DNA of 62,903 nt, the filler included, from Stramenopiles sp. TOSAG23-3 (taxonomy: Eukaryota): NCBI GenBank assembly GCA_900128585.1. It is 9 parts of 9 records of this genome, joined end to end, with 100 filler letters (N's around TTAATTAATTAA, not from the genome) between each part and the next. Parts side by side here need not be neighbours in the genome. Positions count along the whole stretch, not along the records: positions 25,674 to 34,112 come from LT643019.1; 8 more parts are not named here. One strand, given 5' to 3'. Under the pieces are notes generated by a model. That model saw only the letters and a list, made by a program, of their open reading frames with translations, was not told the DNA's origin and did no database searches. Below are positions 1 through 62,903 of the stretch, piece after piece. The position numbers and the translations under genes were made by a program. How positions within the stretch are numbered: the first letter of the stretch is position 1; each line of letters opens with the position of its first letter.

Positions 1-1598
1 CATTTCTGTTTTCGTTTTGCCTTTGCGCACATTATGGTAAACTCTCCGAAATCTATTTCCGAGTCCTTGTTGACGTCCATCACACGTAGCATTTCGACAA
101 TTTGAACCTGGTCCGCTTCACTAGCTTCCCCGTTTTCGTTGAAGGCAGCAAACACACCAACAATTTCGTTCTTATCAATGGCCCCGTTTCCATTTGTATC
201 AATAGTTTGGAACGCTGTCTGAAGTTGCACTAATTCCTGGGGGGAAAACGCGGAGCGTGCCGATAGGTTTTCTTGCAAATTAGCCTTTGTTACTATCGTT
301 GGTTGACCGTTTAGTCGCTGCGGTTTCGGCGGGTTTTCGTTAAAGAATTTGGCGAACTCTTCAGAAACTATTCGCCCGTCACCATCGATGTCAAGGGCAT
401 CAATAACTTGCGTTAATTCCTCCTCAGTCATATTCGAGGTCGGCAGTAACTTTTTCATTTGGGTAGCCAATTCTTGTCTGTCCAGAACGCCGTTGTGGTC
501 TTTATCCCATTCTTTGAACAACCGTGGCAAATTTTTACCGCCTTGATAATATGCAGCCGCCCTAATCTTTTTCCTTATAAAGAAAATGTCAGTGTCAGTC
601 AACACCCCGTCTTTTGTCCACCCTTTATTGCTGTCTTTTGCCAATCCATCGAACCGCTTCAATTTGCTATCGTCTACATCGCTCCCACGCATGCCCTTCG
701 TGTACGTTTCACCTGAAGCAGCCAAAGCAACGTTCCTCGATTTTTTCTTTGTAATCCGACCTATATTTTGTTTTACAAATGCGACAAATTCTGCAATACC
801 TATACTTTCGTCACCATCATAATCCAAATAATTAAAAAATTGATCATACTCCTCTTCAGAAAGGTCTGGCCCCAAGGAAAATATTAGATCGTGCATTTCG
901 TCAAAGTCTAACTCACCATCGTTGTCCTTGTCCCATCGCTTGAACACAATTTCTGGTTTAAATCCACCAGGAACATAGGACGCTTTTCTGAGAACAAGCC
1001 TGAGTTGATTTAATTCTTTCTCATCCAACACCATGTCTGCGTTGAAGGTGTTGTTTGAAAAAGATTTTGCAGCCTTAAAAATAGATTCAACGATCACAGC
1101 AGATGCACGACTGTCCGCATCACTGCCATCGCATTTTGGTTTGTTTTCTGCGCATATACTAATAAATTGCTGTAAAGTAACTTCCTTCTCTTTCCCGCCC
1201 AAGAGCCCTTTTACCTGATCTTCAGTAACCTTGCATTCTGCTATCACGAGCATTTTTGTTATTTCACCTGTATCTAGAGTGCCCGATTTATCTTCATCTA
1301 TTACTTCGAACAGGCCCGTTAAACCGGCTAATTCCTCTGGTGTGAACGCAAGGCGATGTTTAATAAGGTCTTCATTACTGTACAATTGGCCATCCTCTGC
1401 TCCCTTTTCCGTCCCTTTCTCCTCACTGTTTTCTTCTTTCTGCTCTTTTTGTTCATCGTCCACGCCGCCAGTAGTTTCACTCCCATCTACGCCAGCTCCC
1501 TCTGCACTTGCAGTTTTTTCGCCGTTTTCCAGGTTCTCCCCCACACTTGGAGTCTCCGCAGCGGGCGCGGTCTCCGCTTCGGTTGGGCTTTCTGCCAT
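1..1598 (-). CDS. Multi-EF-hand calcium-binding protein (3' truncated at window edge)
   Basis: Not in the ORF track because it has no stop in the window. ATG at 1598 (MAESPTEAETAPAAE...). At least 7 EF-loops: DEDKSGTLDTGE, DKDNDGELDFDE, DYDGDESIGIAE, DKDHNGVLDRQE, DIDGDGRIVSEE, DTNGNGAIDKNE, DVNKDSEIDFGE. Confidence 0.9.
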   Translation of the reverse strand, partial: MAESPTEAETAPAAETPSVGENLENGEKTASAEGAGVDGSETTGGVDDEQKEQKEENSEEKGTEKGAEDGQLYSNEDLIKHRLAFTPEELAGLTGLFEVIDEDKSGTLDTGEITKMLVIAECKVTEDQVKGLLGGKEKEVTLQQFISICAENKPKCDGSDADSRASAVIVESIFKAAKSFSNNTFNADMVLDEKELNQLRLVLRKASYVPGGFKPEIVFKRWDKDNDGELDFDEMHDLIFSLGPDLSEEEYDQFFNYLDYDGDESIGIAEFVAFVKQNIGRITKKKSRNVALAASGETYTKGMRGSDVDDSKLKRFDGLAKDSNKGWTKDGVLTDTDIFFIRKKIRAAAYYQGGKNLPRLFKEWDKDHNGVLDRQELATQMKKLLPTSNMTEEELTQVIDALDIDGDGRIVSEEFAKFFNENPPKPQRLNGQPTIVTKANLQENLSARSAFSPQELVQLQTAFQTIDTNGNGAIDKNEIVGVFAAFNENGEASEADQVQIVEMLRVMDVNKDSEIDFGEFTIMCAKAKRKQK

Positions 1599-2600
1599 GT
1601 CCGCAAGCTAAAGAAGTAAAAATTCAATTATAGAAAATGGACTCTGAAAACTCAAGAGGTGAAAGAACTAATTGTTTGCTTCTAATGAATACCGCAAAGG
1701 TCCCCGAACGATCAATGTGAAACAGTAACAATAAATGAGTGCAGAGGAAAGTATTCTTCCTCACGATGAAATTGTTGCCATTACCCCCCCCCCCCTAGAG
1801 ACTTTAGGGGAAGAAGTTATAATAATAGCGGTGGCCCCCCCCCCCCCCCCCTGCAATAAAAATATCATCATGTTATATAGAATAGCAGGAAGAACTATGC
1901 CACAACAACAACAAACAACCCAAAAAAAAAATAGCAAAAAAAAATATTATCGTAGAATGAAAAATGGCGCAAGTTGGACGACAACGTAATATTAAGGTTT
2001 GAAACAGAATTAATTTTTACAAAGTAAATATTTAATATTATTATTAAATTATATTAAAATGAAAAATATATACACACAAATATAAATACCTTAAATAAAT
2101 ATTCTTGCAATTCGTTTCACGTTTACAAACGGTCAACTATTATTATCCTATACGAATTACAGGACAGCACTTTGCATTGGGCAGTGTACTACGAGTATGT
2201 AATATTGCCGATGCCAATGCTATAGCCTGTAGTTTTAATAATGACAAAGAAGAATTATGAACTTGCTTCAAAAGCTCTTTTTTTGAGAAGAAGAAGAAGA
2301 CCGTTTTTATTTATTCTATTCCCCAATAAAATAATAATATTAATTAATAATACGAGGATGATACGACGACTATTATCATCATATCGCTCACCCATCATCT
2401 CCTCCTCTCCATGCAACAAGTGAGCTCGGTTGTTATTTTATCATTATTCGTCCTGGGTTAAAATATACAGTTTACACATTAATAAAGAATAGCCCCTCAG
2501 CGACACAAATTTAAGAAATGTGTATGGACCTTCCTTAACATTTCATTTAGATATAGTACTATGGTCGCTTATTTGTAACGCAACAAACAATCCTGTTGAA

Positions 2601-3650
2601 ATGGAATTGGCACCAGGCTCTGACCCTTCTCTGGGCCTCGTCGTTGCCACGGGGGACCTTCGACAAGAAGCCCAGAAGGACTCCCTTCTTTACGCACATA
2701 TTCGAAACTTAGAAGTTTTGAAATCGCTTGCTTCCTCTTTGCTAAATGATTCAGACATAAAAAATTCCAACAATGAGGCAGAAAGCTCTACTAACAATAG
2801 CAGGAGTGGGCTGACCTGGTTGCACGATTCCAGGAACAAGGCAGTTTCGCTACACCAAGCGGAGTGCAAGAAAAATGAGGAGTTACAGAAAAAATTAAAA
2901 TTTATGGAAGCAACAGGAGTGAAGCAGGCTAATGTAATCGCAGAAATCCGAAAAGAAAACTGTTCATTGAAAAGCAGTGTAGCTAAATTGGAGCGGGAAA
3001 ACATTGACATACGAACAGAATTAAAAAAAACTGAAGGAAACTTAGTTTCCCAGGTTACCGGCTTGAACGATCTTGTAACAAATTTGAAGAAAAAAAACAC
3101 AAACTGTGTTCTGCAAGCAGAAAACAAAGCATTAAAAGAACAGGCCATTACTGTAGAGGCATGCAGAATGGGTTATGAAAGTCGAGTAAAAAGGATGAAA
3201 GAGGAATATAATTCTTTGGAAGCAGAGCTACAGGAAGCTCAAGGCATAAACAATCAATTAATTGCGGATGTTGCCAGCACTACCCTGCCAGTTGTAGAGG
3301 CCTTGAGGGCCGAACTGGAAGCAGAGAAGAAAAAGAACTTGGAAAAGTCGAAGCGGAGCTGTACTTTAAAGGAGAATTTGAAGAAATTATTTGCTAAAAA
3401 TCGCATGTTAGAGAAACGAATCCAGAAGCTTTTGATGAAGAAGAAATCTTCCGTAATTGTGGAGAACACTTTCGCAAACCCAACGAGTGCGCTGAGTGAC
3501 AACAGCAGTGAAAACATGCAGTTTAGGGCTTTAAAATTAGAACAAGTGAGACTCGCTTCGGCGCTTGGAAAATCAAAAACTCGTGAGTCTAGATACTTGA
3601 AAGGAGGTCGACGAATTGTATACAAGAACCCATTGGATATATGTCTATAG
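2601..3650 (+). CDS. Coiled-coil protein of unknown function
   Basis: Long open frame, E/K/L heptad-rich. Likely ATG at 2601 (MELAPGSDPS). The 3' end could be spliced. Confidence 0.7.
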   Translation: MELAPGSDPSLGLVVATGDLRQEAQKDSLLYAHIRNLEVLKSLASSLLNDSDIKNSNNEAESSTNNSRSGLTWLHDSRNKAVSLHQAECKKNEELQKKLKFMEATGVKQANVIAEIRKENCSLKSSVAKLERENIDIRTELKKTEGNLVSQVTGLNDLVTNLKKKNTNCVLQAENKALKEQAITVEACRMGYESRVKRMKEEYNSLEAELQEAQGINNQLIADVASTTLPVVEALRAELEAEKKKNLEKSKRSCTLKENLKKLFAKNRMLEKRIQKLLMKKKSSVIVENTFANPTSALSDNSSENMQFRALKLEQVRLASALGKSKTRESRYLKGGRRIVYKNPLDICL

Positions 3651-3967
3651 TCGTCTAATATAAAGTTAAAGTACAGGAGGCAGACGACTCCCACATTAAA
3701 TATGATGATTGTTGTATTCTAAATTAGAAAAACTACGATTTACATAGGAGGTTCAACATGTAAATCATTTTAGCGGTTCGACTGACCCTTTCTTCTTCTT
3801 CTGTCTTCTGCATGATTTCAAATTGTTTTCTCCTCGTTTTCTTTTCTTCAATTTCCCAACTCGTCTTTCTTGACATAGAATTCTTCTGTGTCAAAAGAAT
3901 ATTCGGCTTTTAACCTCCCGTGAGCAATTTCGATAAATTCGAGGGGCAGCCTCCGCTCGGAACAGAA

Positions 3968-6359
3968 ATGTCGGACTTGGTGGTATCGACGTCCCTTCGG
4001 GATGCCAAGTTGGACAGGGATAGAGAGATTATTAACTTGGCGAAAAAATTGAATCAGTTAAGAAATTTGGCAGAGCTTACCGAACGAAAAGCGGAAGCGT
4101 TAAATGATGAAGGGGAAAAACTGGACGAATACATACTCTCTGTAAAAAACGATAGGCAAGTGGCAACACAATTGATAGACAATTTGAAAGAGCCATACGA
4201 GGCCATTACCTCAATCGTGAAAGATATGGCAAAAGAGATCGGTCAGTTGTCCCGGAGTAAAATGAATGAGTTGCGAAGGATGACCAAACCACCCAACCTT
4301 ATAAAAAAGACCGTTGAGTTGGTTTGTCACTTGGTAAAAATAGAAAGCCCAAATGGTGCGAAATATTTCAACAACGAAACGTTGCCGAAACTGGATTGGG
4401 ATAGGGACTGCTTGCCGATGCTGAGTTCGAAGAATTTCTTGGGTGATATTTCAACGTATAGGCCATCAAAACTTTCTTCTGTAGAAAAATTGATCAATTT
4501 GCTAAAAACCCAATATCTTTCACAAGAAGAAATTGAAAAAATGAATTTAATGACAGAAAGAAAGGAAGAGAACAGTGGAACAAGCGCAAAAAGGTCTACT
4601 TTGGCAGACTCGTCGGCACCGGCAAGGAAGAAGACAACAGAAGAGAACGGTGGATTAAAATTGCCTTCCATTTCGACAATAAAAAGAACCAACGAAACAA
4701 ATGTAAAGACTCTTCTCTCCTCAATAGCAATTACAAACACGCAACAAAGAAAGAATGAACACATCAGCCTTACACCTGCAAATCTGTCGGTATCAAAAGT
4801 TAGCTACTCGTCCAAAACAACAGGGTCTTTGCTAAAATGGTGCATTGGGCAATTGAGATATAGTGAAGTATTGGGCGTACATGACGAATCGGTATTGCAA
4901 AAAGTTGAGGACGCAAAAGCAAATGTTGAACGGGCCATCGTTGCGATTGAGGAGCGCAGCATAAAACAAAAGAGTATTAAGGAAGAAGTAGAAGAATTGG
5001 ACGAAAAGGCCGGCACTATCAACCATGAAATTGAAATTATATTGAAAATGTTGGAAAAATTCAACAAAGAAAAGCTAAATGAAGAAAGGGCGATTGTTGA
5101 AAAATGCGAAGAAGAGAAGGCATCAAGGAGAAGGAAAGAAATAGAGAAGACTGTTTCAAAAACAAAATCTGTTCCAACGCCACCCAAGCCTCCCATTACC
5201 CCGTCAGTCTCGAACACATTTTCTTTTTCTTCCCCTGCAATAGAGCACCCGACAGTGCTCGTGCCTTTGGTTGGTTCAGTTAGTATAAGCAAAATACCGG
5301 TAACTGTAACACAACAGTTAGCGTTTGAAGAAGGCTCCACAAAATTAACGACAGTCGCTTTAAAATCTTTGGACGGGGTACTAAATGTCATGAATGAATG
5401 CGAATCGAAAATCTGTATAGAAAGTAAGCAAACAGCAAGCGAAAGTGCGGGGGTAAGCGAAGCTCGAGCAAGTGCTGTTAGACAGTACCTTACTTCAAAC
5501 GGTATTAACCCAGCACGCTTAAGAACAAATGCTTTTATAGAAAACAGTGCGCGTTTTGCAAGACAAGATGCGAGGGGAAACGTCGTGAAAAAACTCAGCA
5601 AACAAGTAAGTTTTTACATTATTCAAGAGTTGCGATTAGGTAAGTTTAAAGATTTTAGCCCACACGTGTAACACTCAAATCTCATTAAAGAGACCCCAAC
5701 CCCTAACAACCCCTTTACGCAATACAATAGCTGGGACGATCGAATTTTCTCAAATGAGCTCAGATTTAAAGTCATCATCACATGCTTTGCTAGATGATGT
5801 TGTTGCAATTTTAAAAAGCAACCCATTCATGTTTTTGAAAATTGAAGGGCATACAGATAATAGGCCGTCATGGGGACAAACGAATTTGGAATTAAGCGAT
5901 AATCGTGCGTGTGCTGTTGAAAAATACATCGTTAATGTAGGTGAGATCGAGAAAAACAGATTGCAAGCCCAAGGATGTGGCGAACGATTGCCGTTAAATT
6001 CTAATAAAACGTCAAGTGGGAGACAAGCAAATAGGCGAGTAGAATTTCATTTAGAAGATCGCAAGGCACAGTCGAGCATGAGAGATTTAGTCCGGAACCG
6101 CGAAAATAGTATTAGCAGCGATGAAAATGCAGTAAAATCACTCCTTGCAATCGCAAGTGGGAAATTTGGCGGAATGGGGTTTAGAGTAAGGCAATGCGCT
6201 GCAGATGTTTTAATAAGCAGCGGTGTTGACTGGGAAACACTGCGTTTTTTATACATTGCCTCGTTGAAAAAGGAAGACACAACAAAATGTTTTCTTGGCA
6301 ATTTAAGCACGGATGTTATACGAATTATCGCGCGATGGTATTTTCGAATTTGTAAATAA
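3968..6359 (+). CDS. Dynein microtubule-binding stalk-like domain + two OmpA C-like domains; two exons (3968-5639, 5731-6359)
   Basis: Stalk-like motifs LSRSKMNELRRMTKPPNLIKKTVELVCHL and VSYSSKTTGSLLKWCIGQLRYSEV flanked by coiled coil. Degenerate OmpA (VSEARASAVRQYLTSNGINPARL). Canonical OmpA (KIEGHTD...NLELSDNRACAV...GCGERLP...GRQANRRVEF). An intron joins the two ORFs in frame. Confidence 0.85.
5640..5730 (+). other. Spliceosomal GT-AG intron, 91 nt
   Basis: G|GTAAGT donor at 5640, CCCTAAC branch point at 5701-5707, TAG acceptor at 5728-5730. Removal gives ...ELRL-A-GTIEFSQMSSDL, in frame with the ORF at 5754. Confidence 0.9.
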
Positions 6360-6472
6360 ACATTTCAATACTTTCTAATTAAGAAATCTTAAGAATTCTT
6401 CGGAGAGAGGTGTGTACACAATTTATTGCCGTTAAATTTTATTTTGTTATCTTCACATCATGATTTTTCTTC

Positions 6473-8464
6473 TTATTTTAATGAGGATGCAAGCTTCATG
6501 TTTAAAAGAAAATTGGGGTCAATGTGATAAATTTCTGGTCGTTGTTGCTGAATTGTCCTTAAGTATAAAAGTATACCTTCCAAAGGCAATTGCAAAAGAT
6601 CTTCTTCTAGTAACGACAACAGCGCAATCACACAATTTAGAAGACTGTCCCAACCTTGTATAAAAAAAATATCCCAGAGCCGAGCGACAGTGCTTGGTGG
6701 AATCAGGTCGAACTCAGTAAACATGGTTCTAAACCATCTCGTGTAAATGTCCGCAAAATCAACCGACTCATTCTCAAAATGTTTTTTCAAAGCGGGCAAC
6801 TGAGACTCCAACAAACCGTTAAACTTAGTGTACAGAATTTGGGGATTGATTTGACTCGCACTATTTGACATCGAGCTAGGTAGTCCAGGGGCGTAAAGGC
6901 ATTCCAACCCGAAGTGGCGAAATATTACCACAAGCATCCAAAATGCGCGTTGCTCGACCTCACTTGTGGAAGTATGCACGTTCCGTAGCCACCAAAGAAT
7001 GAAGCCAACGAGTTGGGACATACCGTTGCAATAACCCAAGTCAGGATCAAACGTGGCGTACGCATATAAAACGTTACGCAAGCGCGATTTGAAGTCTGCC
7101 TTCTGACCAGATCCGTTCAAATCCTCGTCTTCCGCACCGATTGAGTACGAGGATACAAGCAACGCCTCGATGTGTTGAACATCAAAATTGATCTCATCTG
7201 CCCATTTCATATCCTTTGCATTGTGTGCACGATCTAAGACATCATAGTAAAATTGATTGTCTGTGTTGTGTACCAGCGTTTCCACACCACCACAATGAAG
7301 CCAAAACCTTCCTCGCAGGGCAGTTGGCAGGGATTTTAATCGTATGCTTTGGTGCCACAGTTGTTTTTCTTCCCTGATCACTTTCTTTAAATCCCGGCAT
7401 ACTCGCGACAAGAAGTTGAATTCATAAGCCTCTAGCAGAGGAAGTATTGTTGTCCTGACATTTTTTATTCGAAAAACAACAGCAACCTTTTTACCCGCCC
7501 GGCTCGTGCCTATTGTACCATTTTGAAAGCGCGAGTCATTGCTTCCGACAGTTCTGGCATATTCCTGCACGAATCCCACGCTATTTTCCATTTTATTAGT
7601 GCTCTGCAGGCTATCAATCCCTAAAGGACTACTAAAATCAACCCCACCATCTCCATTATTAGTGGCAGCCGGCGAAGGAGGAACAGCAGTCCGGGACATC
7701 ATCCGATTCGATGGCATCGACATTTGATGTTGTAACTGTTGCAATAGTTTAGTTTGCTCTTCTAACTTTTTACGGCGCACTTCAGCAACGCTTAGGAGAA
7801 CTATGTGATCCACGATAATGTTGATAAAGCTTATGACTTGCCGGAAGCTTTGTGCTGGGGTTATTGAAGCTTCCGAGACGGCTGGAACAATGTGGCGATG
7901 ATGGTAAATTGACCGCAACGTTGCTGAAACGCGATGGGCCTTTTCACTAACGTCAACCAGAAACGTTTCAGTGCGGGCAGGACCGTAATTTTCAGTCGAC
8001 AATTTGCTTGGAAACGAGTGGTATTTCACCCGTTCATCACTTTCAAGCCCTAGCGTGTTTGGGGCGGGAACAACATAAGTGTCTTTAATGGCATGACTCC
8101 TGTCATTCAACAAAGGAGTGCTTTGAAGCGTGGAAGATCGTAGCGAAAATGACTTTTTATGGGCCTTGTCAATAATGGATTCGTCAAAAAACACAACTTC
8201 CGACGACTCCGATGTGGGGTCGGAACGATCGGTAACAAATTTCGCGAACAGCTGGGTGTCCACAACTTGACCTAAAAATTCTCGATTTGTCTTGTTTTCA
8301 TTCAAAAAGCTGACTTTGTCAAAATTCAAATTACTGAAAGGTGAAGAAATAGTATCACTACCCGTGCTCAAAAATTTCTTGTAATTAGCAAATAGGGAGA
8401 CGAAAAACCTTAGGAAAGCGTCTCGTATTGGCACATCAGTAAAGCCTAGCGATTCATCAAGCGA
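6473..8464 (-). CDS. DENN (dDENN) + TBC/RabGAP-like domain protein, 5' truncated by gap
   Basis: dDENN-like IRDAFLRFFVSLFANYKKFL...FDKVSFL...FLGQVVDTQLFAKFVTDR. TBC-like LRGRFWL...EINFDVQH...LRNVLYAYATFDPDLGYCNGM...AFWML...RWFRTMF...VARLWDIFF. Confidence 0.85.
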   Translation of the reverse strand, partial: SLDESLGFTDVPIRDAFLRFFVSLFANYKKFLSTGSDTISSPFSNLNFDKVSFLNENKTNREFLGQVVDTQLFAKFVTDRSDPTSESSEVVFFDESIIDKAHKKSFSLRSSTLQSTPLLNDRSHAIKDTYVVPAPNTLGLESDERVKYHSFPSKLSTENYGPARTETFLVDVSEKAHRVSATLRSIYHHRHIVPAVSEASITPAQSFRQVISFINIIVDHIVLLSVAEVRRKKLEEQTKLLQQLQHQMSMPSNRMMSRTAVPPSPAATNNGDGGVDFSSPLGIDSLQSTNKMENSVGFVQEYARTVGSNDSRFQNGTIGTSRAGKKVAVVFRIKNVRTTILPLLEAYEFNFLSRVCRDLKKVIREEKQLWHQSIRLKSLPTALRGRFWLHCGGVETLVHNTDNQFYYDVLDRAHNAKDMKWADEINFDVQHIEALLVSSYSIGAEDEDLNGSGQKADFKSRLRNVLYAYATFDPDLGYCNGMSQLVGFILWWLRNVHTSTSEVEQRAFWMLVVIFRHFGLECLYAPGLPSSMSNSASQINPQILYTKFNGLLESQLPALKKHFENESVDFADIYTRWFRTMFTEFDLIPPSTVARLWDIFFIQGWDSLLNCVIALLSLLEEDLLQLPLEGILLYLRTIQQQRPEIYHIDPNFLLNMKLASSLK

Positions 8465-8564
8465 NNNNNNNNNNNNNNNNNNNNNNNNNNNNNNNNNNNN
8501 NNNNNNNNTTAATTAATTAANNNNNNNNNNNNNNNNNNNNNNNNNNNNNNNNNNNNNNNNNNNN
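8465..8564. other. Artificial contig linker (N44-TTAATTAATTAA-N44); same linker at 17022-17121, 25574-25673, 34113-34212, 42639-42738, 51146-51245, 59648-59747, 61276-61375
   Basis: Eight 100-nt N spacers, each containing a six-frame stop cassette. Confidence 0.99.
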
Positions 8565-9559
8565 AGTGCTGAGGTGAGGGTCAGCTAGTCCGTGGATAGT
8601 AAGGTCCTAATATATAAAATAAAAAGAAGAAGATTTAGAAGTAAGAAGGGACGAAGAAGAAGATTTAGAAGGAAGGGCGGAAGGGAAGGAAGGGAAGGAG
8701 GAGATCAAAAAGAAGAGCTGTAATACATATATAAATGGACTGAATCAATTGATATATGAAAATAACATCACAGAGCAAAATATACATATAAATAACGAAG
8801 AAGGAACAGAGAAGAAAAGAGATAAATACTTCCTGGTACTATAGCTATATATTTGTATAAATAGGAATATATTATATACTAATAATAACAACAAGTACAT
8901 TATATATACCAAACTTTAAATACAATAAAATGGATAATGCTGTTTACTACAACAAAATTAAAATTATTTTCCTATTATATGTAATAATACGTCAACCGTT
9001 ATTATAATTAATACAATTCTTTTTCTTTCTAATTATTTTTTTCACGCTCGTTCTTCTTTCTTCTTTTACGTAATACGTTATTTTTTCGAACATCTATCTT
9101 CTTCTACTTTTTTTTGCTTCTTCTTTAAAAAAAAGAAAAGATGTAATGCCTTTCTATTTCCATGTATTATTATTATAACAATTAAAGTTGTTTTTTTCAA
9201 CTACAAAACTGTAAGTAAAATTTTTTTAAAAAATAAACAAGAAGAAGAAGTAAGAAGAAAAAAAAAAAAAAAGAAGAAATTTAATTTCGAATTATTACTA
9301 CCACTGTATTATACTGTACCTGTATTATTTTTTTATTATAATAAACAAATTAGTATTAGCTTTACAACGCAAACACCAAATCACCCCCTGTGTTTCGCAG
9401 GACAAGAGAGGAGTGCATGATGTTCGCACACATTAAATGACACACACGGTAAATAGAATCAAATAAACTGTTTGTAAAATTGACGACGCGAAAGTAGACG
9501 GGTTTGTCAAGTCCACTGTCGAAGCAATTTCTGTTGTGTTGCATAACCGGTTTGAAAAC

Positions 9560-10702
9560 ATGGGAATTATCGATCGCTCAACCATTGACAAGGCCAGGTC
9601 GACCGGTATTCTGTATTTGTCCCATCGCAGCTTGTCCGCCATACCCGACGAGGTGTTTACGTTGACGAATTTAGTTCGGCTCGATTTAGGATGGAATAAT
9701 TTAAAGGAAATTTCTCCCCGCATAGGAGAGCTTGCAAAGTTAGAAGAATTGTGGTTGAACCAAAACCCACTTACAAGTTTACCGGTTGAGCTGGAGTCCT
9801 GTGTAAAGTTGAAAATATTGGACCTCCGCAGTACTCAGCTGCGACGGTTACCTAACGAAATAGGCAGGTTGAACTACTTGCACGAGATCGATTTGCGCGA
9901 TACTTTGCTAAAGCACAAGCAGATGGGTGTGTTTGCCGATGGTGGCACATACAAATTATTGGCGCATTTAAAAAATAGGGACCAGAGGAAGCAGCTGAAG
10001 ATGAAAATGTGCAACCGTATGCGGGAAGGCATTTACCGAGGCGTGTGGGATTCTACTGGTGGTCCAGATACTGTCACCACATTGGTGAAGGATGTCATCC
10101 GCACTTTTGAGTCCTTGGAAGAAATTGGCAGCCTTATTCGCAATTTAGAGCGTCTTTTTCCAGAAGACATCGACACGGTAGACATTGAAAGCATAAGAGA
10201 TTACTTCTTCACCCTTCGTCGTGAAAATGAAATGAAGAAGCTTGCAGCTGAGTTGGAATTGAAAATTCGTGTTATATATTTTGATCGCATTAAAGTAGAA
10301 CTGGTCGAGGACATGGTTCACGACATCTATAACGAAGTTCATAATCTTGAAGACATAAAATTCCTGATTCGTTACGCCCCTCGCCTATTTCCCCCAACAG
10401 CGGGGGAAGTAACGGGCGAAGGGATCGCGTTTGCTGTGTTGAGTTTGCAGGAGGCCATGGCAAAAGAACGCCAAGACGCCATCGATGGTTTGGTTACCGC
10501 GTTGAAAGGTTTCTATGGCCATGTGGACCCCCCCTTAATAATCAAGCTTACAGAAGCAACTGCGGTATATTTCAAGAAAGTAGTCGACTTGAAAAAGATA
10601 GCAGCCGATGTAACGATATTTTTTCCGCAAGAATTTGAAAATGCAAATGCCAAACAAATCCGGCGCGAATTTATAAAAGTGGCCAAAGAGGCGGAAGAAT
10701 AA
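9560..10702 (+). CDS. Leucine-rich repeat protein with helical C-terminal repeats
   Basis: LxxLxLxxNxL repeats (LTNLVRLDLGWNNLKEI, LAKLEELWLNQNPLTSLP, LKILDLRSTQLRRLP). ATG at 9560. Confidence 0.9.
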   Translation: MGIIDRSTIDKARSTGILYLSHRSLSAIPDEVFTLTNLVRLDLGWNNLKEISPRIGELAKLEELWLNQNPLTSLPVELESCVKLKILDLRSTQLRRLPNEIGRLNYLHEIDLRDTLLKHKQMGVFADGGTYKLLAHLKNRDQRKQLKMKMCNRMREGIYRGVWDSTGGPDTVTTLVKDVIRTFESLEEIGSLIRNLERLFPEDIDTVDIESIRDYFFTLRRENEMKKLAAELELKIRVIYFDRIKVELVEDMVHDIYNEVHNLEDIKFLIRYAPRLFPPTAGEVTGEGIAFAVLSLQEAMAKERQDAIDGLVTALKGFYGHVDPPLIIKLTEATAVYFKKVVDLKKIAADVTIFFPQEFENANAKQIRREFIKVAKEAEE

Positions 10703-11002
10703 TCAAGAGAAGAAGTCAAAAAAACAAATTATATTAGTATGCTTAAAGACTCTCATTTAAGAAGTCAATACCTCAAACAGGATTTAGTATCGGAAAGAAG
10801 AAAGAAAAAACCTGACCGGAGTTCTTATATCTACATTAAAAACAAAAATTAGGCAGCTGTTATTTTTAATGTATCAATATCATTTTACAATATAAAAAGT
10901 AAATGTTCCCAATTTTAATTTTTGGATTTTTAAGAGAATTAAGTGGTCTCTCATTGGTCTTAACGTACTTTAATGGCTTAACGTAAATTATGGGGTTTAT
11001 TT

Positions 11003-12802
11003 TCACACGTCATGATCAAATTCCTCTGCAGGTGCCAGCAGCTCTTCGTAAACAAATTCTACATCGTCTGAAATATCATAGAGCTTAGATATTTTGCTTC
11101 GAAGCTGCTTGATGCTAGTGCCTAATCTTTGAATGGGGTCACCGACGAGAAGCCCCCCAGAGACAGACGACTTACCGGTTCTTCTATGTATACCAGGAGG
11201 ATGCGGTTTTGAGCGTTCAAATTTTGGGCCAAACTCAGTCTCAGTAAAGCCAGAATTTGCCTCGGGGATCGGGGTTGATTGGGCCCCCTCCGTACCCGCC
11301 GCTTCGTCCTGGCTATTAATTGTGTCTTTAACTTTATTGTTGTGGTTTCCAAACCGGTTGCTCGCACGCGATGGGGACAAGAGCCGTTTTCGATCATTTT
11401 CCCTCTGCGCAGAGGTTCTTCCCCTACGCGACAAAGCTATCATCGACAACGGCTCTTCCATCTGCACTGTCTTAGCATGGAACGGGAAATTTTTATTGTA
11501 CTGGTTTGGCATGAACAATACAGCGAACCATATGGTAACAATGGCATTTAGCGACAATTCCATGGCAGTGACAAAAACTGACCGGTACCATAATTCTAAG
11601 ATATTATTTGCAAAAAGAACTTGCAAGGGGAGGGATGCCATCCAAACAAGACCGGTCACATAGAAAACTCGGTAAAAATTTCGCTTCGTAGTGTAGTTTA
11701 CCCACGTTGTTCTGCACGCATAGGTAAACCAGGCGATTCCAATACACCGAAACATCTGTATGAATCCCCCCCATGGACTATCGTAGAAGTATGTTACTTT
11801 CGAGGGGTCACCCTGTACCGAAAAATGCCATACTAGCGCACCATAGTAACAAAAGGTGTATGCGGTGCCAAAGACAGCAATCTTTACCCTCCCGGTTGCA
11901 CTAATCTTTTTGCGAACGACGCTCCAACCTTTCGCAATCAGCAATAGGAACAAAACAAGGAGAATGTCTGCCCCAGCATGAAACAGACGGCCCAACATTT
12001 CCAAGAATGGTAATTTGTACCCTTCCACGGCGTAATGGTTTTGATAAAGTAAACCCCAAAACAGCGAAATGGCTTCCATATATATTGCGCCACACAATAA
12101 CTTGACTGTGTGGTGGAACATCTGCCGTTGGAGCAATTTCTTGGTGGCATACATGAAATACAAAGACAGCAGAACGTACAGAGTGAAAAATAGTTGGTAC
12201 AAAGTCAATTTTCCAAAATCGTCTGCGGAAAAATGCCTTTCGGGCCCGTCGCCATTTAGCATAGTAAGGCTAACGTCTGCAACTATGCTAAACTCTTTGG
12301 CCGAGGGGTAGTGGGCTGCTACCCTGCCATCTTTGTCTACCGCCGACGCACAGTTCGAAAGGGCAAAATAGAACCATCGAGGTCGATTCGAACTGAATTC
12401 CAATTCCGATGACACCTGTCGTGTTCCATCGTTGCCATGCAACGCTTGGTCAGTTTTGACAACCTTTACCAACGGGTGTGTGCTTAGAGGGAAAGAGTTG
12501 TCTTTTGTTTGCGCAAGATTTACTTTGTCATAGCAGTTCATGGAGACACCTCCTTTACGGACTTTGTCCCAACTCTCCGAGCCATCGTAATATACTTGCC
12601 ATGCTAACGAAGTGTTGGACGGGAAGGTCACATTGTATTTAAACACGCCTGTGGGCTTTCCACTCTTCGGCATGAAACAGAATTTTGAAACATAAACCCA
12701 AGTTCTTACTCCACGAATTTCATAGGCTTCATGGAGACCTATGCAAGGCGCAAGCAGTAGTGCCCCCACAAGCACAAGGGTATTCAAAACAAGATAGTGC
12801 AT
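11003..12802 (-). CDS. TMEM145/GPR180-like seven-transmembrane protein
   Basis: Signal peptide, WVYVSKFCF, RPRWFYFALSNC, HFSADDFG, LLLIAKGWSVVR, and multiple TM segments. Confidence 0.85.
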   Translation of the reverse strand: MHYLVLNTLVLVGALLLAPCIGLHEAYEIRGVRTWVYVSKFCFMPKSGKPTGVFKYNVTFPSNTSLAWQVYYDGSESWDKVRKGGVSMNCYDKVNLAQTKDNSFPLSTHPLVKVVKTDQALHGNDGTRQVSSELEFSSNRPRWFYFALSNCASAVDKDGRVAAHYPSAKEFSIVADVSLTMLNGDGPERHFSADDFGKLTLYQLFFTLYVLLSLYFMYATKKLLQRQMFHHTVKLLCGAIYMEAISLFWGLLYQNHYAVEGYKLPFLEMLGRLFHAGADILLVLFLLLIAKGWSVVRKKISATGRVKIAVFGTAYTFCYYGALVWHFSVQGDPSKVTYFYDSPWGGFIQMFRCIGIAWFTYACRTTWVNYTTKRNFYRVFYVTGLVWMASLPLQVLFANNILELWYRSVFVTAMELSLNAIVTIWFAVLFMPNQYNKNFPFHAKTVQMEEPLSMIALSRRGRTSAQRENDRKRLLSPSRASNRFGNHNNKVKDTINSQDEAAGTEGAQSTPIPEANSGFTETEFGPKFERSKPHPPGIHRRTGKSSVSGGLLVGDPIQRLGTSIKQLRSKISKLYDISDDVEFVYEELLAPAEEFDHDV

Positions 12803-14137
12803 GGCAGGGATTGTTGTCGTGATTTACAAAACCAGTTTGAACACAGATAAAACTGCATATCAGTCGTCTTTTAGCAGTCATTCCACACATTTATTGGCAT
12901 TGCCTGACAACGACAGGATAAAATATGTGTTCTTTCGGGGACAGGAATGGCCTGCCGGTAGTAGTAAGTAGTATAATAATAAATAATAAAAAAAAAATAA
13001 TAAAATTAATAATAATAATATTAATATTGAACAACAACACCGAAAGAAACGACTATAATAATGTAAAAATCTAATTAAATAAAAAAGAGAAGATCGATAA
13101 TAATAATTATTTTTTTTATGCTACATTATAATACAACCACCACAGTGTATAATACATTCTAAATAGTCGTCTACTACAGAGTTTATTAAAATATTAATAA
13201 AGACAGAAAAGCAAAACCTGCACGTATAATATTAATACAGTATGATGATGATGTAACGCATTCCTGGTTTTTAAATTAAAAAATAATACAATCAATATAA
13301 TTTATGCAATGTACTAAGTATTATAGGACTATTTATATTATTCTATTATTTAATAATAATTATAACGGTCGATATGGATGGATGGATGGAATGGAAGATG
13401 TAATACTAGACTATTATATGTCTATCTATAATATAACTAACAACAGAATTGAAAAAAAAAGGAAACCACTGACCATTGACTGTCAATGTCATCGTATGTA
13501 GAGTTATAATTAGGGTTATGATGGTATTTAGGTATTAAGTTTCCCAGTAATGAATGGTATAATGTACACAGCATTCAAATATATATATTATTTACATAGG
13601 AAAACAAATCAGTATACTAATGCTTGTACATGTAAATGAGGTGCGGACTTCAGAAAAAAGAGAAACGAAAAGTTCAAATAATGGGGGGGGGGAATATAAT
13701 AAATGGACACAGTATTAAACACAGGGATATAGCAAGGCAGGATAGGTAAATTAATGATTTCTTTACTGTAATGATTAAGGTAAGTTGATTGTTGTTCATA
13801 TATACTCTATTTAAGTTTATATAATTAGTAACGGGAAGTCATAAATTGGATATTTGAAAGAGAGGTCGAGTACCTTAATTATCGAAGTTGGGATGGTGCT
13901 TTCTGATGTTTTTGTACTGAAGTTTTATTGCATTGAATAGCACTGGTACACTTTTCCTTTTCTCGAAGATTACGTTTCTTCAGAGTTTGCATATCTATGT
14001 GTGTGTGTGTGTTTGGCAGAGATGTTTTGAAATGTGCGATTAAATTGAACAGGTTCGCCCTACTTTAGCATTGTCCAACTCTTAGAGACGTTCGTTTCAT
14101 TCGATTTTGAATATATCTAAAAGGAAATCTGTTGACC

Positions 14138-14974
14138 ATGAGGATTACAAGGGCATTGACAATCTTCTTGCTCTTTGTTGGGGTAGTGTCTATCAATGGG
14201 CAATTGCAGTTTCGCCGCAAGCACCTGAGAAACCCAGGAGAAACTATTTCCCTGGTACAAGTGTCGCACAAAAACAGCCTTAACCCGAACGAAATTGCGG
14301 AAAACATGAAGCAAATCGAAGAGCAGAAATCTAAAATTTACGAGGAGATGGGGAAAGCCTCAAAAAGCATTAAAGACACGGAAAGCAAAATGGATGTAAT
14401 GAAGAAGGAAGCCGTGGAGAATGTTCGCCAAAACCGGGAAAGGAAGAAAGTCAACGCAGATAAAATGAAGGCGTACTTGGATTCAAATGCCATTGCAGCA
14501 AAACGAAGACAATTGCAGATCGTGTCTTGCCTCCAAATGATCAAAGGCGGGGCAAACCGCCTTTACTGGTCGTTGAGAAAAATGTTCGCTGAGCTTCCCG
14601 ACGAGAAGGTGTGCCCAGTATTCAAAGGGATGAAGTTCCCGTCCATGTCAAAGCACGGCCACACGGAACGCTTTTATAAAAAATACAAACTAGGTGAGAG
14701 TCCCGTTAACGACGGAACGGAAGTATTATATTTCGACGCGGTGAAGTTAAACCTTTGGCGATGCATGTGCACGGAACGGGAAATCAAGGCGAAGTACCCT
14801 GTCGGAAAACCAGCCGCTAGCTTGATGTTGCAAAAGACGGCGGAGAAAATAGAAGAACGAGCTGAAAGCCTTGAAAAGAAGGTCGGCTCTATTCGTCCTC
14901 AAATAGAAGCTTCAGCCAAAAAAGAAGAGAAAGAGGAACAAAACGATGTAGCGAATGGGGTCGTATCGAATTAA
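14138..14974 (+). CDS. Secreted coiled-coil protein of unknown function
   Basis: Hydrophobic N-terminus (MRITRALTIFLLFVGVVS), coiled coil, and 4 Cys in the central domain. Confidence 0.75.
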   Translation: MRITRALTIFLLFVGVVSINGQLQFRRKHLRNPGETISLVQVSHKNSLNPNEIAENMKQIEEQKSKIYEEMGKASKSIKDTESKMDVMKKEAVENVRQNRERKKVNADKMKAYLDSNAIAAKRRQLQIVSCLQMIKGGANRLYWSLRKMFAELPDEKVCPVFKGMKFPSMSKHGHTERFYKKYKLGESPVNDGTEVLYFDAVKLNLWRCMCTEREIKAKYPVGKPAASLMLQKTAEKIEERAESLEKKVGSIRPQIEASAKKEEKEEQNDVANGVVSN

Positions 14975-15492
14975 ACTTCGAGTGCATTTAGCATATCATA
15001 CTTTTGAGATTTATATATATATATAAAAAAAATGATTACTTTCGTACTATCATATCAATACGTAACAGAAAATTAAACAACAGAACATATAGCAGGGAGT
15101 TAGTGTTACATAAAATAAAATTGAATAACAAGGAAAATGACGGAAAAACTTATAATTTTAACCAAAAAAAGTTCTCTTCACTCTACGCATTTATATAGGA
15201 CATTGTTACAAGTACAAACAATCATTGAATTTTATCGCAAAAACTTAAAAGTAAAAAAAGCAGAAAAACAAGAACAACTGCTGCTGAATTATAGTCGTCT
15301 ATTAAAAATACGAATGTTGTTTGTTAAAAAAACAACAACTGTAATATTAATATAACCCAAGAAAAGAATTTTCTTTGGGGAAGACGATCCCCTTGAGCAT
15401 TTTCATTGGGAATATTGAAAAAAACGTTCACTTTTAGCACTTTTGTTTTCGGTTGTTCCCTGGTTTGTGCAGTGGGGCTCCCACGCAAAACT

Positions 15493-17021
15493 ATGCCCGG
15501 GCTGCTGGTGCAAATGCTCTTTGCCATTCTCCTTCTCTTGCACACGGCGGACGTTGGAGTCGCGACTTCCAAATGGGGATGCAGCGGCTCGAACGGGGCG
15601 TACGTGCAGTATATGGACTGTGCGTTCGGGGACGAAGTGAGCCTGAACGGGGACCTGAGCGTGACGGGGCGGGAAGGGAACTACACGACGCTAACGGCGG
15701 CAAGCGGGAAGAGGCATTTTAAAATTACCAGTGGAGCGCACACACTAAGATTGAAATGGTTGAATATGACCGGTGGGGACGTTGGGACATGCGACAGCGA
15801 CAGTTGTAAAGGTGGTTCCATTCACGTTAAAAACGCAGCTGCCCATTTGAACATATCCCAATGTGTATTTTTCAAGAATCGTGCTTTTTCGGGTGGTGCT
15901 GTTTATGCGTTCTCTAACTCAGGACAACCGACTCTGCTCTTCTCTTACGTATTGTTTGAATCCAATTCTGCAAGCGCTCACGGAGGGGCAGTGCTGTTAT
16001 ACAAAGGAACATCTCATGGTGAATGGAATACATTTAAAAAGAATGCAGCAGGACTCGATGGTGGTGCAATGTACATTGTCACCGCTAGTACAGTCTCAAG
16101 CACGGACTCCTCTTTTATCAAAAACGAAGCATACAAAGCAGGAGCTGGTATTTATATCAGGAGCGATTCCTCCAGTCCTAGCCAAATTAATTTAACAAGG
16201 GCTCAACTGATTGAAAACAAACAAACAAGCGGCGGATCAAGTACTTATCATGGAGGCGGCGGACTTTATATAGAGGACAATGCGGTTGCCAATATAAGAG
16301 AATGCACGCTTGTACGAAACGAAGCAACATCAGGAGGCGGTGGGCTAAAGTATGGGCATCAGATTATGACCAGGAGGGATACTTCAAATGTTCCCTCCAT
16401 CACCATCGTCAACACGAACTTTACCGACCTTGAAGCGTCTTACCGTTTCTACGGGTACGATGGAGATGATAGAGATGGCGGTAATCCAAACGGCCCCGAA
16501 GAGTACATAACCCCGTCCGCCTGCGCCGCCAGACCCTGCACCGTCATACCTTTCGACGGGGACTGCTACACGCGCGCGTCCGATAAGCAGGGCGTTATCT
16601 GCGACCCCCCCGCCTGCCCGGCCGGTTCCTATAACCAGTTTCTTTCGACGTCGTTGCCACCGCCGTTGGCAATACCGTGCGGCGAGACGATGCCAGAGTA
16701 TTCGTGCTCCCAGTTGCCCTCCCGAGGGGTGTACAAACGTACCCAAGACTGCACGTTCGGGGACGAGGTGAGCCTGAGCGGAGACTTGAGCGTGACGGGG
16801 AAGGAAGGGAATTACACTACGCTGACGGCGGCGAGCGGAAAGAGGCATTTTAAGATTACCAGCGGCGCGCACACACTGGCGTTGAAATGGTTGAATATGA
16901 CGGGAGGTGATGTTACAAGTGGCTTGGGCGATGGTGGTTCCATTTATATTTTCAGAGTCGCTGCCCATTTGAACATATCCCGTTCTGTTTTTTTCAATAA
17001 TCGTGCTGATCTAGGTGGTGC
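15493..17021 (+). CDS. Secreted/surface right-handed beta-helix (Pmp-like GGA(I/V)/FxxN repeat) protein, 3' truncated
   Basis: Signal peptide MPGLLVQMLFAILLLL. Repeated FxxNxA..GGA(V/M)Y motifs. Internal module duplicated at 15616-15783 and 16747-16914. Confidence 0.85.
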
Positions 17022-17452
17022 NNNNNNNNNNNNNNNNNNNNNNNNNNNNNNNNNNNNNNNNNNNNTTAATTAATTAANNNNNNNNNNNNNNNNNNNNNNN
17101 NNNNNNNNNNNNNNNNNNNNNATAAGGTTAATAATTACATTTATGATATTATTTATATTTATATAATATCAACAGAAAACTACTATTCCGTAATTTTAAC
17201 TTTGCTATGTACAACTTCAAAAGTTGGAAAAAGGGGGGGGGATTAATCAAGAGGACTTTTTCAACAGAGAAAAAGACGTCAGAGAACACGCGACGTCTTT
17301 GTTTGTTTCTCTCTTGTTTCCAAATGTTTGGAAGTTCGACGTTCTCTATCGGGTTCAATTTGTTTTACAAATTATTGCACAGAGCGAAAAAAAAAAATCA
17401 ACTCGTGCGTTCATATACCGCCGGCAGGTTTCCACGCAGTCCAACGACATAC

Positions 17453-19195
17453 ATGGCACCGTGGGCCCTTTTCGTAGCGGTCTGGCTTGCGCTGGTGGCG
17501 GTGGCTGCAAGCGAGCCGTTGGGGCACAACCCGAAATCGGGGCGTTTGGGGAAGGCAATTGCACGTTCTGTGAGAAAGAGTTGCTTGGAAGATGACGATT
17601 GCAAAAAGGGGAAAGAATGTTTTTTATCCATGAGCGTTGACGGAGAACGAGACGGGAAGTGTTACAAATCCAACTCGTGCACAAGGTACTCTATGCAACG
17701 GAATGGGAAGAAGCGCTGTTACGAAATTCGACGGCACTGCCTTAAAAATGACGATTGCCCGGCGAAATACCATTGCATGCAGGGCGTCGACTTCCACAGA
17801 GGGCAGTGTGAACTGAAAACGTTCTCGGTGCTCAGTTTTGCAAAACGTATGTTGTCGAAAATCTTGTCGATTTTTGACTTGGACAGCGTGGAGGACGAAC
17901 CTACCCCAGGCGAAACGCTCCGGTTCCCCACCATTGAAGACTTTGCAAACCAGCCGGAACCACAGGAGGATTTGGCGGAAGAGCCGTTTATGCACGAGTT
18001 GAAGGGCAGTGAGAGCGATGGGCAGAGCAGTAAGCCGAACAGTTTCATGGAGTTAATGGTCAAGATGGGTGTGAGCCCGGAAAAGAGTTTTCTTGAAACT
18101 TGCAGTGCCGTTGCCTCGTCGTGGGACAGCTGGGGATGCAGCAACCCGAAGGTGCGGGACCAGTACTTGAGCAAACGGCTCGAACGCGCCACGATCACGG
18201 CGACCCATGTCCTTATCAAAAGCTCAAAGGGCGAGACGTTGGCCGGGGATTACTTGACGAAAGCGTATTTAAAGAAGTGCACTGCCAGGGCGAACGACTT
18301 CCTCCAGAAGGGGTTTGGGTTCAAGCTAAAAGCAAAGGTACTGTACCTTGAGAACGACGAACTTTTCGAACACGATGGCGGGTACATTGCTACGTTTGGA
18401 AAAGAGAGGGTCCGCAGCTTTAACGCGATCCCAGAAATGGAAGGTGCAGAATTTGGTGGGACGTACCCACGAAAGTCCATCTACTTCATGTGGCGTCGGT
18501 TTCCGAATTTGGGAAGCAAGGGGAAAATTATCGGGATGAGTTCATTTCCAGGGAAGCGTAACTACGAGGGCGTCATCGATATGAACTCGTTTGTCAAGCG
18601 CGCCAGCTGGCAGTGCGCTTGGACGTTGGCCCATGAAGTAGGGCACACCCTCGGACTTTTCCATAGCCACCGCACGATCGAACAGATGGCATACCTTGAG
18701 TCAGAAAACAAATGCAGCTGCGGGGAGTTCGGGCAAGGGGAGGTAACGAGTTGGCGCGGCGACTTTTGTGGGGACACGCTTCCCGAGCCCAAGATGCTGA
18801 AAACGGCCAGTTACCTCAAGCGGCAGATAAAAAAATTCAAAAAGAACAAGTGCAAATGGTGCAAGAAGATCCCTGCAAAGGAGTTGCAAGCGGACTTCGA
18901 AGCGTACTTTCAGTATGGGAAGATCGTTCGACACGTCCGGAAGCGGCTGAAAGGCTATTTAAACTGGTGGTTGACAAAGTCCAAATTCGTCAAAGCAATG
19001 ACCTGTGGGGACATGAGTTTGAAGTATAGTTTTGGCAAGGAAGAAGTAGGGTTTAACTTGATGAGTTATGGAAAATTTGGTCAGGTCATTTCAAAACATC
19101 AAAGGGCGCGTGCATTGTGTTTTGCCGATCGAACGCCAGGGCTTCAAAAGATTTTTGGAAAATTGTTGGAGGATGAATCATTAAAAAAAGAGTAA
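17453..19195 (+). CDS. Secreted metzincin metalloprotease, M43 (pappalysin/ulilysin-like), with Cys-rich N-terminal modules
   Basis: Signal peptide MAPWALFVAVWLALVAVAAS. HEVGHTLGLFH zinc motif (~18632-18664), GDFCGDT, and NLMSY Met-turn. Confidence 0.85.
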   Translation: MAPWALFVAVWLALVAVAASEPLGHNPKSGRLGKAIARSVRKSCLEDDDCKKGKECFLSMSVDGERDGKCYKSNSCTRYSMQRNGKKRCYEIRRHCLKNDDCPAKYHCMQGVDFHRGQCELKTFSVLSFAKRMLSKILSIFDLDSVEDEPTPGETLRFPTIEDFANQPEPQEDLAEEPFMHELKGSESDGQSSKPNSFMELMVKMGVSPEKSFLETCSAVASSWDSWGCSNPKVRDQYLSKRLERATITATHVLIKSSKGETLAGDYLTKAYLKKCTARANDFLQKGFGFKLKAKVLYLENDELFEHDGGYIATFGKERVRSFNAIPEMEGAEFGGTYPRKSIYFMWRRFPNLGSKGKIIGMSSFPGKRNYEGVIDMNSFVKRASWQCAWTLAHEVGHTLGLFHSHRTIEQMAYLESENKCSCGEFGQGEVTSWRGDFCGDTLPEPKMLKTASYLKRQIKKFKKNKCKWCKKIPAKELQADFEAYFQYGKIVRHVRKRLKGYLNWWLTKSKFVKAMTCGDMSLKYSFGKEEVGFNLMSYGKFGQVISKHQRARALCFADRTPGLQKIFGKLLEDESLKKE

Positions 19196-19518
19196 AATAA
19201 ATATTTCATTCATCAATTACCTTACGAGAATGTATTAAGTTGATGTTATATAATTCTTTATTAAGGTATAATAAATGGGATCGATCTACCACAAAAAAAA
19301 TAAAAGTGTTGTTGTTGTTTTTTTTTAAATAAAAAGGCCTTGTGCCGGTCCAATAATGCCTTCCTTTGTTGTCCATTCTGAATTAACATGGAGAGCTAGA
19401 AAGCAATGGAAATGAAAATGTCGAGGGGTGGAATCGTACGTGTTCGTGTATATTATTTCGAATTACTTGCCGGTAGAATTTTCACTTTCGATTGATTTTG
19501 GAGTAGTTTCGAAGAAGA

Positions 19519-20679
19519 ATGAGTCGATACGAAGGCGGTTCGAAGGAAAAGCGGCGGCGAGACGATGGTGGTAGAAAAAAGTACAACCCGAACAAGAACC
19601 GAAGGCATGAATTTGCACCCCGCTCGAACGACAGATCGTCGTCGCAACACTACAATGCCACCGATGGTGCGGCAACGGAGGCACTGTGGAACCAACGGCC
19701 TGGCGGGCGCAAGTACACGGTGTCGGTGGCCATCCCCGGGAGCATTGTCGCGAACGCGCAGTCCCGGGAGTTGCGGACTTACCTTGCAGGCCAGGTCGCC
19801 CGGACCCTGGCGGTGTTCAATGTGGACGAGGTGATCGTGTTCGACGATAGGAGCATATCGAAAGCGACCAGCGGGGGGACAGCATACGGCGACGCAAACA
19901 CGTTCTTGGCCCGAGTTCTGCAGTACTTGGAATGCCCGCAGTACCTTCGAAAGAAGCTGTTCCCAATCCACCCTGACTTACAGTTTGCAGGGCTGCTAAA
20001 CCCCTTGGACGCTCCCCACCACATGCGCGCGGACGAAATCCGGCCGTACCGCGAAGGGGTGGTGGTGGACGCGCTACCGAACGATAGGGTCGGGTCATTG
20101 GTTCACGTGGGAACGCGGCAGTATGTCCAGATCCCGAAACGGTTGAAGCCTGGGACCCGGGTGACGGTGGAGATGGGCAAAACGCAGGACGAGGACGGGG
20201 GGAAACGGTCCTTTAACGGGCCCGTCCCAAAAGGCAGAGCGGTGGCGCCGTCGAAGCCACGCACTAGCTTGGGAGTGTACTGGGGCTACAGCGTTCGGAT
20301 GGCATCGGGTTTCAAGGAGATATTTTCGCAGTGCCCATTCGAGGGCGGGTACGATTGCGCAATCGGGACGTCGGAGAACGGAGCGAGCATTCACGGGGAC
20401 CCTGCGACGTCCACCCCGGCGTTCCAGATGAAGGCCAACGCGGACCACACCCTGATCGTGTTCGGGGGCCTTGCAGGGTTGGAAGCGTCGGTGGAGGCGG
20501 ACGAGAGTTTGAACGTCCCGAAAGAGAAGACGAAGGAGATCTTTGATTTCTACTTGAACTCGTGCCCGAACCAGGGGAGTCGGACGATTCGCACGGAAGA
20601 GGCTATACTGATAACCTTGGCGCTCCTGTGCCCTCAAATCGACCAATGCGCCCGGGAGCGAACGGACATTGTACCGTGA
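19519..20679 (+). CDS. SPOUT1: SPOUT-family RNA methyltransferase (C9orf114/SPOUT1-like)
   Basis: TVSVAIPGSI, GQVARTLAVFNVDEVIVFD, LQYLECPQYLRK, LLNPLDAPHH, YWGYSVR, CPNQGSRTIRTEEA. Confidence 0.92.
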   Translation: MSRYEGGSKEKRRRDDGGRKKYNPNKNRRHEFAPRSNDRSSSQHYNATDGAATEALWNQRPGGRKYTVSVAIPGSIVANAQSRELRTYLAGQVARTLAVFNVDEVIVFDDRSISKATSGGTAYGDANTFLARVLQYLECPQYLRKKLFPIHPDLQFAGLLNPLDAPHHMRADEIRPYREGVVVDALPNDRVGSLVHVGTRQYVQIPKRLKPGTRVTVEMGKTQDEDGGKRSFNGPVPKGRAVAPSKPRTSLGVYWGYSVRMASGFKEIFSQCPFEGGYDCAIGTSENGASIHGDPATSTPAFQMKANADHTLIVFGGLAGLEASVEADESLNVPKEKTKEIFDFYLNSCPNQGSRTIRTEEAILITLALLCPQIDQCARERTDIVP

Positions 20680-21021
20680 ATCTGGGGCAGAGCAATTTAT
20701 GTTGTGCGGACAGTAATATTACACCTCATGGTGCCCACTGCGCAAATTTGGTTCAATTTCAAGGTTTTCTTAGATTTGTTAAATGCTAAATGCTTTACCA
20801 CCCAAAGTCCTTTATAAATTTACCAGAATTTAAAAAAAACACATATTACACCTAACGTTAGAGTCTTAATAAGCATATAATTTGTTTTTTTACACCTAAA
20901 CATATGATATGATAACATATGTTAATTTATATGCTCATCAGAATAATATTTTAAATGTGTTTCATTTAAATTAATTTTCGACATACTTTGGTTTGTACAC
21001 GCACGTCAGCCTCCCCACCCG

Positions 21022-21979
21022 TCACTTCTTGTAGTGGGGCGTGCCAGGCCGCCTGCCCCCCCCCCGAACTGTACTGGTACCGCTGCTTCTTTTCTGCCGG
21101 CTTCAAGATCTGGAACGAGCACATCAGGTTCTCGTCTACGCTCATCATAGCCCCGGCGTTGTCGAACTCGCCGCAGTAGTTCGGGGCACTAAACAAGGTG
21201 ACCAGCTGCCGCTGGGCGAAGAACTCGTACCCGTCCTCGACGACCTGGTGGGCCCGACAAATCAGGTCCAGGTCGTGCGTGTTCAACGTGTTTTCCACCA
21301 CGTCCCGGCCAAACGTGAACGACACCCCCCGGTCGTTCTCCCCCCACCCCGAACTGTCCCCGTCCGGGTCGCTCCAGAGCAGGTCGCACAGGAGCCCCGT
21401 GTCCGGGACGTCCGTTGGGCGAACAATGTTCCGTATGTGGTCTAAATCGGACATCTCCGGGGACAGCCCACCATGGACACAAAATATTTTATCGTCGACG
21501 ATGGCGGCCGCCGGCAAGCAGTTGAAGACGTCGGTGAAGGTTTTCCAAAGCTTGATGCTGTACCTTCGCTTGCACTCGTCGTAGAACCCATAAATCCGGT
21601 TGATCGACGCGCTTTCGTGGTTGCCGCGAAGCAAGAAAAAATTCTCTGGGTACTTGACTTTGTACGCAAAAAGTAGACAGATAGTCTCCATACTAAACCT
21701 CCCCCGGTCGACGTAGTCCCCGAGGAACAAATAGTTCGCGTTCGGCGGGAACCCCCCGTACTCGAACAGGCGGAGCAGGTCGCCGTACTGCCCGTGCGTA
21801 TCCCCACATATCTTCACCGGCGCCGCAATTTCCAAAAGCATTGGTTGGGACATAAATACTCCCCGAACGGCCCTGCACAGTTGCGTAATCTTCGTCTCCG
21901 GCAAGTCGACCCGTTTGTTCGCGCGGGATTTCACGGAGAGCAACGAGTCTATCACTTCGTCCACGTTAAAGGTTGACAT
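21022..21979 (-). CDS. PP1: Ser/Thr protein phosphatase 1 catalytic subunit (likely 1-nt homopolymer error near the C-terminus)
   Basis: [35 protein letters not shown] at 21979. The true end is probably [10 protein letters not shown], with the stop at 21022-21024. The uncorrected ORF runs to 20966. Confidence 0.97.
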
Positions 21980-22734
21980 ATTCAAAAGCGAGCGAACAAA
22001 CACAAAACGTTCGTTGTGCGAACGGAGAAGGGGCACGGAAGAGAACGACGGGCAACAGCTAGCTCACACACGGGCTAGGCAGACAGACACGTGCAAAGAA
22101 CCAAACACAACAATGCAACCTTTATGTATTCGATTGCAGTGTACGAATATATTCCAACAAAAAGTGCAGCAAACTCTACAACCACAACCTATCATTCGTT
22201 TCCAATCAATCCTCGCAATCGTTCATTCCCTCTACACACTTCACTAAGAGGAAACATCCTCTTCTTCTTGAAATATTTCGTACGACGAAACTCACCAAAA
22301 CAAACAAACAAAAAAGAAAGCAACCTTCAAATGTCCAATGCTATTTCTATGTATTTAATATTTTGGATTTGTCGTTATTTTATTAAAAAAATCAAGAATC
22401 ATTGAATTTTAGTTTGTTATATTTACTATACAAAATATGTACTAAACATATGCCTAACTACAATAATTATAATACTTATTTTATAACTATACATAATAGC
22501 TTTTTAAACTATTTATGTTTACCTTTTTGCCTTAAAATAATTTAAATTTTTCAAAAATAAAATAACGATTCATCCTTGATTGAATTCTCTCCTATGAACA
22601 AAAGGTATTCTAACATTTGTACTTATATTAACTACAATACAAGTATACGATATATTGATAGGATAATCTATTTAAAATTATTTTTTCGATTTTTTTTTTT
22701 TTTTTTTTCGTTTTTTTTTTCTTCAATTTTTTCT

Positions 22735-22780
22735 GAATGAACGAAACGAATGAACGAAACGAATGAACGAAACGAATGAA
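22735..22780 (+). repeat. 13-bp tandem repeat (GAATGAACGAAAC) x ~3.5
   Basis: Read directly from the sequence. Confidence 0.9.
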
Positions 22781-22993
22781 TAAATATATTTATATATGTA
22801 TATATATATATAGAAATAAATTGATATTTGAATTTGCTATTGATTTTTTCTTCTCAGTTCTCAGTACACATTTGGTGGCTTGATTGTTGGGTTTGGTGTT
22901 CAAAGGAAATAATAAGATAGCGTCTCTTCGTGGGGAGGTATCGCTGTACCTTCGCTTAGTACGAGAGTCACGTACATAGTAAGATATAAGACC

Positions 22994-23911
22994 ATGGTTC
23001 TACTTGTTCTTTTTTCTCTTCTTTTGTTGTTGTCTGTTCACCCTGACGGTCCAGTTTTCGTGTCCGCTGCAGAAGTTGAAAAGACGTTTTATTTAGATGG
23101 TGACCATTCCAGGGAAGCGTTCTGGAAGAATGGGCCGATACTTCCTGAAACGGATAGGTACAACCGACCAAACCAGGCGAGTTATTTTTGGCGAAGCAAC
23201 GGGCGGCACCCGTACGCAGAGTTCCCGTCCCTGGACTCCTTGCCCATGGACAGCTTTTCTGTAGCGATATGGGTCAAAATTGAGACGAGTGCCGCTGGCG
23301 GGGTGATCTGGGACATGGAGTGCAAGAACTGCATCGACCGTTGCCCGGCGTCGGTTCGGTTGGTCGCCACGAAGCAGGGCGCACATGTTTTCGTCATCCC
23401 CGTGAACAAGGAGGGGGACGAGGCCCTCTGTGGACTTCGGGCCCAGCGTCCCCGGATAGTCAACACGATCACACGGCTCCTGACCAACACGTGGCGGCAC
23501 GTTGCGGTCGTCTTGGATGCGAAATCAGGACGTTTCGAACTGTACGTGGACGGCAAGCTCGATGGGTTCGTCGAAGGGGCCGTTAAGTTCGACGTCCTCG
23601 CTGCGAGAACGATTGGTAATTTCGTCGTGGGGCGGCAAGTTTTTCAAGGGAGCGGCGCCATGCCTGCAGCGTACGACGACCTTCGGGTGTGGAACTACCC
23701 CATCTCCAAATCGACGATTGAAAATCTTGCAAAGGTGGACTGCCAAGCGTCCGAATGGACCAGCTGGGGAAAGTGCACGGTGAACTCCCCAAAGTCATAC
23801 GCGGAGAAAACGCGTACAAGAACCATCGTGCTTCAACCAATGAACGGGGGCAAAGCCTGCCCTACGGTCTTGCACGAAACCGAGAAGTGTGACCTACGCA
23901 TCAATCTGTGA
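22994..23911 (+). CDS. Secreted LamG/concanavalin-like + thrombospondin type-1 (spondin-like) protein
   Basis: Signal peptide. FSVAIWVK, WRHVAVV, LYVDGKL, DDLRVWN. TSP1: DCQASEWTSWGKC...RTRTIVLQPMNGGKACP. Confidence 0.88.
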   Translation: MVLLVLFSLLLLLSVHPDGPVFVSAAEVEKTFYLDGDHSREAFWKNGPILPETDRYNRPNQASYFWRSNGRHPYAEFPSLDSLPMDSFSVAIWVKIETSAAGGVIWDMECKNCIDRCPASVRLVATKQGAHVFVIPVNKEGDEALCGLRAQRPRIVNTITRLLTNTWRHVAVVLDAKSGRFELYVDGKLDGFVEGAVKFDVLAARTIGNFVVGRQVFQGSGAMPAAYDDLRVWNYPISKSTIENLAKVDCQASEWTSWGKCTVNSPKSYAEKTRTRTIVLQPMNGGKACPTVLHETEKCDLRINL

Positions 23912-24473
23912 TGTATGTCCAATAAATAGGTTTCCCGTGCAAGTGGGTGTCGAGTAGATCGAACGAAACGTGCATTCATATAGTGAAGGAACGATGGACG
24001 TGGAACTGCAAAACAAACGCAAAAGAGAAAACCTCTCTCTATATATAGTATAAGTGAGTTGTTGAAATAATAATAATAATTAATGGTTTTAGCAATCTCC
24101 CTCTTTCTTCTTCCGTCTCAAAACCAATAATCCATTTACTTTAAATACATAGTATGGATAAATAAATATACTTTAATATAAATAATACAATTTTAAACCT
24201 TTTAATGTAAACAAAGTAGTTCTATCTTTTTTTTTTCACGCACTGAGATTTCTTCTTTTTTTTTTTCTTCTTTTTTTTCTTCTTCTTTTTTTTTTGGTGA
24301 AAACAATTTGTTTTGAATTTATATAGTAGATATGTATAAAAACGTATAGACTTGTGGTCATACTAAACACTAAATTAAATACGAAGATGGACTCAGTACA
24401 TTGTTTTCATTTGTGCTCTGTACCCGTTCCGTTGCATACCACTCTAGTTCTCCGTTGTTTTCTTCTTTTGAAA

Positions 24474-25573
24474 ATGGCAACAATCTTGACGGCTTCGTCG
24501 TCCTCTACGTCGGCAGTCGAGGACGCTGTTCGAGCAATTAGGGCGGCGGCGTTCGATGTTGACGCAAGGATTGCAGTTGTCACGTTGATGAAAATTATTA
24601 AGAATGTGCTAGTATCGGAAATAGGGGAGACAAAGTATAGAAACGTTCGTTTAGACAATGCAAACTTTCAAGCCCGGGTGGGTCGCGTAAAGGGGGGCTT
24701 GGCGCTGCTCGAAGCTGTTCATTTCGAAACTTCATCGGACGGGAACTTCTTGGTGCTCTCTCCCATCAACGAAGCTACGGCCGACCTGTTGTCCGCGATG
24801 AAGCGGTTGGACGCGGAAGGCATTGTGCTGGACTTGGGGGACCAGGAACGGCCACGTGTCCCGTCGCTGGATGAGATCAAGTGCGGCGCGGGCAGGTCCT
24901 CGTCGTCCTCTGCCCGTGCCCCGTCCTCGCGCACCGCCAGGGAGAAAGTCGACGCGGCAGTAAAGCAGATCCGCGCGTCTGCCTTTGACATCGATGCGAA
25001 GGTCACCGTCCTTACGTTGATGAAAATGACCCGGAACGTCCTGGTAACCCCGTCGTTCGACGAGAAGAAACGGACTGTTCGTGTCAACAACCAAGCCTTT
25101 CACGCGAAAGTAGGCCGCGTGCGTGGCGGCCTGGACTTTTTGCTCGCGATTGGGTTTGCACCTACGGACGGCAATCAGCGGTTCGTCCTTTCCCCGGAAC
25201 GGGAGGACAAGGAAGCCCTGTACGAAGCAATGACGCGGCTGAACGCGGAGGCCGGGGCGTTGGAAATCCCACCCCAGGATCGACCGACGTTGCCGACGAA
25301 GGACGAGGTCACCAGGGCGTCGAGTGCGACGAGGGAGGTCACGAAGGCAGTCTCCAGCTTTGACCCGTACAAGACGAAAATCAAGCGTGTCACCCCGCAG
25401 CCCCGCCCAGGAAGCAAGGGGGGGAACAACAGCGGAAAGTCCGAAACGGAGATCAAGCTCGAACGGCTGCAGAAACGCCTGAAGGACCTGTTGGCCAAGC
25501 AGAAAGTCCCCGCGACGGATGCCGATCGGGGCATCCTAGTGTTTCGGCCCGGGCATGGCCCGAGCCGCGGCAG
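24474..25573 (+). CDS. Tandem PUB-domain protein (p97/Cdc48 cofactor-like), 3' truncated
   Basis: Two copies of TLMKxxxNVL...KxRxVRxxNxxFxxxVGRVxGGLxxLxAxxF. Confidence 0.85.
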
Positions 25574-25790
25574 NNNNNNNNNNNNNNNNNNNNNNNNNNN
25601 NNNNNNNNNNNNNNNNNTTAATTAATTAANNNNNNNNNNNNNNNNNNNNNNNNNNNNNNNNNNNNNNNNNNNNCATGACTCCGGACACAATTTTACTTGC
25701 GTGGGAACGTACGTTTCCAATACTGTCAAAAGAATATTCTATGTTCTGATTTCCTCTTCCCTTCGCCCCAAAGCATTGTCCTCTACGACC

Positions 25791-26967
25791 ATGTTTGACG
25801 ATTTGTGCCACGGCGGGGTAGGCAAGTATGCCTTTCCGGTGATGATGATGGGATCGTTGGCGCTTCACGTGTGGGACGTGGCGTCCGACATACTGGTGGC
25901 GATCCTCCTCTACCACGAAGACAAAGTATTCTTCGGCATATCGATAGGAGTGATGGTGTTGGGGAGTCTGTTTGGTAGTTTTGCGAGTGTGATCTTTGGG
26001 AGTTTGAAATCTAGAATGGAAGGTGGAAATGGCGGAAGCGAAAACGAAAATACTCCAGCCATTGACGCTTCCACCGTTGCCGGTTGCCTGTGCGGTCTGA
26101 CCCAGCTGGAAATCTTCGTCGATGCTTACTTCTCCATTCGGTTGGGGAAGAAAACGCAAGGCTTCGTTTTCACGCGCCTCTTTGAAGGAATGGTGGAAAG
26201 CGCCCCGCAATCCTTGCTCCAACTCTACATCGTCTTGAAACGTGCGGACGGCGTGATCGACGGGGAAGACGTCCTCCTCTTTGCGAGCATCGGCACGTCG
26301 GTGGTGTCGATGGCGGTCGGGGTAAGTCAGTTCGAACGGTGGAGTGTGAAAGGCGATAGGAAGTACGTTATCCCACTCTTTTCCCGATACAACGTTGCCC
26401 TGAACACCTACCATATGCTGGAGATTGCCGCACGAATGGGGCTGTTGGCGTGCGTCGGCATTGCGTGGAGCGGGTGGGCGATATTATAAGTGCGATGGGG
26501 CGTTTCTGGGAGCGCTCCTTGGTGTCGGTTGCCTTGCGTCCCAGTATTTTGGATTTTCGAGTGCTACTCCTGACATAATGCGAGACTACCTCAAATACCA
26601 CTGGCTTCCCAAAACTCTGGAAGGGTTCGTGATGATTCCGTTCATCGTCGTCAAACTGACCCAAGCGCACACCTACTCATTTATGCTCTTCAGCGTCATC
26701 GGGATGGCGTGCTTCGTGCTTCAATACGTCCCGCTGTTTTATCTGTTGAAATGGGCGAGCAATGCAACGAAAGATAGAGATGTCGATGATAAGTGCCCCC
26801 AACCAAGCGAGGTCTTCGTGTTCCCCTTCTGCTCCAAGAACTTGGACGATAGTGTAGGAGGAGTATTAAAATGGAAGGAATACGAAGCGCAGCAGAAAGA
26901 GAAAGAAGAGAAGAAGAAGAAAGAGGAAGAGAAAAAAATGACGAAAATAACCCCGGTCCAACCATAA
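25791..26967 (+). pseudogene. XK-related (XKR) membrane protein with a frame break at ~26487
   Basis: WDVASDILVAILLY and FEGMVESAPQSLLQLYI are XK motifs. TAA at 26487-26489; hydrophobic sequence continues in the +1 frame to 26967. Could be a pseudogene or an assembly error. Confidence 0.7.
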
Positions 26968-26982
26968 GTTAACTTCTAGATG

Positions 26983-26987
26983 AAAAA
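26983..26987 (-). terminator. Pol III-type T5 terminator
   Basis: TTTTT directly after the tRNA discriminator. It is the first run of 5 or more T on the minus strand downstream of 27615. Confidence 0.7.
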
Positions 26988-27059
26988 TTACACTGACTGG
27001 AGTCGAACCAGCTACCTCCGCGTTATGAATGCGGTGCTCTGCCGTTGAGCTACAATGTA
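26988..27059 (-). tRNA. tRNA with CAT anticodon (elongator Met-type fold)
   Basis: 72-nt cloverleaf: acceptor TACATTG/CAGTGTA, D arm GCTC-AACGGCA-GAGC, anticodon arm CCGCA-TTCATAA-CGCGG, T arm GCTGG-TTCGACT-CCAGT, discriminator A. No encoded CCA. Followed by T5. Confidence 0.92.
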
Positions 27060-27063
27060 TTGT

Positions 27064-27349
27064 GCACAAATGAGAAAGTGAACACTGTAAGATAGATGGA
27101 GAATAGGGTTACAGATTTGGACCTTATCTTTGTTAGTGGAGAGACTTTGTATGAAGAACCCTTTGGGTACTAGTCTTGTAGTTTACGATTCTACATCTCT
27201 TTTAGGCTTCACGCCCACGTCACCAACAATGATATTCCAACTACCGTATCGTTCAATACAACCTATATGATCGTACTCTACAACGCTACCTATCCCCCCG
27301 TTTGATTAGCTGGAGAGAAAAGGAACAGCATTCTTGGCTCATTCTGTGC
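27064..27349 (-). ncRNA. Putative ~286-nt structured RNA, family unassigned
   Basis: Nested long-range helices with several G-U pairs on the minus strand: 27349-27338/27074-27064, 27333-27325/27088-27080, 27294-27288/27097-27091, 27229-27221/27138-27130, plus local hairpins. Confidence 0.65.
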
Positions 27350-27434
27350 TGATGTGTCGAGGAGTCTAACCTCGATTCTAGACACGTTTCTAGTCGTCAA
27401 CGGACCACACCTTTACCACTTAGACCACATGGCA
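27347..27434 (-). ncRNA. tRNA-like element B
   Basis: A-box-like TGGTCTAAGTGG. Arm TGGTC-CGTTGAC-GACTA. T arm TCGAGG-TTAGACT-CCTCGA. Irregular acceptor stem. Confidence 0.6.
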
Positions 27435-27535
27435 TATATTATATATTCTTCTGTTTTTTTCCATATATATATATTAAATGTGTAAAAGAATCAAACTCTT
27501 ATGTCATCCATCAGGTCACATTCAGAGGTATCCCT

Positions 27536-27615
27536 CTGGGAAGAAAATAAAGGAGTCGAACCTTCCACCGAAGCACCGACAGATGCTAGGGTCAGCCATT
27601 GAAGTTTCCTTCCAG
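27536..27615 (-). ncRNA. tRNA-like element A
   Basis: Terminal stem GGAAGGAAA/TTTTCTTCC. T arm GAAGG-TTCGACT-CCTTT with perfect B-box GGTTCGACTCC. Central arm AGCAT-CTGTCG-GTGCT. Confidence 0.6.
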
Positions 27616-27631
27616 TAAATTAGAATTGTAC

Positions 27632-27638
27632 ATTTATA
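27632..27638 (-). promoter_or_regulatory. TATA box (TATAAAT) upstream of the ncRNA cassette
   Basis: Lies ~17-23 nt upstream of element A. A (TA)n tract at 27463-27474 lies ~30-40 nt upstream of element B. Confidence 0.45.
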
Positions 27639-27678
27639 CCCCAAAGTACTATTAATATCAGTTACTATTTTTAAAAGT

Positions 27679-27921
27679 ATGATCCGTAGTATACTTCATT
27701 TAAATAGGAGAACATTATTTTTAACTCAACCGTATTCCACTGTTAAACCGTACGAGGTGGCAGAATCGGAGGAGAGGGACTTACCATCACCAGATGAAGT
27801 AAACGAAGTAAAGCATCGAATCGATAATAAGAGCGAATACGACGATAATAATTACTTTGCGGAGCAGCTCGCCAGTGGCGAAAATTATTCCAATATAAAA
27901 CGTGACATAGGCAGAAAATAG
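27679..27921 (+). CDS. Small hypothetical protein (80 aa)
   Basis: ATG to TAG. R/L/S/T-rich acid-free N-terminus, then an acidic body. Divergent from the RNA cassette. Confidence 0.45.
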   Translation: MIRSILHLNRRTLFLTQPYSTVKPYEVAESEERDLPSPDEVNEVKHRIDNKSEYDDNNYFAEQLASGENYSNIKRDIGRK

Positions 27922-28115
27922 ATTGTGGAGGTATTAATAGCTACCATAATAGCAAAAAAAAAAAAAAGAAGAAGAAGATAAAAATGAATTGCATTTTTTG
28001 ATGCGGCGTGTTTTTTTTTTACAGAGTGCATGCAAATGTTTTATATCGGTGCATACTAGGAAAAAGAAAACACACACACACGCACACACAAACACTAACT
28101 TCATTCAGACAAACC

Positions 28116-29123
28116 ATGCTGCGAACCTTTCTCTTTCTGTGCTGCCTGTCCGCGGGCGCACACGCCAGAATGAGCTGGCCCGAAACAAAATACTCATACG
28201 TCGACCCGGTGTTCACTGCGTACAATCCATCAGACTATTCCATCGATACAAAGGCAATAGGCGCGTACGCAAAGCAGTCGGTTGACAGTGGGGTCAACGT
28301 GATCCTTTTGGGGGGGTCAACTGCGGAATGGCCTTCTTTGACCCAACAGGAACGGTTGGAGCTTTTGAAGGCGTGGCGAACGGCGGTCGATAGCTTGTCT
28401 TACTCGGAAGGGTCTGAGAAGCCGCAGATTCTCTTTCACGCGGGGGATATTTCAATTGCAGCGGCACAGACGTTGGCATCCAAGTCGAAAGAGTACGGTG
28501 CCGACGCCATTTTGATAGTTAGCCCTTGCATCATGAAGCCGCCCACGGTGCAGGACTTGGTGAGCACTATCAAGTCGATCGCCGGAATGGCCCCCAGCCT
28601 CCCGTCCGTTTATTACCACTATCCTGCACTCTACACAGTGGATTTTAAAATGGACGAATTCCTTGACCTTTCATCTGATCCAGTGCACGGGATCCCTACT
28701 TTGGCCGGGGTCAAGTACATCGACGGAGACATGAACACGTTCACCAATGCAACGGGTGTTGAAAATTCCTCCTACACCTTATTCAACAATGATCCTCTCC
28801 TTGCTGGGATGGCAGCCGGAAGCAAAGGAGCGATTTCGTACACAACGATTTTCCCGATGGTTCAGAAGATGAGAGCCGCGTACGAAAGCGGCGACATGGA
28901 CGCCGCGCGCAAAATTGAAAGGGACATAATCGAATATGGCGCGCTTATCAATACCTACGGCGCAAAGTCGGCTGCACGAAACTTACCAAAGCTTTTTGGA
29001 GGGCCCGACCTCGGCCCACCGCGACCGCCTCTTGTTCCTCAGACGCCAGAGCAGTTCAATTCGTTTAAGGCGGCCCTGGAAGCGGCTGGTTTTCTGCAAG
29101 GTGGCGACAAGTACTACTTGTAA
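28116..29123 (+). CDS. N-acetylneuraminate lyase / DHDPS-family class I aldolase with signal peptide
   Basis: GSTAEWPSLTQQER, GADAILIVSP, YYHYPALY, Schiff-base GVKY, LGPPRPPL. N-terminal MLRTFLFLCCLSAGAHA. Confidence 0.88.
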   Translation: MLRTFLFLCCLSAGAHARMSWPETKYSYVDPVFTAYNPSDYSIDTKAIGAYAKQSVDSGVNVILLGGSTAEWPSLTQQERLELLKAWRTAVDSLSYSEGSEKPQILFHAGDISIAAAQTLASKSKEYGADAILIVSPCIMKPPTVQDLVSTIKSIAGMAPSLPSVYYHYPALYTVDFKMDEFLDLSSDPVHGIPTLAGVKYIDGDMNTFTNATGVENSSYTLFNNDPLLAGMAAGSKGAISYTTIFPMVQKMRAAYESGDMDAARKIERDIIEYGALINTYGAKSAARNLPKLFGGPDLGPPRPPLVPQTPEQFNSFKAALEAAGFLQGGDKYYL

Positions 29124-29433
29124 AAAAATGAAACAGATTAATATTTTCCAAAGAAAATATGTGCATGCTTACGTTCAGTTCAGTTCACTACACAGTAATG
29201 TGAAATTGTGAGCTAGTTCCTGCAAAATCTGTGTGAGGAGAAAAGTAGTGATAACTACGACCTTGTAACTTAAACTTCGTGATTCATCAGGGAATGATAG
29301 TCAAGACAAGTGGACAAGTTTTTTTCATTAAAATAATATGATAAGGCATTTCCTACATATACTTTTTGTCTCATTTCTTATTTTCCCTTTTTTGTTGTTG
29401 AGATCAAAATATTATATTAATAAATATGATAAT

Positions 29434-29806
29434 CCTTCTTCGGGATGCCTGGTGGGAAAGGACCTATTTCTATAATTGACCTAATTGTCAATAGAATGGC
29501 AGGAGCCGTTCGGGAAGATATTCTAAGAGCTTAGTATAGACACAGGATACTTATTAATACTGTGTTTATGTATATCATAACTCTACACTTATATCAAAAT
29601 ATAGTATTGTATTAAGTACATAATCCTATCATTAATAATTGCATGAATGAGTGTGATCAGGAGAATGAACACAGGATGAATGACTATACTGTGTGTATAT
29701 ATAACCATAGCAACTCATCTGGAATGGTTCCTTCCATTCTATTGAGAATTAGGTTAATTATAGAAATAGGCCAATATGCCAGTTGCCAGGCATCTCGAAG
29801 GGAAGG
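29434..29806. repeat. Foldback element with ~80-nt imperfect inverted arms
   Basis: 29434-29510 is complementary to 29722-29806. Two internal ACACAG-N14-CTGTGT palindromes. Confidence 0.8.
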
Positions 29807-29870
29807 AAGGCCTTCTTCTCTTTTTTATTTTTATTATTATCATAGACTATTAGAATATATATTATAACAA

Positions 29871-29914
29871 CTTCTTTCTTTCTTTCTTTCTTTCGACTCT
29901 TTCTTTCTTTCGAC

Positions 29915-29951
<37 letters not shown>

Positions 29952-29976
29952 TTTCTTTCTTTCTTTCTTTCTTTCT
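29871..29976 (+). repeat. (TTTC)n microsatellite with GACTC interruptions; reverse-complement copy at ~42561-42638
   Basis: Read directly from the sequence. Confidence 0.9.
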
Positions 29977-30378
29977 TCTCTTTTTTATTTTTATTATTTA
30001 TTATTATACAACTTCTTTCTTTCTTCTCTTTTTTATTTTTTAAACTTTTATTCTATACTGTGTACCTGTTAATTTAGAGCGTATCTTTTTTGTGTGTGTC
30101 ATGTCACTCTATAACAACAACGCAATAAATAATAAAAAACAAGAAGAACACTCCTCATCATCATCACATCAAAGAAGACCTCGTACGGATGACATCATAT
30201 TTCAATGTGCTCTCCTTCTTCGTTCACATAGATTTATTACATGATAGAATTATCATATCAGATACAAAAATTAGTTAAATCAGGAGCATTTGTATGTATG
30301 CCCGTAAATCTAGAATTCATCAAAAGAGTGCCACGTTTTGCCCCAGGCGCACAGACGGCAGAGAAACGAAAATTTCGA

Positions 30379-32715
30379 ATGATACCGTCTCCGCTTTCCT
30401 CGCCTGCTTACAGCAGTGGCAGTGACGATGATAGAGACGGGTCAGGCAAGGAAGTTTCTCACACGAACAATAAAAAACCAGCAGTTGCCCCGTCAACGTT
30501 AACAGCGAAGGAAAGTGCAGATAGGAAGGCCACCAAGAGCCGGCTAAAAGCGGAGGGAATAAATAGTATGTACATGGAATTGAGAGAGGAGGTTTATGTG
30601 CGCCTAAGTGCGCTTCGAGAAAGTGAAAGTGGCATTGACAGCTTGAAACACTATTTCTTGGACGTCCCGAACTCCGAGCAAGCAGTAGTTCTTGGTCTCC
30701 TGACTCTACACTTTTTCCAGATGCAAGAATTCGACGAGACAAGTTTGTCGTTCCTTCGCCTCACATTTTCGGTATCGGAGCGGCAGAGGATGGGTATGAT
30801 TGGCGTGATCGACAAAATGTTGCGGTACGAAAGAAAGAACAGGGCGAAGCTCGCAAGCCGCAATTCCGTTCGTTACAGTGACGTTTGGGCGGAGCATCTC
30901 CCGGCGATCGTCAAGGCCTGCTGCAACGGTATAACGTCCGCGAAACTCACAAAAGTTCAAAAGTTTCTTTCGCACTGGCGCAAGGGGCGGTTTCTACTAC
31001 CGTTTCTTCAGGACAAGGTGGAATCCGCTGCAAATTCAGTGATAACGGGGCGAGCTGCCCGGAGAGGCACCTCGGGGGGGACGACGAAAAGAAAACGGGA
31101 ACGTGACAAAAAGTCGCTGTCGTCCAGGCACAAAGCAGCCAAAGAGCCGAGATCGTCCAGCGGACAATCAAGGTGGATCATGGACACCCTAGACCTCGAG
31201 ATTCCTGTGGACGAAAGTGAGTTCTTTTTGTCTGTTACCCCCCCGCCGCGCAGTTCAGACGACGAGGATTTTCACGTGGAAAAAGACGAAGCCCGACTCC
31301 GACAGGAAGAAATCGAACGCGAGGAACGGGCCAGGGAGCGCATGCGAAACATGTTCCCGTTGAATGTGTACAACAAAGAGACCGATGAAAACCGCAGGCG
31401 GCGGTCGCTGGGCAGGTACAATTTCAGTTTCGTGCCCAGCACAGACCTAGCTTCACCGGTCTCGGAGCGTGCCCGGTCGCAGTGCATGACTGACATTATG
31501 ATTCAGATGAAGGTAGCAACTAAATGCCAGGACGAGAAGATTGCTGGAAAACTGGTAGGAAACTGGATGTTTGACCTTGTCCACATACGATCGGCCCACG
31601 GTGGCTCGGGAAGGAAGGGGCCAAAGCTGGACCCGGTCTTTCAGGCCGACAATTATCCGGCCTTAAAAGAAGCGTTCAACCATCGGTTCAAGGCCAGCAA
31701 TTTGATTAAAAGCGGCAGCGCCGTTTCCAAGCCAGAGGAGGTTTCAAAGCTGTGCGATAAACTTTACAAGGAGGTGATTTGTGGCCACATGTGTGCGCAT
31801 GCCGAAAAGATCGGAGGGGGCAGACAAAGGGATGGGAAGGTGATCATGGTGAAGGACGCGTCTCAAATAGCCTCCAAGCACCCTCTGGTGAAGCTGGTGT
31901 TGCAAGGCACAGACGCAAACATCAAACTGCTGCAGTCAAAGTACGACCAATTGAAACACGAATTTCTTGCAGACCACGCATTTGAAAACCATAAGGGAAC
32001 GTCTCAAACAGAGCAGCAGAGCACCGACCTGTTCCACACTAGGCTGTTTTGCATGCAGTTGCGGTACGAAACGCTGTTTGCGAACAACTCGGGCTCCCAG
32101 GGGGCCGTGCCCCCCATCGTGTTCGATTTGCTTCGGAAACTGGTGAACGTCGACGGGGAATGCTTTGCGTCGCCCTTGAACCATACCCTTCCGTTGTACT
32201 TCAGTGCATTCCCAGACGTGGACCAACCGTTTGGGAGCCTCGGGTCATTCTTCGACGACCGTTACAACGTAGTAGTATCGGGATGCTGGGAATGCAACCC
32301 GCCCTTTGACATTAGGTCCATTTCACGGGCGTTGGAAAAAATGCAAACGTCCCTTGCCGCCGCCGAACAGCATCGAAGGAGCCTGACCTTTATCGTGTTT
32401 TTTAACCACACGGACAACCCATTGCTTCTTGGACAGCTTGCGGATCTGAAACCATTCACACGAGGGCAGCGGCTATTGAAAGAGCACTGCTACATGCACG
32501 GGTTTCACCACACCGAGGCGTACAACGAGTACTGGCGTTCAGAACGCCAATCGTTGTTTTCCTTGTTCCAGACAACTGGCGGGTACGCCGAACATTGCCA
32601 TTCTAACCCTCATCGAGTGAATTGGATTATGAATCAAGTTGAGCACGCCTTTTCTTTGAACCTTGTGGACGTCAGATCATCAAAAAAAAGACTGTACAAA
32701 AAAAAAAAGGAGTAA
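30379..32715 (+). CDS. PCIF1/CAPAM-like adenine N6-methyltransferase with putative N-terminal CTD-interacting domain
   Basis: LRYETL, ECFASPLN, FSAFPDVDQPFGSLGSFFD, catalytic NPPF (32296-32307). Start uncertain (30241, 30298 or 30379). Confidence 0.85.
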   Translation: MIPSPLSSPAYSSGSDDDRDGSGKEVSHTNNKKPAVAPSTLTAKESADRKATKSRLKAEGINSMYMELREEVYVRLSALRESESGIDSLKHYFLDVPNSEQAVVLGLLTLHFFQMQEFDETSLSFLRLTFSVSERQRMGMIGVIDKMLRYERKNRAKLASRNSVRYSDVWAEHLPAIVKACCNGITSAKLTKVQKFLSHWRKGRFLLPFLQDKVESAANSVITGRAARRGTSGGTTKRKRERDKKSLSSRHKAAKEPRSSSGQSRWIMDTLDLEIPVDESEFFLSVTPPPRSSDDEDFHVEKDEARLRQEEIEREERARERMRNMFPLNVYNKETDENRRRRSLGRYNFSFVPSTDLASPVSERARSQCMTDIMIQMKVATKCQDEKIAGKLVGNWMFDLVHIRSAHGGSGRKGPKLDPVFQADNYPALKEAFNHRFKASNLIKSGSAVSKPEEVSKLCDKLYKEVICGHMCAHAEKIGGGRQRDGKVIMVKDASQIASKHPLVKLVLQGTDANIKLLQSKYDQLKHEFLADHAFENHKGTSQTEQQSTDLFHTRLFCMQLRYETLFANNSGSQGAVPPIVFDLLRKLVNVDGECFASPLNHTLPLYFSAFPDVDQPFGSLGSFFDDRYNVVVSGCWECNPPFDIRSISRALEKMQTSLAAAEQHRRSLTFIVFFNHTDNPLLLGQLADLKPFTRGQRLLKEHCYMHGFHHTEAYNEYWRSERQSLFSLFQTTGGYAEHCHSNPHRVNWIMNQVEHAFSLNLVDVRSSKKRLYKKKKE

Positions 32716-32942
32716 ATTGATTAAGAAAACCACGGGAGCAGAATATTACATTCGCAGAACACATGACAGGAAGGAAAACTTTACACCTCTAATGGACAAT
32801 TAATTTTTAAATATATAAATAACAGAGCCTTTAATTTATTTAAGAGCAAAATATTAGCTGTCATTTAGGTTATTTAAAATGTATCTTCTTCTTGTACCGC
32901 GAATATTAATTCTGCTCCTACAGGGCCATTATTTTGTTTTAA

Positions 32943-33060
32943 TAACAGCCAATTTTCTTGTTAATTAATTCGGTTTAATCATCTATTTTTGCCTGTTAGA
33001 TAACAGCCAATTTTCTTGTTTTTAAATTAATTCGGTTTCATCATCTATTTTTGCCTGTTA
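32943..33060 (+). repeat. ~58-bp tandem duplication carrying the AACAGCCAATTTTCTTGTT motif
   Basis: Copies at 32943-32998 and 33001-33060. Confidence 0.9.
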
Positions 33061-33114
33061 CAAAAAACACACCCCTGTATTTAAATAACCGCGCAAATAA
33101 TTTCGGTTCAAGAA

Positions 33115-34112
33115 TTATAGTGTTGCCAGTGCAAGAATTCGGGTAGGAACATGGTTATTGTTTGGTTTGTTGCTCGCATTAGGAAAATGTTCGTTGCTCG
33201 CATGGATCACAAACCCCCCCATGTTAGTGGAGACTAAAGTGCTACGCGGGGCAGAATTCGCAGCAGAGCTAACCGCCCAATGATTTTCCCGTTCGTATAT
33301 TTTAATTAATGTACCATCAATGTCTCGAATGCCGTCAGATGTAAAACATGATTCAATGGCGGTCTCTGAGATTATTTGTTGCCCCCCTGGCGGCGCAATT
33401 TGCTGTTGCAATCTTTGGCTCTGACCATTAAGCGTTTGACTTGATAACCGTCCCACCACGTGCTCTCTGAATTTCGTTCTTGGTCGTTTGTTTGGTCGAG
33501 GCCCACTCGCTTCTATTGTGGGCTGGAAATTCGCCGGGGAAATTTTCGGTGTTTGGGGTACTGACGGTTCACTTGTTCCGAACACCCTGAGGTCCGACGC
33601 CCGTAGCCCCATCGACGTTGAGAATCGCTCGTTTAACCGAACCTCGTGAAGACCCTGCATGGTGCTGCCGACCTCCAGGCCAGCCTCAGCTTCCCCAAGG
33701 CTTGGTCGATTTGGCAACTGCAGCGCCGATAATATACGCGCCTCCTCGCTTGGTTCGTTCAATATTGTGCTTTGACCACCAAGTATTTGGCTTGACAACC
33801 GTCCCTCCAAAGGCTCGCTGGCTTTCGGCCTTGGTCGTTTGTTTGGTCGTGATGGACTGGCACCTTTTGAGCGCGCAATTTTTGATGTCGACCTGAAGTG
33901 ACTGTCAAAAAAGTTGTTTTTGACCCAATCGATAAAATTGTCGTGAAGTCCGCAGTTCTTGGACAACTCAATAGAAAGGATTTTCATACATGTTTCATAT
34001 TTATTTCTGTCACTGATGACGCGAGAGCTGTGTGAAGAAACAAATAGCATTTGCTCGCCATCAAGTTGAATACCAAACTCACAAGTTTCGTTACTGTCTC
34101 TGACAAACAATC
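33115..34112 (-). CDS. Hypothetical protein with duplicated RPNKRPR...GRLSSQ motif, 5' truncated
   Basis: Open frame of ~1 kb running to the gap, with an internal peptide repeat. Confidence 0.65.
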
Positions 34113-34212
34113 NNNNNNNNNNNNNNNNNNNNNNNNNNNNNNNNNNNNNNNNNNNNTTAATTAATTAANNNNNNNNNNNNNNNNNNNNNNNNNNNNNNNN
34201 NNNNNNNNNNNN

Positions 34213-36033
34213 GGGTCGAAGTGGCAGCGGAGCTCGACGAGCTTAACGGGAACGCACTATGGCGTTCCACGGCGGAGGGAACGGAGTACGACTTTGAAAT
34301 CGTGCGTAGAACGATCAACCAGCTGAGAGAGTTGCGCGAAGAAGGGGATGTTTCCGACCTGTTCTTTTCGCTCCGAACGTGCTTGAGCAGAAGCTTTGCC
34401 GGCTTGAACAACAAAGATCTGTTCAGCAATAGCAACTTGGGAACAAAGCATTTGGTGGAGGAGTTCGTGGAAGAGGTTGGCAAGTCGCTGCACTACTTGG
34501 CGGACAATGTGCCCTACAACGATGTTGATGGGGCCCAAGTGACAAAATTCTTCTATCACCTCAACCAGTCCTATGGCCGCTGTGCGCTTTGCCTTAGTGG
34601 GGGGAGGAAGTCTGACAATGTACCATATGGGTATAATAAAATGCCTGATTGAGCAGGGCTGCATGCCCTCGGTCATCTCTGGCACTAGTGGCGGCAGCAT
34701 TGTTGCCGGCATCTGCGCCATGCATACAGATGAAGTTTTGATCAAAAAGTACATTAAACCAGACATCTGCGATCGGTTCGGGGAGGACGTTCGGTTTTTC
34801 GAACCGTTCACAAAGCAGCTTTCTAATTTTTTGACGACCGGGTACCTAGCAGACCCGGAAGCGTTCAAGCACTGTGTCAAGACGTATTTTGGGGAAGTCA
34901 CCTTTGGAGAAGCGTACGAAGTTACACATCGAGTGGTGAACATTTCGGTAAGCACGCGAACCAGCAACGGGAGCCGCCCGCTGCTGCTCAATTATTTGTC
35001 CTCTCCATCCGTTCTCATTTGGAGCGCGGTGACAGCCTCCTGTGCCCTTCCCGGGCTAATCGCCTCCCAGCAGTTGATGGCGAAGAACAAGAGGGGGGAA
35101 CAGGTGCCGTATTCGCCCGGGCACGTCTACGCGGACGGGTCCATCCAAGCCGATTTGCCGATGCAGCGCTTGGCAGAACTCTTCAACGTAAATTATTTCA
35201 TAGTCGCACAAGTCAACCCACACGTCAATCCGTTTATAAGGGCCCATACGCGGCCGGGTCGTGACAAGTCGGACACCGCAATTCGGCAAATCGAATACAT
35301 GCTGAACATCGATGTGCAGCAGCGAATGAGGAAGTTGGCCAAGCTGGGCTTGATCCCGCGCGTTTACGGGAACGATATAGCGCCTGTTTTCATGCAACGG
35401 TACGTCGGAAACGTGACGATCACCCCGAACTTGTCGCTATTCGATAATTTTCGAGCCATACAGCAGCCGACGTACATGGACATGAAGCGTTACATAGCAT
35501 TTGGCCAAAAGGCCGCATGGCCCCGGCTTCCTATCATTAAGCATGCGATGGAAATTGAAACCATGCTCAGGAAATGCTCCGTGAAATGGCCTTACATGCT
35601 AGGACCAAGGGCATCCGTTGCCTTGGCTCACTCACGAAGGATGCAAGAAGCCATCGACCACGCCAAGCGCCGAGGCTCCAACGATGAAGTAGACGGCAGC
35701 CGAAGTCCCAAGTCCGGGAGCCCTGACAGCACAAACGGTTCCTATTCCCCGCCGGAATCACAGACCCTAATAGCGGAATCGGACGATGATGGCGACGCCT
35801 TTCCTTCTTCGCCTACCCCTACGCCCGGCATGGCAAAAAGGACAAAAGGCATTGATTTTGACAGGCGGTCCCCGTGGGCAAAAGCAATGCAAGCTGATGA
35901 AAACACTAGTTTTATGAAGAAGCGCTCGCTGTCTCACAACTCTTTAAGTTCGTTGCACAAAGACTCTAGGCAGGAAGAGAAGCTATGGTACAGAGGAGGA
36001 AGCAACGGTAGTGGGGAGAGAAAATTCTTTTGA
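34213..36033 (+). CDS. Patatin-like triacylglycerol lipase (SDP1/TGL3-5 type), 5' truncated, 1-nt frameshift at the G6 run 34599-34604
   Basis: GTKHLVEEF, YGRCALCLSGG(G), GTSGGS nucleophile, ASCALPG, DGS, LAELFNVNYFIVAQVNPH. Confidence 0.92.
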
Positions 36034-36683
36034 AGAACAACATTTTTTTATAATGAAATAATACTACGACGAATTATTATTTTGCCATTTCCTATACAAT
36101 AATAATATAATTATATTAAGGATATTTTATATAATACTTCAATTTTTAAATAATTAAAAGCTTCTTCCTCGAATATATAATATAAATACTATTATAATAT
36201 ACCCTTAAAATATGAAATACAGAATGAATTGTAAATAATCGTTAGTTATTATTTATCATAGAATATATTAGTCGTTGTTCTGTCTATCATAGTGTATTAT
36301 TATACTAATTAGAGAGAGGAGAGGAGGATATAAAAATTAATAAATATTAATTATACTTATTATTTATATTATTATAATAATAATATGAAGAACGACTATA
36401 TTTTTTAATAAAATCATCTTCTTTTTTTATTTACTACTATATTTTTTTTATTATAATAGACTTATTATAATAGAATATATATTAATTGTTGTTGTTTGAG
36501 TGATTTGAAGAATGATCAAATAGTATACGTACAACAATGAAAGAAATAATGGATCACAAATAGAGAGATATTTTTTACCAAAAGATAGAAACGTAGTTAT
36601 TGTTCGCAGTTGTCCATTGGCGAAGGAAAAAACGGACTTAGTCTCGACGAGTGTGTATTTTCTTTTCCTGGTGGAAGTAAATC

Positions 36684-39600
36684 ATGCGCGGATTTAGTAC
36701 GTTTTTAGTTTTTGTAGCGTTGATATCATTGGCCAACCTTCCAAAGTATGGGTCCGCAGAGCAAACTATGAAGTGGGCGCAAGTCGTCACGGCGATGAAG
36801 CGGCAGTATGTGAAACAAACGGTTTACAATGCAACAAAAAATATTGCTGAGTTTTCGCCCGAGGATCTAACCCTTGTTTCTATTAAGCCACCTGCCCGGT
36901 ATGGGCAGACATTGGTCCGTATTGGGCAGAAATATGGGGGTTCTAGCATTTTTAACAGGGCGATCATGTTTGGCGGCTTCAAAAATGGAACTTGTGGCGA
37001 GGTGTGGGAGTATAAAGTTGGCATGGTCAATTCTAACCCAGGCTTTAAAAGCGCGGACGGTACGCATACCCTTTTCGACGCCGCCGGCTCGTTCGGGGAT
37101 GAGACGTATGCGTGCTCGCAAACAAAGTTGACGAATGATTATCGCCATGTCTGTAATACGTGGAAGAAGCACACTCCAACGATAAAAAAATCAAACTGTG
37201 TGAACAATCCTGGTTCAAGAAAATTGTTTTCGGTAAAGATAGCCCCGTTTTGCTTAGGCTTAAATTCGACATCGTACTTTTCAGGAATCGATTCGGGTTC
37301 CTTCCTATTGACTCAGGAATGCACCTCCGCGTACAAACAGCGCGTTTACCTCGAGGAGCTAAATGCAGCGAAGTGTGGTATTACAAATGAAACTGGTGGA
37401 AAATGCGTTAAATTTCGATTCAAAACAAAAGTAACGGAATGGGGCGTGAGAACCGCAGGCGTGTGTGCAAGTGGGGGTGGAAACCAGACGGTACCTAGTC
37501 CCATACTAAACGTTTTGGACTGCAACGATACCTTGGTGTCACAGCGGTTTATCGTGAAAAAGTTAGGCTTCGGGGGCAACCACCTTGTGTCTGCTGCCTC
37601 GGGGCTTTGCATCACGGTGAAGGGCCAAGCGGACCCAAGCGTCCGGGGAATCATTACGTTGCAAATACATGCAATTGCATCTCTTGAACCTTGTAGCAAC
37701 AGCATGTACCAGTCGTTTGAGATACTTGCGCTGGGAATGGAGTGCACGAAAGATGCAGTCCCCTACACGAGTGATCAAGAGAGTTTGGCGAGGCTCTCAC
37801 ACACGTCCAGTTTGGCAGCAAACTCGTTGTACCCGTCCGGGGCACACGGTGCAAAAATGTTAGTATTTGGAGGGGCTAACGATAAAAAGGGTGCAAAAAA
37901 CGATCTTTGGGAGTACGATATCGAAAGAAAGATATGGACAGAAATATTTGATGGTTATGATTGGGCGCAAACCGAAGATACCCACTTACATTCAAAAAAT
38001 ATCGTTTACGAACACCTCAAAGCAAACGTTCAGGCAACGGTGTCGTCGCAAGACCGCCCACGAAAAGACGTACATTTCGAGGAAAATCCTCGCCCCAACC
38101 CTCGTATGGGCCACACAGCGACAATGGTGCACCATAAGTCAGTGTCAACAGTGGTGAAAAACATCCCGATTCACGTCAAACGATCGTTTTCGAACTTTAG
38201 TGCCCCCGGTTCTATCCTACAGACCAAGCGCGTTGTTTACGATATTGGCACTTCTATTTTTAAAGCGGACTCTGTTACTGCCCGTGGCGCCATACAAGCT
38301 ACTATTACAGAGGCTCGCAAACGAGAAGCGACGATGTGGGTGGGCGCGATCGCAAACGGTTGGGACGGGTTTTCTTATCCTTTCAATTACACTTACACTG
38401 TCGATGGAAGTAATATAATGAACTGGACGATCACGCTTGTGTCCAATACAACGCTTCGGCTCAGGAGGCCTGTGGTAAAGAAACGAACGATTAACAGTCT
38501 CTACCAGAACGATAATTTCTCAAAAGCTGACCTTCAATTGGACTATGAATACTACGAGACCCACACATACACTTGTATGAATATGACTCACACGTGCCGT
38601 ACTAAAAGTGAGGCCGTATGTGCTACTTGCGGTGGTGCTAAATTTACAGTATGGAACCCGTCTGGGGAACAGTACGACGTGGAAGAAATTAAACTGCAAA
38701 CAGTGACAGCCTCTGCTACTACCGAAGGTCTGACCAGAATGTTGATCTTTGGAGGCTGGGTGCGCCATGGAAAACAGTCGTATATTTCTTCGGAAGTGTG
38801 GGCGTTTGACTACGCCGCACAGCTGTCGATGTCGTCACAATACGATGCCAACGTATACGATACGTTGTACCACATCTTTCCGTGCTGTGGAACCATCCAA
38901 GAGTGCTGCGGGACAAGTTCAGATCCGACATTTGATCGATGCAGACTCCGGCGAGGAGTCGACGTCAATGTCAGCGCGTGCGTAGGAAGTTTGCCTACCA
39001 TTAACTTGTGGCAATTGGTTGAAACGCATAGTGCAGGGAATGGCAAGCCTCTCGGGCGGTATGGTCATGTTGCTGTAAATGTTGGCGGCACTTCTAGTTT
39101 GTTCCCATCCCGAGATAGGCTGATAGTGTTTGGCGGAGAAGGGGGCCACGGGCTGTTAGATGACGTATGGGAGCTTTCTTTGGATGCCTCGCCCACAGAT
39201 ATTTACGAGCTAGATTTTGCGCTTCAGTGTAACTTGAAGGGGGGCGTTTTGGCATTTAAACTATCACAGCTTTTGGGGGGAGCGACAAATGCTAAAGTAT
39301 CTCACTTGTCTTCTTTGCTAAAATTCAATGATACAATTGAAGATGTTGTCTCGGCACTATCCATTATTCACAAAAATGTCCAGTTTGGGTATACGTCCGC
39401 GCCAAAGGCAAACGGAACGATGCTTTGCGATTCTAGTAAACCACAGCACAGTTTCAAGTTTACAACCAGCATAGCCTTTTTGCAATCCTTAGATGCTGCC
39501 AATTTTAATAACATCATGGATGTTGTCTATTATTATCAGAATGGGACGGTGAAGCAGGTTGATACCAACAGCAGTGGGCGTGCAACTATCATACCACAAA

Positions 39601-40178
39601 CCACTTTTGTACCGGTTTCAAAGAAGTACACCTGGTACAAAACGGATGTTGGAATTGATCATAATTCATTGCCGTCGCGGCGTCGTGACCACGCGGCAGC
39701 AGTGGCTGTGAAGGGCAACAAGGAAGTTGTGTTCGTTTATGGTGGTTGGGATGTGGCAAGAATTTTGGACGATTTGTGGTACTATACACCGTCCAGCAAC
39801 GTGGGAAAAACCGGCTCTTGGACGGTGGTCAAAGCAACGACGGGGCGATATTTAGCCTGTGTTCCAAACTTCTTTAGAGAATTTGTTGATTTTTTCGGTG
39901 AGACATGCAGAAGCATGGAAGTTTCGACAAATCCGGCTCGATCCGGGCACTCTTTAGTGGCGTTAACATCAGATTTTAATTCTGATATGAGTCAACGAAA
40001 TCAAACCATTCCCCATGAGAGCATATTTTCATACGGGGGATATAGTGAAAAGGGAGTCCCAGAAGGTTTGAATTGGGACCGGTATGGTTGGCCAGGCGGA
40101 GGCGTTGAGACGGACTTTTTTGCAATGTGCCATGACGACAGAACCAGTTTCTGCAACGAACCCATTTATTTGCGCTAG
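36684..40178 (+). CDS. Secreted Kelch-repeat protein with ricin-B-lectin-like insert
   Basis: Signal peptide. Kelch blades (PPARYGQT..IMFGG, MLVFGG..NDLWEY, GRYGHVA..LIVFGG..LDDVWEL, VYGG..LDDLWYY). Ricin-like LVSAASGLCITV...LEPC...QSF. Confidence 0.85.
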   Translation: MRGFSTFLVFVALISLANLPKYGSAEQTMKWAQVVTAMKRQYVKQTVYNATKNIAEFSPEDLTLVSIKPPARYGQTLVRIGQKYGGSSIFNRAIMFGGFKNGTCGEVWEYKVGMVNSNPGFKSADGTHTLFDAAGSFGDETYACSQTKLTNDYRHVCNTWKKHTPTIKKSNCVNNPGSRKLFSVKIAPFCLGLNSTSYFSGIDSGSFLLTQECTSAYKQRVYLEELNAAKCGITNETGGKCVKFRFKTKVTEWGVRTAGVCASGGGNQTVPSPILNVLDCNDTLVSQRFIVKKLGFGGNHLVSAASGLCITVKGQADPSVRGIITLQIHAIASLEPCSNSMYQSFEILALGMECTKDAVPYTSDQESLARLSHTSSLAANSLYPSGAHGAKMLVFGGANDKKGAKNDLWEYDIERKIWTEIFDGYDWAQTEDTHLHSKNIVYEHLKANVQATVSSQDRPRKDVHFEENPRPNPRMGHTATMVHHKSVSTVVKNIPIHVKRSFSNFSAPGSILQTKRVVYDIGTSIFKADSVTARGAIQATITEARKREATMWVGAIANGWDGFSYPFNYTYTVDGSNIMNWTITLVSNTTLRLRRPVVKKRTINSLYQNDNFSKADLQLDYEYYETHTYTCMNMTHTCRTKSEAVCATCGGAKFTVWNPSGEQYDVEEIKLQTVTASATTEGLTRMLIFGGWVRHGKQSYISSEVWAFDYAAQLSMSSQYDANVYDTLYHIFPCCGTIQECCGTSSDPTFDRCRLRRGVDVNVSACVGSLPTINLWQLVETHSAGNGKPLGRYGHVAVNVGGTSSLFPSRDRLIVFGGEGGHGLLDDVWELSLDASPTDIYELDFALQCNLKGGVLAFKLSQLLGGATNAKVSHLSSLLKFNDTIEDVVSALSIIHKNVQFGYTSAPKANGTMLCDSSKPQHSFKFTTSIAFLQSLDAANFNNIMDVVYYYQNGTVKQVDTNSSGRATIIPQTTFVPVSKKYTWYKTDVGIDHNSLPSRRRDHAAAVAVKGNKEVVFVYGGWDVARILDDLWYYTPSSNVGKTGSWTVVKATTGRYLACVPNFFREFVDFFGETCRSMEVSTNPARSGHSLVALTSDFNSDMSQRNQTIPHESIFSYGGYSEKGVPEGLNWDRYGWPGGGVETDFFAMCHDDRTSFCNEPIYLR

Positions 40179-40507
40179 TGCATGCGATATTGGTGTAAAA
40201 TATGAGGAGCAGAGATGAGTTCGCAGTATTACTGAAGATGATAAATTTTAACTACGTAAATAGTAGCAGCCAATTTTTCGTTTTTAAAACAAGAAAATTG
40301 GCTGTTATTTAAAAATTTTATAACATATTGAGTGCATATATCCTTTATTTTGTAAGCGTATATAATGATATTTTGTATTTTTAAAATGAGAAAAAAGTTG
40401 CAATACCTTTTACAGTTTTCATTCTTAAACGCTTCGACCTTTCAAGCGGGGATAAAACGTGTATAAATTAAAATTTGCCCGCGCGAGCAGCATCGCTTTT
40501 GTGCTGC

Positions 40508-42013
40508 TTACTGCCTCCAAGCGGAGATGATAATTGTTGCGGACGGTTTTTTCTGATCCAGTTGAACTTCTTCCATCATTGCCAATTTTAACATTCCATG
40601 AAACGCTTTGGCTGCTTGACGACGGTTAAAATGCTTTATCATTTGCAAAAAATCGGCTGGTGTCCCATGCGTCTTCAAGAGGTTTCGCACAATTTTTACT
40701 TTGCTGTCGGTCTCGACAGTGCTGCTCGATTCATGTGACCCTCCAGCAGTTGTTATTTGCAGCAGTGCATTCGATGCGGCCAAGTGCGCGTGCAGAGTGT
40801 CCAACCCGTCATACTTCCTCGCATTTTCCACCCCGTCTGTAGCCGGCAACCCACCATCGCTTACTGAATCGTCCAAATCTTCATTTTCTCCATGAAACTC
40901 CATTTCAACGTCTTCATGTTCAATTTCTGTCAACATCGCGTTGACCTCGCCGGCGCGTCCTGTCTCTACATTCGGCACATCGGGTGGCTGCATTTGGAAC
41001 CGCTGGTACAAATTTCCGCCTATTGCCGCACTGCTGTAAAGGGCAAGTAATTTTGGGTTAATTGTTTCCGTAGCGGGACGCTGTAGCAAATTTTCAATTG
41101 ACCTCGCGTTCCACGGACGGCTCGTTGGCTCTGACGCAATGGAGTATTTGTTCGAAATCATTGTTCTAGGATCTTCAATCAGGGATCGTAGCGTTTCAAT
41201 GCTCAGTTCAGTGGTCTCATCGCGCATGTGACGCAATTTTCTGCGCTTTTTCTTACGTATGGCAACAATTTGCCTAGCGGGCATTTCGTTCTCCTTTTGG
41301 TTCTGCTCGTCGTCTTTGCTCTCTTCGTCCGTGGGGTTCAGCTCGAAGGAATCGTCGTCGTCGTCGGGGTCGTTTCTTACCTGGTGATCACTGCCGCACT
41401 TTTCAATTTCTGAAATATCTATCGGGCCGAAGTCTTCGTCTTCGAAATCTTGTTCAAACGATTTGGCTGCAATTATCGGCGTGTTTACCGCCCCGATCGG
41501 CTTTGCCATTTCTATGTCGGCAATGTTACCAGGAGTGTACAGCTGCGATTCCGAGATATCACTAATTTTATAGTTGTTTGCCACCTCCGTCGGCAAGTTG
41601 TCTAGGTCCAGGCCGTTCTCCAGCAAATCGTCTTGATTGTTGAGAGCCAACAAGTCGTTTACTCCCCCGCGCGATGCCTTGCCTTCACGGACGCCTTTTG
41701 CGGACTGCATGCTCATGTTTTGCTTTCCAGGCAACGCGCCCGTCATGTTTTGAGACAGCAGCTTTTGGAGCACAGCATTTACGAACTTCTCTGCTTCTAT
41801 TGTCTGGATATCAAACGTTTTGGTGACGCCAAAAAGCAAAAAAGCTAATGTCCGCAGCGAGGCTGTTAGTTTTATGAGGTTTTCGACTTCCTTGCAAATA
41901 TTGGTCGCAATAATAATTTTTCTGTGTTTCTTTAAGGCTTTATTACAATGGGCCAACTGCCATATTTTAGTAACCCTGTCATTTTCCTTGAAGATCAGGT
42001 CGGTGGTGAACAT
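40508..42013 (-). CDS. Rad21/Rec8-family cohesin kleisin (divergent; possibly meiotic Rec8)
   Basis: N-terminal MFTTDLI...KIWQLAH...IIATNI...SLRTLAFLLFGVTKTF. C-terminal winged helix RRQAAKAFHGMLKL...QLDQKKP. Confidence 0.85.
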   Translation of the reverse strand: MFTTDLIFKENDRVTKIWQLAHCNKALKKHRKIIIATNICKEVENLIKLTASLRTLAFLLFGVTKTFDIQTIEAEKFVNAVLQKLLSQNMTGALPGKQNMSMQSAKGVREGKASRGGVNDLLALNNQDDLLENGLDLDNLPTEVANNYKISDISESQLYTPGNIADIEMAKPIGAVNTPIIAAKSFEQDFEDEDFGPIDISEIEKCGSDHQVRNDPDDDDDSFELNPTDEESKDDEQNQKENEMPARQIVAIRKKKRRKLRHMRDETTELSIETLRSLIEDPRTMISNKYSIASEPTSRPWNARSIENLLQRPATETINPKLLALYSSAAIGGNLYQRFQMQPPDVPNVETGRAGEVNAMLTEIEHEDVEMEFHGENEDLDDSVSDGGLPATDGVENARKYDGLDTLHAHLAASNALLQITTAGGSHESSSTVETDSKVKIVRNLLKTHGTPADFLQMIKHFNRRQAAKAFHGMLKLAMMEEVQLDQKKPSATIIISAWRQ

Positions 42014-42866
42014 TGGCAAATGGTACGTTCGTTGATGTATTTCGCTTGGGAATCTGGGAAATCAGCGAATCCTTGAAACAATTGGCGTCGGGCGGAACGA
42101 GGAACGGTTTTCCGTGCTGAATGGATATAAAATGTTAAAAAAATATGATTGCTTTCAAGCGTAGATTTTCGTTTCTTTTTCTTTTATTAATACATCTTTA
42201 CAAGTTGAATATTATTGTATTTCTTTGATTTATTTCATTGTTCCTTCTTTCCCTGACTTGACGACTACGAGTAAATAAATATTATTATTATTATATTGTT
42301 GTGTATATTTTTTATAATATTTTTCTTTTAGTTTTTAGTTTTCTTTTGTTTAATTCTATGCTGTGCAACTGTATAATATGTCAAAGAAAGTCATGATCGC
42401 GAAGAAAAAAAAAGAGAAGAAAAGAAGAAATTCTTAGTTCAGTTCATCTATATTTTCTAACTTAATAGTATAGTCACAGCATCATAAAAGAAAGAAGAAA
42501 AGAGAAATTCTTAGTAGTTGTTCTCAATCACAATCAATCAATCAACAATTTTGATGAAGAAGAAAGAAAGAAAGAAAGAGTCGAAAGAAAGAAAGAGTCG
42601 AAAGAAAGAAAGAAAGAAAGAGTCGAAAGAAAGAAAGANNNNNNNNNNNNNNNNNNNNNNNNNNNNNNNNNNNNNNNNNNNNTTAATTAATTAANNNNNN
42701 NNNNNNNNNNNNNNNNNNNNNNNNNNNNNNNNNNNNNNAAGACTCTCATTTTATATCAATTACGATTTCAGTTCCAACCCTCTAGTAATCCTATCTTGAT
42801 GTTTTCATTTGAAAAAACAAATTATTATAGTTTTTTGTTATGTTGTATTTGTATTTTTTTTATAGT

Positions 42867-43140
42867 AGTTAGGATTAGGGTATGAGGACGCTAAATTTAA
42901 TTACTTATACGAGGAAATAACAGCCAATTTTCTTGTTTTTAGTATCATATGTTTTAAGACTCTCATTTTAAATCAATTACTATTTTAGTTCCAACCCTAA
43001 TCCTACCTTGATGGTTTAACTTGATTTTTTGATTTTTTAATTTTCGTTTCTTCGTTGATGATTGTCAATCTAAACAAGAAAATTGGCTGTTGTTATTTAT
43101 AAGTAATTAAATTTAGCTTCCTCATACCCTAATCCTAACT
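42867..43140. mobile_element. MITE-like 274-bp element with ~70-bp terminal inverted repeats
   Basis: Arms 42867-42938 and 43072-43140: outer 43 nt have one mismatch, inner 20 nt are perfect. No clear target-site duplication. Confidence 0.6.
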
Positions 43141-43447
43141 TGATTCTGTCATATTAATTATTTGGTTTTTTTTTTAAATTTATTATTAGTCTATTATTTC
43201 GTTAGTTGTCAATCACTTTCTAAGGAATTATTTTATATTCCAATAATTTATGATACCAGAAGAAGAAGAAAGTTCCAAGAAGAAAAGGCCCACATTAAGT
43301 TAAGAGTACGTGCCTGTTGTACTTTTTAATTTAAATCGCTACGAGCCCGGGTAAACGGCAAACACCTAAAATTTCCCCTATTGTTTCGTTTCCTTTTTTT
43401 AACAGTTTCCCCTTTCTCCCCTCCTCTGGCCCAACCTCAATTTACTC

Positions 43448-44392
43448 TTACGCGTTGTCGTCCGTTTTTTTACCATCAAGGTTGGATTTGGGGTTCTCGT
43501 CACCAGCCAGCTTCCCAAGGCTTCTTGCCTTCCTAGAGGCGATGCTGTAATACACTCCGCCACTGATGCATGTGAAAAGACCAAATATTTGGATTAACGT
43601 GAGTGGTTTTCCGAAACAGAAGTACGCCAGAAATATACTAATGACTTTGTTGATGTTCGACGCGATAACAACGGAGGTCGCTGTCACTGTTTTGTACAAG
43701 TTGGAGTAACTCATAGCAATCAGGGTCCCAGCAAAACCAAGCCCAATAAACAATAACATTGGCCCCGCTGGCAAGTTCATGAACGCAGGCAGGCAATCTG
43801 GAATCTCATCCGAAATGGTTCCAAGGCCTAGGAAAAGAGGGAGCGATATAATTTGTTGTATGTACGCTACCCCGTCTGCCGTCTGGTCCATTTCTGAAAC
43901 TTTTTGTTTCGTGTACAAATTGTTCACCGCATAGCACAAGGTGTTCGCCGAGATCCAGACGTAACCCATGTTCATGTCGCCCAGGTCGCTGGCCCCGTAA
44001 ACCAAAGAGCCTAAAAAGATTAGCCCCATTGCAGCCTGCTGCTCAGAGGTGAAACTTTTTCCAAACAAATGGCTTTCCGCCCCGGCACAGAGCAACGTGC
44101 AAATGTTCCTAAAGATAACGGTCGTGGCCACCTTTATGTACGCAAGTGCTTTCAACGACGTGTACAGCTGCAGTGTGAAGAGCACGGAGGGGATAGAGAG
44201 TTCAATGTACTGCTGCTTCGTGACTTTTTTCATCTTGAAGTAACCCGTTTTCGTTCCCAACAAAAATATAAGTATACAGATTGCGTTCTGGCTGAATATC
44301 ATAAAGTTCGGGTATGGGTATTCAAGAACCAAGGCCTTGTTTCCAACCAGAAGCATAACACTGGCTAGCAATAGTCCACCGAACCACTTCAT
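43448..44392 (-). CDS. Nucleotide-sugar transporter (SLC35/TPT, GDP-sugar type)
   Basis: MLLVGNKALV..YPYP, YTSLKAL, TVIFRN, ATSVVIASNINKV, and about 10 TM segments. Confidence 0.9.
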   Translation of the reverse strand: MKWFGGLLLASVMLLVGNKALVLEYPYPNFMIFSQNAICILIFLLGTKTGYFKMKKVTKQQYIELSIPSVLFTLQLYTSLKALAYIKVATTVIFRNICTLLCAGAESHLFGKSFTSEQQAAMGLIFLGSLVYGASDLGDMNMGYVWISANTLCYAVNNLYTKQKVSEMDQTADGVAYIQQIISLPLFLGLGTISDEIPDCLPAFMNLPAGPMLLFIGLGFAGTLIAMSYSNLYKTVTATSVVIASNINKVISIFLAYFCFGKPLTLIQIFGLFTCISGGVYYSIASRKARSLGKLAGDENPKSNLDGKKTDDNA

Positions 44393-44843
44393 CGTATATC
44401 GTTTGTTTGTGTTGTGTGCGTCTGTTTTCGTACGATGTTTTTCTACGTTCAAATGGAGAAGTGCTAATTTCAACAATATAATTCATTTTTTAAACAACCG
44501 TGTGTATGAATGAATTTTGTTTTCTTTGTTCATTACTTATCAATGCAAAAGCAGCAAGGGGAGTCAACGAACCTGCAGCGATGGAAGGCGTATTATTATT
44601 AATAAATAATAATAATAATAATAATAATTATTAATTTTATAATGTAATTATTGAACCAAGTTGCATCGCATCTCGGTGGTATTGATTGAACAAATCAAAA
44701 GGAAGAACTCAATTGTGGTGAGAGGTGAGAGCGACTTATAAATTCATATACACTGTGTATACACGTAGTAAGTAATATTAATTCATAGACTAGACTATTG
44801 AATAGTAATAAATACCTACGAATACAATTGGATCTCTTTGGAA

Positions 44844-45004
44844 TCTTCCTTCTTCTTTTCTTCCTTCTTCTTTTCTTCCTTCTTCTTTTCTTCTTTTCCT
44901 CTTTTCTTCCTTCTTCTTTTCTTCCTTCTTCTTTTCTTCCTTCTTCTTTTCTTCCTTCTTCTTTTCCTCTTTTCTTCCTTCTTCCTTCTTCTTTTCTTCT
45001 TTTC
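44844..45004 (+). repeat. 15-bp pyrimidine tandem repeat (CTTCTTCTTTTCTTC) x ~10
   Basis: Read directly. Lies between divergent genes. Confidence 0.9.
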
Positions 45005-45635
45005 TACGTTCTGGGTTCGTTTCTGTTGGTTTTTTAAAGATCAATTATAGTGTTATGTATTAGGGTTATTTAAAAAATATATTAAAAAGAAGAAAGGAAA
45101 AAGAAAGCCGTTGTTTCTCTATTTTTTACGTCGATATATAGATGCTATTTAGTTATTATTTTATTACACGAATCTATTATAGAAAAACAAATAAAAAAAA
45201 AGCGTTTCATCATTTTTCTCAATGATATTGCCTATTATGATGATGATTAAATTGAATGAGAGATGAAGAAGAAGAAGAAGAAGAAGAAGAGGACAGGAGA
45301 AGAAGAAGAAGAAGAAGAAGAGGACAGGAGAAGATGCGCGAAAAATAATACTAATTAATAGAATTATAATATAACATACTAATAACAAGGAGGGGGTCGG
45401 GAGAAGAAGAAGAATTTAATAATGAAGAAAGAAGTAGATGATTATTGCTTACATTTTTTAGAGAGAGGGAGAGTTAGTTAATAGTTTCTTTATTAAAGCT
45501 TCTAGAAACTTAAAGTGTCGCTAAGAAAAAGGAGTGAATGATTCTGTAAGAAGTGTATAGGAATTCATTCTTTATTTGTTTTCTTATCTGTTGAAGAAAA
45601 ACTGTCGTATAAGTAATAGGAAAAAATAAACCATC

Positions 45636-46619
45636 ATGGCGTGCAGGTATTCTGGTTATACCCCAGGCTTTCGGACTATTCCGCCGACTATGAACATGGG
45701 GTCGGAGAACGTTCACTCGAAATATTTGCAGACGGGCCGTTCCGTTGTCTATGACAAGGACACCTTCATTGACAGGATGCAGGCTACCCGACGAGGGATT
45801 GCCGCGGACACGGCCATCGCCTTGGACCCATCGAATTACAAAGACCCCGACCGCCGAGGGGTCGCTGGGAAACGCGAGGACGCCAAGAAGGCGCAACCCC
45901 GCCGTCGCTTTGTCCACCGTAGTGCCAACAAGCTCGACTACCCAGACTTTTGGCAGGAAAAACGCGATTTCTTGAGCGCATCCGAAGAATTATATAAAAC
46001 AGAGTTTGAAAAGAGGGCCACGAAGATGACAGGAAACTGCCCTACACCAACAGCAATAGAAGTACTCGGTGCGGTTCACGGGATCAACTTGCCCCCCAGG
46101 TTCCTTATGATATTTACCGACGCGATCAACGACGTCAGCACGGTCGCCGTGTCGTGGGAAGATTTCTTGGCAACGGTAAGGAGCGTCTGCAAGCGCATCT
46201 CCCTGGTTGCTGTTGGGCCCGCAGAACCGTCGGCACTTTACTCGGCAAAACTTCCAGACAAGGTTGTTGAGGCCCGAACGCAAACGACTCGGTACAGCAC
46301 AGACATGGGGGTCTACAACCACATTCCAGGAGACCGTAACCTCATGACTTCCTTTGGGGGAATGGCTACCACGACGCAGGACTTGCTACTAGGGACGGCC
46401 AAAAACTCCAACCAAATTGCAGGGTACTCTGGCCACATTCCAAAAGGGGATGGCGCCCCGACCCTTCAGGCCCCTCGCCGAGACATAAAGAAGGCCATTA
46501 AAGATACGTACAACGTCAATGTGTCGGGCTATACTGGTACCATCAAAACTCGACAAGTTCAAATTACATACGCCACTACAAGCGGTGATTCTTACAGTGG
46601 GAACTTGATCAACGAGTAA
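45636..46619 (+). CDS. Putative ciliary microtubule inner protein with GY(S/T)G repeats
   Basis: YSGYTPG, IAGYSGHIP and VSGYTG motifs resemble FAM166-type repeats. Confidence 0.6.
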   Translation: MACRYSGYTPGFRTIPPTMNMGSENVHSKYLQTGRSVVYDKDTFIDRMQATRRGIAADTAIALDPSNYKDPDRRGVAGKREDAKKAQPRRRFVHRSANKLDYPDFWQEKRDFLSASEELYKTEFEKRATKMTGNCPTPTAIEVLGAVHGINLPPRFLMIFTDAINDVSTVAVSWEDFLATVRSVCKRISLVAVGPAEPSALYSAKLPDKVVEARTQTTRYSTDMGVYNHIPGDRNLMTSFGGMATTTQDLLLGTAKNSNQIAGYSGHIPKGDGAPTLQAPRRDIKKAIKDTYNVNVSGYTGTIKTRQVQITYATTSGDSYSGNLINE

Positions 46620-46781
46620 AAGGCCGCGTCGAAGTGTTTAATTTTAGTAGTTTGATCACAGCATTTGTACAGAAAGAAAGTTTGAAATGCGAGCATCGAT
46701 AAATATAGTTTTTTAATAAGTCAGGGATTAAATTTACACACACACACTACCCCAAACTAATCTTACTACCACCACCACGTC

Positions 46782-48692
46782 TCAGGCCTCCGTGTCGCCC
46801 TTCCCTTCCTGCTCCACCCGTTCAAACGTGCTTCGAAGCACGTACTGAAGGTCGCCCCGCTGGGACAACTTTGAGTAGTCCAATGCAGTCATCCCAAAAT
46901 GGTTCAGCACATTCGTGTCGGCGCCAGCGCCCAACAGGTTTTCTACAACTAGGCGATTCCCGCCACTGGTCGCCGCAATCAGCGGGGTGTTCCCATTCAC
47001 GCTGCTTTTGTAGTTTACATCAGCGCCTGCCCCAACCAGAACTTGCACGATCTCGTCGAATCCGCGGAGGCTGGAAAGCATCAAGGGGGTCCGCCCGTGC
47101 TTGTCCGGGTCGTCGCATGGGGCTTTCAATTTTACCAATAATTTGACAGCCTTTAAACTACCATGGTTGCAGGCGCACATCAGCGGGGATGTTTTGTCAA
47201 ACGAGGGCCAAGTTATGTCCCCCCCGTACCGGTAAACGAGCTTCAGCACAGCAGAATTGTTAAACCTCGAGGCTACAAAGGCTGGAGTCTCCCCTCTAAA
47301 GGTCTGCAAATTTATCTTTGGGCGGAAGTTTAACACGGTTTGGACGATCGAAAGCGACCCGAACTTGCAAGCAAAGTGCAGGGGTGCCCACCCGTTATCG
47401 TCTTGAGCATTTTCACCTGCTCGTTTGGACGCCAAAAAGGACTGCGTCTCGGCTTTGTCCTCCGCGGTTATGGCTTCGAAAATATTTTTGTGCTTGTACG
47501 CCCCGTGGGTCCTCAAGTACGTACTGATGGCTTCGTCCTCGTTCTTGATCGCCCAAGCTAGTGGGGTTATTCCGTCGTTGTCTGCCGCATTAACGTCTGC
47601 TCCGAATGATTCCACGAGCGTTTTGACAATCTCAGGGTTCCGCTTGATGACTGCCAGGGCAAGGGGCGTGAGGCCATCTGCGTTTCCCCTCTGGTACAGC
47701 GCCCCTGCCACTCCAGCGCCACGGTCCGAGACTGCCCCAGCGCTCTGCCCCCTTTCCAACGCATCAATCGTCGCCTTCAAGCCTATGCCGATTTCATCAA
47801 GGCTTATGCTTGGCAACAGCAATTTTTCTACGTCGTCTATAAGTCTATTCAAAAGGCTTTTCAGAATGGTGCCCGTGTCTTCTGCCGCGCTAGTGTCTGT
47901 GCCTTCTGTCACGGCCTGGCCATCTACTGCGTTGCCCTCATCTTCGGGGGCATCTTCTGGAGATTCGACCGAGGCGTCTTCTTCCACTCCCCCTCCTTCG
48001 ACAGATCGGTTGCTCATTTGAAGCAAGCTCCGCAACGCCAAAAGAATTTCCGGTCGACCCCCAAGAACTGCGTAATGGTAAATATTTTCATTCGTCTCCT
48101 CGCCCACTTTTCGCACGTCCGCGGCCGGGTGGGCATGCAACGCCTCCAGCACTGCCAAATGGCCGTTAAAAGCCGCCGCCATCGCCGGGGTCATTCCAAA
48201 ATTGGTTGAGTCGTTAGGGCCTGCCCGGGCAGACAAGAGCGTCTCCACCGCTTTCAAATGCCCATTGGCAGCCGCAGCCCACAGAGGTGTGGCTAAATCT
48301 ACTGACCGGGGGATGTTAACGTCTGCGCCACGCTCAAGTAAGAATTGGATGGCATCGACTTGGTTGTTCGCGGCTGCATAGTACAGGGGGGTGCGACCGG
48401 CACAGGGAGCCTCAAGCGATTCAATTTCGTTCACGTTGTTCACCCCATTCTTGTACAGAACATCAAGGCCTTCAACGTTTCCGTCTGCAGCCGCCCGATG
48501 AAGCGATTCCCCATACTTTCTCTTGGTCTCCACAAATATCAACTCTCTGAATAAATTCCTTAACCGCGTGACCTCTGGACGATACGTGAACGACCCCAAA
48601 TCAGAAGCATCTTTTGGTTTTTCCAATTCCTTTTCCACATCCACACTTAAAGTGTACTTTTGGGGCTTTGAAAAGGATGCTCCAGCACCCAT
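46782..48692 (-). CDS. Ankyrin-repeat protein with N-myristoylation signal
   Basis: MGAGAS start and more than 10 ankyrin repeats (GRTPLYYAA, ATPLWAAAANGH, GWAPLHFAC, GRTPLMLSS, GNTPLIAA). Confidence 0.92.
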   Translation of the reverse strand: MGAGASFSKPQKYTLSVDVEKELEKPKDASDLGSFTYRPEVTRLRNLFRELIFVETKRKYGESLHRAAADGNVEGLDVLYKNGVNNVNEIESLEAPCAGRTPLYYAAANNQVDAIQFLLERGADVNIPRSVDLATPLWAAAANGHLKAVETLLSARAGPNDSTNFGMTPAMAAAFNGHLAVLEALHAHPAADVRKVGEETNENIYHYAVLGGRPEILLALRSLLQMSNRSVEGGGVEEDASVESPEDAPEDEGNAVDGQAVTEGTDTSAAEDTGTILKSLLNRLIDDVEKLLLPSISLDEIGIGLKATIDALERGQSAGAVSDRGAGVAGALYQRGNADGLTPLALAVIKRNPEIVKTLVESFGADVNAADNDGITPLAWAIKNEDEAISTYLRTHGAYKHKNIFEAITAEDKAETQSFLASKRAGENAQDDNGWAPLHFACKFGSLSIVQTVLNFRPKINLQTFRGETPAFVASRFNNSAVLKLVYRYGGDITWPSFDKTSPLMCACNHGSLKAVKLLVKLKAPCDDPDKHGRTPLMLSSLRGFDEIVQVLVGAGADVNYKSSVNGNTPLIAATSGGNRLVVENLLGAGADTNVLNHFGMTALDYSKLSQRGDLQYVLRSTFERVEQEGKGDTEA

Positions 48693-49163
48693 CGTTTGGA
48701 AACGCGCATTGAATGGCTCAATGTGAGTTAAAATGAAATGATGTCGTTTGACAATCTGAGTCATCGTCCAGCCTCGTCTCTATTAATATACAAATATTTA
48801 TAGATAAAAATATGTATTAATGATCAAAAAGTAATTTCAAAAAAAGAGAGTCAATGCCACTGGCTACCGACCGCCGAGAAGAGAGAAGAGAAGAAGAGAG
48901 TGAGGAGAGAGAGAGGAGATATAGTTCGAGACCGCCGTGGCGTGGGGCGTCGTGGGCCGTGTGGATATATATTTACTTAATATAATAATAATAGTAGCAG
49001 CAGAGCATCATCATATGATTATTGATTCCATTTTACAATAATAAAGTAAAGATTAGTATTTTTTATATGTTTAATAATAACAATACCAAGTAAGAGAGTC
49101 ACTTTTTTTAAATTATTACTTTGGCAACTGATGCCTCTTAGCATCCCTCGTTCTCTCTTTCAT

Positions 49164-50807
49164 TCAGGCTATAAGACCCGTGTCCACAAAGAAGTCGTAC
49201 AATTTCCCAGATTTCTTAACATCCATTTGGATAACCCGCCGTGCGTTCGTTTTGGATAGCACGCCCTGCTTCAGGCATTCTTTGACTAACGTTTCCTTGA
49301 TGATCAAGTATTTGCTCGGCGGTAGGCGCAACAAGCTGCACATCTCCCTCTCTTTTTCGTCCAATTTATCGACCCCTTCGAGCTTTGAAACGTCTAATTT
49401 ATCGTAGTGCGGGACAACATTGCCGGCGGCGGTGGCTTTTTTCAAATCGCTGGGCGGCGCGCCTTTTGTTCCGCCCTTTTTCACGGCGCCGTTGCCACTC
49501 TCGCGCTTTGCGTACCGCGCACTCCGCTGGGCGCCGCCCGTCGTCGTGGTTTTCTTAAACAGGTAGGCCGTCTCCGCACGGTGCTTTTTCAGCTTCGCCT
49601 CCTGGTCACGCTTCTGTTTTTCTAAATCGTATATCTGCCCCTCTTGCAGCGTTCGGATCCCGTTCTCCCGGTATTCGCGCAGCTTGTCGATGCGCTTCCG
49701 TAACCTCATCTCGTGAATCAAGTTCTCCACGAACTGGTCGTGCTCCGACTTTTCCAGAAACCTAGCAAACACACGCATTCGGTCGTAAACGTCCCGCTCT
49801 TCCTTCGGCCGCTTCTTCATCTCCGCCTTTAACTTTTGAAATTCCAGCAGGCCGTACCGCTCGACCATCTTCTTCCGACGCTCCCGCTCGTCCAACTTCG
49901 CGTTGTACATCTCAATGATCTTCAGCTTGAGGGACCGCTCCAACGGGTTGTCGTCTGCCGGAAAATCCATGTCTGCGATCGCCAGCTCTGCGTTGTTGTC
50001 GTGCTCTACTTCAAAGTCGCCGCGGAGAGGCAGGTATCCGGATATGTCGTGGCCCGGCATGTGTGGCTTCTGCTGCTTGTTCGGCCTACTCCCAGCCGCC
50101 GCACCCCCCTTCGCCTGTCCTGTACCCGTGGCCTTTGCAGGGACGGCAAACGGGTCGTCCGGCACGTCCGACGCAGAGGACGAGCCGCCGGCGCCCGTGT
50201 GGGCGCCAACTGCCCGGTCCTCCTCCTCCTTCTCTTTGTCTTGGCCCAGGTAGAATCTCCAGTAGTGCTGCTTGCACGACGAGCTGTTCCGCGTGCCAAT
50301 ATGCGTGGATATATCGTCCCAGTTGCCGATCCCGTACAGCCGCAAGCCTTCCAAGAGAGCGAGCTCTTCCGCAACCTCCCAGCCGTCGTGCAAGTCCTCG
50401 GTCAGGTTGTCGATCACGGAATACGGCATGTTCGCTTTGTGAGTGCTCGTCTCTTTTCCGTCTTTGAAGCATTCCAGGCATATGTCTGCTTCCGACACGT
50501 GGCACTTGATGCGCACTTCGTGGGTAACGTCCCTCCCGCATATGTCACAGTGGAACTCCGTCGTCCGTGTCAAGGGGTACTCCCTCAAAATCCCACGGTC
50601 TTCGACCTCCGTCCGGTCGGTAACGCTGAACACGATCGCCTCGTCGACCAGCTGGGTCAGAATTCGCGTGTCACCGGCGCCATTCCCCCGTGCCTTTTTC
50701 GAAGCGCTACCCTCCACCAAGCCATCATTATCCGCAGCACGCTTGTGTGCACCAATCGACGAGGAAGACGAGGACGCAGCACCAGACGACTCCCCAATCG
50801 AATCCAT
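49164..50807 (-). CDS. ADA2: Transcriptional adaptor ADA2 (SAGA complex)
   Basis: ZZ finger (FHCDIC...ICLECF), SANT (WEVAEELALLEG..YGIGNWDDI), GYLPLRGDFEVEHDN, C-terminal SWIRM (DVKKSGKLYDFF). Confidence 0.95.
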   Translation of the reverse strand: MDSIGESSGAASSSSSSIGAHKRAADNDGLVEGSASKKARGNGAGDTRILTQLVDEAIVFSVTDRTEVEDRGILREYPLTRTTEFHCDICGRDVTHEVRIKCHVSEADICLECFKDGKETSTHKANMPYSVIDNLTEDLHDGWEVAEELALLEGLRLYGIGNWDDISTHIGTRNSSSCKQHYWRFYLGQDKEKEEEDRAVGAHTGAGGSSSASDVPDDPFAVPAKATGTGQAKGGAAAGSRPNKQQKPHMPGHDISGYLPLRGDFEVEHDNNAELAIADMDFPADDNPLERSLKLKIIEMYNAKLDERERRKKMVERYGLLEFQKLKAEMKKRPKEERDVYDRMRVFARFLEKSEHDQFVENLIHEMRLRKRIDKLREYRENGIRTLQEGQIYDLEKQKRDQEAKLKKHRAETAYLFKKTTTTGGAQRSARYAKRESGNGAVKKGGTKGAPPSDLKKATAAGNVVPHYDKLDVSKLEGVDKLDEKEREMCSLLRLPPSKYLIIKETLVKECLKQGVLSKTNARRVIQMDVKKSGKLYDFFVDTGLIA

Positions 50808-51245
50808 TAAACACACTAAGATACAGATACAAAGGTGGGTGGTTCCCGTCACGAATAGCCCTTCCTCCTCCACGTCGCTGTCGTCGACTAAAGAAAAGTA
50901 CAAGAACAGCGAAGGCAAATTTTCAAATATCTTTTTTTTTCTTTCGTAGTCAATCATCTTTTCCTTGTAATTTAATTTCTTAACACTTTTCCATTTTACT
51001 TTTCATAAGATCATATATAGTCCATAATAATAATAGAATCTCAAAATCTATATTTACAAAATATCTATCTCATCTTCTTCTCCATCATCTACCAAGCAAG
51101 GTACCGGTATTAAAATATATAAAAAAGTAATAATAATTTTTTTTTNNNNNNNNNNNNNNNNNNNNNNNNNNNNNNNNNNNNNNNNNNNNTTAATTAATTA
51201 ANNNNNNNNNNNNNNNNNNNNNNNNNNNNNNNNNNNNNNNNNNNN

Positions 51246-51589
51246 AAATGACTTGCATTTTCGGTTCCTAGGGACAATTTTTTGTGAAATGGGCGATTTG
51301 GACAAAACGCCACTGCAACAAATACTAATTCATTTGTTGGCGTTAGAAAAATGAGCCGTACTGGCATACTTTTATATATCAGAAAGCACTTTTGGCTGTG
51401 TAAATTTATAAAAATCATTATTTTTTCATAAAGATCTCTTCGTCTCAAATCGTTAACACAGAGTCGTATGCACTTTTTCAATTCCGCGCCAAAGATACTT
51501 GCATCTGCAATTCTTTCGTCTCTCTCCGTTATCAATGCTGTGTTATTCTTTTAGTTTCTGTCTCTGTCTGTCTGCTGCCAGTTCACCAT
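51246..51589 (-). pseudogene. Possible degraded or truncated coding fragment
   Basis: ATG near 51589 is in frame with ORF 51535 but interrupted by TAA. No recognisable domain. Confidence 0.25.
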
Positions 51590-52137
51590 TTTTTTTCGCT
51601 TTCTTCTTCATTTTTAATGTTAATTATATTTATTAGGACTAACATAATAATAACTACTACGAGCGTAGTTATAAATTCCTCGTATGTTATTAAATATAAA
51701 TTAAAATATCTATTTTTTCGTGAATTTTTGCTTAAAGTACAATTATTATTCCTGTTTTTTTCAGATAAAAAAATAGCACAGGTAGACGACTACCGTACTC
51801 ACTAATTTATTATTCGTACCGGTCGGTAGCAAAAATAATAATTTAAACTATTAGCTAATACATAGCAGGTGGGAATAACTAAATCAACGAGAGGAGAGAG
51901 GAGGAGGAGACGACGTTTTATTTTGGTGGAGACGACGACGATTTTTCGTTCGTTTGTGCCTCCTGGTTCCTGGTACACAATACGAACTGAAGACGACAAC
52001 GGAAGACAGACTCCTCATGCAACGACATCCTACTATCTATTATAAATTTAAATACCGAAACCAGCCAATTCAGTAACAACGTTCTTTTATCCAACAAAGA
52101 AGTTCGCTTGCACACAGTTGGTTCATCATTTTACACG

Positions 52138-55100
52138 ATGAATGACCAGAGAATGAGGACGGTTGCGTCGGCCCGGGGTGTCGAACTATCGGTGAAGAAC
52201 CCGCTGCGCACGCGGACGCGAGGGGCGACGGTCTCGCACGTTCCAACGAGGGTGGCGGCGCGCAGCCAGGCAACATCAAAAAAGGGGAACGTGCGTTCCA
52301 GGCGCAAACGGAAGGCACCGGGCGCGAGGGCGAGCGCGCGGTCGTCCCGGAACGCCGCGAACCGTGCCAGGCGCTACGTCTCTGTCCTTTTGAGAAACTG
52401 GGTACTAATCGTGCTGACGCTTCTCGCGCTGCTGGGGGGGATCCTGGCCCTCGTCCTGTTCCTTTGGCCATGCGCGGCCCGGCGTGTGCCGACCCGGCAA
52501 ATCATCGTGGACCGGCTCGAGCTGCAGCAGACTGTATCCACCGCGATGTGCTCGGTCGGTGACAACGACACGAAAGCCGCAGGCTGCTACGACCCAAATT
52601 ACTTTGCTCCGTCCAACCGGACCGTGTGCGGCCCAACCACATGCTTTGATGACCAGGGGGGGCTGGTGCACCAAAAAGAAAAGTGTGCGCGCGAATGTGG
52701 GAACCAGGACTGCATCGAGCGCTCCGTGGACAGCACGACTGGGGAAAACGTCTGCAGCCGGTTCCAAACTTCTTGTGTTCAGCAGCGCCAACAGGCCTGC
52801 ACGGTCTCCACGGTGTGCATGGCCACGAACAACAGCGGCGCGTTCAGAGCCCAGGCCTGCGAGCCGCTTTCGGTAGAGTACTGCATCAATCCCCTGACAA
52901 AGGCAAGAACAGTCAAACCGCAAAACCGGTCGACGTGCGAGCCCGTGAAAGTGTGTAGGTACTGCGTCGACAACGGGACGCAGGAAAAGTTCAAATCGCC
53001 GTGCGTTGCTGGGCAGAGGGAGGTGGAGCAGGCCCCGGGCCTTAACGGGTACTGCCCGTCCGTAACGGAACGTGCGGACTTCGACGGTCTGGTGCTGCTG
53101 GATTATTCCCAGTCGCTGTTCGTGCGGAACGGGGCTGAAACATGCTCTTGCCGGCCGTTCTGGCAGTACGAAAACAAAAGCTACTACGGCTGCGCGGAAA
53201 CATCTGACTCAGTCGGGGAACCTTGGTGCAGGACGTTCGAGCAGAGCAGCTACAATCACTGTCCGGGGGGGAGCACTTCGGTGAAAAACCAAGGCGTTGC
53301 TAATCAGTACTCGCCTTACATTTACTGCCCCGGTCAAAGCACGTCCGCGGGGCCGGGCGGTGGTATTAACGGAACCAATTATTGGACTTCCGAAGTCGAC
53401 CTCACAACCGGCGTCCTGGTGGACTACTTGCACGAGAAACTTGCCCGGGCGAACAACGCACAATTTCAGCTCGGCGCCACCGCATGGTCAGACGAGCTGG
53501 TCGACGTAAACCAGAGCAGCTGGGGATTCTATGTGCCCATCATGTCAAAGGTAATGCCGATTGAGCTGACGACGTGCGTGGGTGAACCCGACCAGGGCCT
53601 GCCAGAGAAGTGCGGCGCTGGCAAGGTTCCGCTGAATGTCACCCTCAGCGCGTGGCGGGGAGCGATACCAATATCGAAAACGTTCTTTGCTCCGCCACTG
53701 TCGTGGTGCGCCAACGAAATTCGAAAACGCGGGAGCAATGCTACAAACCGGTTTCAGACGTGCATTTTGGTGACCGACGGGGCAAATGAGAACGTCGAGG
53801 CGAACGGGCAGTGCGCCGATAACCCCTCCAACGACCCACACTGCCCAGAATTTTGCGCCGAAAATGGAATTCCCAACAGCACGTGTGGCGTCCAAGAAAT
53901 TGTGAACGTGATGAAGCAGACACTGAACATCACCATCATCGGGATATACATCGATGTCGAACAAAACATTAGCAGTGCGAACGCAAAAAACTTGTTCTGT
54001 TACTCGTCATGCAACATGCGATACAAGAACATCACCGAGTGCAAGGAACGCACGGAGATTCAAGACCTTCAGAACTGTTCTTACTTGCTGGAGGGAAGTT
54101 TTCGAAACCAAAATGCCCTGAAGCAAAAACTAGGCCTGGTTGTGGACGAAATCTCAGCCACCGTGACGTCCAAGCTGTCGGTAAACATGGCCTCCATATC
54201 GGCAACCGAAGAAACGGAGACCATAACTGTGGAGAAAGTTGCGGGGGAGCAGCGGGTGAACAGCGTATTCAATGCAACGACAGCGGTGACCTCAGGGACT
54301 GTTACGGAAGGGTGCAACGACCCCGTCCACTTTTGGCTGCTAGTGTTTGTGATTCCGCTGGTCACGTACTTGCTGTACTTCCCCTTCAAACGGCGAATGG
54401 ACCGGCGAAAAGACCACATGAGGGGGCTGTTGCAGGCAAGGAAACGGTTAATAGCCCAGGCCAGGAAAGAGACCATGCGGACGATGTCTGTCTCAAAAAG
54501 TATGGCAAACATGGACGTGCACGTGAAGCGGCACACGGTGGCGTACGCGACGGCCAAGCCCGAAGAGGTGGACGAGCCCGCGTTGCCTGCAACCCCGGCA
54601 GAGCCAGAGGACCCAAAATGGGAAACATTCTACACGGACGATGGAACGCCATACTATAGGCACAGGAGAACAGGGGACGTCAAGTGGGAAAAGAAGCGGA
54701 CGAAAATGGTGACGGTGCGAAAGAAACGAGAGCCGGAGAAAACAGAGCCCCCAGCGAAGAAGGCGCCTCCCCGAAAGAAGTACAAGTGGGAAGTCAAGGC
54801 CAACACACATTACTTGTGGGCATCCCACAATCACGGAGGGATCATGAAAGTTGATTTTGGCAAGGTAAAACGTGCCCCGCCTTCGGCCCCTGGCAAGAGA
54901 GTGCGAAAAGTCAACTCGTGGGTGGAAGAGGAGGTGGAGGTAGATATTAGTAGCAGCGACGAGGAAGAGGAGATCGGGGAGACTAATAAAGGGAGAGAGG
55001 TCAAGGACGAACCAGAGGTGCTGTTTGACAAGGAAACGGGCATCTTGATCGATGAAACCATAGTCGACTCTGTCATGTCGGAGATCGAAACGGCAGACAC

Positions 55101-55635
55101 TCAGGAGAAAAGGGACAAGCTGGAAAAAGAGCTTCAAGAAGCCGAGGCGTTAGAAGCAGCCGGCTTGTTGAGAGAGGACGGGCTGTTTTGGTTGTCATGC
55201 TGCAAATGCTGCGTTGACGGGTTGGGACGCGGCGAGGTGGGCGACGACGAGGAAGAGGAAGAAGGGGATGATGTTGCAGAACCACTGCAAAATGTGGACA
55301 TTGGGACGCTCCCTGGAAAGTCTGGTGGTGCAACGACAGCGTCAGCGTCCCCAGTTCGTCGGCAACTAGACTTGAAGCCCAAGCAGGCAGGTGGCAGCAG
55401 GAGCAGCGGGAAAGAGCACTACCACAAGTACAAGACCGAGGATGGCGTCCCGTACTACTATTCCCGTAAACGTGGGGAAACGGCCTGGCAACTGCCCCCA
55501 AATGGAGTTGTTGTGGCGGAAGAGGATGAGTACGAAACGTACTACTTGGATGATGGCACACCGTACTATTTGAACAAGGTGACCGGGGAGACGGTGTGGA
55601 AAAAAAATACCACCAAGTTCAACCCGGCTGTTTGA
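52138..55635 (+). CDS. Two-TM surface protein: Cys-rich region, VWA domain with inserted fibronectin type II module, cytoplasmic tail with three WW domains
   Basis: TM1 WVLIVLTLLALLGGILALVLFLW. MIDAS LVLLDYSQS...ILVTDG. FN2 CSCRPFWQYENKSYYGC...PWC. TM2 FWLLVFVIPLVTYLLYF. WW x3 (DGxPYY...GExxW). Confidence 0.85.
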   Translation: MNDQRMRTVASARGVELSVKNPLRTRTRGATVSHVPTRVAARSQATSKKGNVRSRRKRKAPGARASARSSRNAANRARRYVSVLLRNWVLIVLTLLALLGGILALVLFLWPCAARRVPTRQIIVDRLELQQTVSTAMCSVGDNDTKAAGCYDPNYFAPSNRTVCGPTTCFDDQGGLVHQKEKCARECGNQDCIERSVDSTTGENVCSRFQTSCVQQRQQACTVSTVCMATNNSGAFRAQACEPLSVEYCINPLTKARTVKPQNRSTCEPVKVCRYCVDNGTQEKFKSPCVAGQREVEQAPGLNGYCPSVTERADFDGLVLLDYSQSLFVRNGAETCSCRPFWQYENKSYYGCAETSDSVGEPWCRTFEQSSYNHCPGGSTSVKNQGVANQYSPYIYCPGQSTSAGPGGGINGTNYWTSEVDLTTGVLVDYLHEKLARANNAQFQLGATAWSDELVDVNQSSWGFYVPIMSKVMPIELTTCVGEPDQGLPEKCGAGKVPLNVTLSAWRGAIPISKTFFAPPLSWCANEIRKRGSNATNRFQTCILVTDGANENVEANGQCADNPSNDPHCPEFCAENGIPNSTCGVQEIVNVMKQTLNITIIGIYIDVEQNISSANAKNLFCYSSCNMRYKNITECKERTEIQDLQNCSYLLEGSFRNQNALKQKLGLVVDEISATVTSKLSVNMASISATEETETITVEKVAGEQRVNSVFNATTAVTSGTVTEGCNDPVHFWLLVFVIPLVTYLLYFPFKRRMDRRKDHMRGLLQARKRLIAQARKETMRTMSVSKSMANMDVHVKRHTVAYATAKPEEVDEPALPATPAEPEDPKWETFYTDDGTPYYRHRRTGDVKWEKKRTKMVTVRKKREPEKTEPPAKKAPPRKKYKWEVKANTHYLWASHNHGGIMKVDFGKVKRAPPSAPGKRVRKVNSWVEEEVEVDISSSDEEEEIGETNKGREVKDEPEVLFDKETGILIDETIVDSVMSEIETADTQEKRDKLEKELQEAEALEAAGLLREDGLFWLSCCKCCVDGLGRGEVGDDEEEEEGDDVAEPLQNVDIGTLPGKSGGATTASASPVRRQLDLKPKQAGGSRSSGKEHYHKYKTEDGVPYYYSRKRGETAWQLPPNGVVVAEEDEYETYYLDDGTPYYLNKVTGETVWKKNTTKFNPAV

Positions 55636-56089
55636 TATAAATTTAGTGCCTTCTTAGTTCGTTTCAAATGAAAAAAACAAATTATATATAGACTAGTATG
55701 CTTTAAATTCTTAGTTCGTTTCAAATGATATTAAAAAACCATTAGTATTAATATATGATATTTTAATTTCTACTAAAGTTCAGTTCGCAGTACATTAATT
55801 TTACATAACAGCCAATTTTCTTGTCTTTAATTACTTAAATAACAGCCAAGTTTCTTGTTTTTATTAAAAAACAAATTATGTAGTATGCTTTAAGACTCCC
55901 ATTTTATATCAATTACGATTTCGTTTCCATTAGTCGCCTATTTAATTGATTCTATGTTTTTTTTTAAAGTCGCTATTTAAAAACAAAAATAATGGCTGTT
56001 ATATTTAGGTGGTACGTATTTAAGAAAACATTCTCGTAAATATTTTTTTTGGGTTGTTATTCCACTGATGATTGTAACGTTCACTAACT

Positions 56090-56677
56090 CTACCTTACCA
56101 CTCGATCCACATACCCATAAAGATCAGTATTCACTTTGACACGCAGTTTCTTAACCAAGTGCGTTATAAGTTCGTCTTGGCGATGTTCGACGGCGACTCT
56201 CAAGGGTGTTGCGCCGCTGTCATTGGTTTCTTCCACTTTGAATTCAAATCGAAGAATCAGTTTCTTGATTGCTTTCCAACAACCATTCTTAGCAGCTATG
56301 TGAATGGCAAGGTTACCTTTCTTCGATTTTGCCCTTGCATTAACATTGAACAGTTCTTTCAATTCCATCATGGCTTTTGTATCATTGCACTCCACGGCGC
56401 ACAGAAACGGTGTGAAGCCCCGTTTGTCCGTTATTTCTTGAGCGCCACTGTACGACAAACGGCGAACAATGTCGACGAATGATTCTGACTTGTGGCACTC
56501 CATGGCATTTAGCAGGCTTCGGTGCAGAAAACAAAGGCGACAATTATATATCGTATTCGTTGCGCGCTCGTACAGTATACTTTGATTATGCTCACAAATG
56601 TCTGCCTCTAACCTTTTCATTGACCCATACAACACATCTAACTTTTCTTCATCCTCGTCCGAGGAAATCTCATTCAT
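56090..56677 (-). CDS. Short ankyrin-repeat protein
   Basis: GFTPFLCAV, GNLAIHIAAKNG, GATPLRVAV. Confidence 0.75.
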   Translation of the reverse strand: MNEISSDEDEEKLDVLYGSMKRLEADICEHNQSILYERATNTIYNCRLCFLHRSLLNAMECHKSESFVDIVRRLSYSGAQEITDKRGFTPFLCAVECNDTKAMMELKELFNVNARAKSKKGNLAIHIAAKNGCWKAIKKLILRFEFKVEETNDSGATPLRVAVEHRQDELITHLVKKLRVKVNTDLYGYVDRVVR

Positions 56678-57359
56678 CGAACTTTACTTGTTTGTCTATG
56701 TACATAAAATACGTTGATGCGTAATCCTCTTTGTTATGGTACGACAATCTTCACTACACTACAATTTGTTTCTTGCTTTTTCTATTTATCTTTCCAATTG
56801 AACATTTGAATACTTTCAAAGTAAATCAAAAGTGTTGAAAATTATACCTAGGTACCGAATTATTTTCAAAATTCAATGAAAACTGATTAAAAAAAAATAT
56901 GAAATAAAAAAAAAGAAGTAAAAAATAATAATAGTAGAATAGGAGGGAGGAACAATACATTTATTAAGTATAGTTACTGCTTTTTGCCTATCTAATTACA
57001 TATAAAAAATTATTATTCCACAAAACCTACTCAAAATAATAACCGTTTGGGAAAGTACTCTTACGAATACATGAGAGAGACACAGAGGAGAGAAGAAGAG
57101 GTAAATAGGTAGGAAGAGGAGGAGAAGAAAAATATTATTTAACTACCGCAATGGTGGTGTTATTAACGATTGTACAAATGTGGCAGTAAGTTCTGCACGT
57201 TTCCTATTTGCCTTTCTCCTCTTTCTGACCGCCTTTCTTTCTCTATTTGATCGAACCGGCTTTCTTTATTTTATATTTAATTCCCGAAAAAGAATAGAAG
57301 GAAAATTTTCAGTCTTACAAAGGAGCGGTTGAACGAACCATTTTGTCATTGCTTCGATC

Positions 57360-57518
57360 ATGTCGTCCGTTCTCGATGCCGCGGACGCCGTGGACGCCGG
57401 CAATAGTAGCTATGAGAAAGAGAATGGGGAGGATGGCATGAACGTCGTCGCTGTCAAACTACTAGATCACTCGAAGGAACGGGAGAGAGAAAGAGGGAGG
57501 TCGCTAAACATTTTTTAG
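57360..57518 (+). CDS. Short ORF or gene remnant (52 aa)
   Basis: GC-rich island in AT-rich DNA, MSSVLDAADAVDAGNSSYEKENGEDG... No domain recognised. Confidence 0.25.
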   Translation: MSSVLDAADAVDAGNSSYEKENGEDGMNVVAVKLLDHSKERERERGRSLNIF

Positions 57519-58207
57519 CTAGACGGCTATAAGGTAATCAAATTATTTATAAATATTTTTTTAATATTATTATAGTAGAAGAATACACTGTTACATTGCC
57601 CAAAAACTACCTGGACCGTTCTCAATTCCTTAGTTGTCCAAAATAATGCTCAATAGATGATAACAGATGACTTCTCTATCTTCTATCATATTAGACGACT
57701 GTATATATCCTCCCTCATATTACAATATATTTAATAGTCCAAATGTACATAGTCACATAGGCATCACATCATACGCACAGCAGACACCCTCCAAATCCAA
57801 GATGGATGGATGATGATCCGGTTGTTGAAGATGTGTACATTTTTTTTAACCGATATTTCCAATAATTAATAATATATATGAACAACTCCACCGAAGCAAG
57901 TTACTTGGTAAATTACTAGGACTACTAATAATCTTATAATTATACAAAGAAGTATGACAAAAGTACGAGGAGTTTCTTCTCCTTCCTCCTCCTTGTTTTT
58001 TCAATTATTTATGTAACGAAATAAAAAATGTGGATCGCGGGAGAATTCTTCGTCGTACCCAACGTTTATGATTATAGAGTATTGTCATCACTCTCATGGG
58101 TCATCTCAACAAATGAATGTGTGCCAACAAAATGATGGAAATCAACGCGTTGCTGCGAATGCGAAAGATTTGTCACTTTTAGCACAGGGTATGATCAGAA
58201 TCAGGGT

Positions 58208-59317
58208 ATGATCAGAATCCACAACTGTGCCTTGATTAGCATTCTCGTGCTGGTATCTTTGCATACGTTGATTGCATCGCCTCCTCCACTAAACCGTACA
58301 ATTGCAACCATTTCAGAGCACAGAGATGACTACGTCATCCCCCGGCGCTATGTGCTTATACCAGGGCATACAAAGCCAACAAAGGCGCCCCTCTCGTTCC
58401 GTTATCCCGATCGCAGAATCAACGGCTAGAAAAGTACAGTTTAGCGCTGGACGGTGCAATCCAGACCGACGCCTCATATATTGAGAGAAGAGACGCACGC
58501 AATTTTACCATTCGTCAATTCCAAAAAGAGTACGCATCAATCGGGAAACCAGTAATTATTACCAACATTGAAGACGCAGACAAATCTTTTAGGGAACTGA
58601 AAAAGGTCTGGACACTGGATAGCTTGGAGAGTAGGTATGGGCATGTAAAAGTGGATATATCGACAAGCGCTGACATCGTCGCAATCCAACGGCTTCTTTC
58701 TTTGCAAGAGTGTCCCGATCACTCGGCAAACTCAATAAGAATGAACGTATCAACCTACATCAAACAGATTCGGAACAAAAAATGGTTAAAAAACAATCCA
58801 CCATATTTGTTGAGGACTCTTTCAGGCGATATGTTAGAGTCTTTATCCTTTCCATCAAGGCGATATGTTAGAGTCTTTATCCTTTCCATCATATTTCCAA
58901 GGGGATCAATGGAGTTTCCCTGAAAACATTAGAAAAACGAAAGCTCTTTTCTCTTTGGGCCCAGCAAATAGCTTCACAGGATTCCATTTGCACTCTGCCG
59001 CGTTCAACTACGTCGCCCATGGTGCCAAAAAGTGGATCATTTACCCACCACGGGCTAGCCCCGACATTGATTTTCACCACGATGGAGACACGCTCTCGCA
59101 CTTTTTCAAGACGAAGCAAAGGCAGCCGAGCAAAAATAACGAAAAGCCATTAGAAGCGATACAGACAGAAGGCGAAATTATGTTTATTCCAAGTAGCTGG
59201 CTTCATGCAGTGGTCAATATCGGCCAAGATCCTACCGTCGCCGTTGCGGTGGAGCTGGGATGGGATACATTTTACGAGAAGAATTTCAATAAAATACCTT
59301 GTCGTATGCCTTGTTGA
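58208..59317 (+). pseudogene. JmjC (JMJD8-like) protein with signal peptide, broken by two frameshifts
   Basis: IERRDA..F..EY...KPVIIT, GFHLHSAAFN..HGAKKWIIYPP, QTEGEIMFIPSSWLHAVVN. Breaks lie near the C5 run at ~58338 and at the 34-bp duplication 58824-58891. Confidence 0.8.
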
Positions 59318-59747
59318 TAGAAGACCCAAATTTCAAAACACTTTATGAAAATCTACGTAATTCTAAAAAAAGTTAAAAAAATTATACAACTACTACTATA
59401 AAACAAGAAAAATTGGCTGTTTTATTTAAAGTACTACTAAATATTCCTCTCGTAATTTCTAAGGAACAGCCAATTTTTGTTTCTTTTCCTAAGACTTTCC
59501 CGGCAGTCATAATACAATAGTTTTTTAATTAAGAATTTAGATTACACCGTGATCTAAATAACAGCATTATTGGCTGTTATTTTATAGTAATTAAAATTAA
59601 AGAAAAAAGAAGGTGTCAGTTCAAGAACAATATCTCCTCCTATTGCANNNNNNNNNNNNNNNNNNNNNNNNNNNNNNNNNNNNNNNNNNNNTTAATTAAT
59701 TAANNNNNNNNNNNNNNNNNNNNNNNNNNNNNNNNNNNNNNNNNNNN

Positions 59748-60951
59748 CTCTTAAGTTTTCAGGATCCCCCTTCCGTGGGGACGAAGGCCGGCTGCTTATG
59801 CTTTCCGTCTCCGAAACGACCGGCACATTGACCATCGCCACAATTTTTCCAGCCTCTGTCTCCACAAGCTGCTGTACCGTATTTTTCTGCTGAACGTCTG
59901 TAGGGCTTTCTTTCATTACATTCCATTTATTCATGCCCTTGATTTTGGTTGCTTGAAAGCTCTGCAAAGATGCAGCGTTTGCAGCTACTGATCCAATGAT
60001 CTTTTTCGCATAAAGGGACTCAGATGGCGGGCATTTCGTTCCCTTAGATAGACCTTTTCCTACATAATACTTGTGGACTTTAACGTTTTCATGTGCGCCT
60101 AGAAACAGCTTTTGTTTTTGATTTTCTTCCTTGAGGTAGTCATCCCGCTTCACACCGTCGATCTGTAGTTGCAACAGCTGTGTCGTGATTGTTCTTCCAC
60201 CCACATTGTCAGATTCTTCAGGACTGTCGTTGTAAAAGCGCGATGGAGTAGGGCTACGCGGCCTTTCAAGTCGATTCTGAGCTATCTGCTCCTGCTGCCA
60301 CTCGCGCCGTTGTCTGCGCTCGCGCGCTTCTTCATCTTCCGCACTGTTGTTTTCTTGAACCGGCTGCCCGACAGCTTCCTTGTTGGGAGATGAAGGTCTC
60401 GAATTGTTTGGGGAGGACGGGTGCACAGCATTTTTGTACGTTTTCATTTGCTCTACACGCTTTGCTGCGGCAACCTTCTTTTCGTACTCAACTATCCGCT
60501 CAGCAAGAATTTTTTGCCTATGATTATTTTGAGATCTGCGCTTCAGTCGGGTTGCAGGTCGTCTTTGTTTCAGCGCCCCAGGCGATGGTGGCCTCGCTGG
60601 GATAGCCCGTCGGTTCGACCTCCTCTCACTCCCCAAGAAGGGAGCCTTCTGATTTCGAGCGTGCCTACTTCTCACTGCAGCATGAGCAGATGCTGGACGC
60701 TGGCGGCCGCGCTGATTTCGTAATTGTCTTTTGAACCCAGACATCGATATCTTCGTAAACCGTTTGGTTCCCAAAGTGTACGCAGACATGGGCCGGGATC
60801 GTCTGCTCCTTCCATTGGAATTGGAGGGTTGATGAGCATTCAAAGCTCGCGCTGACGAAGAAGGGTGGGGCAAAAAATCATTTAATGTCCCTAGCAAATT
60901 GTTCACCGTAAGTTTTGGAGATATCATTCTGGCAGAAGCAGTGGATGCCAT
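59748..60951 (-). CDS. Basic low-complexity protein with RPxS(A/P) motifs, 3' truncated
   Basis: Open frame of 400 codons with RPMSA, RPASA and RPSSP motifs. Confidence 0.7.
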
Positions 60952-61378
60952 CGGTATTGGCGCTGTACGATACGTTCGGGCGCGGACTTCTTCTCTTCCG
61001 CCCGAAAAGTTTTGCTTTCAGTGAAATGGAGCACACTATCTCTCTAATACTTGTTGAAAACAAGGAAAGGAAAAGATTCAGGTCAAAAAGCTTTAGAATT
61101 TGATGGTTGATCGTGATGTACATTAGATCTAAGTCATCGTATACAGTTTTATAATTATGTCATAGTACCTGTAGTATACTCATCATCTGGAACACCCTCG
61201 CTTCAATATTTGAAGACAAAAAACCCAAGATGTATACGTAGTTTTAAGTAAAAAATCACAATGCATACTTCGTAANNNNNNNNNNNNNNNNNNNNNNNNN
61301 NNNNNNNNNNNNNNNNNNNTTAATTAATTAANNNNNNNNNNNNNNNNNNNNNNNNNNNNNNNNNNNNNNNNNNNNTCT

Positions 61379-61464
61379 CTTTTCTTTTCTTTTCTTTTCT
61401 TTTCTTTTCTTTTCTTTTCTTTTCTTTTCTTTTCTTTTCTTTTCTTTTCTTTTCCTTTCTTTTT
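61379..61464 (+). repeat. (CTTTT)n microsatellite
   Basis: Read directly at the contig start. Confidence 0.9.
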
Positions 61465-61884
61465 CAAAGTAACCTCCTCCTCCTCCTACCTCCTCTTCTA
61501 TTGAAAATATTAAAATATTTTATAAATAACACCACCGTAGTAATATAAAAATACAACTAAACTATACAATTAAAAAAAAAAAAAAAAAAATGAAGAACAG
61601 AAGAAAGAAGAAGTTATAGTTTGTCGTTATTATTATTAGAGAGAGGAGAGTTACTTATTAGGTACGAAGTAATAATTTACAACAAACAGTTTGGAAAGAA
61701 GAGAAAGAAAGAAATGTATTACAAATAGAAAAAAGTATTCCATACTTATTAAATTATAGAACAATCGAAAGAATCAGGTGTGGGTACGTATTTGTGGAAC
61801 GAACAAACAATCAACCAGAGAGAAAAAAAAGAAGACTAGCTTTTCATCGCTTTCTCTCCAACCACTTACCCGTAAATACACAAA

Positions 61885-62718
61885 ATGGCGGAACGCATGC
61901 TTCTTGCCGCGCTCAAAGAGATTTCGCTCAACCCGAACATCGATGTACAAAAAGTTGTCATGAAAACGCTCTTGAAACTGTCCGACAACGTCTTGAATAA
62001 ACCCGCCGTCGAAAAGTACCGAAGGATTCGCCCAGAAAACCCCCAAATCAAGTCTCGCATCTTTGACGTCAAGGGTGGGCGAACGGCCCTCCGGGGGATA
62101 GGGTTTGGGCTGTCGGAGGACAAGTGCACGGCCATCCTGCGCCAGAGAATGCAGGAGCTAGAGGACGGGAACGCGTTGGGGCAGCAGCAGGAAAATTCAA
62201 ATAGTAACGCGAACCGGGACCCGGCCAGGGGGTACGTTCGACGGCAGGGCCCGCAGGCCAACGATTTCAAGCGCTTCAAGGACGGGATCCAAGGGCTACG
62301 GGATCGTTGGAGCGAAACCAGCTTTGTCCTCAGCCGCGGCGCCCCGAGGACGCCCGGCCAGTTAGTCATCGTAGAGAAGAGCGTGGAGATCGCCCACGAG
62401 TTCCTGGAACTGCTGGAGGCGACCGCCAGGGAGTACGACTGCCTCCAGGGCTACATCTACCAGCACCTGGTGCACAAGTGCGGCAACGGGGACGAGACGG
62501 TTGCGAACCGGCTCCGGGCGGAGGGCCAGGCGACGTGCCAGGCCATCGTAGACGGCGCAGAACGGTTTCGGCAGACCCTACGCGTAAAAATTGCCGACGA
62601 TGCAGATTTAGACACCGCCCGTCGGGCTGTCCTTGATACGAGAGAGTTCATTCGTTTGCTAAAGGAGGAAGCCGGGAAAGCCGGAACAACCCCGTTCAAC
62701 TTATTGCAGGAGTTGTGA
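61885..62718 (+). CDS. PUB-domain protein
   Basis: KTLLKLSDNVLNKPAVEKYRRIRPENPQIKSRIFDVKGGRTALRGIGF. Confidence 0.85.
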   Translation: MAERMLLAALKEISLNPNIDVQKVVMKTLLKLSDNVLNKPAVEKYRRIRPENPQIKSRIFDVKGGRTALRGIGFGLSEDKCTAILRQRMQELEDGNALGQQQENSNSNANRDPARGYVRRQGPQANDFKRFKDGIQGLRDRWSETSFVLSRGAPRTPGQLVIVEKSVEIAHEFLELLEATAREYDCLQGYIYQHLVHKCGNGDETVANRLRAEGQATCQAIVDGAERFRQTLRVKIADDADLDTARRAVLDTREFIRLLKEEAGKAGTTPFNLLQEL

Positions 62719-62903
62719 GTCGAAATTCAAAACAGTATGAGTATTTGTATTTCATTATATTTATACAATACTACTGGTACGTACCATCCTCCATGCAATG
62801 AGATTTGCTTCTTATTATTTTTTTACAAAAAATTGAATTGTGATGATATTATCTTATTACTATTATAACTACTACAATTATTATTATTACCTATCACATG
62901 ATG

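Follow-up and report, generated by a model that had tools for sequence, protein, structure and literature searches.

The dynein heavy chain is a protein of more than 4000 aa in which six AAA+ modules form a ring that is joined to a linker and a tail. To our knowledge, the dynein stalk and its microtubule-binding domain (MTBD) have been described solely as motor parts, and our searches returned nothing that contradicts a motor-only occurrence. Here we describe a gene from an uncultured marine eukaryote, Stramenopiles sp. TOSAG23-3, that is predicted to combine a dynein-type stalk with tandem OmpA-like domains. Like the stalk and MTBD of cytoplasmic dynein-1 (3wuq, 5ayh, 6rzb, 6kio), its product appears to fold into an antiparallel coiled-coil hairpin whose strands each span about 90 residues and whose tip bears a small helical head, and it also has the KPP turn, the middle-helix Trp and the W..Q..Y-type last helix of the dynein MTBD. 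Unlike dynein, it has no AAA+ ring, linker or tail and totals 766 aa; a basic, disordered insert of 68 residues separates the equivalents of H5 and H6 in its head, and its stalk base runs on into the OmpA domains.

A stalk segment and MTBD are likewise placed on a foreign base, without a motor, in seryl-tRNA-synthetase/dynein MTBD chimeras (3err, 3j1t, 6rzb). Whereas the stalk-OmpA protein is natural, these chimeras were engineered with short stalks (3–12 heptads), and their registry was set by design. Chimeras of this type bound microtubules (PMC6629372). The OmpA half of the protein resembles bacterial OmpA-like domains (5wtp/5wtl, OprF 5u1h, AbOmpA 3td3-3td5, Pal and MotB/PomB), which share the GHTD, RA and NRRVEF motifs with its second OmpA-like domain (OmpA2). 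In contrast to bacterial OmpA, Pal and MotB, the gene is eukaryotic and intron-bearing and the product has no signal peptide, lipobox or membrane anchor. It also differs from bacterial OmpA in having the domain in tandem, with a first copy (OmpA1) that lacks the Asp in all members, and in the fusion to a cytoskeletal module. PF00691 proteins are also present in a eukaryotic alga, the haptophyte Phaeocystis antarctica, where OmpA/MotB-like proteins were detected at the protein level and were among those with the highest fold-change, flagellar proteins responded too, and the role of the OmpA/MotB-like proteins was left open (PMC10861871). The likeness between these algal proteins and the stalk-OmpA protein is one of PF00691 in common.

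The window, by which we mean the whole 62,903-nt stretch of DNA that was analysed, consists of contigs strung together with N44-TTAATTAATTAA-N44 spacers. Because it is concatenated, only positions 1–8464 are physically linked to the stalk-OmpA gene, which lies wholly within this contig piece, and neighbours beyond it are not usable as context. On that piece the gene is flanked by a coiled-coil ORF without family and by genes for an EF-hand and a RabGAP-TBC protein. The stalk-OmpA gene is on the plus strand. Exon 1 (3968..5639) starts with the ATG at 3968 and encodes residues 1–557 and the first base of codon 558. It is followed by a 91-nt phase 1 intron (5640..5730, GTAAGT..AG) and by exon 2 (5731..6359), which ends in a TAA stop at 6357–6359. 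The spliced coding sequence of 2301 nt gives 766 aa with a single terminal stop, and the unspliced reading frame would end at a stop at nt 5669, yielding 568 aa that lack OmpA2.

The initial annotation had proposed that this intron joins two ORFs into one protein of about 766 aa, and the putative splice is supported by comparison with intron-less homologues, not by RNA. The N-terminus of the protein lines up with that of homologue P0006, and BLASTP aligned the spliced product in one segment with each of the intron-less homologues P0024, P0044 and P0004. In the case of P0024 the alignment covers residues 19–766 against 21–747 at 47% identity. The junction is uninterrupted in P0024, P0005 and P0004, and it is also continuous in locus L001, which apparently has introns elsewhere. 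RNA libraries were searched as well. No 5639/5731 joint was found in six contig pieces from four RNA-library runs, and these are too few to expect one. Four of the pieces match the exons with 0 mismatches, namely 5340–5599 (X17), 5389–5592 (X18), and 5831–5981 and 5968–6118 (both X16), where X16 and X18 are polyA-selected. An X15 contig that matches 5699–5927 exactly extends 32 nt into the 3' end of the intron and could be pre-mRNA or DNA. The sixth piece (X15, 4965–4996) fits only partially, with 2 mismatches and both ends loose. Thus, the RNA-library contigs neither show nor exclude splicing of 5640–5730.

The first 415 residues resemble the dynein stalk and MTBD both in sequence profile and in predicted fold. 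A family profile of this region (A1) matched the cytoplasmic dynein-1 stalk best in the PDB (E 4.9e-16), in two stretches on either side of the insert, and dynein heavy chains or constructs made up 58/60 of the matches listed. A search with the single sequence already placed dynein MTBD constructs first (E 9.4e-4), and the seryl-tRNA-synthetase chimera chains rank among the best matches of the region. Comparison of A1 by hhalign with P0020, a plain dynein fragment with a PF12777 match of its own (E 2.4e-13), gave 91% probability and E 1.1e-6. The AlphaFold model of the stalk and head (pLDDT 83.9) returned dynein entries in 29/29 of the Foldseek matches listed, and in VIA-align the best 11 rows were dynein stalk or MTBD structures. 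The whole dynein stalk scored Z 16.2 and MTBD-only chains Z 13–14 (rmsd 2.4–3.9 Å), although values of Z 11–16 for long helical models come partly from the coiled coil and unrelated hairpins reach up to Z 11.2. Coverage was 130/130 residues for 6kio_M (rmsd 2.8, Z 13.2) and 125/138 for 6l4p_B (rmsd 2.4, Z 14.1). Identity to dynein MTBDs is only 15–20%. Together, profile, hhalign, model, Foldseek and VIA-align identify an antiparallel coiled-coil stalk tipped by a six-helix MTBD and establish that the N-terminal region is genuinely homologous to this part of dynein, as had been proposed from the sequence at the outset. The HMMER comparison that the initial annotation called for gave a split result: OmpA (PF00691) was recovered, with the values given below, and PF12777 (gathering cut-off 24 bits) had no match in the 766-aa protein at E ≤ 1. 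Among 14 related proteins, P0020 was the only one to match PF12777 at E ≤ 0.01. Homology to the PF12777-type stalk is visible only at the profile level.

The outgoing helix of the predicted hairpin, CC1 (residues 2–92; 3971..4243), is modelled as one helix with pLDDT 90–98 and aligns with dynein stalk CC1. The first part of the MTBD-like head (residues 93–202; 4244..4573) contains the counterparts of H1–H5 according to profile, hhalign and fold alignment, with the KPP at 4286–4294. The disordered insert follows (residues 203–270; 4574..4777). It is Thr/Ser/Lys-rich (T16, S15, K10%) with a pI of 10.4, and its pLDDT is below 50 at residues 208–268. The last helix of the head (residues 271–308; 4778..4891), which is the counterpart of H6, is the second stretch matched to the dynein MTBD. 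The return helix, CC2 (residues 309–415; 4892..5212), is modelled over 309–399, where the model ends, and is read from the sequence to about 415. Next to it is a Pro/Ser/Val-rich linker (residues 416–445; 5213..5302; S20, V17, P13%). The head is the most conserved part of the N-terminal region, with same-group fractions of 0.73 (residues 93–126) and 0.64 (271–304) compared with 0.46–0.47 in the coiled coils. The positions of R96 (13/14), R103 (14/14), K113 (13/14) and K114 (14/14) stay basic across the family, and that of W291 is aromatic in 13/13 sequences. Our alignment pairs R96 with mouse K3299, a residue that Lacey et al. placed next to beta-tubulin D427 (PMC6629372).

Both OmpA-like domains pass the PF00691 gathering cut-off of 27.2 bits. 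OmpA1 (residues 446–557; 5303..5638) scores 36.4 bits (E 7e-9; match at residues 453–525) and OmpA2 (residues 558–665; 5731..6053) scores 62.9 bits (E 3.8e-17). The overall order of stalk and head split by an insert, Pro-rich linker, and a degenerate followed by an intact OmpA domain thus agrees, by Pfam, profile and model, with that first read from the sequence. We take Asp271 and Arg286 of AbOmpA to be the Asp of GHTD and the Arg of the following RA motif. These two residues are reported to bind diaminopimelate in AbOmpA (PMC12108004). In OmpA1 the Asp is missing in 9/9 family members and the Arg is retained in 9/9; because the Asp is absent, OmpA1 does not have the full residue pair of a peptidoglycan binder. 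In OmpA2, EGHTD, RA and NRRVEF are retained in 9/9 members, and so are the ligand residues Asp600 (codon 5856–5858) and Arg616 (codon 5904–5906), in line with the original claim that both are kept in this domain. The best match of OmpA2 in the PDB is 5wtp, a bacterial OmpA C-terminal domain (E 1.4e-16; 42% identity in the fold alignment). All 57 PDB sequences matched by OmpA2 are bacterial, and no eukaryotic axoneme entry contributes an OmpA-like chain. A model of homologue P0005 also matched the OmpA fold (E 1.5e-8, target TM 0.79–0.84).

A conserved C-terminal tail (residues 666–766; 6054..6359) completes the protein. Across 7 tails it has 18 invariant columns, and it is predicted to be helical, at low confidence, from the C-terminal model made on P0005. 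This model is poor (pLDDT 59.8), and any packing of OmpA1 against OmpA2 or fold given to the tail is conjecture. No relatives of the tail were found in Pfam, the PDB or the ESM Atlas; the sole match of the tail profile in the PDB was a designed helical repeat (E 0.078), and no Skp1-binding protein was matched. The initial annotation had seen an F-box-like motif here and had suggested a link to ubiquitination. None of the 7 family tails matches any F-box family at E ≤ 10, and the motif lies within the last 25 residues, where a whole F-box of about 45 residues would not fit. With no match among the Pfam F-box models and no Skp1-binding protein in the PDB, we found no support for the proposed F-box/ubiquitin link and set it aside. 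By contrast, the absence of an AAA ring and of a signal peptide held up. At E ≤ 1 Pfam finds only OmpA in the 766-aa protein, and hydropathy analysis gave no signal peptide, lipobox or membrane segment. The first 30 residues have a mean hydropathy of –0.48, and the highest 19-residue value (1.61, at residue 429) falls in the linker and first strand of OmpA1.

The family is eukaryotic and small, with 17 matches among 1.84 billion representatives. Word-indexed protein searches also gave few relatives (3, 2 and 6 proteins). The architecture is present from end to end in P0024, P0044, P0012, P0013, P0018 and P0021 at 25–47% identity, and the ESM Atlas gave no usable match for P0018. A pattern scan of metagenomes with OmpA2 and the tail was swamped by OmpA genes. 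It gave 537 confirmed matches, of which 80 were kept; the matches are mostly limited to about residues 1–110 of the query, and L001, which we inspected, is a family member. We could not find a motor-less stalk with tandem OmpA domains in print. Literature searches gave no description combining OmpA, dynein, a microtubule-binding domain and eukaryotes, and no work on peptidoglycan-binding OmpA and microtubules in protists. Judged by titles and the opening lines of abstracts, the papers listed describe no non-dynein stalk protein and those mentioning PF12777 are unrelated.

The gene model, domain homologies, fold and conservation pattern described above come from direct analysis, and because the architecture is conserved in the family, the idea of an adaptor in which an OmpA module is built onto a microtubule-binding stalk holds up. 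We lean toward the interpretation that the product is a passive tether in the cytosol, bound to microtubules but without a motor, that holds a ligand-binding OmpA module off the lattice. For microtubule binding, a working pocket, a role of the insert and the geometry of the tether, we infer the following. Residues 1–415 would form a dynein-type stalk from a pair of antiparallel helices, each about 90 residues long, and the predicted head at its tip would grip the tubulin lattice in the manner of the dynein MTBD. The basic, Ser/Thr-rich insert probably aids binding by reaching the acidic tails of tubulin and could be switched by phosphorylation. At the stalk base, the Pro-rich linker would lead to the tandem OmpA domains and helical tail in place of the motor ring of dynein. 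OmpA1, having lost the ligand Asp, is probably a packing partner of OmpA2. OmpA2, with its complete diaminopimelate-type pocket, would bind a ligand that has a free amino-acid head group, and the rod would keep this ligand, or its carrier, about one stalk length from the microtubule. An endogenous small group or a protein is a reasonable candidate for the ligand of OmpA2, if somewhat short of an even chance; a peptidoglycan-type ligand is doubtful, as is an OmpA2 that binds nothing at all.

Other readings of the gene differ in how much of this they accept. The concatenation of the window and a prokaryote-style gene call, which labelled the read-through product an outer membrane protein, are what would be expected if the gene were an artefact, either a chimeric assembly in which bacterial OmpA DNA was joined to that of a eukaryote or a defunct piece of a gene for a dynein heavy chain. 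We give this almost no credence. The gene is entirely inside one contig piece, GC is 0.40 in both exons and the intron alike, the intron immediately precedes the part that codes for OmpA2, independent contigs of other origin carry the same fusion at 25–50% identity, and at least half of the sampled words were found in 14 runs, which are coded marine (plankton) metagenomes. The GC and alignment data and locus L001 already contradict an artefact. It is quite improbable, too, that the hairpin no longer binds microtubules and serves as a dynein-derived coiled-coil scaffold with the head remodelled by the insert for another partner. The low identity to dynein, the lack of a PF12777 match and the large insert, which could alter or block the binding face of the head, are consistent with such a scaffold. 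However, the head is conserved above the level of the coiled coil, basic residues are kept at positions of the dynein H1 region, and the insert sits in the H5–H6 loop and is itself basic.

The remaining alternatives concern the OmpA module of the putative tether. Bacterivorous flagellates are common in marine plankton, and the DNA of the gene is present in marine plankton metagenomes. The protein might be a cytosolic adaptor that couples bacterial peptidoglycan (from prey, symbionts, escaped bacteria or muropeptide fragments) to microtubules, with OmpA2 binding DAP-type stem peptides as in bacteria. In OmpA2 all hallmarks of a peptidoglycan binder are kept in 9/9 members while OmpA1 has decayed, which argues that selection acts on the pocket itself; the identity to 5wtp and the diaminopimelate-binding role of the Asp and Arg of AbOmpA (PMC12108004) also favour this coupling. 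Against it, the lack of a signal peptide puts the protein on the cytosolic side, whereas ingested bacteria are inside phagosomes, and Pfam finds no further immune-type or autophagy-type domain. Peptidoglycan, the established ligand of OmpA, is not expected in the eukaryotic cytosol. On balance we consider this adaptor unlikely, and improbable its more specific form, in which a protist would have a cytosolic receptor, wired directly to microtubules through the motor-less stalk, that binds DAP-type peptidoglycan and positions, captures or reports bacteria or wall fragments. The OmpA fold may instead have been repurposed as a docking unit, for a protein or an endogenous ligand, of flagellar roots, axoneme or cortex, which would make the protein a structural spacer or cross-linker with no bacterial link. 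We hold this only tentatively. A rigid stalk architecture that is kept across divergent lineages fits a structural part, the invariant columns of the tail suggest an additional partner, and the OmpA/MotB-like proteins of P. antarctica, which may belong to this family, were among those that responded most strongly, with flagellar proteins responding as well (PMC10861871). On the other hand, a pure protein scaffold would not need fully conserved small-molecule pocket residues, and the PDB matches of OmpA2 include no eukaryotic axoneme chain.

If the tether interpretation is correct, this would be, as far as our searches go, the first natural stand-alone use of the dynein stalk and MTBD. A conserved family using these parts alone would make the dynein stalk a portable microtubule-binding module, and a natural stalk of fixed registry would serve the study of the relation between registry and affinity. 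That selection has preserved a diaminopimelate-type pocket in a eukaryotic protein of the cytosol raises the question of its ligand. Should peptidoglycan be bound, recognition of the bacterial wall would be tied to the cytoskeleton in marine protists, and a true peptidoglycan receptor would represent an independent, non-animal way of sensing bacterial walls in the cytosol or of holding symbionts. Prokaryote-style calling gives eukaryotic genes of this kind the name of outer membrane proteins, which is relevant to the annotation of metagenomes.

In the gene studied (3968–6359, plus strand), exon 1 begins with an ATG at 3968 and stays open as far as 5639. A 91 nt intron (5640–5730) with a GTAAGT start and an AG end follows, after which the frame resumes in exon 2 at 5731 and continues to a TAA at 6357–6359. 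When 5639 is joined to 5731 the CDS is 2301 nt, or 766 codons with one terminal stop; without splicing the frame hits a stop at nt 5669. GC is 0.40 in exon 1, exon 2, and the intron alike. We compared the spliced product with homologous proteins from database searches, and a single BLASTP segment was obtained with P0024 (751 aa; 19–766 against 21–747, 47% identity), P0044 (9–766 against 8–739), and P0004 (121–766 against 28–641). The junction position is uninterrupted in P0004, P0005, and P0024, and at the junction each residue of P0005 and P0024 is identical to the predicted product. The frame and these one-segment alignments agree with the initial annotation, in which an intron was predicted to join two ORFs into a protein of about 766 aa.

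The splice is thus supported by comparison with homologues, not by RNA. Four RNA-library runs yielded six short contig pieces, none joining the exons. Four pieces match exon sequence exactly (5340–5599, 5389–5592, 5831–5981, and 5968–6118), and three of these come from polyA-selected runs (X16, X18). A contig from X15, a library of unspecified selection, spans 5699–5927, covering exon 2 sequence and the final 32 nt of the intron; this may reflect a transcript not yet spliced, intron retention, or DNA contamination. A further family member on a seawater metagenome contig (L001, 1–2392) is uninterrupted at the window's junction, and its second OmpA region switches reading frame twice, neither time at the window's intron site. 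We read these breaks as putative introns at other positions, and because of these differences intron positions seem not to be conserved within the family.

The initial annotation had proposed a dynein stalk at the N-terminus. The check that it named, against the Pfam dynein stalk family PF12777, failed with the single sequence, which gave no match at E ≤ 1. A phmmer search of PDB sequences placed cytoplasmic dynein stalk and microtubule-binding domain (MTBD) constructs at the top ranks (E 9.4e-4 to 0.05), with matches in two stretches, around a KPP turn and around a ...KW..GQL.Y helix. Searching 1.84 billion representatives with residues 1–400 returned 17 proteins at E ≤ 0.001, five of them at E ≤ 1e-10; the family has few members in the data now available. 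A profile built from 15 family sequences (A1) matched the dynein-1 stalk in the PDB at E 4.9e-16, and 58 of the 60 matches listed are dynein heavy chains or constructs. The Pfam scan covered 14 relatives, namely P0004, P0005, and 12 of the 17. One of them, P0020, represents a fragment of ordinary dynein (PF12777, E 2.4e-13), and hhalign aligned A1 to it with 91% probability (E 1.1e-6).

Within the family the head is more conserved (same-group fraction 0.73 and 0.64) than the coiled coils (0.46–0.47), and basic residues R96, R103, K113, and K114 are kept in 13–14 of 14 sequences. In the alignment to dynein, R96 is the putative counterpart of mouse K3299, which adjoins beta-tubulin D427 according to Lacey et al. 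(PMC6629372).

The AlphaFold model of residues 1–400 (mean pLDDT 83.9) has a helix at 2–92, a small helical head at 96–304, and a helix at 309–399, with predicted disorder at 208–268. All 29 Foldseek matches listed for this model are dynein entries (best E 1.1e-5; target TM 0.60 for 5ayh), and the first 11 VIA-align matches are also dynein. The whole stalk 3wuq was aligned over 263 of 263 residues (Z 16.2). A middling score is expected from a coiled coil alone because the first unrelated hairpin, a chemoreceptor, reaches Z 11.2. The telling part of the modelled match is therefore the near-complete cover of MTBD-only chains: 6l4p_B (Z 14.1, rmsd 2.4 Å, 125/138 residues), 6kio_M (Z 13.2, 2.8 Å, 130/130), and 6rzb_C (Z 13.1, 3.9 Å, 149/149). 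The counterparts of MTBD helices H5 and H6 are separated by an insert at residues 203–270, which has a pI of 10.4 and a high content of Thr, Ser, and Lys. The disorder modelled there, between the two stretches of A1 that match dynein, bears out the low-complexity insert suggested to split the head. Judged by profile and model comparisons together, the N-terminal part of the protein is a dynein stalk that carries its microtubule-binding head, as first proposed.

A degenerate OmpA domain followed by an intact one had also been described, and Pfam PF00691 matched twice, at residues 453–525 (OmpA1, E 7e-9) and at residues 5–101 of the exon 2 product (OmpA2, E 3.8e-17). OmpA2 matched 57 PDB sequences at E ≤ 0.001, all bacterial (best 5wtp, E 1.4e-16). 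In the family alignment OmpA2 keeps EGHTD, the RA motif, and NRRVEF in 9/9 sequences. OmpA1 lacks the Asp and retains the Arg in 9/9; its loop is shortened, and only traces of NRRVEF are left. We take the residues of the GHTD and RA motifs to be the diaminopimelate-binding Asp and Arg of AbOmpA. A report on AbOmpA describes diaminopimelate bound by this Asp and Arg (PMC12108004). A C-terminal model made on P0005 is poor overall (pLDDT 59.8), with OmpA cores at 70–86, and this predicted structure matches OprF, OmpA, AbOmpA, Pal, and MotB domains.

About 100 residues at the C-terminus form a conserved tail with 18 invariant columns in seven family tails, predicted with low confidence to be helical in the P0005 model. 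The sole PDB match of its profile is a designed helical repeat (E 0.078), and no relatives were found in the ESM Atlas. An F-box-like motif had been suggested here. Pfam found no F-box in any of the seven tails and nothing below E 0.01, so that the suggestion finds no support.

The product differs from a dynein heavy chain in having no AAA ring. It is an OmpA family member by score, yet not an envelope protein; its N-terminus is not hydrophobic, consistent with the absence of a signal peptide, and its sequence has no clear membrane segment. On both the missing ring and the missing signal peptide the initial annotation holds. The product is most likely a motor-less, dynein-derived microtubule tether. 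These data show the domain homology, fold, and conservation, and the binding steps are our inference. The head would bind the microtubule lattice, the basic insert could strengthen or regulate this binding, and the stalk would be a rigid spacer, its base carrying a pseudo-dimeric OmpA unit with one presumably working pocket and a partner-binding tail. Two kinds of ligand are candidates: the OmpA2 pocket shows the conservation typical of peptidoglycan binders, which speaks for a muropeptide-like ligand, and the cytosolic topology of the protein speaks for an endogenous partner. A dihydrodipicolinate synthase family gene (28002–29120, plus strand; PF00701, E 3.6e-26) is on another contig piece. 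Should that piece belong to the same organism and the gene encode a genuine DHDPS, the cell would produce its own diaminopimelate, a possible endogenous ligand class for the pocket.

We rate this as a new architecture assembled from known parts, with a predicted function, that should matter to research on dynein and on the cell biology of protists. In the published literature we found no description of a dynein stalk outside dynein and no OmpA–microtubule link; OmpA/MotB-like proteins are reported in Phaeocystis antarctica, with no role assigned to them (PMC10861871). Prokaryote-style gene calling mislabels the family as an outer membrane protein. Pfam found OmpA in six of the 14 relatives scanned (P0004, P0005, P0012, P0013, P0018, P0021). 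Seven stalk/MTBD relatives had no Pfam OmpA (P0009, P0010, P0014, P0015, P0017, P0019, P0022); some are plainly fragmentary, eight of the 10 listed members of the P0010 cluster have a length of 255 aa, and P0022 (621 aa) differs at its C-terminus. Motor-less stalk proteins may form a wider family that includes cargo ends of other kinds.

The gene stretch is present, whole or in part, in 20 of the 24 marine and seawater metagenome runs listed, and half or more of its words are in 14 of the 24, across 11 studies; several of these runs may be the source of the sequence itself. The window is divided by eight N44-TTAATTAATTAA-N44 spacers (8465–8564, 17022–17121, 25574–25673, 34113–34212, 42639–42738, 51146–51245, 59648–59747, and 61276–61375) and is therefore a set of concatenated contigs, not a single molecule. 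The pieces, about 8.4 kb long at first and about 1.5 kb later, are ordered by falling length, from about 8.46 kb to 1.53 kb, and vary in GC (0.33–0.58 per 2 kb). Gene neighbourhood across spacers is consequently meaningless, and only 1–8464 is linked to the gene. This piece also carries an EF-hand gene (3–1607, minus strand) and a coiled-coil-like ORF of 385 aa with no Pfam family (2493–3650, plus strand), which stops 318 nt short of the ATG and is apparently a gene of its own. A RabGAP-TBC/dDENN gene in convergent orientation (6476–8464, minus strand) is cut by the piece end, and its frame ends about 114 nt past the stop of the gene studied. No dynein motor domain was found on 1–8464. Other pieces carry two PUB-domain genes (24330–25622 and 61876–62715, both plus strand, on different pieces), a tRNA-Met (CAT) at 26988–27059 (minus strand), and an ORF at 15397–17070 (plus strand) with a Chlamydia PMP-type repeat match (E 6e-6).

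Follow-up and report, generated by a model that had tools for sequence, protein, structure and literature searches.

What is encoded between a tRNA-like element and the tRNA-Met gene that follows it at this locus? We addressed the question in a window of 62.9 kb, the whole stretch of DNA analyzed, along which all coordinates are counted; the locus is read on the minus strand. An earlier note on the same DNA had described, in order, a TATAAAT sequence, a tRNA-like element (A), two small hairpins, a second tRNA-like element (B), a self-paired RNA, a tRNA, and a run of five T residues (T5), and direct reading found every one of them in place (Table 1).

Table 1. Positions of the features discussed in the text
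Feature	Coordinates	Strand	Basis and remarks
TATAAAT	27632-27638	minus	Direct reading; ~20 to 25 nt upstream of element A
Element A	27539-27613 (27615-27536 including the CUGG/CCAG closing)	minus	tRNA-like; Rfam and folds
Pair of small hairpins following A	27538-27523 and 27500-27486	minus	CAGAGG-GATA-CCTCTG; AAGAGT-TTG-ATTCTT
T4 following the small hairpins	27487-27484	minus	T-run scan
AT-rich stretch with TATA-like runs, upstream of B	27434-27477	minus	Direct reading
A-box-like TGGTCTAAGTGG	27416-27427	minus	Leader just upstream of the B core; direct reading
Element B	27350-27411	minus	Compact tRNA-like cloverleaf (27411-27351) plus unpaired A27350; fold and Rfam
Structured RNA, ~290 nt	27060-27349	minus	Fold, conservation, covariation
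ATCATATAGGTT, 12-mer	27260-27271	minus	Loop and closing pairs of the second hairpin; invariant in 4/4 sequences of alignment A4
GCGTGAAGC, small hairpin with 5-nt loop	27206-27214	minus	Invariant in A4
TCTTACAGTGTTC, 3' block	27080-27092	minus	3' strand of the terminal helix (helix 2); invariant in A4
tRNA-Met(CAT)	26988-27059	minus	ARAGORN and Rfam
T5	26983-26987	minus	Directly after tRNA-Met; candidate Pol III terminator

The tRNA-Met gene and related loci in metagenome contigs

ARAGORN called a single tRNA in the whole window, tRNA-Met(cat), and the same gene was the only match in the whole window at Rfam gathering thresholds (59.3 bits against a cut-off of 29). The tRNA-CAT that the earlier note had placed at 27059 to 26988 is thus confirmed as a real tRNA. 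By its score above the cut-off, its full cloverleaf, and its 7-nt anticodon loop it belongs to the tRNA family (RF00005), and we take its T loop and arms to have the look of an elongator. Elements A and B, which score below the cut-offs, are missed by ARAGORN, and fold without a standard anticodon arm, fall outside that family. The proposal that all three have a T-arm motif in common was borne out: GGTTNGANTCC occurs exactly three times in the 62.9 kb, always on the minus strand and within 26999 to 27562, compared to an expectation of 0.36 from shuffled sequence, with 2 of 100 shuffles reaching three.

Scanning metagenome contigs with a 30-nt core of the tRNA yielded five loci. L001 is 96% identical to the window over 1,112 nt; as an independent contig that spans the unit and both flanks, it argues against a chimeric join, which had been a concern for this segment. 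L002 is 70.5% identical over the 370 nt that hold the RNA and the tRNA, its RNA being ~70% identical to that of the window, and the match in L005 takes in the tRNA together with the final ~30 nt of the RNA. L003 and L004 match the window in the tRNA only; in L003, the tRNA is accompanied by a B-like element, with ~55 nt of folded spacer between the two. The order seen in the window (A or A-like element, spacer, B or B-like element, RNA, tRNA) recurs in L002 and L006. Across these contexts the tRNA core is near-identical, and relative to L002 and L003 the acceptor stem has changed on both strands with its pairing kept.

Between the window and L001, differences affect 0 of 85 positions in B, 1 of 290 in the RNA, 2 of 80 in A, 8 of 101 in the A-B spacer, and 5 of 294 upstream; the region around TATAAAT (27616 to 27640) is unchanged (0/25). 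The corresponding figures for L002 against L006 are 0/44 for the B-like element, 4/280 for the RNA (one of the four breaking a pair, by reading), 7/85 for the A-like element, 26/193 for the spacer, 21/225 for intergenic DNA, and 21/390 for the neighboring RING ORF. The spacer between A and B is the fastest-evolving part, and we read the low divergence of B and the RNA as selection.

Minus-strand runs of four T residues lie at 27676, 27547, 27487, and 27321 within 27700 to 26950, where the sole T5 is that at 26987 to 26983, so the earlier statement that no T5 precedes 26987 holds. This T5 is kept in L001, its place is taken in L002 and L006 by a T7 ~45 nt past the tRNA, and none lies within ~400 nt downstream of the L003 tRNA. 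No equivalent of TATAAAT was seen on reading L002.

Two tRNA-like elements upstream of the RNA

Element A folds into an acceptor-like stem of 9 bp, a single long hairpin, and a T arm, and it lacks an anticodon arm; its 3' strand holds a T4 run. Its best resemblance is to the tRNA-Sec model (RF01852), at 19.4 bits against a cut-off of 47 (E of 0.85). Over an 18-nt span of the T arm, it shares 83% identity with tRNA-Met, and the A-like element of L002 repeats part of the tRNA anticodon-stem sequence. Judged by its sequence, element A arose as a copy of the tRNA that has since decayed, and it most likely forms a separate small unit upstream. The two small hairpins that follow it sit in the fast-evolving A-B spacer; they are present only in the window and L001, and reading L002 revealed no counterpart. 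The indels separating the window from L001 fall in the AT-rich stretch of the same spacer, which also carries two T4 runs. Because the spacer is the fastest-evolving part and contains these T4 runs, a single 630-nt precursor that includes A is, of the earlier note's proposals, the one with the weakest support.

Element B had been placed at 27434 to 27347. An element is indeed present in that range, but its core is the shorter stretch from 27411 to 27351 together with A27350 rather than the full span. An acceptor-like stem of 6 bp, a 3-bp hairpin whose loop has 4 nt, one additional hairpin, and a T arm (loop UUAGACU) make up the fold of this core, which scores 15 bits against the Rfam tRNA model (cut-off of 29; E of 9.5). 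Folds of the corresponding elements of L002 and L003 have the same architecture with different stem sequences, so that this architecture is found in three lineages.

Candidate signals of a type-2 Pol III gene, judged against consensus motifs that we assume, are found in the window as an A-box-like stretch (27427 to 27416), the T-arm motif of B (27371 to 27361), which is B-box-like, and T5 (26987 to 26983). TGGTCTAAGTGG resembles an A box; reading the DNA upstream of the L002 B element revealed no such stretch. In every B element, the T-loop C of the B-box-like motif is replaced by A or U, a change that should weaken TFIIIC binding.

A conserved, structured RNA between element B and the tRNA

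The stretch from 27349 to 27060 has a predicted folding energy of -84.3 kcal/mol (z = -3.29), a stability equaled by 1 of 200 shuffles. Folded singly, A, B, and the tRNA gave no significant stability (z of -1.05, -1.06, and -1.77, respectively), and the L002 RNA folded alone reached a z of only -1.91. In the predicted structure, a terminal helix joins both ends, two hairpins follow on the 5' side, and a long helix (27240 to 27221 with 27138 to 27117) closes three further hairpins. The 62.9-kb window holds one copy of the stretch; stop codons interrupt all six of its frames, a sign that it is noncoding, and it contains a T4 run at 27321 to 27318. An 18-codon ATG frame noticed by eye in the window RNA was rejected, as L002 lacks the ATG.

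We derived a consensus structure with RNAalifold from the window, L001, and L002. It comprises 77 pairs, with 93.5% of cells paired, and 21 of the 77 pairs have changed on both sides and still pair, a count that comes in essence from a single independent contrast, that of the window type with the L002 type, on a structure derived from the same sequences. Controls slid by 1 to 3 columns gave 1 to 3 such pairs, and 0 of 500 shuffles reached 21. All five pairs of one helix are compensatory, 3 of the 7 pairs of helix 4 are broken in L002, and the pair adjoining GCGTGAAGC changes from G-C to A-U in L002 (columns 137/147). As far as sequence comparison can tell, B and the tRNA enclose a genuine RNA that is both conserved and structured. 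The ~286-nt self-paired RNA described earlier (27349 to 27064) is accordingly upheld, at ~290 nt, by its fold z, its L002 homolog, and its compensatory pairs.

Could the locus instead be a coincidence, made up of a single tRNA gene, a pair of decayed tRNA pseudogenes, and an AT-rich spacer whose folding is accidental? The failure of A, B, and the tRNA to fold singly better than shuffles, the scores of A and B far under the Rfam cut-offs, and the modest z of the L002 RNA would all be expected if so. Conservation, covariation, and a B architecture common to three lineages contradict such a coincidence, which we regard as highly improbable.

The junctions of the RNA are tight. B ends at 27351 and is followed by A27350, the RNA runs from 27349 to 27060, and the tRNA starts at 27059. 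Abutment on both sides by tRNA-shaped elements holds in the window, L002, and L006, with 0 to 4 nt separating the RNA from the tRNA. In this abutment and in its conserved, structured cargo, the locus agrees with a tRNA-punctuated noncoding RNA unit. The claim that B and the tRNA bound the RNA stands in this form: in two lineages, the RNA has a tRNA-like element on its 5' side and, on its 3' side, either a tRNA or an element resembling one. The abutment of RNA and tRNA fits processing of the two together, and it fits a plain structured leader equally well.

The L006 copy bears on this choice. Its 3' element keeps the acceptor, D, and T arms, but a short stub replaces the anticodon arm, and it drew no ARAGORN call and no Rfam tRNA match at E values up to 10. 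Since the anticodon arm has been lost there while the adjoining RNA is near-unchanged, it is the tRNA shape, not decoding, that has been kept beside the RNA. The variant points to a tRNA shape that acts as a processing signal. If the 290-nt stretch were a structured 5' leader or spacer controlling the downstream tRNA, with A and B as remnants of a tandem tRNA array, the decay of A from a tRNA copy, the partial anticodon-stem repeat in L002, the short folded spacer that is all L003 has between its B-like element and tRNA, and the constant abutment of RNA and tRNA would find a ready explanation. However, the near-constancy of RNA and B in L006 would be hard to explain if the RNA had no purpose but to serve a decoding tRNA, B and the RNA are better conserved than the neighboring ORF, and pseudogene decay would not keep such a level of pairing with 21 compensatory pairs. 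We consider control of the tRNA an unlikely role for this stretch.

Searches for a known RNA family

The RNA had been called unknown, and the Rfam search bears this out: no family accounts for the stretch, with no match for the RNA in the 1.4 kb of the window searched, in L002, L003, and L005, or in L006. In the same sequences, no model of RNase P or MRP RNA, SRP RNA, U3, or snRNA matched at E values up to 10, and the GOLLD and ROOL models of Rfam gave no match. For RNase P/MRP, the conserved P4-type blocks also could not be placed by eye, and, relative to the central domain, an extra long hairpin is on the wrong side. The motifs of SRP RNA do not fit, and two short resemblances to U3 seen by eye lack model support. 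No H/ACA or C/D boxes were found by eye at the ends of the RNA, on which the sole snoRNA-type match was to an H/ACA model in L006 (21.2 bits against a cut-off of 80). Upstream, at 27631 to 27706, a snoR21-like match scores 28.6 bits against a cut-off of 45, with 2 substitutions in L001. Telomerase RNA, considered with the search logic given in an excerpt of PMC8287931, was rejected because the candidate template TAACCCTA (27104 to 27111) is not conserved in L002; at 3 occurrences in the window against 1.49 expected, it is not enriched either.

These results bear on whether the RNA belongs, in strongly diverged form, to a known Pol III or tRNA-processing family (such as MRP/P RNA, SRP, U3, or telomerase) that Rfam misses in a deep lineage. 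Its size (~280 to 290 nt) and its paired ends followed by a multi-helix junction would fit, and on reading the structure, the terminal helices, early hairpin, long-range helix, and helix closing three hairpins recall RNase P/MRP. The models might fail in this organism, since the nearest named relatives of one window protein are only 47 to 56% identical, and the RNA does hold a possible telomere template. Against this stand the lack of any P, MRP, SRP, U3, or telomerase model reaching an E of 10, the unplaceable P4-type blocks and misplaced hairpin, and the ordinary frequency and poor conservation of TAACCCTA. A housekeeping RNA would, moreover, be unexpected among the short orphan ORFs of L002, L005, and L006. 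We judge a disguised member of these families decidedly unlikely.

We found no published description of this RNA, including in the excerpt of PMC10690425; supplements to the literature may list similar motifs. Contigs from four RNA runs, mostly of selected or assembled mRNA and so uninformative on expression of the RNA, cover the neighboring gene at 28104 to 29200 at 100% identity but not 26855 to 28032; pieces of 26079 to 26854 from relatives also appear in such contigs. The search of runs used a 3.2-kb query and returned 24 runs, each with at most about one-third of its words, and a query of that length is too long to catch runs containing the small RNA alone.

Gene neighborhoods and origin

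In the window, an XK-related gene and a DHDPS-family gene flank the cassette; a synteny search of metagenome contigs with the DHDPS-family protein found no relative among 66 candidate stretches. In L002, L005, and L006, it lies among dense short ORFs, for which the only Pfam family is a RING finger and protein atlas scores are below 0.9. One of these short ORFs has 19 relatives, all environmental, of which 18 are unnamed and one is a "hypothetical protein." Next to the L003 tRNA are two ORFs, one kinase-like and the other matching MutS domain I. The DNA of the window looks cellular, and the second lineage lies among short orphan ORFs.

Two unrelated neighborhoods for one cassette raise the question of whether the whole of it is a mobile or virus-borne element, whose RNA would serve the element (for example, in replication, packaging, or counter-defense) and not the cell. 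The short ORF with environmental relatives only would suit such an origin, as would the recurrence of the same tRNA with a B-like element beside the kinase-like and MutS ORFs of L003 and the near-identity of the tRNA core across contexts. Viral contigs scanned with six DNA patterns and one protein nevertheless gave no true match; the sole one, L007, was rejected as a chance match in coding DNA, without a tRNA. Reading around the window copy revealed no target-site duplications or terminal repeats, the RNA is single copy in the window, and nothing shows the L002, L003, and L005 contigs to be viral. Service to a mobile or viral element thus seems doubtful to us, while deserving some weight.

Proposed maturation of the RNA

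On balance, we lean toward the view that the locus encodes a previously undescribed structured noncoding RNA of ~290 nt, made in a longer precursor together with tRNA-shaped elements. The RNA is probably cut out by the enzymes that trim tRNAs. In this model, B, the RNA, and the tRNA would be transcribed together as a candidate Pol III gene, with the A-box-like stretch, the B-box-like T arm, the upstream AT-rich, TATA-like DNA, and T5 as its predicted signals. RNase Z would recognize B and cut after A27350, producing the 5' end of the RNA, and RNase P would recognize tRNA-Met and cut at its first base, 27059, producing the 3' end. The transcription, polymerase, and cleavage sites of this unit are what we infer. 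As to the role of the mature RNA, our guess, weakly held, is a stable RNA-protein scaffold tied to tRNA or to translation.

Several known systems resemble parts of this arrangement. The yeast RPR1 and SNR52 genes carry A and B boxes in a leader that is cleaved, and Schizosaccharomyces pombe has a dimeric tRNA-Ser/tRNA-Met gene. As in these genes, promoter elements here would lie in an upstream leader or tRNA-type element that is later cut off, and the S. pombe case also has a tRNA-Met downstream. Unlike RPR1 and SNR52, the present RNA has no RNase P or snoRNA match, and the T loop of B departs from the usual B box at its C. GOLLD and ROOL are large RNAs of bacteria and phages (~600 to 800 nt, present in Rfam) that often lie beside tRNA genes in phages. 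The RNA described here is likewise large, ornate, strongly conserved, and beside tRNA genes, partly in virus-like DNA, but it has no Rfam match, and no similarity to them was seen.

The plant tRNA-snoRNA genes are dicistronic Pol III genes led by a tRNA. Yarrowia lipolytica's tRNA-5S rRNA genes, in the account given in an excerpt of PMC2566860, are also dicistronic Pol III genes with the tRNA in front. In both, an element of tRNA type is directly upstream of another RNA that lacks its own promoter, the unit closes with a T run, and the enzymes that process tRNAs free the downstream RNA. Our unit would share this plan, with T5 as a candidate terminator and the cleavage as a prediction. The present locus differs in that the upstream element is a mimic and not a working tRNA, the cargo falls in no known family, the 3' side is bounded by a further tRNA or tRNA-like element, and cotranscription is proposed.

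Excerpts of PMC8457004 and PMC12941219 describe MALAT1/mascRNA and NEAT1, whose 3' ends are processed by means of a tRNA mimic. A nondecoding mimic serving solely as an RNase P and RNase Z cutting signal at the end of a noncoding RNA is what we predict here as well. As these excerpts present them, however, MALAT1 and NEAT1 are long vertebrate Pol II transcripts with one 3' mimic, whereas the RNA of the present locus is short and has such elements at either end, of which the one on the 3' side is, in most copies, a true tRNA. The TMERs of murine gammaherpesvirus 68 are tRNA-miRNA units (excerpts of PMC4337559 and PMC3482243). Like our predicted unit, they are described there as nondecoding tRNA-like elements with internal Pol III motifs followed by a structured RNA that RNase Z releases, but their cargo consists of pre-miRNA hairpins of ~60 nt in an animal virus, in contrast to the 290-nt, multi-helix cargo here. 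The small hairpins after A, with 6-bp stems, are too short for pre-miRNAs and so also unlike the TMER cargo those excerpts describe.

Significance

Few natural RNAs are known to be released by tRNA-processing enzymes. Examples are the plant tRNA-snoRNAs, the Yarrowia tRNA-5S RNAs, MALAT1, NEAT1, and the TMERs, in which the released RNA is otherwise of a familiar type. At the present locus, the cargo is a strongly conserved, multi-helix RNA that matches no Rfam family, the host is a deep, uncultured marine eukaryote, relatives lie in possibly viral DNA, and the compact mimic B is found in three lineages. In L006, nature offers a seldom-seen intermediate stage, in which a tRNA is becoming nothing more than a signal for processing. 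A bolder reading, which we hold to be doubtful, is that an ornate ~290-nt RNA class is common to an uncultured marine protist and to gene-dense, possibly viral DNA and is matured wholly by the tRNA-processing machinery through dedicated mimics, one of which would be evolving from a working tRNA-Met through replacement of the anticodon arm by a short capped stub; in that case, the RNA would act as a mobile host-virus factor in tRNA metabolism or translation. If the ends and function of the RNA are confirmed, it would represent a new RNA family, and its locus would be a natural counterpart of the engineered cassettes in which RNAs are expressed between flanking tRNAs.

The locus and its tRNA-type elements

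The earlier note had proposed a tRNA-punctuated Pol III cassette on the minus strand at 26983-27640, and direct reading of the sequence located every feature that it had listed there. It had counted three tRNA-type units. The 3' unit stood as a tRNA, being the only tRNA called by ARAGORN in the 62.9-kb window and the sole Rfam match at gathering thresholds (59.3 bits against a cut-off of 29). The two upstream units, elements A and B, did not hold up as tRNAs, since in a permissive Rfam search of 1.4 kb both stayed below the cut-off (A with the tRNA-Sec model, 19.4 bits against 47; B with the tRNA model, 15 bits against 29). The T-arm motif said to be common to the three units does occur in exactly three copies in the window, all at this locus and on one strand; 0.36 copies were expected, and three were reached in 2 of 100 shuffles. 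From 27700 to 26950, the minus strand has a single T5 run, placed after the tRNA as had been stated, and T4 runs at 27676, 27547, 27487, and 27321.

Features of the RNA locus in the window
Feature	Position	Strand	Basis
TATAAAT	27638-27632	-	direct reading
Then, in order: tRNA-like A, two small hairpins, tRNA-like B, ~290-nt stretch, tRNA		-	direct reading
A-box-like stretch	27427-27416	-	fits Pol III
T-arm motif in B	27371-27361	-	fits Pol III
tRNA-Met(cat)	26988-27059	-	ARAGORN and Rfam
T5	26987-26983	-	direct reading

Folded alone, the core of B (27411-27351) has a predicted 6-bp acceptor-like stem, a 3-bp hairpin with a 4-nt loop, one extra hairpin, and a T arm, followed by an unpaired A at 27350. 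This plan is common to the window and to the related contigs L002, L006, and L003, with different stem sequences and the extra hairpin in the window only; B of L006 is identical to that of L002. In both the window and L002, the ~290-nt stretch begins directly after the unpaired A. Element A is a decayed tRNA copy: it is 83% identical to the tRNA over an 18-nt T-arm stretch, and the A-like element of L002 contains a duplicated T arm and a repeat of part of the tRNA anticodon-stem sequence. A probably forms a unit of its own; the stretch separating it from B evolves fast and carries T4 runs. Overlapping the TATA region upstream of A, a stretch at 27631-27706 (minus strand) weakly matches the C/D snoRNA-like snoR21 (28.6 bits against a cut-off of 45; E = 0.2) and has two substitutions in L001, a close relative of the window; the match is probably due to chance in AT-rich DNA.

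Related sequences

Five loci (L001 to L005) emerged when metagenome contigs were scanned for a 30-nt tRNA core, and they were compared with the window by BLAST. L001 is 96% identical over 1112 nt and covers the whole unit and both flanks; the join is therefore backed by an independent assembly, which argues against the chimera that the earlier note had named as a way for its proposal to fail. L002 matches at 70.5% identity over 370 nt, comprising the 290-nt stretch and the tRNA, and L005 is a partial, near-identical copy of it. L003 and L004, identical where they overlap, match the window in the tRNA only. L003, a third lineage, has at 5972-6074 (minus strand) a B-like mimic, a ~55-nt folded spacer (z = -2.12), and then the same tRNA-Met, with the 290-nt RNA absent between mimic and tRNA; the spacer holds a short motif resembling the RNA's invariant small hairpin, in a different order. 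In L002, at 3100-3190 and ~430 nt upstream of the A-like element, an 11-nt T/G-rich unit is repeated in tandem; the array showed no match to the C-rich portion of the RNA.

A genome collection scanned with a three-block pattern of the RNA gave L006, a 3963-nt contig that is near-identical to L002 and filed under a Bacteroidetes metagenome-assembled genome. It clearly belongs to the L002 lineage; it carries a eukaryote-type cassette and a RING-finger ORF and is most likely mis-binned.

Fold and constraint of the ~290-nt RNA

All six reading frames of the 290-nt stretch contain stops, and it occurs once in the window. Its predicted fold has an energy of -84.3 kcal/mol (z = -3.29). The RNAalifold consensus of the window, L001, and L002 has 77 pairs in 12 helices, arranged as a terminal helix pairing the two ends, a pair of hairpins toward the 5' end, a long-range helix, and a long helix closing three hairpins; 93.5% of cells are paired. 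Both sides changed with pairing kept at 21 pairs, compared with 1 to 3 when partners were slid by 1 to 3 columns, a count matched in 0 of 500 shuffles, although this amounts to essentially one independent comparison on a structure derived from the same sequences. All five pairs of one helix are compensatory; in helix 4, three of seven are broken in L002.

Differences were also counted per segment, independently of any fold.

Differences per compared position in two pairs of related sequences
Segment	L002 vs L006	Window vs L001
A or A-like	7/85	2/80
A-B spacer	26/193	8/101
B or B-like	0/44	0/85
RNA	4/280	1/290
tRNA	19/72	1/72
Trailer	17/52	
Intergenic DNA (L002 vs L006) or upstream region (window vs L001)	21/225	5/294
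Neighbouring RING-finger ORF	21/390	

By these counts, B and the RNA are the most constrained parts, beyond the neighbouring protein gene. The rates agree with covariation on constraint of the RNA, and the comparisons show the stretch to be a real structured RNA. They also back the core of the earlier interpretation, an undescribed RNA with tRNA-type elements on both sides.

Within the RNA, a run of purines could form a local hairpin with a nearby pyrimidine run or pair near the 3' end (27295-27300, 27098-27107, and 27137-27145, minus strand). By eye, pairing with the 3'-side pyrimidine-rich stretch spans ~10 bp in the window and 8 bp plus a bulge in L002, and there is a third similar pyrimidine block. 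These pairings may represent an alternative structure or a pseudoknot.

The Infernal/Rfam check called for in the earlier note left the RNA without a family and assigned only the 3' tRNA. The permissive search of 1.4 kb gave no Rfam match to the stretch, and the P, MRP, SRP, U3, telomerase, snRNA, GOLLD, and ROOL models matched the RNA in no copy. A telomere-template-like 8-mer in the window RNA was rejected, being neither enriched nor conserved. No description of the RNA came up in our literature search.

A tRNA shape without an anticodon arm

In L006, the element at the tRNA position (3285-3350, minus strand) retains acceptor, D, and T arms, but a stub ~7 nt shorter, capped by a 4-nt loop, takes the place of the anticodon arm. 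ARAGORN calls no tRNA there, and Rfam gives no tRNA match at E values up to 10 in the 864 nt searched. B and the RNA are almost unchanged despite this loss in the adjoining element. Beside the RNA, tRNA shape is preserved rather than decoding.

Proposed processing and transcription

RNase P cleaves the 5' end of tRNA-shaped substrates and RNase Z cleaves past the unpaired base after the acceptor stem; a coaxial acceptor and T-arm helix suffices for both. One precursor would run through B, the RNA, and the tRNA, with predicted cuts after A27350 and before U27059 that would release a ~62-nt B RNA, the ~290-nt RNA, and the tRNA. The nearest known systems are analogous in how the RNA would be made and are not kin: tRNA-snoRNA and tRNA-5S dicistronic genes, MALAT1/mascRNA, gammaherpesvirus TMERs, and, in yeast, the promoter-bearing leaders that are cleaved from RPR1 and SNR52.

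Besides the tabulated A-box-like stretch and T-arm motif, Pol III-compatible signals in the window include upstream TATA-like AT-rich DNA and the T5 after the tRNA. Because L002 and L003 have weaker versions of such signals or lack them, and the T loop of B differs from the usual motif at the C, the case for candidate Pol III transcription of the unit is about evenly balanced.

Genomic context

The window resembles the nuclear DNA of a cellular eukaryote. Its long ORFs encode PP1, a PCIF1-type domain, an XK-related protein, a PUB-domain protein, and a DHDPS-family protein, and the gene at 28104-29200 is present as mRNA at 100% identity in marine metatranscriptome contigs from several studies. 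The nearest named relatives of its SPOUT-type methyltransferase are only 47 to 56% identical (unnamed environmental ones, 59 to 62%), which points to an uncultured lineage with no named close relative. Seven scans of viral contigs, six with DNA patterns and one with a protein, gave nothing beyond a chance match. L002, L005, and L006 carry dense short ORFs without families, the RING finger excepted; one ORF of this group has 19 environmental relatives, 18 unnamed and 1 labelled "hypothetical protein." L003 carries a kinase-like ORF and an ORF matching MutS domain I. The ORF content of these four contigs does not prove a virus.

An 824-aa ORF at 30241-32715 (plus strand) holds the PCIF1_WW domain (E = 7e-39), here in a protist that lacks close named relatives. 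In two RNA runs, contigs from related organisms cease to match exactly at 26596, inside the XK-related gene, where no clear GT-AG intron was seen. Just upstream of the DHDPS-family gene, 27943-28103 is low-complexity, repeat-rich, and passed over in read mapping. Paired 44-nt N blocks recur every ~8.5 kb (8465-61375), regular and away from the RNA locus, and truncate several ORF translations; their appearance suggests masking, not assembly gaps.

As to function, our guess, a weak one, is that the RNA may serve as a stable RNA-protein scaffold tied to tRNA or translation.

What the first reader, a model, noticed from the sequence alone, without database searches (positions are those of the whole stretch)
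27064..27349. Unassigned ~286-nt rod-and-branch RNA
Seen, minus-strand nested pairings from the outside in: GCACAGAATGAG/CTCATTTGTGC (one bulge), GAATGCTGT/ACAGTGTTC, side hairpin TCTCC/GGGGG, GATAGGT/ATCTATC, ATAGGT/ATCTGT, side hairpin TTGTATT-GAAC-GATACGG, TTGGA/TCCAA, TATC/GATA, TTGTTGGTG/CACTAACAA. The apical domain has TGGGC-GTGAA-GCCTA, TGTAG/CTACA, and AGACT/AGTCT enclosing ACCC-AAA-GGGT. GTGAAG could pair with CTTCAT as a pseudoknot. The many G-U pairs favour an RNA on this strand over a DNA palindrome. The size and rod shape recall SRP RNA, but I see no helix-8 motif and no RNase P/MRP P4 consensus.
Basis: partly seen in the sequence, partly recalled or inferred. Interest (0 to 1): 0.8.

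Follow-up and report, generated by a model that had tools for sequence, protein, structure and literature searches.

The report
Unassigned structured RNA flanked by tRNAs
A conserved, transcribed, folded RNA of about 290-340 bases and no known family lies between a decayed tRNA-like element and a methionine tRNA gene in an uncultured marine protist; these neighbours probably supply its promoter and cut its ends.

Summary
The fold is strand-specific: minus strand z -3.37, plus strand z -0.23. The stretch ranks 8th of 1684 windows for excess stability, and 4 of the 7 above it are DNA inverted repeats.

It is a real gene. A metatranscriptome contig from a ~95% relative covers exactly 27064-27401 and nothing beside it. 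A metagenome relative has 1 change in 395 nt of promoter, leader and RNA, against 22 events in 595 nt of flanks.

No Rfam family matches at E<=10. The recalled hallmark motifs of SRP, RNase P/MRP, U3, C/D and H/ACA RNAs are absent.

The minus strand reads: TATA-like run, degenerate tRNA-like leader with a B-box, the RNA, ACAA, tRNA-Met(CAU), T5.

Best reading: a tRNA-linked, Pol III-type ncRNA gene whose 3' end is made by RNase P cutting at tRNA-Met. Its function is unknown.

Covariation could not be tested because only two close relatives were found. The middle of the fold is ambiguous. Interest is moderate.

The parts
27064..27349 (-). Core of the structured RNA: closing helices 1-12/276-286 and 17-25/262-270, a side hairpin at p66-102, a long arm with helices p116-129/212-225, and three apical hairpins (p = 27350 - coordinate).
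   Evidence: MFE -82.6, z -3.37. Pair probabilities. Covered by an RNA-library contig. 1 change in 286 nt in relative L001.
27350..27401 (-). 5' extension that is contiguous with the core in the RNA contig. It holds two hairpins, CUAGA/UCUAG and UCGAGG/CCUCGA. The second has a T-arm shape and carries the B-box-like GGTTAGACTCC.
   Evidence: Contig of run X16 spans 27064-27401. Fold. B-box match with 1 mismatch at 27361-27371.
27348..27434 (-). Degenerate tRNA-like element (pseudo tRNA-Gln(UUG) shape, long variable arm, 3 mismatches in the acceptor stem). Its 3' half is the 5' extension listed above.
   Evidence: ARAGORN at a lowered threshold. Rfam tRNA model gives 15 bits, E 6.1, below gathering. 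Not called at default settings.
27434..27445 (-). TATA-like run TATATAATATAT, 33-44 nt upstream of the start of the RNA contig.
   Evidence: Read from the sequence. Unchanged in L001. Its function is inferred.
27461..27476 (-). Second AT-rich, TATA-like run (TTAATATATATATATGG), about 30-40 nt upstream of the 5' end of the tRNA-like element.
   Evidence: Read from the sequence. L001 has a 4-nt deletion and 2 changes at its end. Its function is inferred.
27060..27063 (-). 4-nt spacer ACAA between the last paired base of the RNA and the first base of tRNA-Met.
26988..27059 (-). tRNA-Met (anticodon CAU). Its T-loop is GGTTCGACTCC, which reads as elongator-type.
   Evidence: Rfam 59.3 bits. ARAGORN. 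Exact B-box match at 26999-27009. The elongator reading rests on recalled initiator features.
26983..26987 (-). T5 run directly after the 3' end of the tRNA: a Pol III-type terminator.
   Evidence: Read from the sequence. Its function is inferred.
27537..27611 (-). Second tRNA-like element upstream: 9-bp acceptor-like stem, a T-arm with an exact B-box, and a 6-nt 'anticodon' loop.
   Evidence: ARAGORN at a lowered threshold. tRNA-Sec model gives 19.4 bits, E 0.55, below gathering. B-box at 27552-27562.
27631..27706 (-). Possible C/D-type snoRNA (snoR21-like), sub-threshold. It may belong to the same ncRNA cluster.
   Evidence: Rfam RF00352 gives 28.6 bits against a gathering score of 45, E 0.13. 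Not followed further.

Best explanation
This is a real, single-copy non-coding RNA gene in the nuclear genome of an uncultured marine protist. It makes a stable, highly folded RNA of at least 286 nt, probably about 340 nt (27401-27064, minus strand). The RNA belongs to no described RNA family.

The gene is built like a tRNA-linked (Pol III-type) composite gene. A TATA-like run and a decayed tRNA-like leader that keeps a B-box provide the promoter. The RNA follows. Four bases later comes a genuine tRNA-Met, and transcription stops at the T5 run after the tRNA.

RNase P cutting at the 5' end of tRNA-Met would release the 3' end of the RNA. A few bases of trimming would stop at the 12-bp closing helix that pairs the 3' end with p1-12. 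The 3' half of the tRNA-like leader appears to stay on the RNA as two 5' hairpins.

The RNA most likely acts as the scaffold of a ribonucleoprotein. Its 5' half and closing helices are under strong constraint, and its apex and 3' arm are free to vary.

Shown: the fold and its strand bias, presence in RNA libraries, conservation, the neighbouring elements, and the absence of a known family.

Inferred: the polymerase, co-transcription with tRNA-Met, the cleavage steps and the function.
For: Fold. z = -3.37 on the minus strand against -0.23 on the plus strand. Rank 8 of 1684 windows.

Transcription. In RNA run X16 the only contig laid on the 1401-nt stretch is 338 nt long and covers 27064-27401 with its whole length. 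It carries 16 substitutions and 2 indels, so it comes from a relative. No flank is covered, which argues against DNA carry-over. Its end at 27064 is the last paired base of the fold.

Conservation in L001. Metagenome contig L001 is 96% identical over 26823-27934. It has 1 change in 27458-27064 (395 nt) against 22 events in 595 nt of flanks, Fisher p = 1.4e-4. For the 286-nt RNA alone against the upstream flank, p = 0.04.

Conservation in X16. 14 of the 16 listed differences fall in p140-254, which is 115 of 338 nt (binomial p = 1.6e-5, or 1.9e-4 if the 2 unlisted ones lie outside). The 5' half, the leader and the closing helices are therefore constrained.

Fold of the relative. With its listed changes applied, the relative's version folds better: -90.6 kcal/mol, z -4.3. 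It keeps the outer helices, the side hairpin, the long arm and the apical hairpins.

Context. tRNA-Met lies at 26988-27059 with T5 right behind it. All 3 of the 3 B-box matches in the 62.9-kb window lie within 26999-27562 on the minus strand. The tRNA-like elements are found by ARAGORN at a lowered threshold.

Copy number. No second copy is found in the window. The metagenome scan gave 1 true locus out of 3 hits.

Precedents. Leader-tRNA composite Pol III genes are known: tRNA-5S rRNA, tRNA-RUF70, tRNA-snoRNA, tRNA-tRNA, and the 84-nt tRNA-like promoter leader of yeast RPR1 (PMC2566860, abstract and passages).
Against: - Contigs cannot prove RNA ends, strand or co-transcription. Only one RNA study gives the 27064-27401 contig.
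- The other RNA-library contig (X18, 26941-27143, with a 22-letter gap) may be the 3' UTR of the convergent plus-strand XK-related gene, which ends at 26967, or it may be DNA.
- A T4 run lies inside the RNA (p29-32) and could stop Pol III in some organisms.
- No A-box match with 1 mismatch or fewer lies in the locus: 0 of the 14 matches in the window. TGGTCTAAGTGG fits the recalled consensus only with one extra base.
- The tRNA-like leader has 3 mismatches in its acceptor stem, so RNase P or RNase Z may not recognise it.
- The contig start at 27401 lies inside the leader, so the TATA-like run may drive a start that skips its 5' half.
- No compensatory double changes were seen. Against the MFE, the relative's 14 listed substitutions give 8 unpaired, 2 pair-keeping and 4 pair-breaking.
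- Function is not addressed by any data.
Confidence: 0.6

Rival explanations
1. It is a very divergent member of a known housekeeping family (RNase P or MRP RNA, SRP RNA, telomerase RNA, U3, 7SK) that the Rfam models and simple motif checks fail to recognise.
For: - The size (286-340 nt), single copy, Pol III-like setting and paired ends fit.
- The order closing helix, second helix, pyrimidine/G hairpin resembles P1-P2-P3.
- The layout tRNA-like leader, RNA, tRNA recalls yeast RPR1 with its tRNA-like leader (PMC2566860 passages). It also recalls the yeast mitochondrial tRNA-RPM1-tRNA order, which I recall and did not check.
- For telomerase RNA: UAACCCUA at p239-246 could template TTAGGG repeats.
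- Two 5' hairpins plus a rod resemble the SRP Alu domain plus helix 5.
Against: - There are 0 Rfam hits on 27064-27349 at E<=10 in two searches.
- The only CR-I-like match (GGAAUAUC, p112) and the only CR-V-like match (p103-117) overlap each other, so they cannot form P4.
- There is no GARAR pentaloop. The loop is GUGAA, and GUAAA in the relative.
- AGCA occurs once, at the leader junction, and not next to a GNRA loop. There is no UGUAAU, no C box and no D box. The motifs are recalled, except GARAR and the 6-nt CR-IV, which come from PMC13184271 passages.
- The template-like 8-mer occurs 8 times in the window, so the chance of one in 286 nt is about 2%.
- That 8-mer lies 40 nt from the 3' end, whereas the pseudoknot should follow the template (PMC8287931 passages). 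It is half paired in a near-optimal alternative fold.
- If the organism is a stramenopile, protein-only RNase P is expected (PMC10941002 passage). The lineage is unresolved.
Confidence: 0.2
2. It is only a long structured spacer or leader of a tandem (pseudo-tRNA)-tRNA-Met gene. It would be released as a by-product of tRNA processing and have no function of its own.
For: - It sits between a tRNA-like element and a tRNA, only 4 nt from the latter.
- Tandem tRNA genes transcribed from the leader tRNA's promoter are known (PMC2566860 passages).
- No function or partner is shown.
Against: - It has 1 change in 395 nt against 22 in 595 nt of flanks in L001.
- The divergence in X16 is strongly uneven, which indicates selection on the RNA itself.
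- It is stable enough to be assembled from a metatranscriptome, while the tRNA part is not in that contig.
- Its fold is well above the background of the window.
Confidence: 0.12
3. It is not an RNA gene on the minus strand. The signal would come from the 3' UTR of the convergent plus-strand XK-related gene, from a mobile element (SINE or MITE), or from chance.
For: - The plus-strand ORF ends at 26967, about 100 nt away.
- Contigs carry no strand information.
- Other strongly folding windows here are inverted repeats.
Against: - The plus strand folds no better than shuffles (z -0.23).
- The X16 contig does not include 26968-27063, which a 3' UTR would have to cross.
- There is no second copy in the window.
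- Only one true locus was found in the metagenome scan, and it has the same flanks.
- The structure depends on G-U pairs (13 of 92), unlike the DNA palindromes at 29466 and 42885, which score on both strands.
Confidence: 0.05

Closest known systems
[quoted passage not shown]
   Same: An ncRNA lies directly beside tRNA-type modules on one strand, a B-box is present in the leader, and a T-run follows only after the last cistron. The tRNA-processing enzymes would set the ends. RUF70 is likewise an RNA of unknown function that depends on its leader tRNA.
   Different: Here the leader is a decayed tRNA-like element and not a working tRNA. Part of it seems to stay on the RNA. The ncRNA is in the middle with a genuine tRNA behind it. 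The RNA is four times longer than RUF70 and single copy. Co-transcription is not shown.
Yeast RPR1 (nuclear RNase P RNA) gene with its 84-nt tRNA-like promoter leader (PMC2566860 passages; further details recalled)
   Same: A stable structured RNA of about 300 nt whose A/B-box-type promoter lies in an upstream tRNA-like leader that is not a real tRNA.
   Different: The RNA here lacks the CR-I/CR-V P4 core and gives no Rfam RNaseP_nuc hit. RPR1 has no tRNA behind it.
MALAT1/mascRNA-type 3' end formation
   Same: The 3' end of an upstream stable RNA would be made by RNase P cutting at the 5' end of a downstream tRNA-shaped module and then protected by structure. Here the protecting structure is the 12-bp terminal helix.
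   Different: MALAT1 is a long Pol II transcript, its module is a tRNA-like mascRNA, and its end is protected by a triple helix. Here the module is a genuine tRNA-Met and the RNA is small.
SRP (7SL) RNA
   Same: Similar size, a long rod with paired ends, a branched apex, and two small hairpins at the 5' end when the 338-nt form is folded.
   Different: There is no helix-8 GNRA/AGCA motif and no UGUAAU (motifs recalled). There is no hit to any Rfam SRP model. The apex has three hairpins instead of two.
H. volcanii 5S rRNA 5' processing by tRNase Z at an upstream tRNA-like structure (PMC2566860 passage)
   Same: A tRNA-like fold directly upstream of a stable RNA could direct its 5' cleavage.
   Different: That case is an archaeal rRNA operon. 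Here the RNA contig runs through the predicted RNase Z site (27349/27350), so cleavage there is at best partial.

Membership tests
SRP (7SL) RNA | Helix 8 with a GNRA tetraloop followed by the conserved AGCA-containing loop (SRP54 site) | tested here: not met
   Regex over 27434-27060. AGCA occurs once, at the leader/RNA junction, and no GNRA lies 2-5 nt before it. The motif is recalled from memory.
SRP (7SL) RNA | Match to a curated covariance model (Rfam SRP clan) | tested here: not met
   No SRP hit at E<=10 on 26850-27750 or on 27055-27440. One search returned nothing at all, not even the 15-bit tRNA-like match, so its filters were not simply laxer.
RNase P / RNase MRP RNA | CR-I (GNAANNUC...) and CR-V (ACNNNANNNNGNNUA) on separate strands, forming helix P4 with a bulged U | tested here: not met
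   There is one CR-I-like match (p112-119) and one CR-V-like match (p103-117). They overlap, so no P4 is possible. Threading p112-123 against p241-255 by hand pairs only 4 of 8 positions (and the sequence). The consensus is recalled.
RNase MRP RNA | P8 pentaloop GARAR, 3-bp P5 next to CR-I, six-nucleotide CR-IV (PMC13184271 passages) | tested here: not met
   There are 0 GARAR matches. The only pentaloop hairpin reads GUGAA, and GUAAA in the relative. P5 and CR-IV cannot be placed without CR-I.
RNase P / RNase MRP RNA | Ends paired (P1), then P2, then a P3 hairpin | tested here: inconclusive
   The fold begins with 1-12/276-286, 17-25/262-270 and a hairpin at p27-61. This layout is not specific, and the hairpin competes with a long-range helix at 52-61/243-252.
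Telomerase RNA | Template of one telomere repeat plus at least 1 nt | tested here: inconclusive
   UAACCCUA (p239-246) fits TTAGGG. Such 8-mers occur 8 times in the window, so chance is about 2% per 286 nt. The telomere repeat of the organism is unknown, and the window holds no telomeric array.
Telomerase RNA | Template boundary helix 5' of the template and a pseudoknot 3' of it (PMC8287931 passages) | tested here: not met
   Only 40 nt follow the 8-mer, and they form the closing helices. No Rfam telomerase model hits.
Box C/D, U3 and H/ACA snoRNAs | C box RUGAUGA and D box CUGA; or hairpin-H box-hairpin with ACA 3 nt from the 3' end | tested here: not met
   There are 0 C boxes and 0 D boxes. 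The ACA at 27063-27061 is 1 nt, not 3, from the tRNA 5' end. The RNA is one closed rod and not two hairpins. The box sequences are recalled.
tRNA-linked composite Pol III gene | A tRNA or tRNA-like module directly adjacent on the same strand | tested here: met
   tRNA-Met lies 4 nt downstream. The tRNA-like element 27434-27348 abuts the RNA (sub-threshold in Rfam).
tRNA-linked composite Pol III gene | Internal promoter boxes in the leader | tested here: inconclusive
   The B-box is met: GGTTAGACTCC has 1 mismatch, and all 3 of 3 window matches lie in this 564-nt cluster. The A-box is not met at 1 mismatch or fewer: 0 of 14 window matches lie in the locus. The consensus sequences are recalled.
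tRNA-linked composite Pol III gene | Co-transcription of the cistrons, with a T-run terminator after the last one | not testable with these tools
   T5 at 26987-26983 follows the tRNA, but a T4 lies inside the RNA. Only contigs were available, and these cannot show a single transcript.

The most novel reading that the evidence does not exclude
The RNA founds a new family of stable, structured Pol III-type RNAs in an uncultured marine protist lineage. Under this reading it is not a diverged P/MRP, SRP or telomerase RNA. It would carry the 3' half of a former tRNA as its own 5' domain and promoter. Its 3' end would be made MALAT1-style by RNase P at a genuine downstream tRNA-Met. It may switch between a local pyrimidine/G hairpin (p32-38/51-57) and a long-range 10-bp helix (p52-61/243-252). 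The two folds differ by only 2.4 kcal/mol, and the relative's changes (G51>A, U250>C, U237>C) favour the long-range form.
Probability: 0.3. Interest if true: 0.6.

Novelty: new variant of a known kind. Interest (0 to 1): 0.5.

Why it matters
Small structured RNAs of uncultured marine protists are almost unexplored. This one is expressed, conserved and matches none of the 4227 Rfam families.

Its gene layout would extend the short list of composite Pol III genes. It would be a case in which a decayed tRNA has become the promoter and 5' domain of another RNA, while a working tRNA defines its 3' end.

If the RNA proves to be the missing telomerase, RNase P-type or SRP-type RNA of this lineage, it would show how far such RNAs can drift. 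If it is none of these, it is a new ribonucleoprotein RNA to characterise.

Tried and rejected
- Whole-genome search: no genome is held for this window. Paralogs and the canonical SRP, P, MRP and telomerase RNA genes could therefore not be sought.
- Phage collection blastn of 26950-27750: no match.
- Viral-contig scans with an 18-mer and a 23-mer of the RNA: 0 hits each.
- Metagenome scan with the 18-mer: 3 loci. Only L001 is a true relative. L002 and L003 share just the 18-20 nt.
- Covariation from the one diverged relative (X16, 14 listed of 16 substitutions). Counts are unpaired/keep/break:
  - MFE: 8/2/4.
  - Alternative with helix 52-61/243-252: 8/4/2. Here 241 of 5000 random placements give as few breaks.
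  That model was suggested by the relative's own fold, and four models were tried, so this is not evidence.
The nested-fold probabilities cannot judge a pseudoknot.
- DNA runs X2 and X4 gave no cover of 27070-27351, and their tRNA-Met hits run on into unlike sequence. No conclusion is drawn.
- X18 RNA-library contig 26941-27143, with 22 letters missing inside 26976-27022: its meaning is unclear. It may be the antisense 3' UTR or DNA.
- Intermolecular pairing of the RNA with tRNA-Met, the two tRNA-like elements and the snoR21-like stretch: no better than shuffles (z +0.5 to +0.8).
- Bacterial promoter/terminator scan: irrelevant consensus, nothing useful.
- Short ORF: by eye, the longest from an AUG in the RNA is 18 codons.
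- 7SK: by eye, only one GAUC (p78-81) where two paired GAUC motifs are needed (recalled feature).
- Lineage: the nearest named relatives of one conserved protein are only about 50-56% identical and scattered over animals, fungi and stramenopiles. The domain content (XK-related, TSP1, SPARC-type, PCIF1, GPR180) does not settle it.
- Literature: searches for tRNA-like/polycistronic/snoRNA arrangements, Pol III telomerase RNAs in stramenopiles and RNase P RNA in stramenopiles listed no paper whose title or abstract start describes this layout. I did not read their supplements, which are closed and may list more RNAs.
Full report
**What is there.** On the minus strand, 27349-27064 reads as a 286-nt RNA. 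Its two ends pair (p1-12 with p276-286, where p = 27350 - coordinate).

The minus strand folds at -82.6 kcal/mol, z = -3.37 against 200 dinucleotide shuffles, and 1 shuffle is as good. The plus strand folds at -64.2, z = -0.23, and 86 shuffles are as good.

I scanned 1684 windows of 286 nt across the whole 62.9-kb window and corrected the MFE for composition. The minus-strand target ranks 8th and the plus strand 435th. Four of the seven higher-ranked windows (29466 and 42885, both strands) are DNA inverted repeats with arms of 63 and 43 nt. The target depends on 13 G-U pairs among its 92 pairs.

**How firm is the fold.** Pair probabilities are high (mostly 0.8-1.0) for the two closing helices, the UCUCC/GGGGG hairpin, the long arm (p116-119/222-225 and p121-129/212-220) and two apical hairpins. 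They are moderate for UGUAG/CUACA.

The alternatives lie close in energy:
- -82.6 unconstrained.
- -80.2 with a 10-bp long-range helix p52-61/243-252 in place of the local hairpin.

The ends and the apex are solid. The middle is undecided.

The window is eukaryotic nuclear DNA. It holds long intron-poor ORFs with PCIF1_WW, TSP1, PUB, Kelch, PP1, RabGAP, ADA2, Rad21 and XK-related domains. Sequencing runs that hold it are marine. The nearest named protein relatives are only about 50-56% identical and taxonomically scattered, so the lineage is unresolved.

On the minus strand the locus reads as follows:
- A sub-threshold snoR21-like stretch at 27706-27631 (28.6 bits against a gathering score of 45).
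- A tRNA-like element at 27611-27537.
- AT-rich, TATA-like runs at 27476-27461 and 27445-27434.
- A second, degenerate tRNA-like element at 27434-27348. It has a pseudo tRNA-Gln shape, a long variable arm and 3 acceptor mismatches.
- The RNA at 27349-27064.
- The spacer ACAA.
- tRNA-Met(CAU) at 27059-26988 (59.3 bits).
- T5 at 26987-26983.

The recalled B-box consensus GGTTCGANTCC has only 3 matches (1 mismatch or fewer) in the whole window. All three lie on the minus strand within 26999-27562, one in each tRNA-type module. The total number is not above chance, but the clustering is. The recalled A-box consensus has no match with 1 mismatch or fewer in the locus.

**Transcription.** Four runs were laid on 26600-28000. 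The metatranscriptome run X16 gave a single contig of 338 nt. Over its whole length it matches 27064-27401, with 16 substitutions and 2 indels.

It is therefore the transcript, or at least RNA-library sequence, of a roughly 95% relative. It covers the RNA plus 52 nt of the leader and nothing of the flanks, which DNA carry-over would not explain. It stops at the last paired base of the fold. Contigs cannot prove ends or strand, so this is a hint and not a mapping.

It suggests that the stable RNA is about 340 nt and keeps the two 3' hairpins of the tRNA-like leader. The 338-nt fold has z -2.34.

A second RNA-library contig (X18, same sequence as the window) spans 26941-27143 with 22 letters missing inside 26976-27022. 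It may be the 3' UTR of the convergent XK-related gene, which ends at 26967, so I do not use it.

**Conservation.** One metagenome scan with an 18-mer found three loci. Only L001 is a relative, at 96% over 26823-27934. It has 1 change in 27458-27064 (TATA-like run, leader and RNA; 395 nt). The flanks have 12 events in 476 nt upstream and 10 in 119 nt beyond the tRNA trailer. Fisher p = 1.4e-4, or p = 0.04 for the RNA alone against the upstream flank.

In X16, 14 of the 16 listed differences lie in p140-254, which is 115 of 338 nt (p = 1.6e-5, or 1.9e-4 if the two unlisted substitutions lie elsewhere). The 5' half, the leader hairpins and the closing helices are therefore constrained, while the apex and the 3' arm vary at about 12%.

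With the listed changes applied, the relative's RNA folds at -90.6 kcal/mol (z -4.3). It has the same outer helices, side hairpin, long arm and apical hairpins, and the long-range helix 52-61/243-252 replaces the local hairpin.

**Covariation.** It could not be tested properly. Against the MFE, the 14 listed substitutions give 8 unpaired, 2 pair-keeping and 4 pair-breaking. Against the alternative with helix 52-61/243-252 they give 8, 4 and 2, and three of the four pair-keeping changes turn G-U into G-C. In that model 241 of 5000 random placements do as well. However, the model was suggested by the relative's own fold and four models were tried. No double compensatory change was seen.

**What it is not.** Rfam 15 gives only the tRNA at gathering thresholds. 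There is no hit on 27064-27349 at E<=10 in a 901-nt search. A 386-nt search gave no hit at all, and that search also failed to repeat the weak tRNA-like hit.

Motif checks (consensus recalled except where a paper is named):
- The only CR-I-like (p112-119) and CR-V-like (p103-117) matches overlap, so no P4 can form.
- There is no GARAR pentaloop, which together with a 3-bp P5 and a 6-nt CR-IV marks MRP RNA (PMC13184271 passages).
- AGCA occurs once and not beside a GNRA loop, and there is no UGUAAU. This excludes SRP.
- There are no C or D boxes.
- The terminal ACA is 1 nt, not 3, from the tRNA.

A telomere-template-like UAACCCUA sits at p239-246. Such 8-mers occur 8 times in the window. Only 40 nt follow it, whereas the pseudoknot should lie 3' of the template (PMC8287931 passages). 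It is half paired in the near-optimal alternative fold.

There is no extra copy in the window, no phage or viral match, and no special complementarity to its neighbours.

**Most likely mechanism.** The layout matches the known class of composite Pol III genes. In these, a leader tRNA, or a tRNA-like leader as in yeast RPR1, carries the promoter for a downstream RNA, and the tRNA-processing enzymes separate the products. Examples are tRNA-5S rRNA and tRNA-RUF70 in Yarrowia, tRNA-snoRNA in plants and tRNA-tRNA in S. pombe (PMC2566860 abstract and passages).

I infer the following steps:
- Transcription starts downstream of one of the TATA-like runs.
- The B-box in the leader hairpin recruits TFIIIC.
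- The polymerase reads through the RNA and tRNA-Met to the T5 run.
- RNase P cuts at 27059/27060, and trimming stops at the 12-bp terminal helix.

The fold, the RNA-library cover, the conservation and the neighbouring elements are shown. The polymerase, the co-transcription, the cuts and any function are inferred. The internal T4, the missing A-box match and the poor acceptor stem of the leader count against a simple version of this picture.

**Verdict.** This is a real, conserved, expressed, structured RNA of no described family, in an unusual tRNA-like/tRNA sandwich.

My confidences for the four readings:

| Reading | Confidence |
|---|---|
| tRNA-linked ncRNA gene | 0.6 |
| Unrecognised member of a known housekeeping family | 0.2 |
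| Functionless spacer | 0.12 |
| Antisense UTR, mobile element or chance | 0.05 |

I file it as a new variant of a known kind of gene organisation. The RNA family itself is still open. Interest is moderate (0.5). The decisive data are the organism's whole genome, strand-specific raw reads and distant homologs, none of which these tools could reach.

Noticed in passing
window 29463-29770 (+ and -): Long imperfect inverted repeat (63-nt arms, 83% complementary, 182 nt apart) in the AT-rich spacer between the DHDPS-like and PCIF1-like ORFs. As RNA it folds at -86.2 kcal/mol with z -6.1, the strongest fold in the window. It may be a MITE-like element or a hairpin-RNA locus.
   Followed up: partly
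window 42867-43140: Near-perfect inverted repeat (43-nt arms, 98%, plus inner 23-nt arms, 96%). Its arms begin AGTTAGGATTAGGGT, which is a telomere-repeat-like motif. It scores on both strands in the fold scan and looks like a small mobile element.
   Followed up: partly
window 27537-27611 (-): An upstream tRNA-like element with a 9-bp acceptor-like stem, a 4-5-bp T-arm carrying an exact B-box, and a 6-nt 'anticodon' loop. Its best Rfam match is the tRNA-Sec model at 19.4 bits (below gathering), and it has no UCA anticodon. It may punctuate the same ncRNA cluster.
   Followed up: partly
window 27631-27706 (-): Sub-threshold match to plant C/D snoRNA snoR21 (28.6 bits against a gathering score of 45). 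The C box is imperfect and the CUGA is not next to the terminal stem.
   Followed up: no
window 26976-27022: An RNA-library contig (run X18) is identical to the window over 26941-27143 but lacks 22 letters somewhere in this bin. The bin covers the T-arm and 3' end of tRNA-Met and the T5 run. This is unexplained.
   Followed up: no
window 26921-26941 and L001: The metagenome relative L001 lacks 21 nt of the low-complexity K/E-rich tail region of the convergent XK-related gene. It is an in-frame-length indel in a repeat.
   Followed up: no
window 2131-2416 (-), 39761-40046 (-), 58221-58506 (-): Three further windows fold better than the target after composition correction (residual z -3.9, -3.1 and -3.0), on one strand only. 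I did not examine them beyond a weak 14-nt inverted repeat at 2138/2326.
   Followed up: no
whole window: The window contains 704 N. Its domain repertoire (XK-related, SPARC-type EF-hand, TSP1 with laminin-G, GPR180/TMEM145, PCIF1) is of a kind best known from animals and their unicellular relatives, but the lineage could not be settled.
   Followed up: partly
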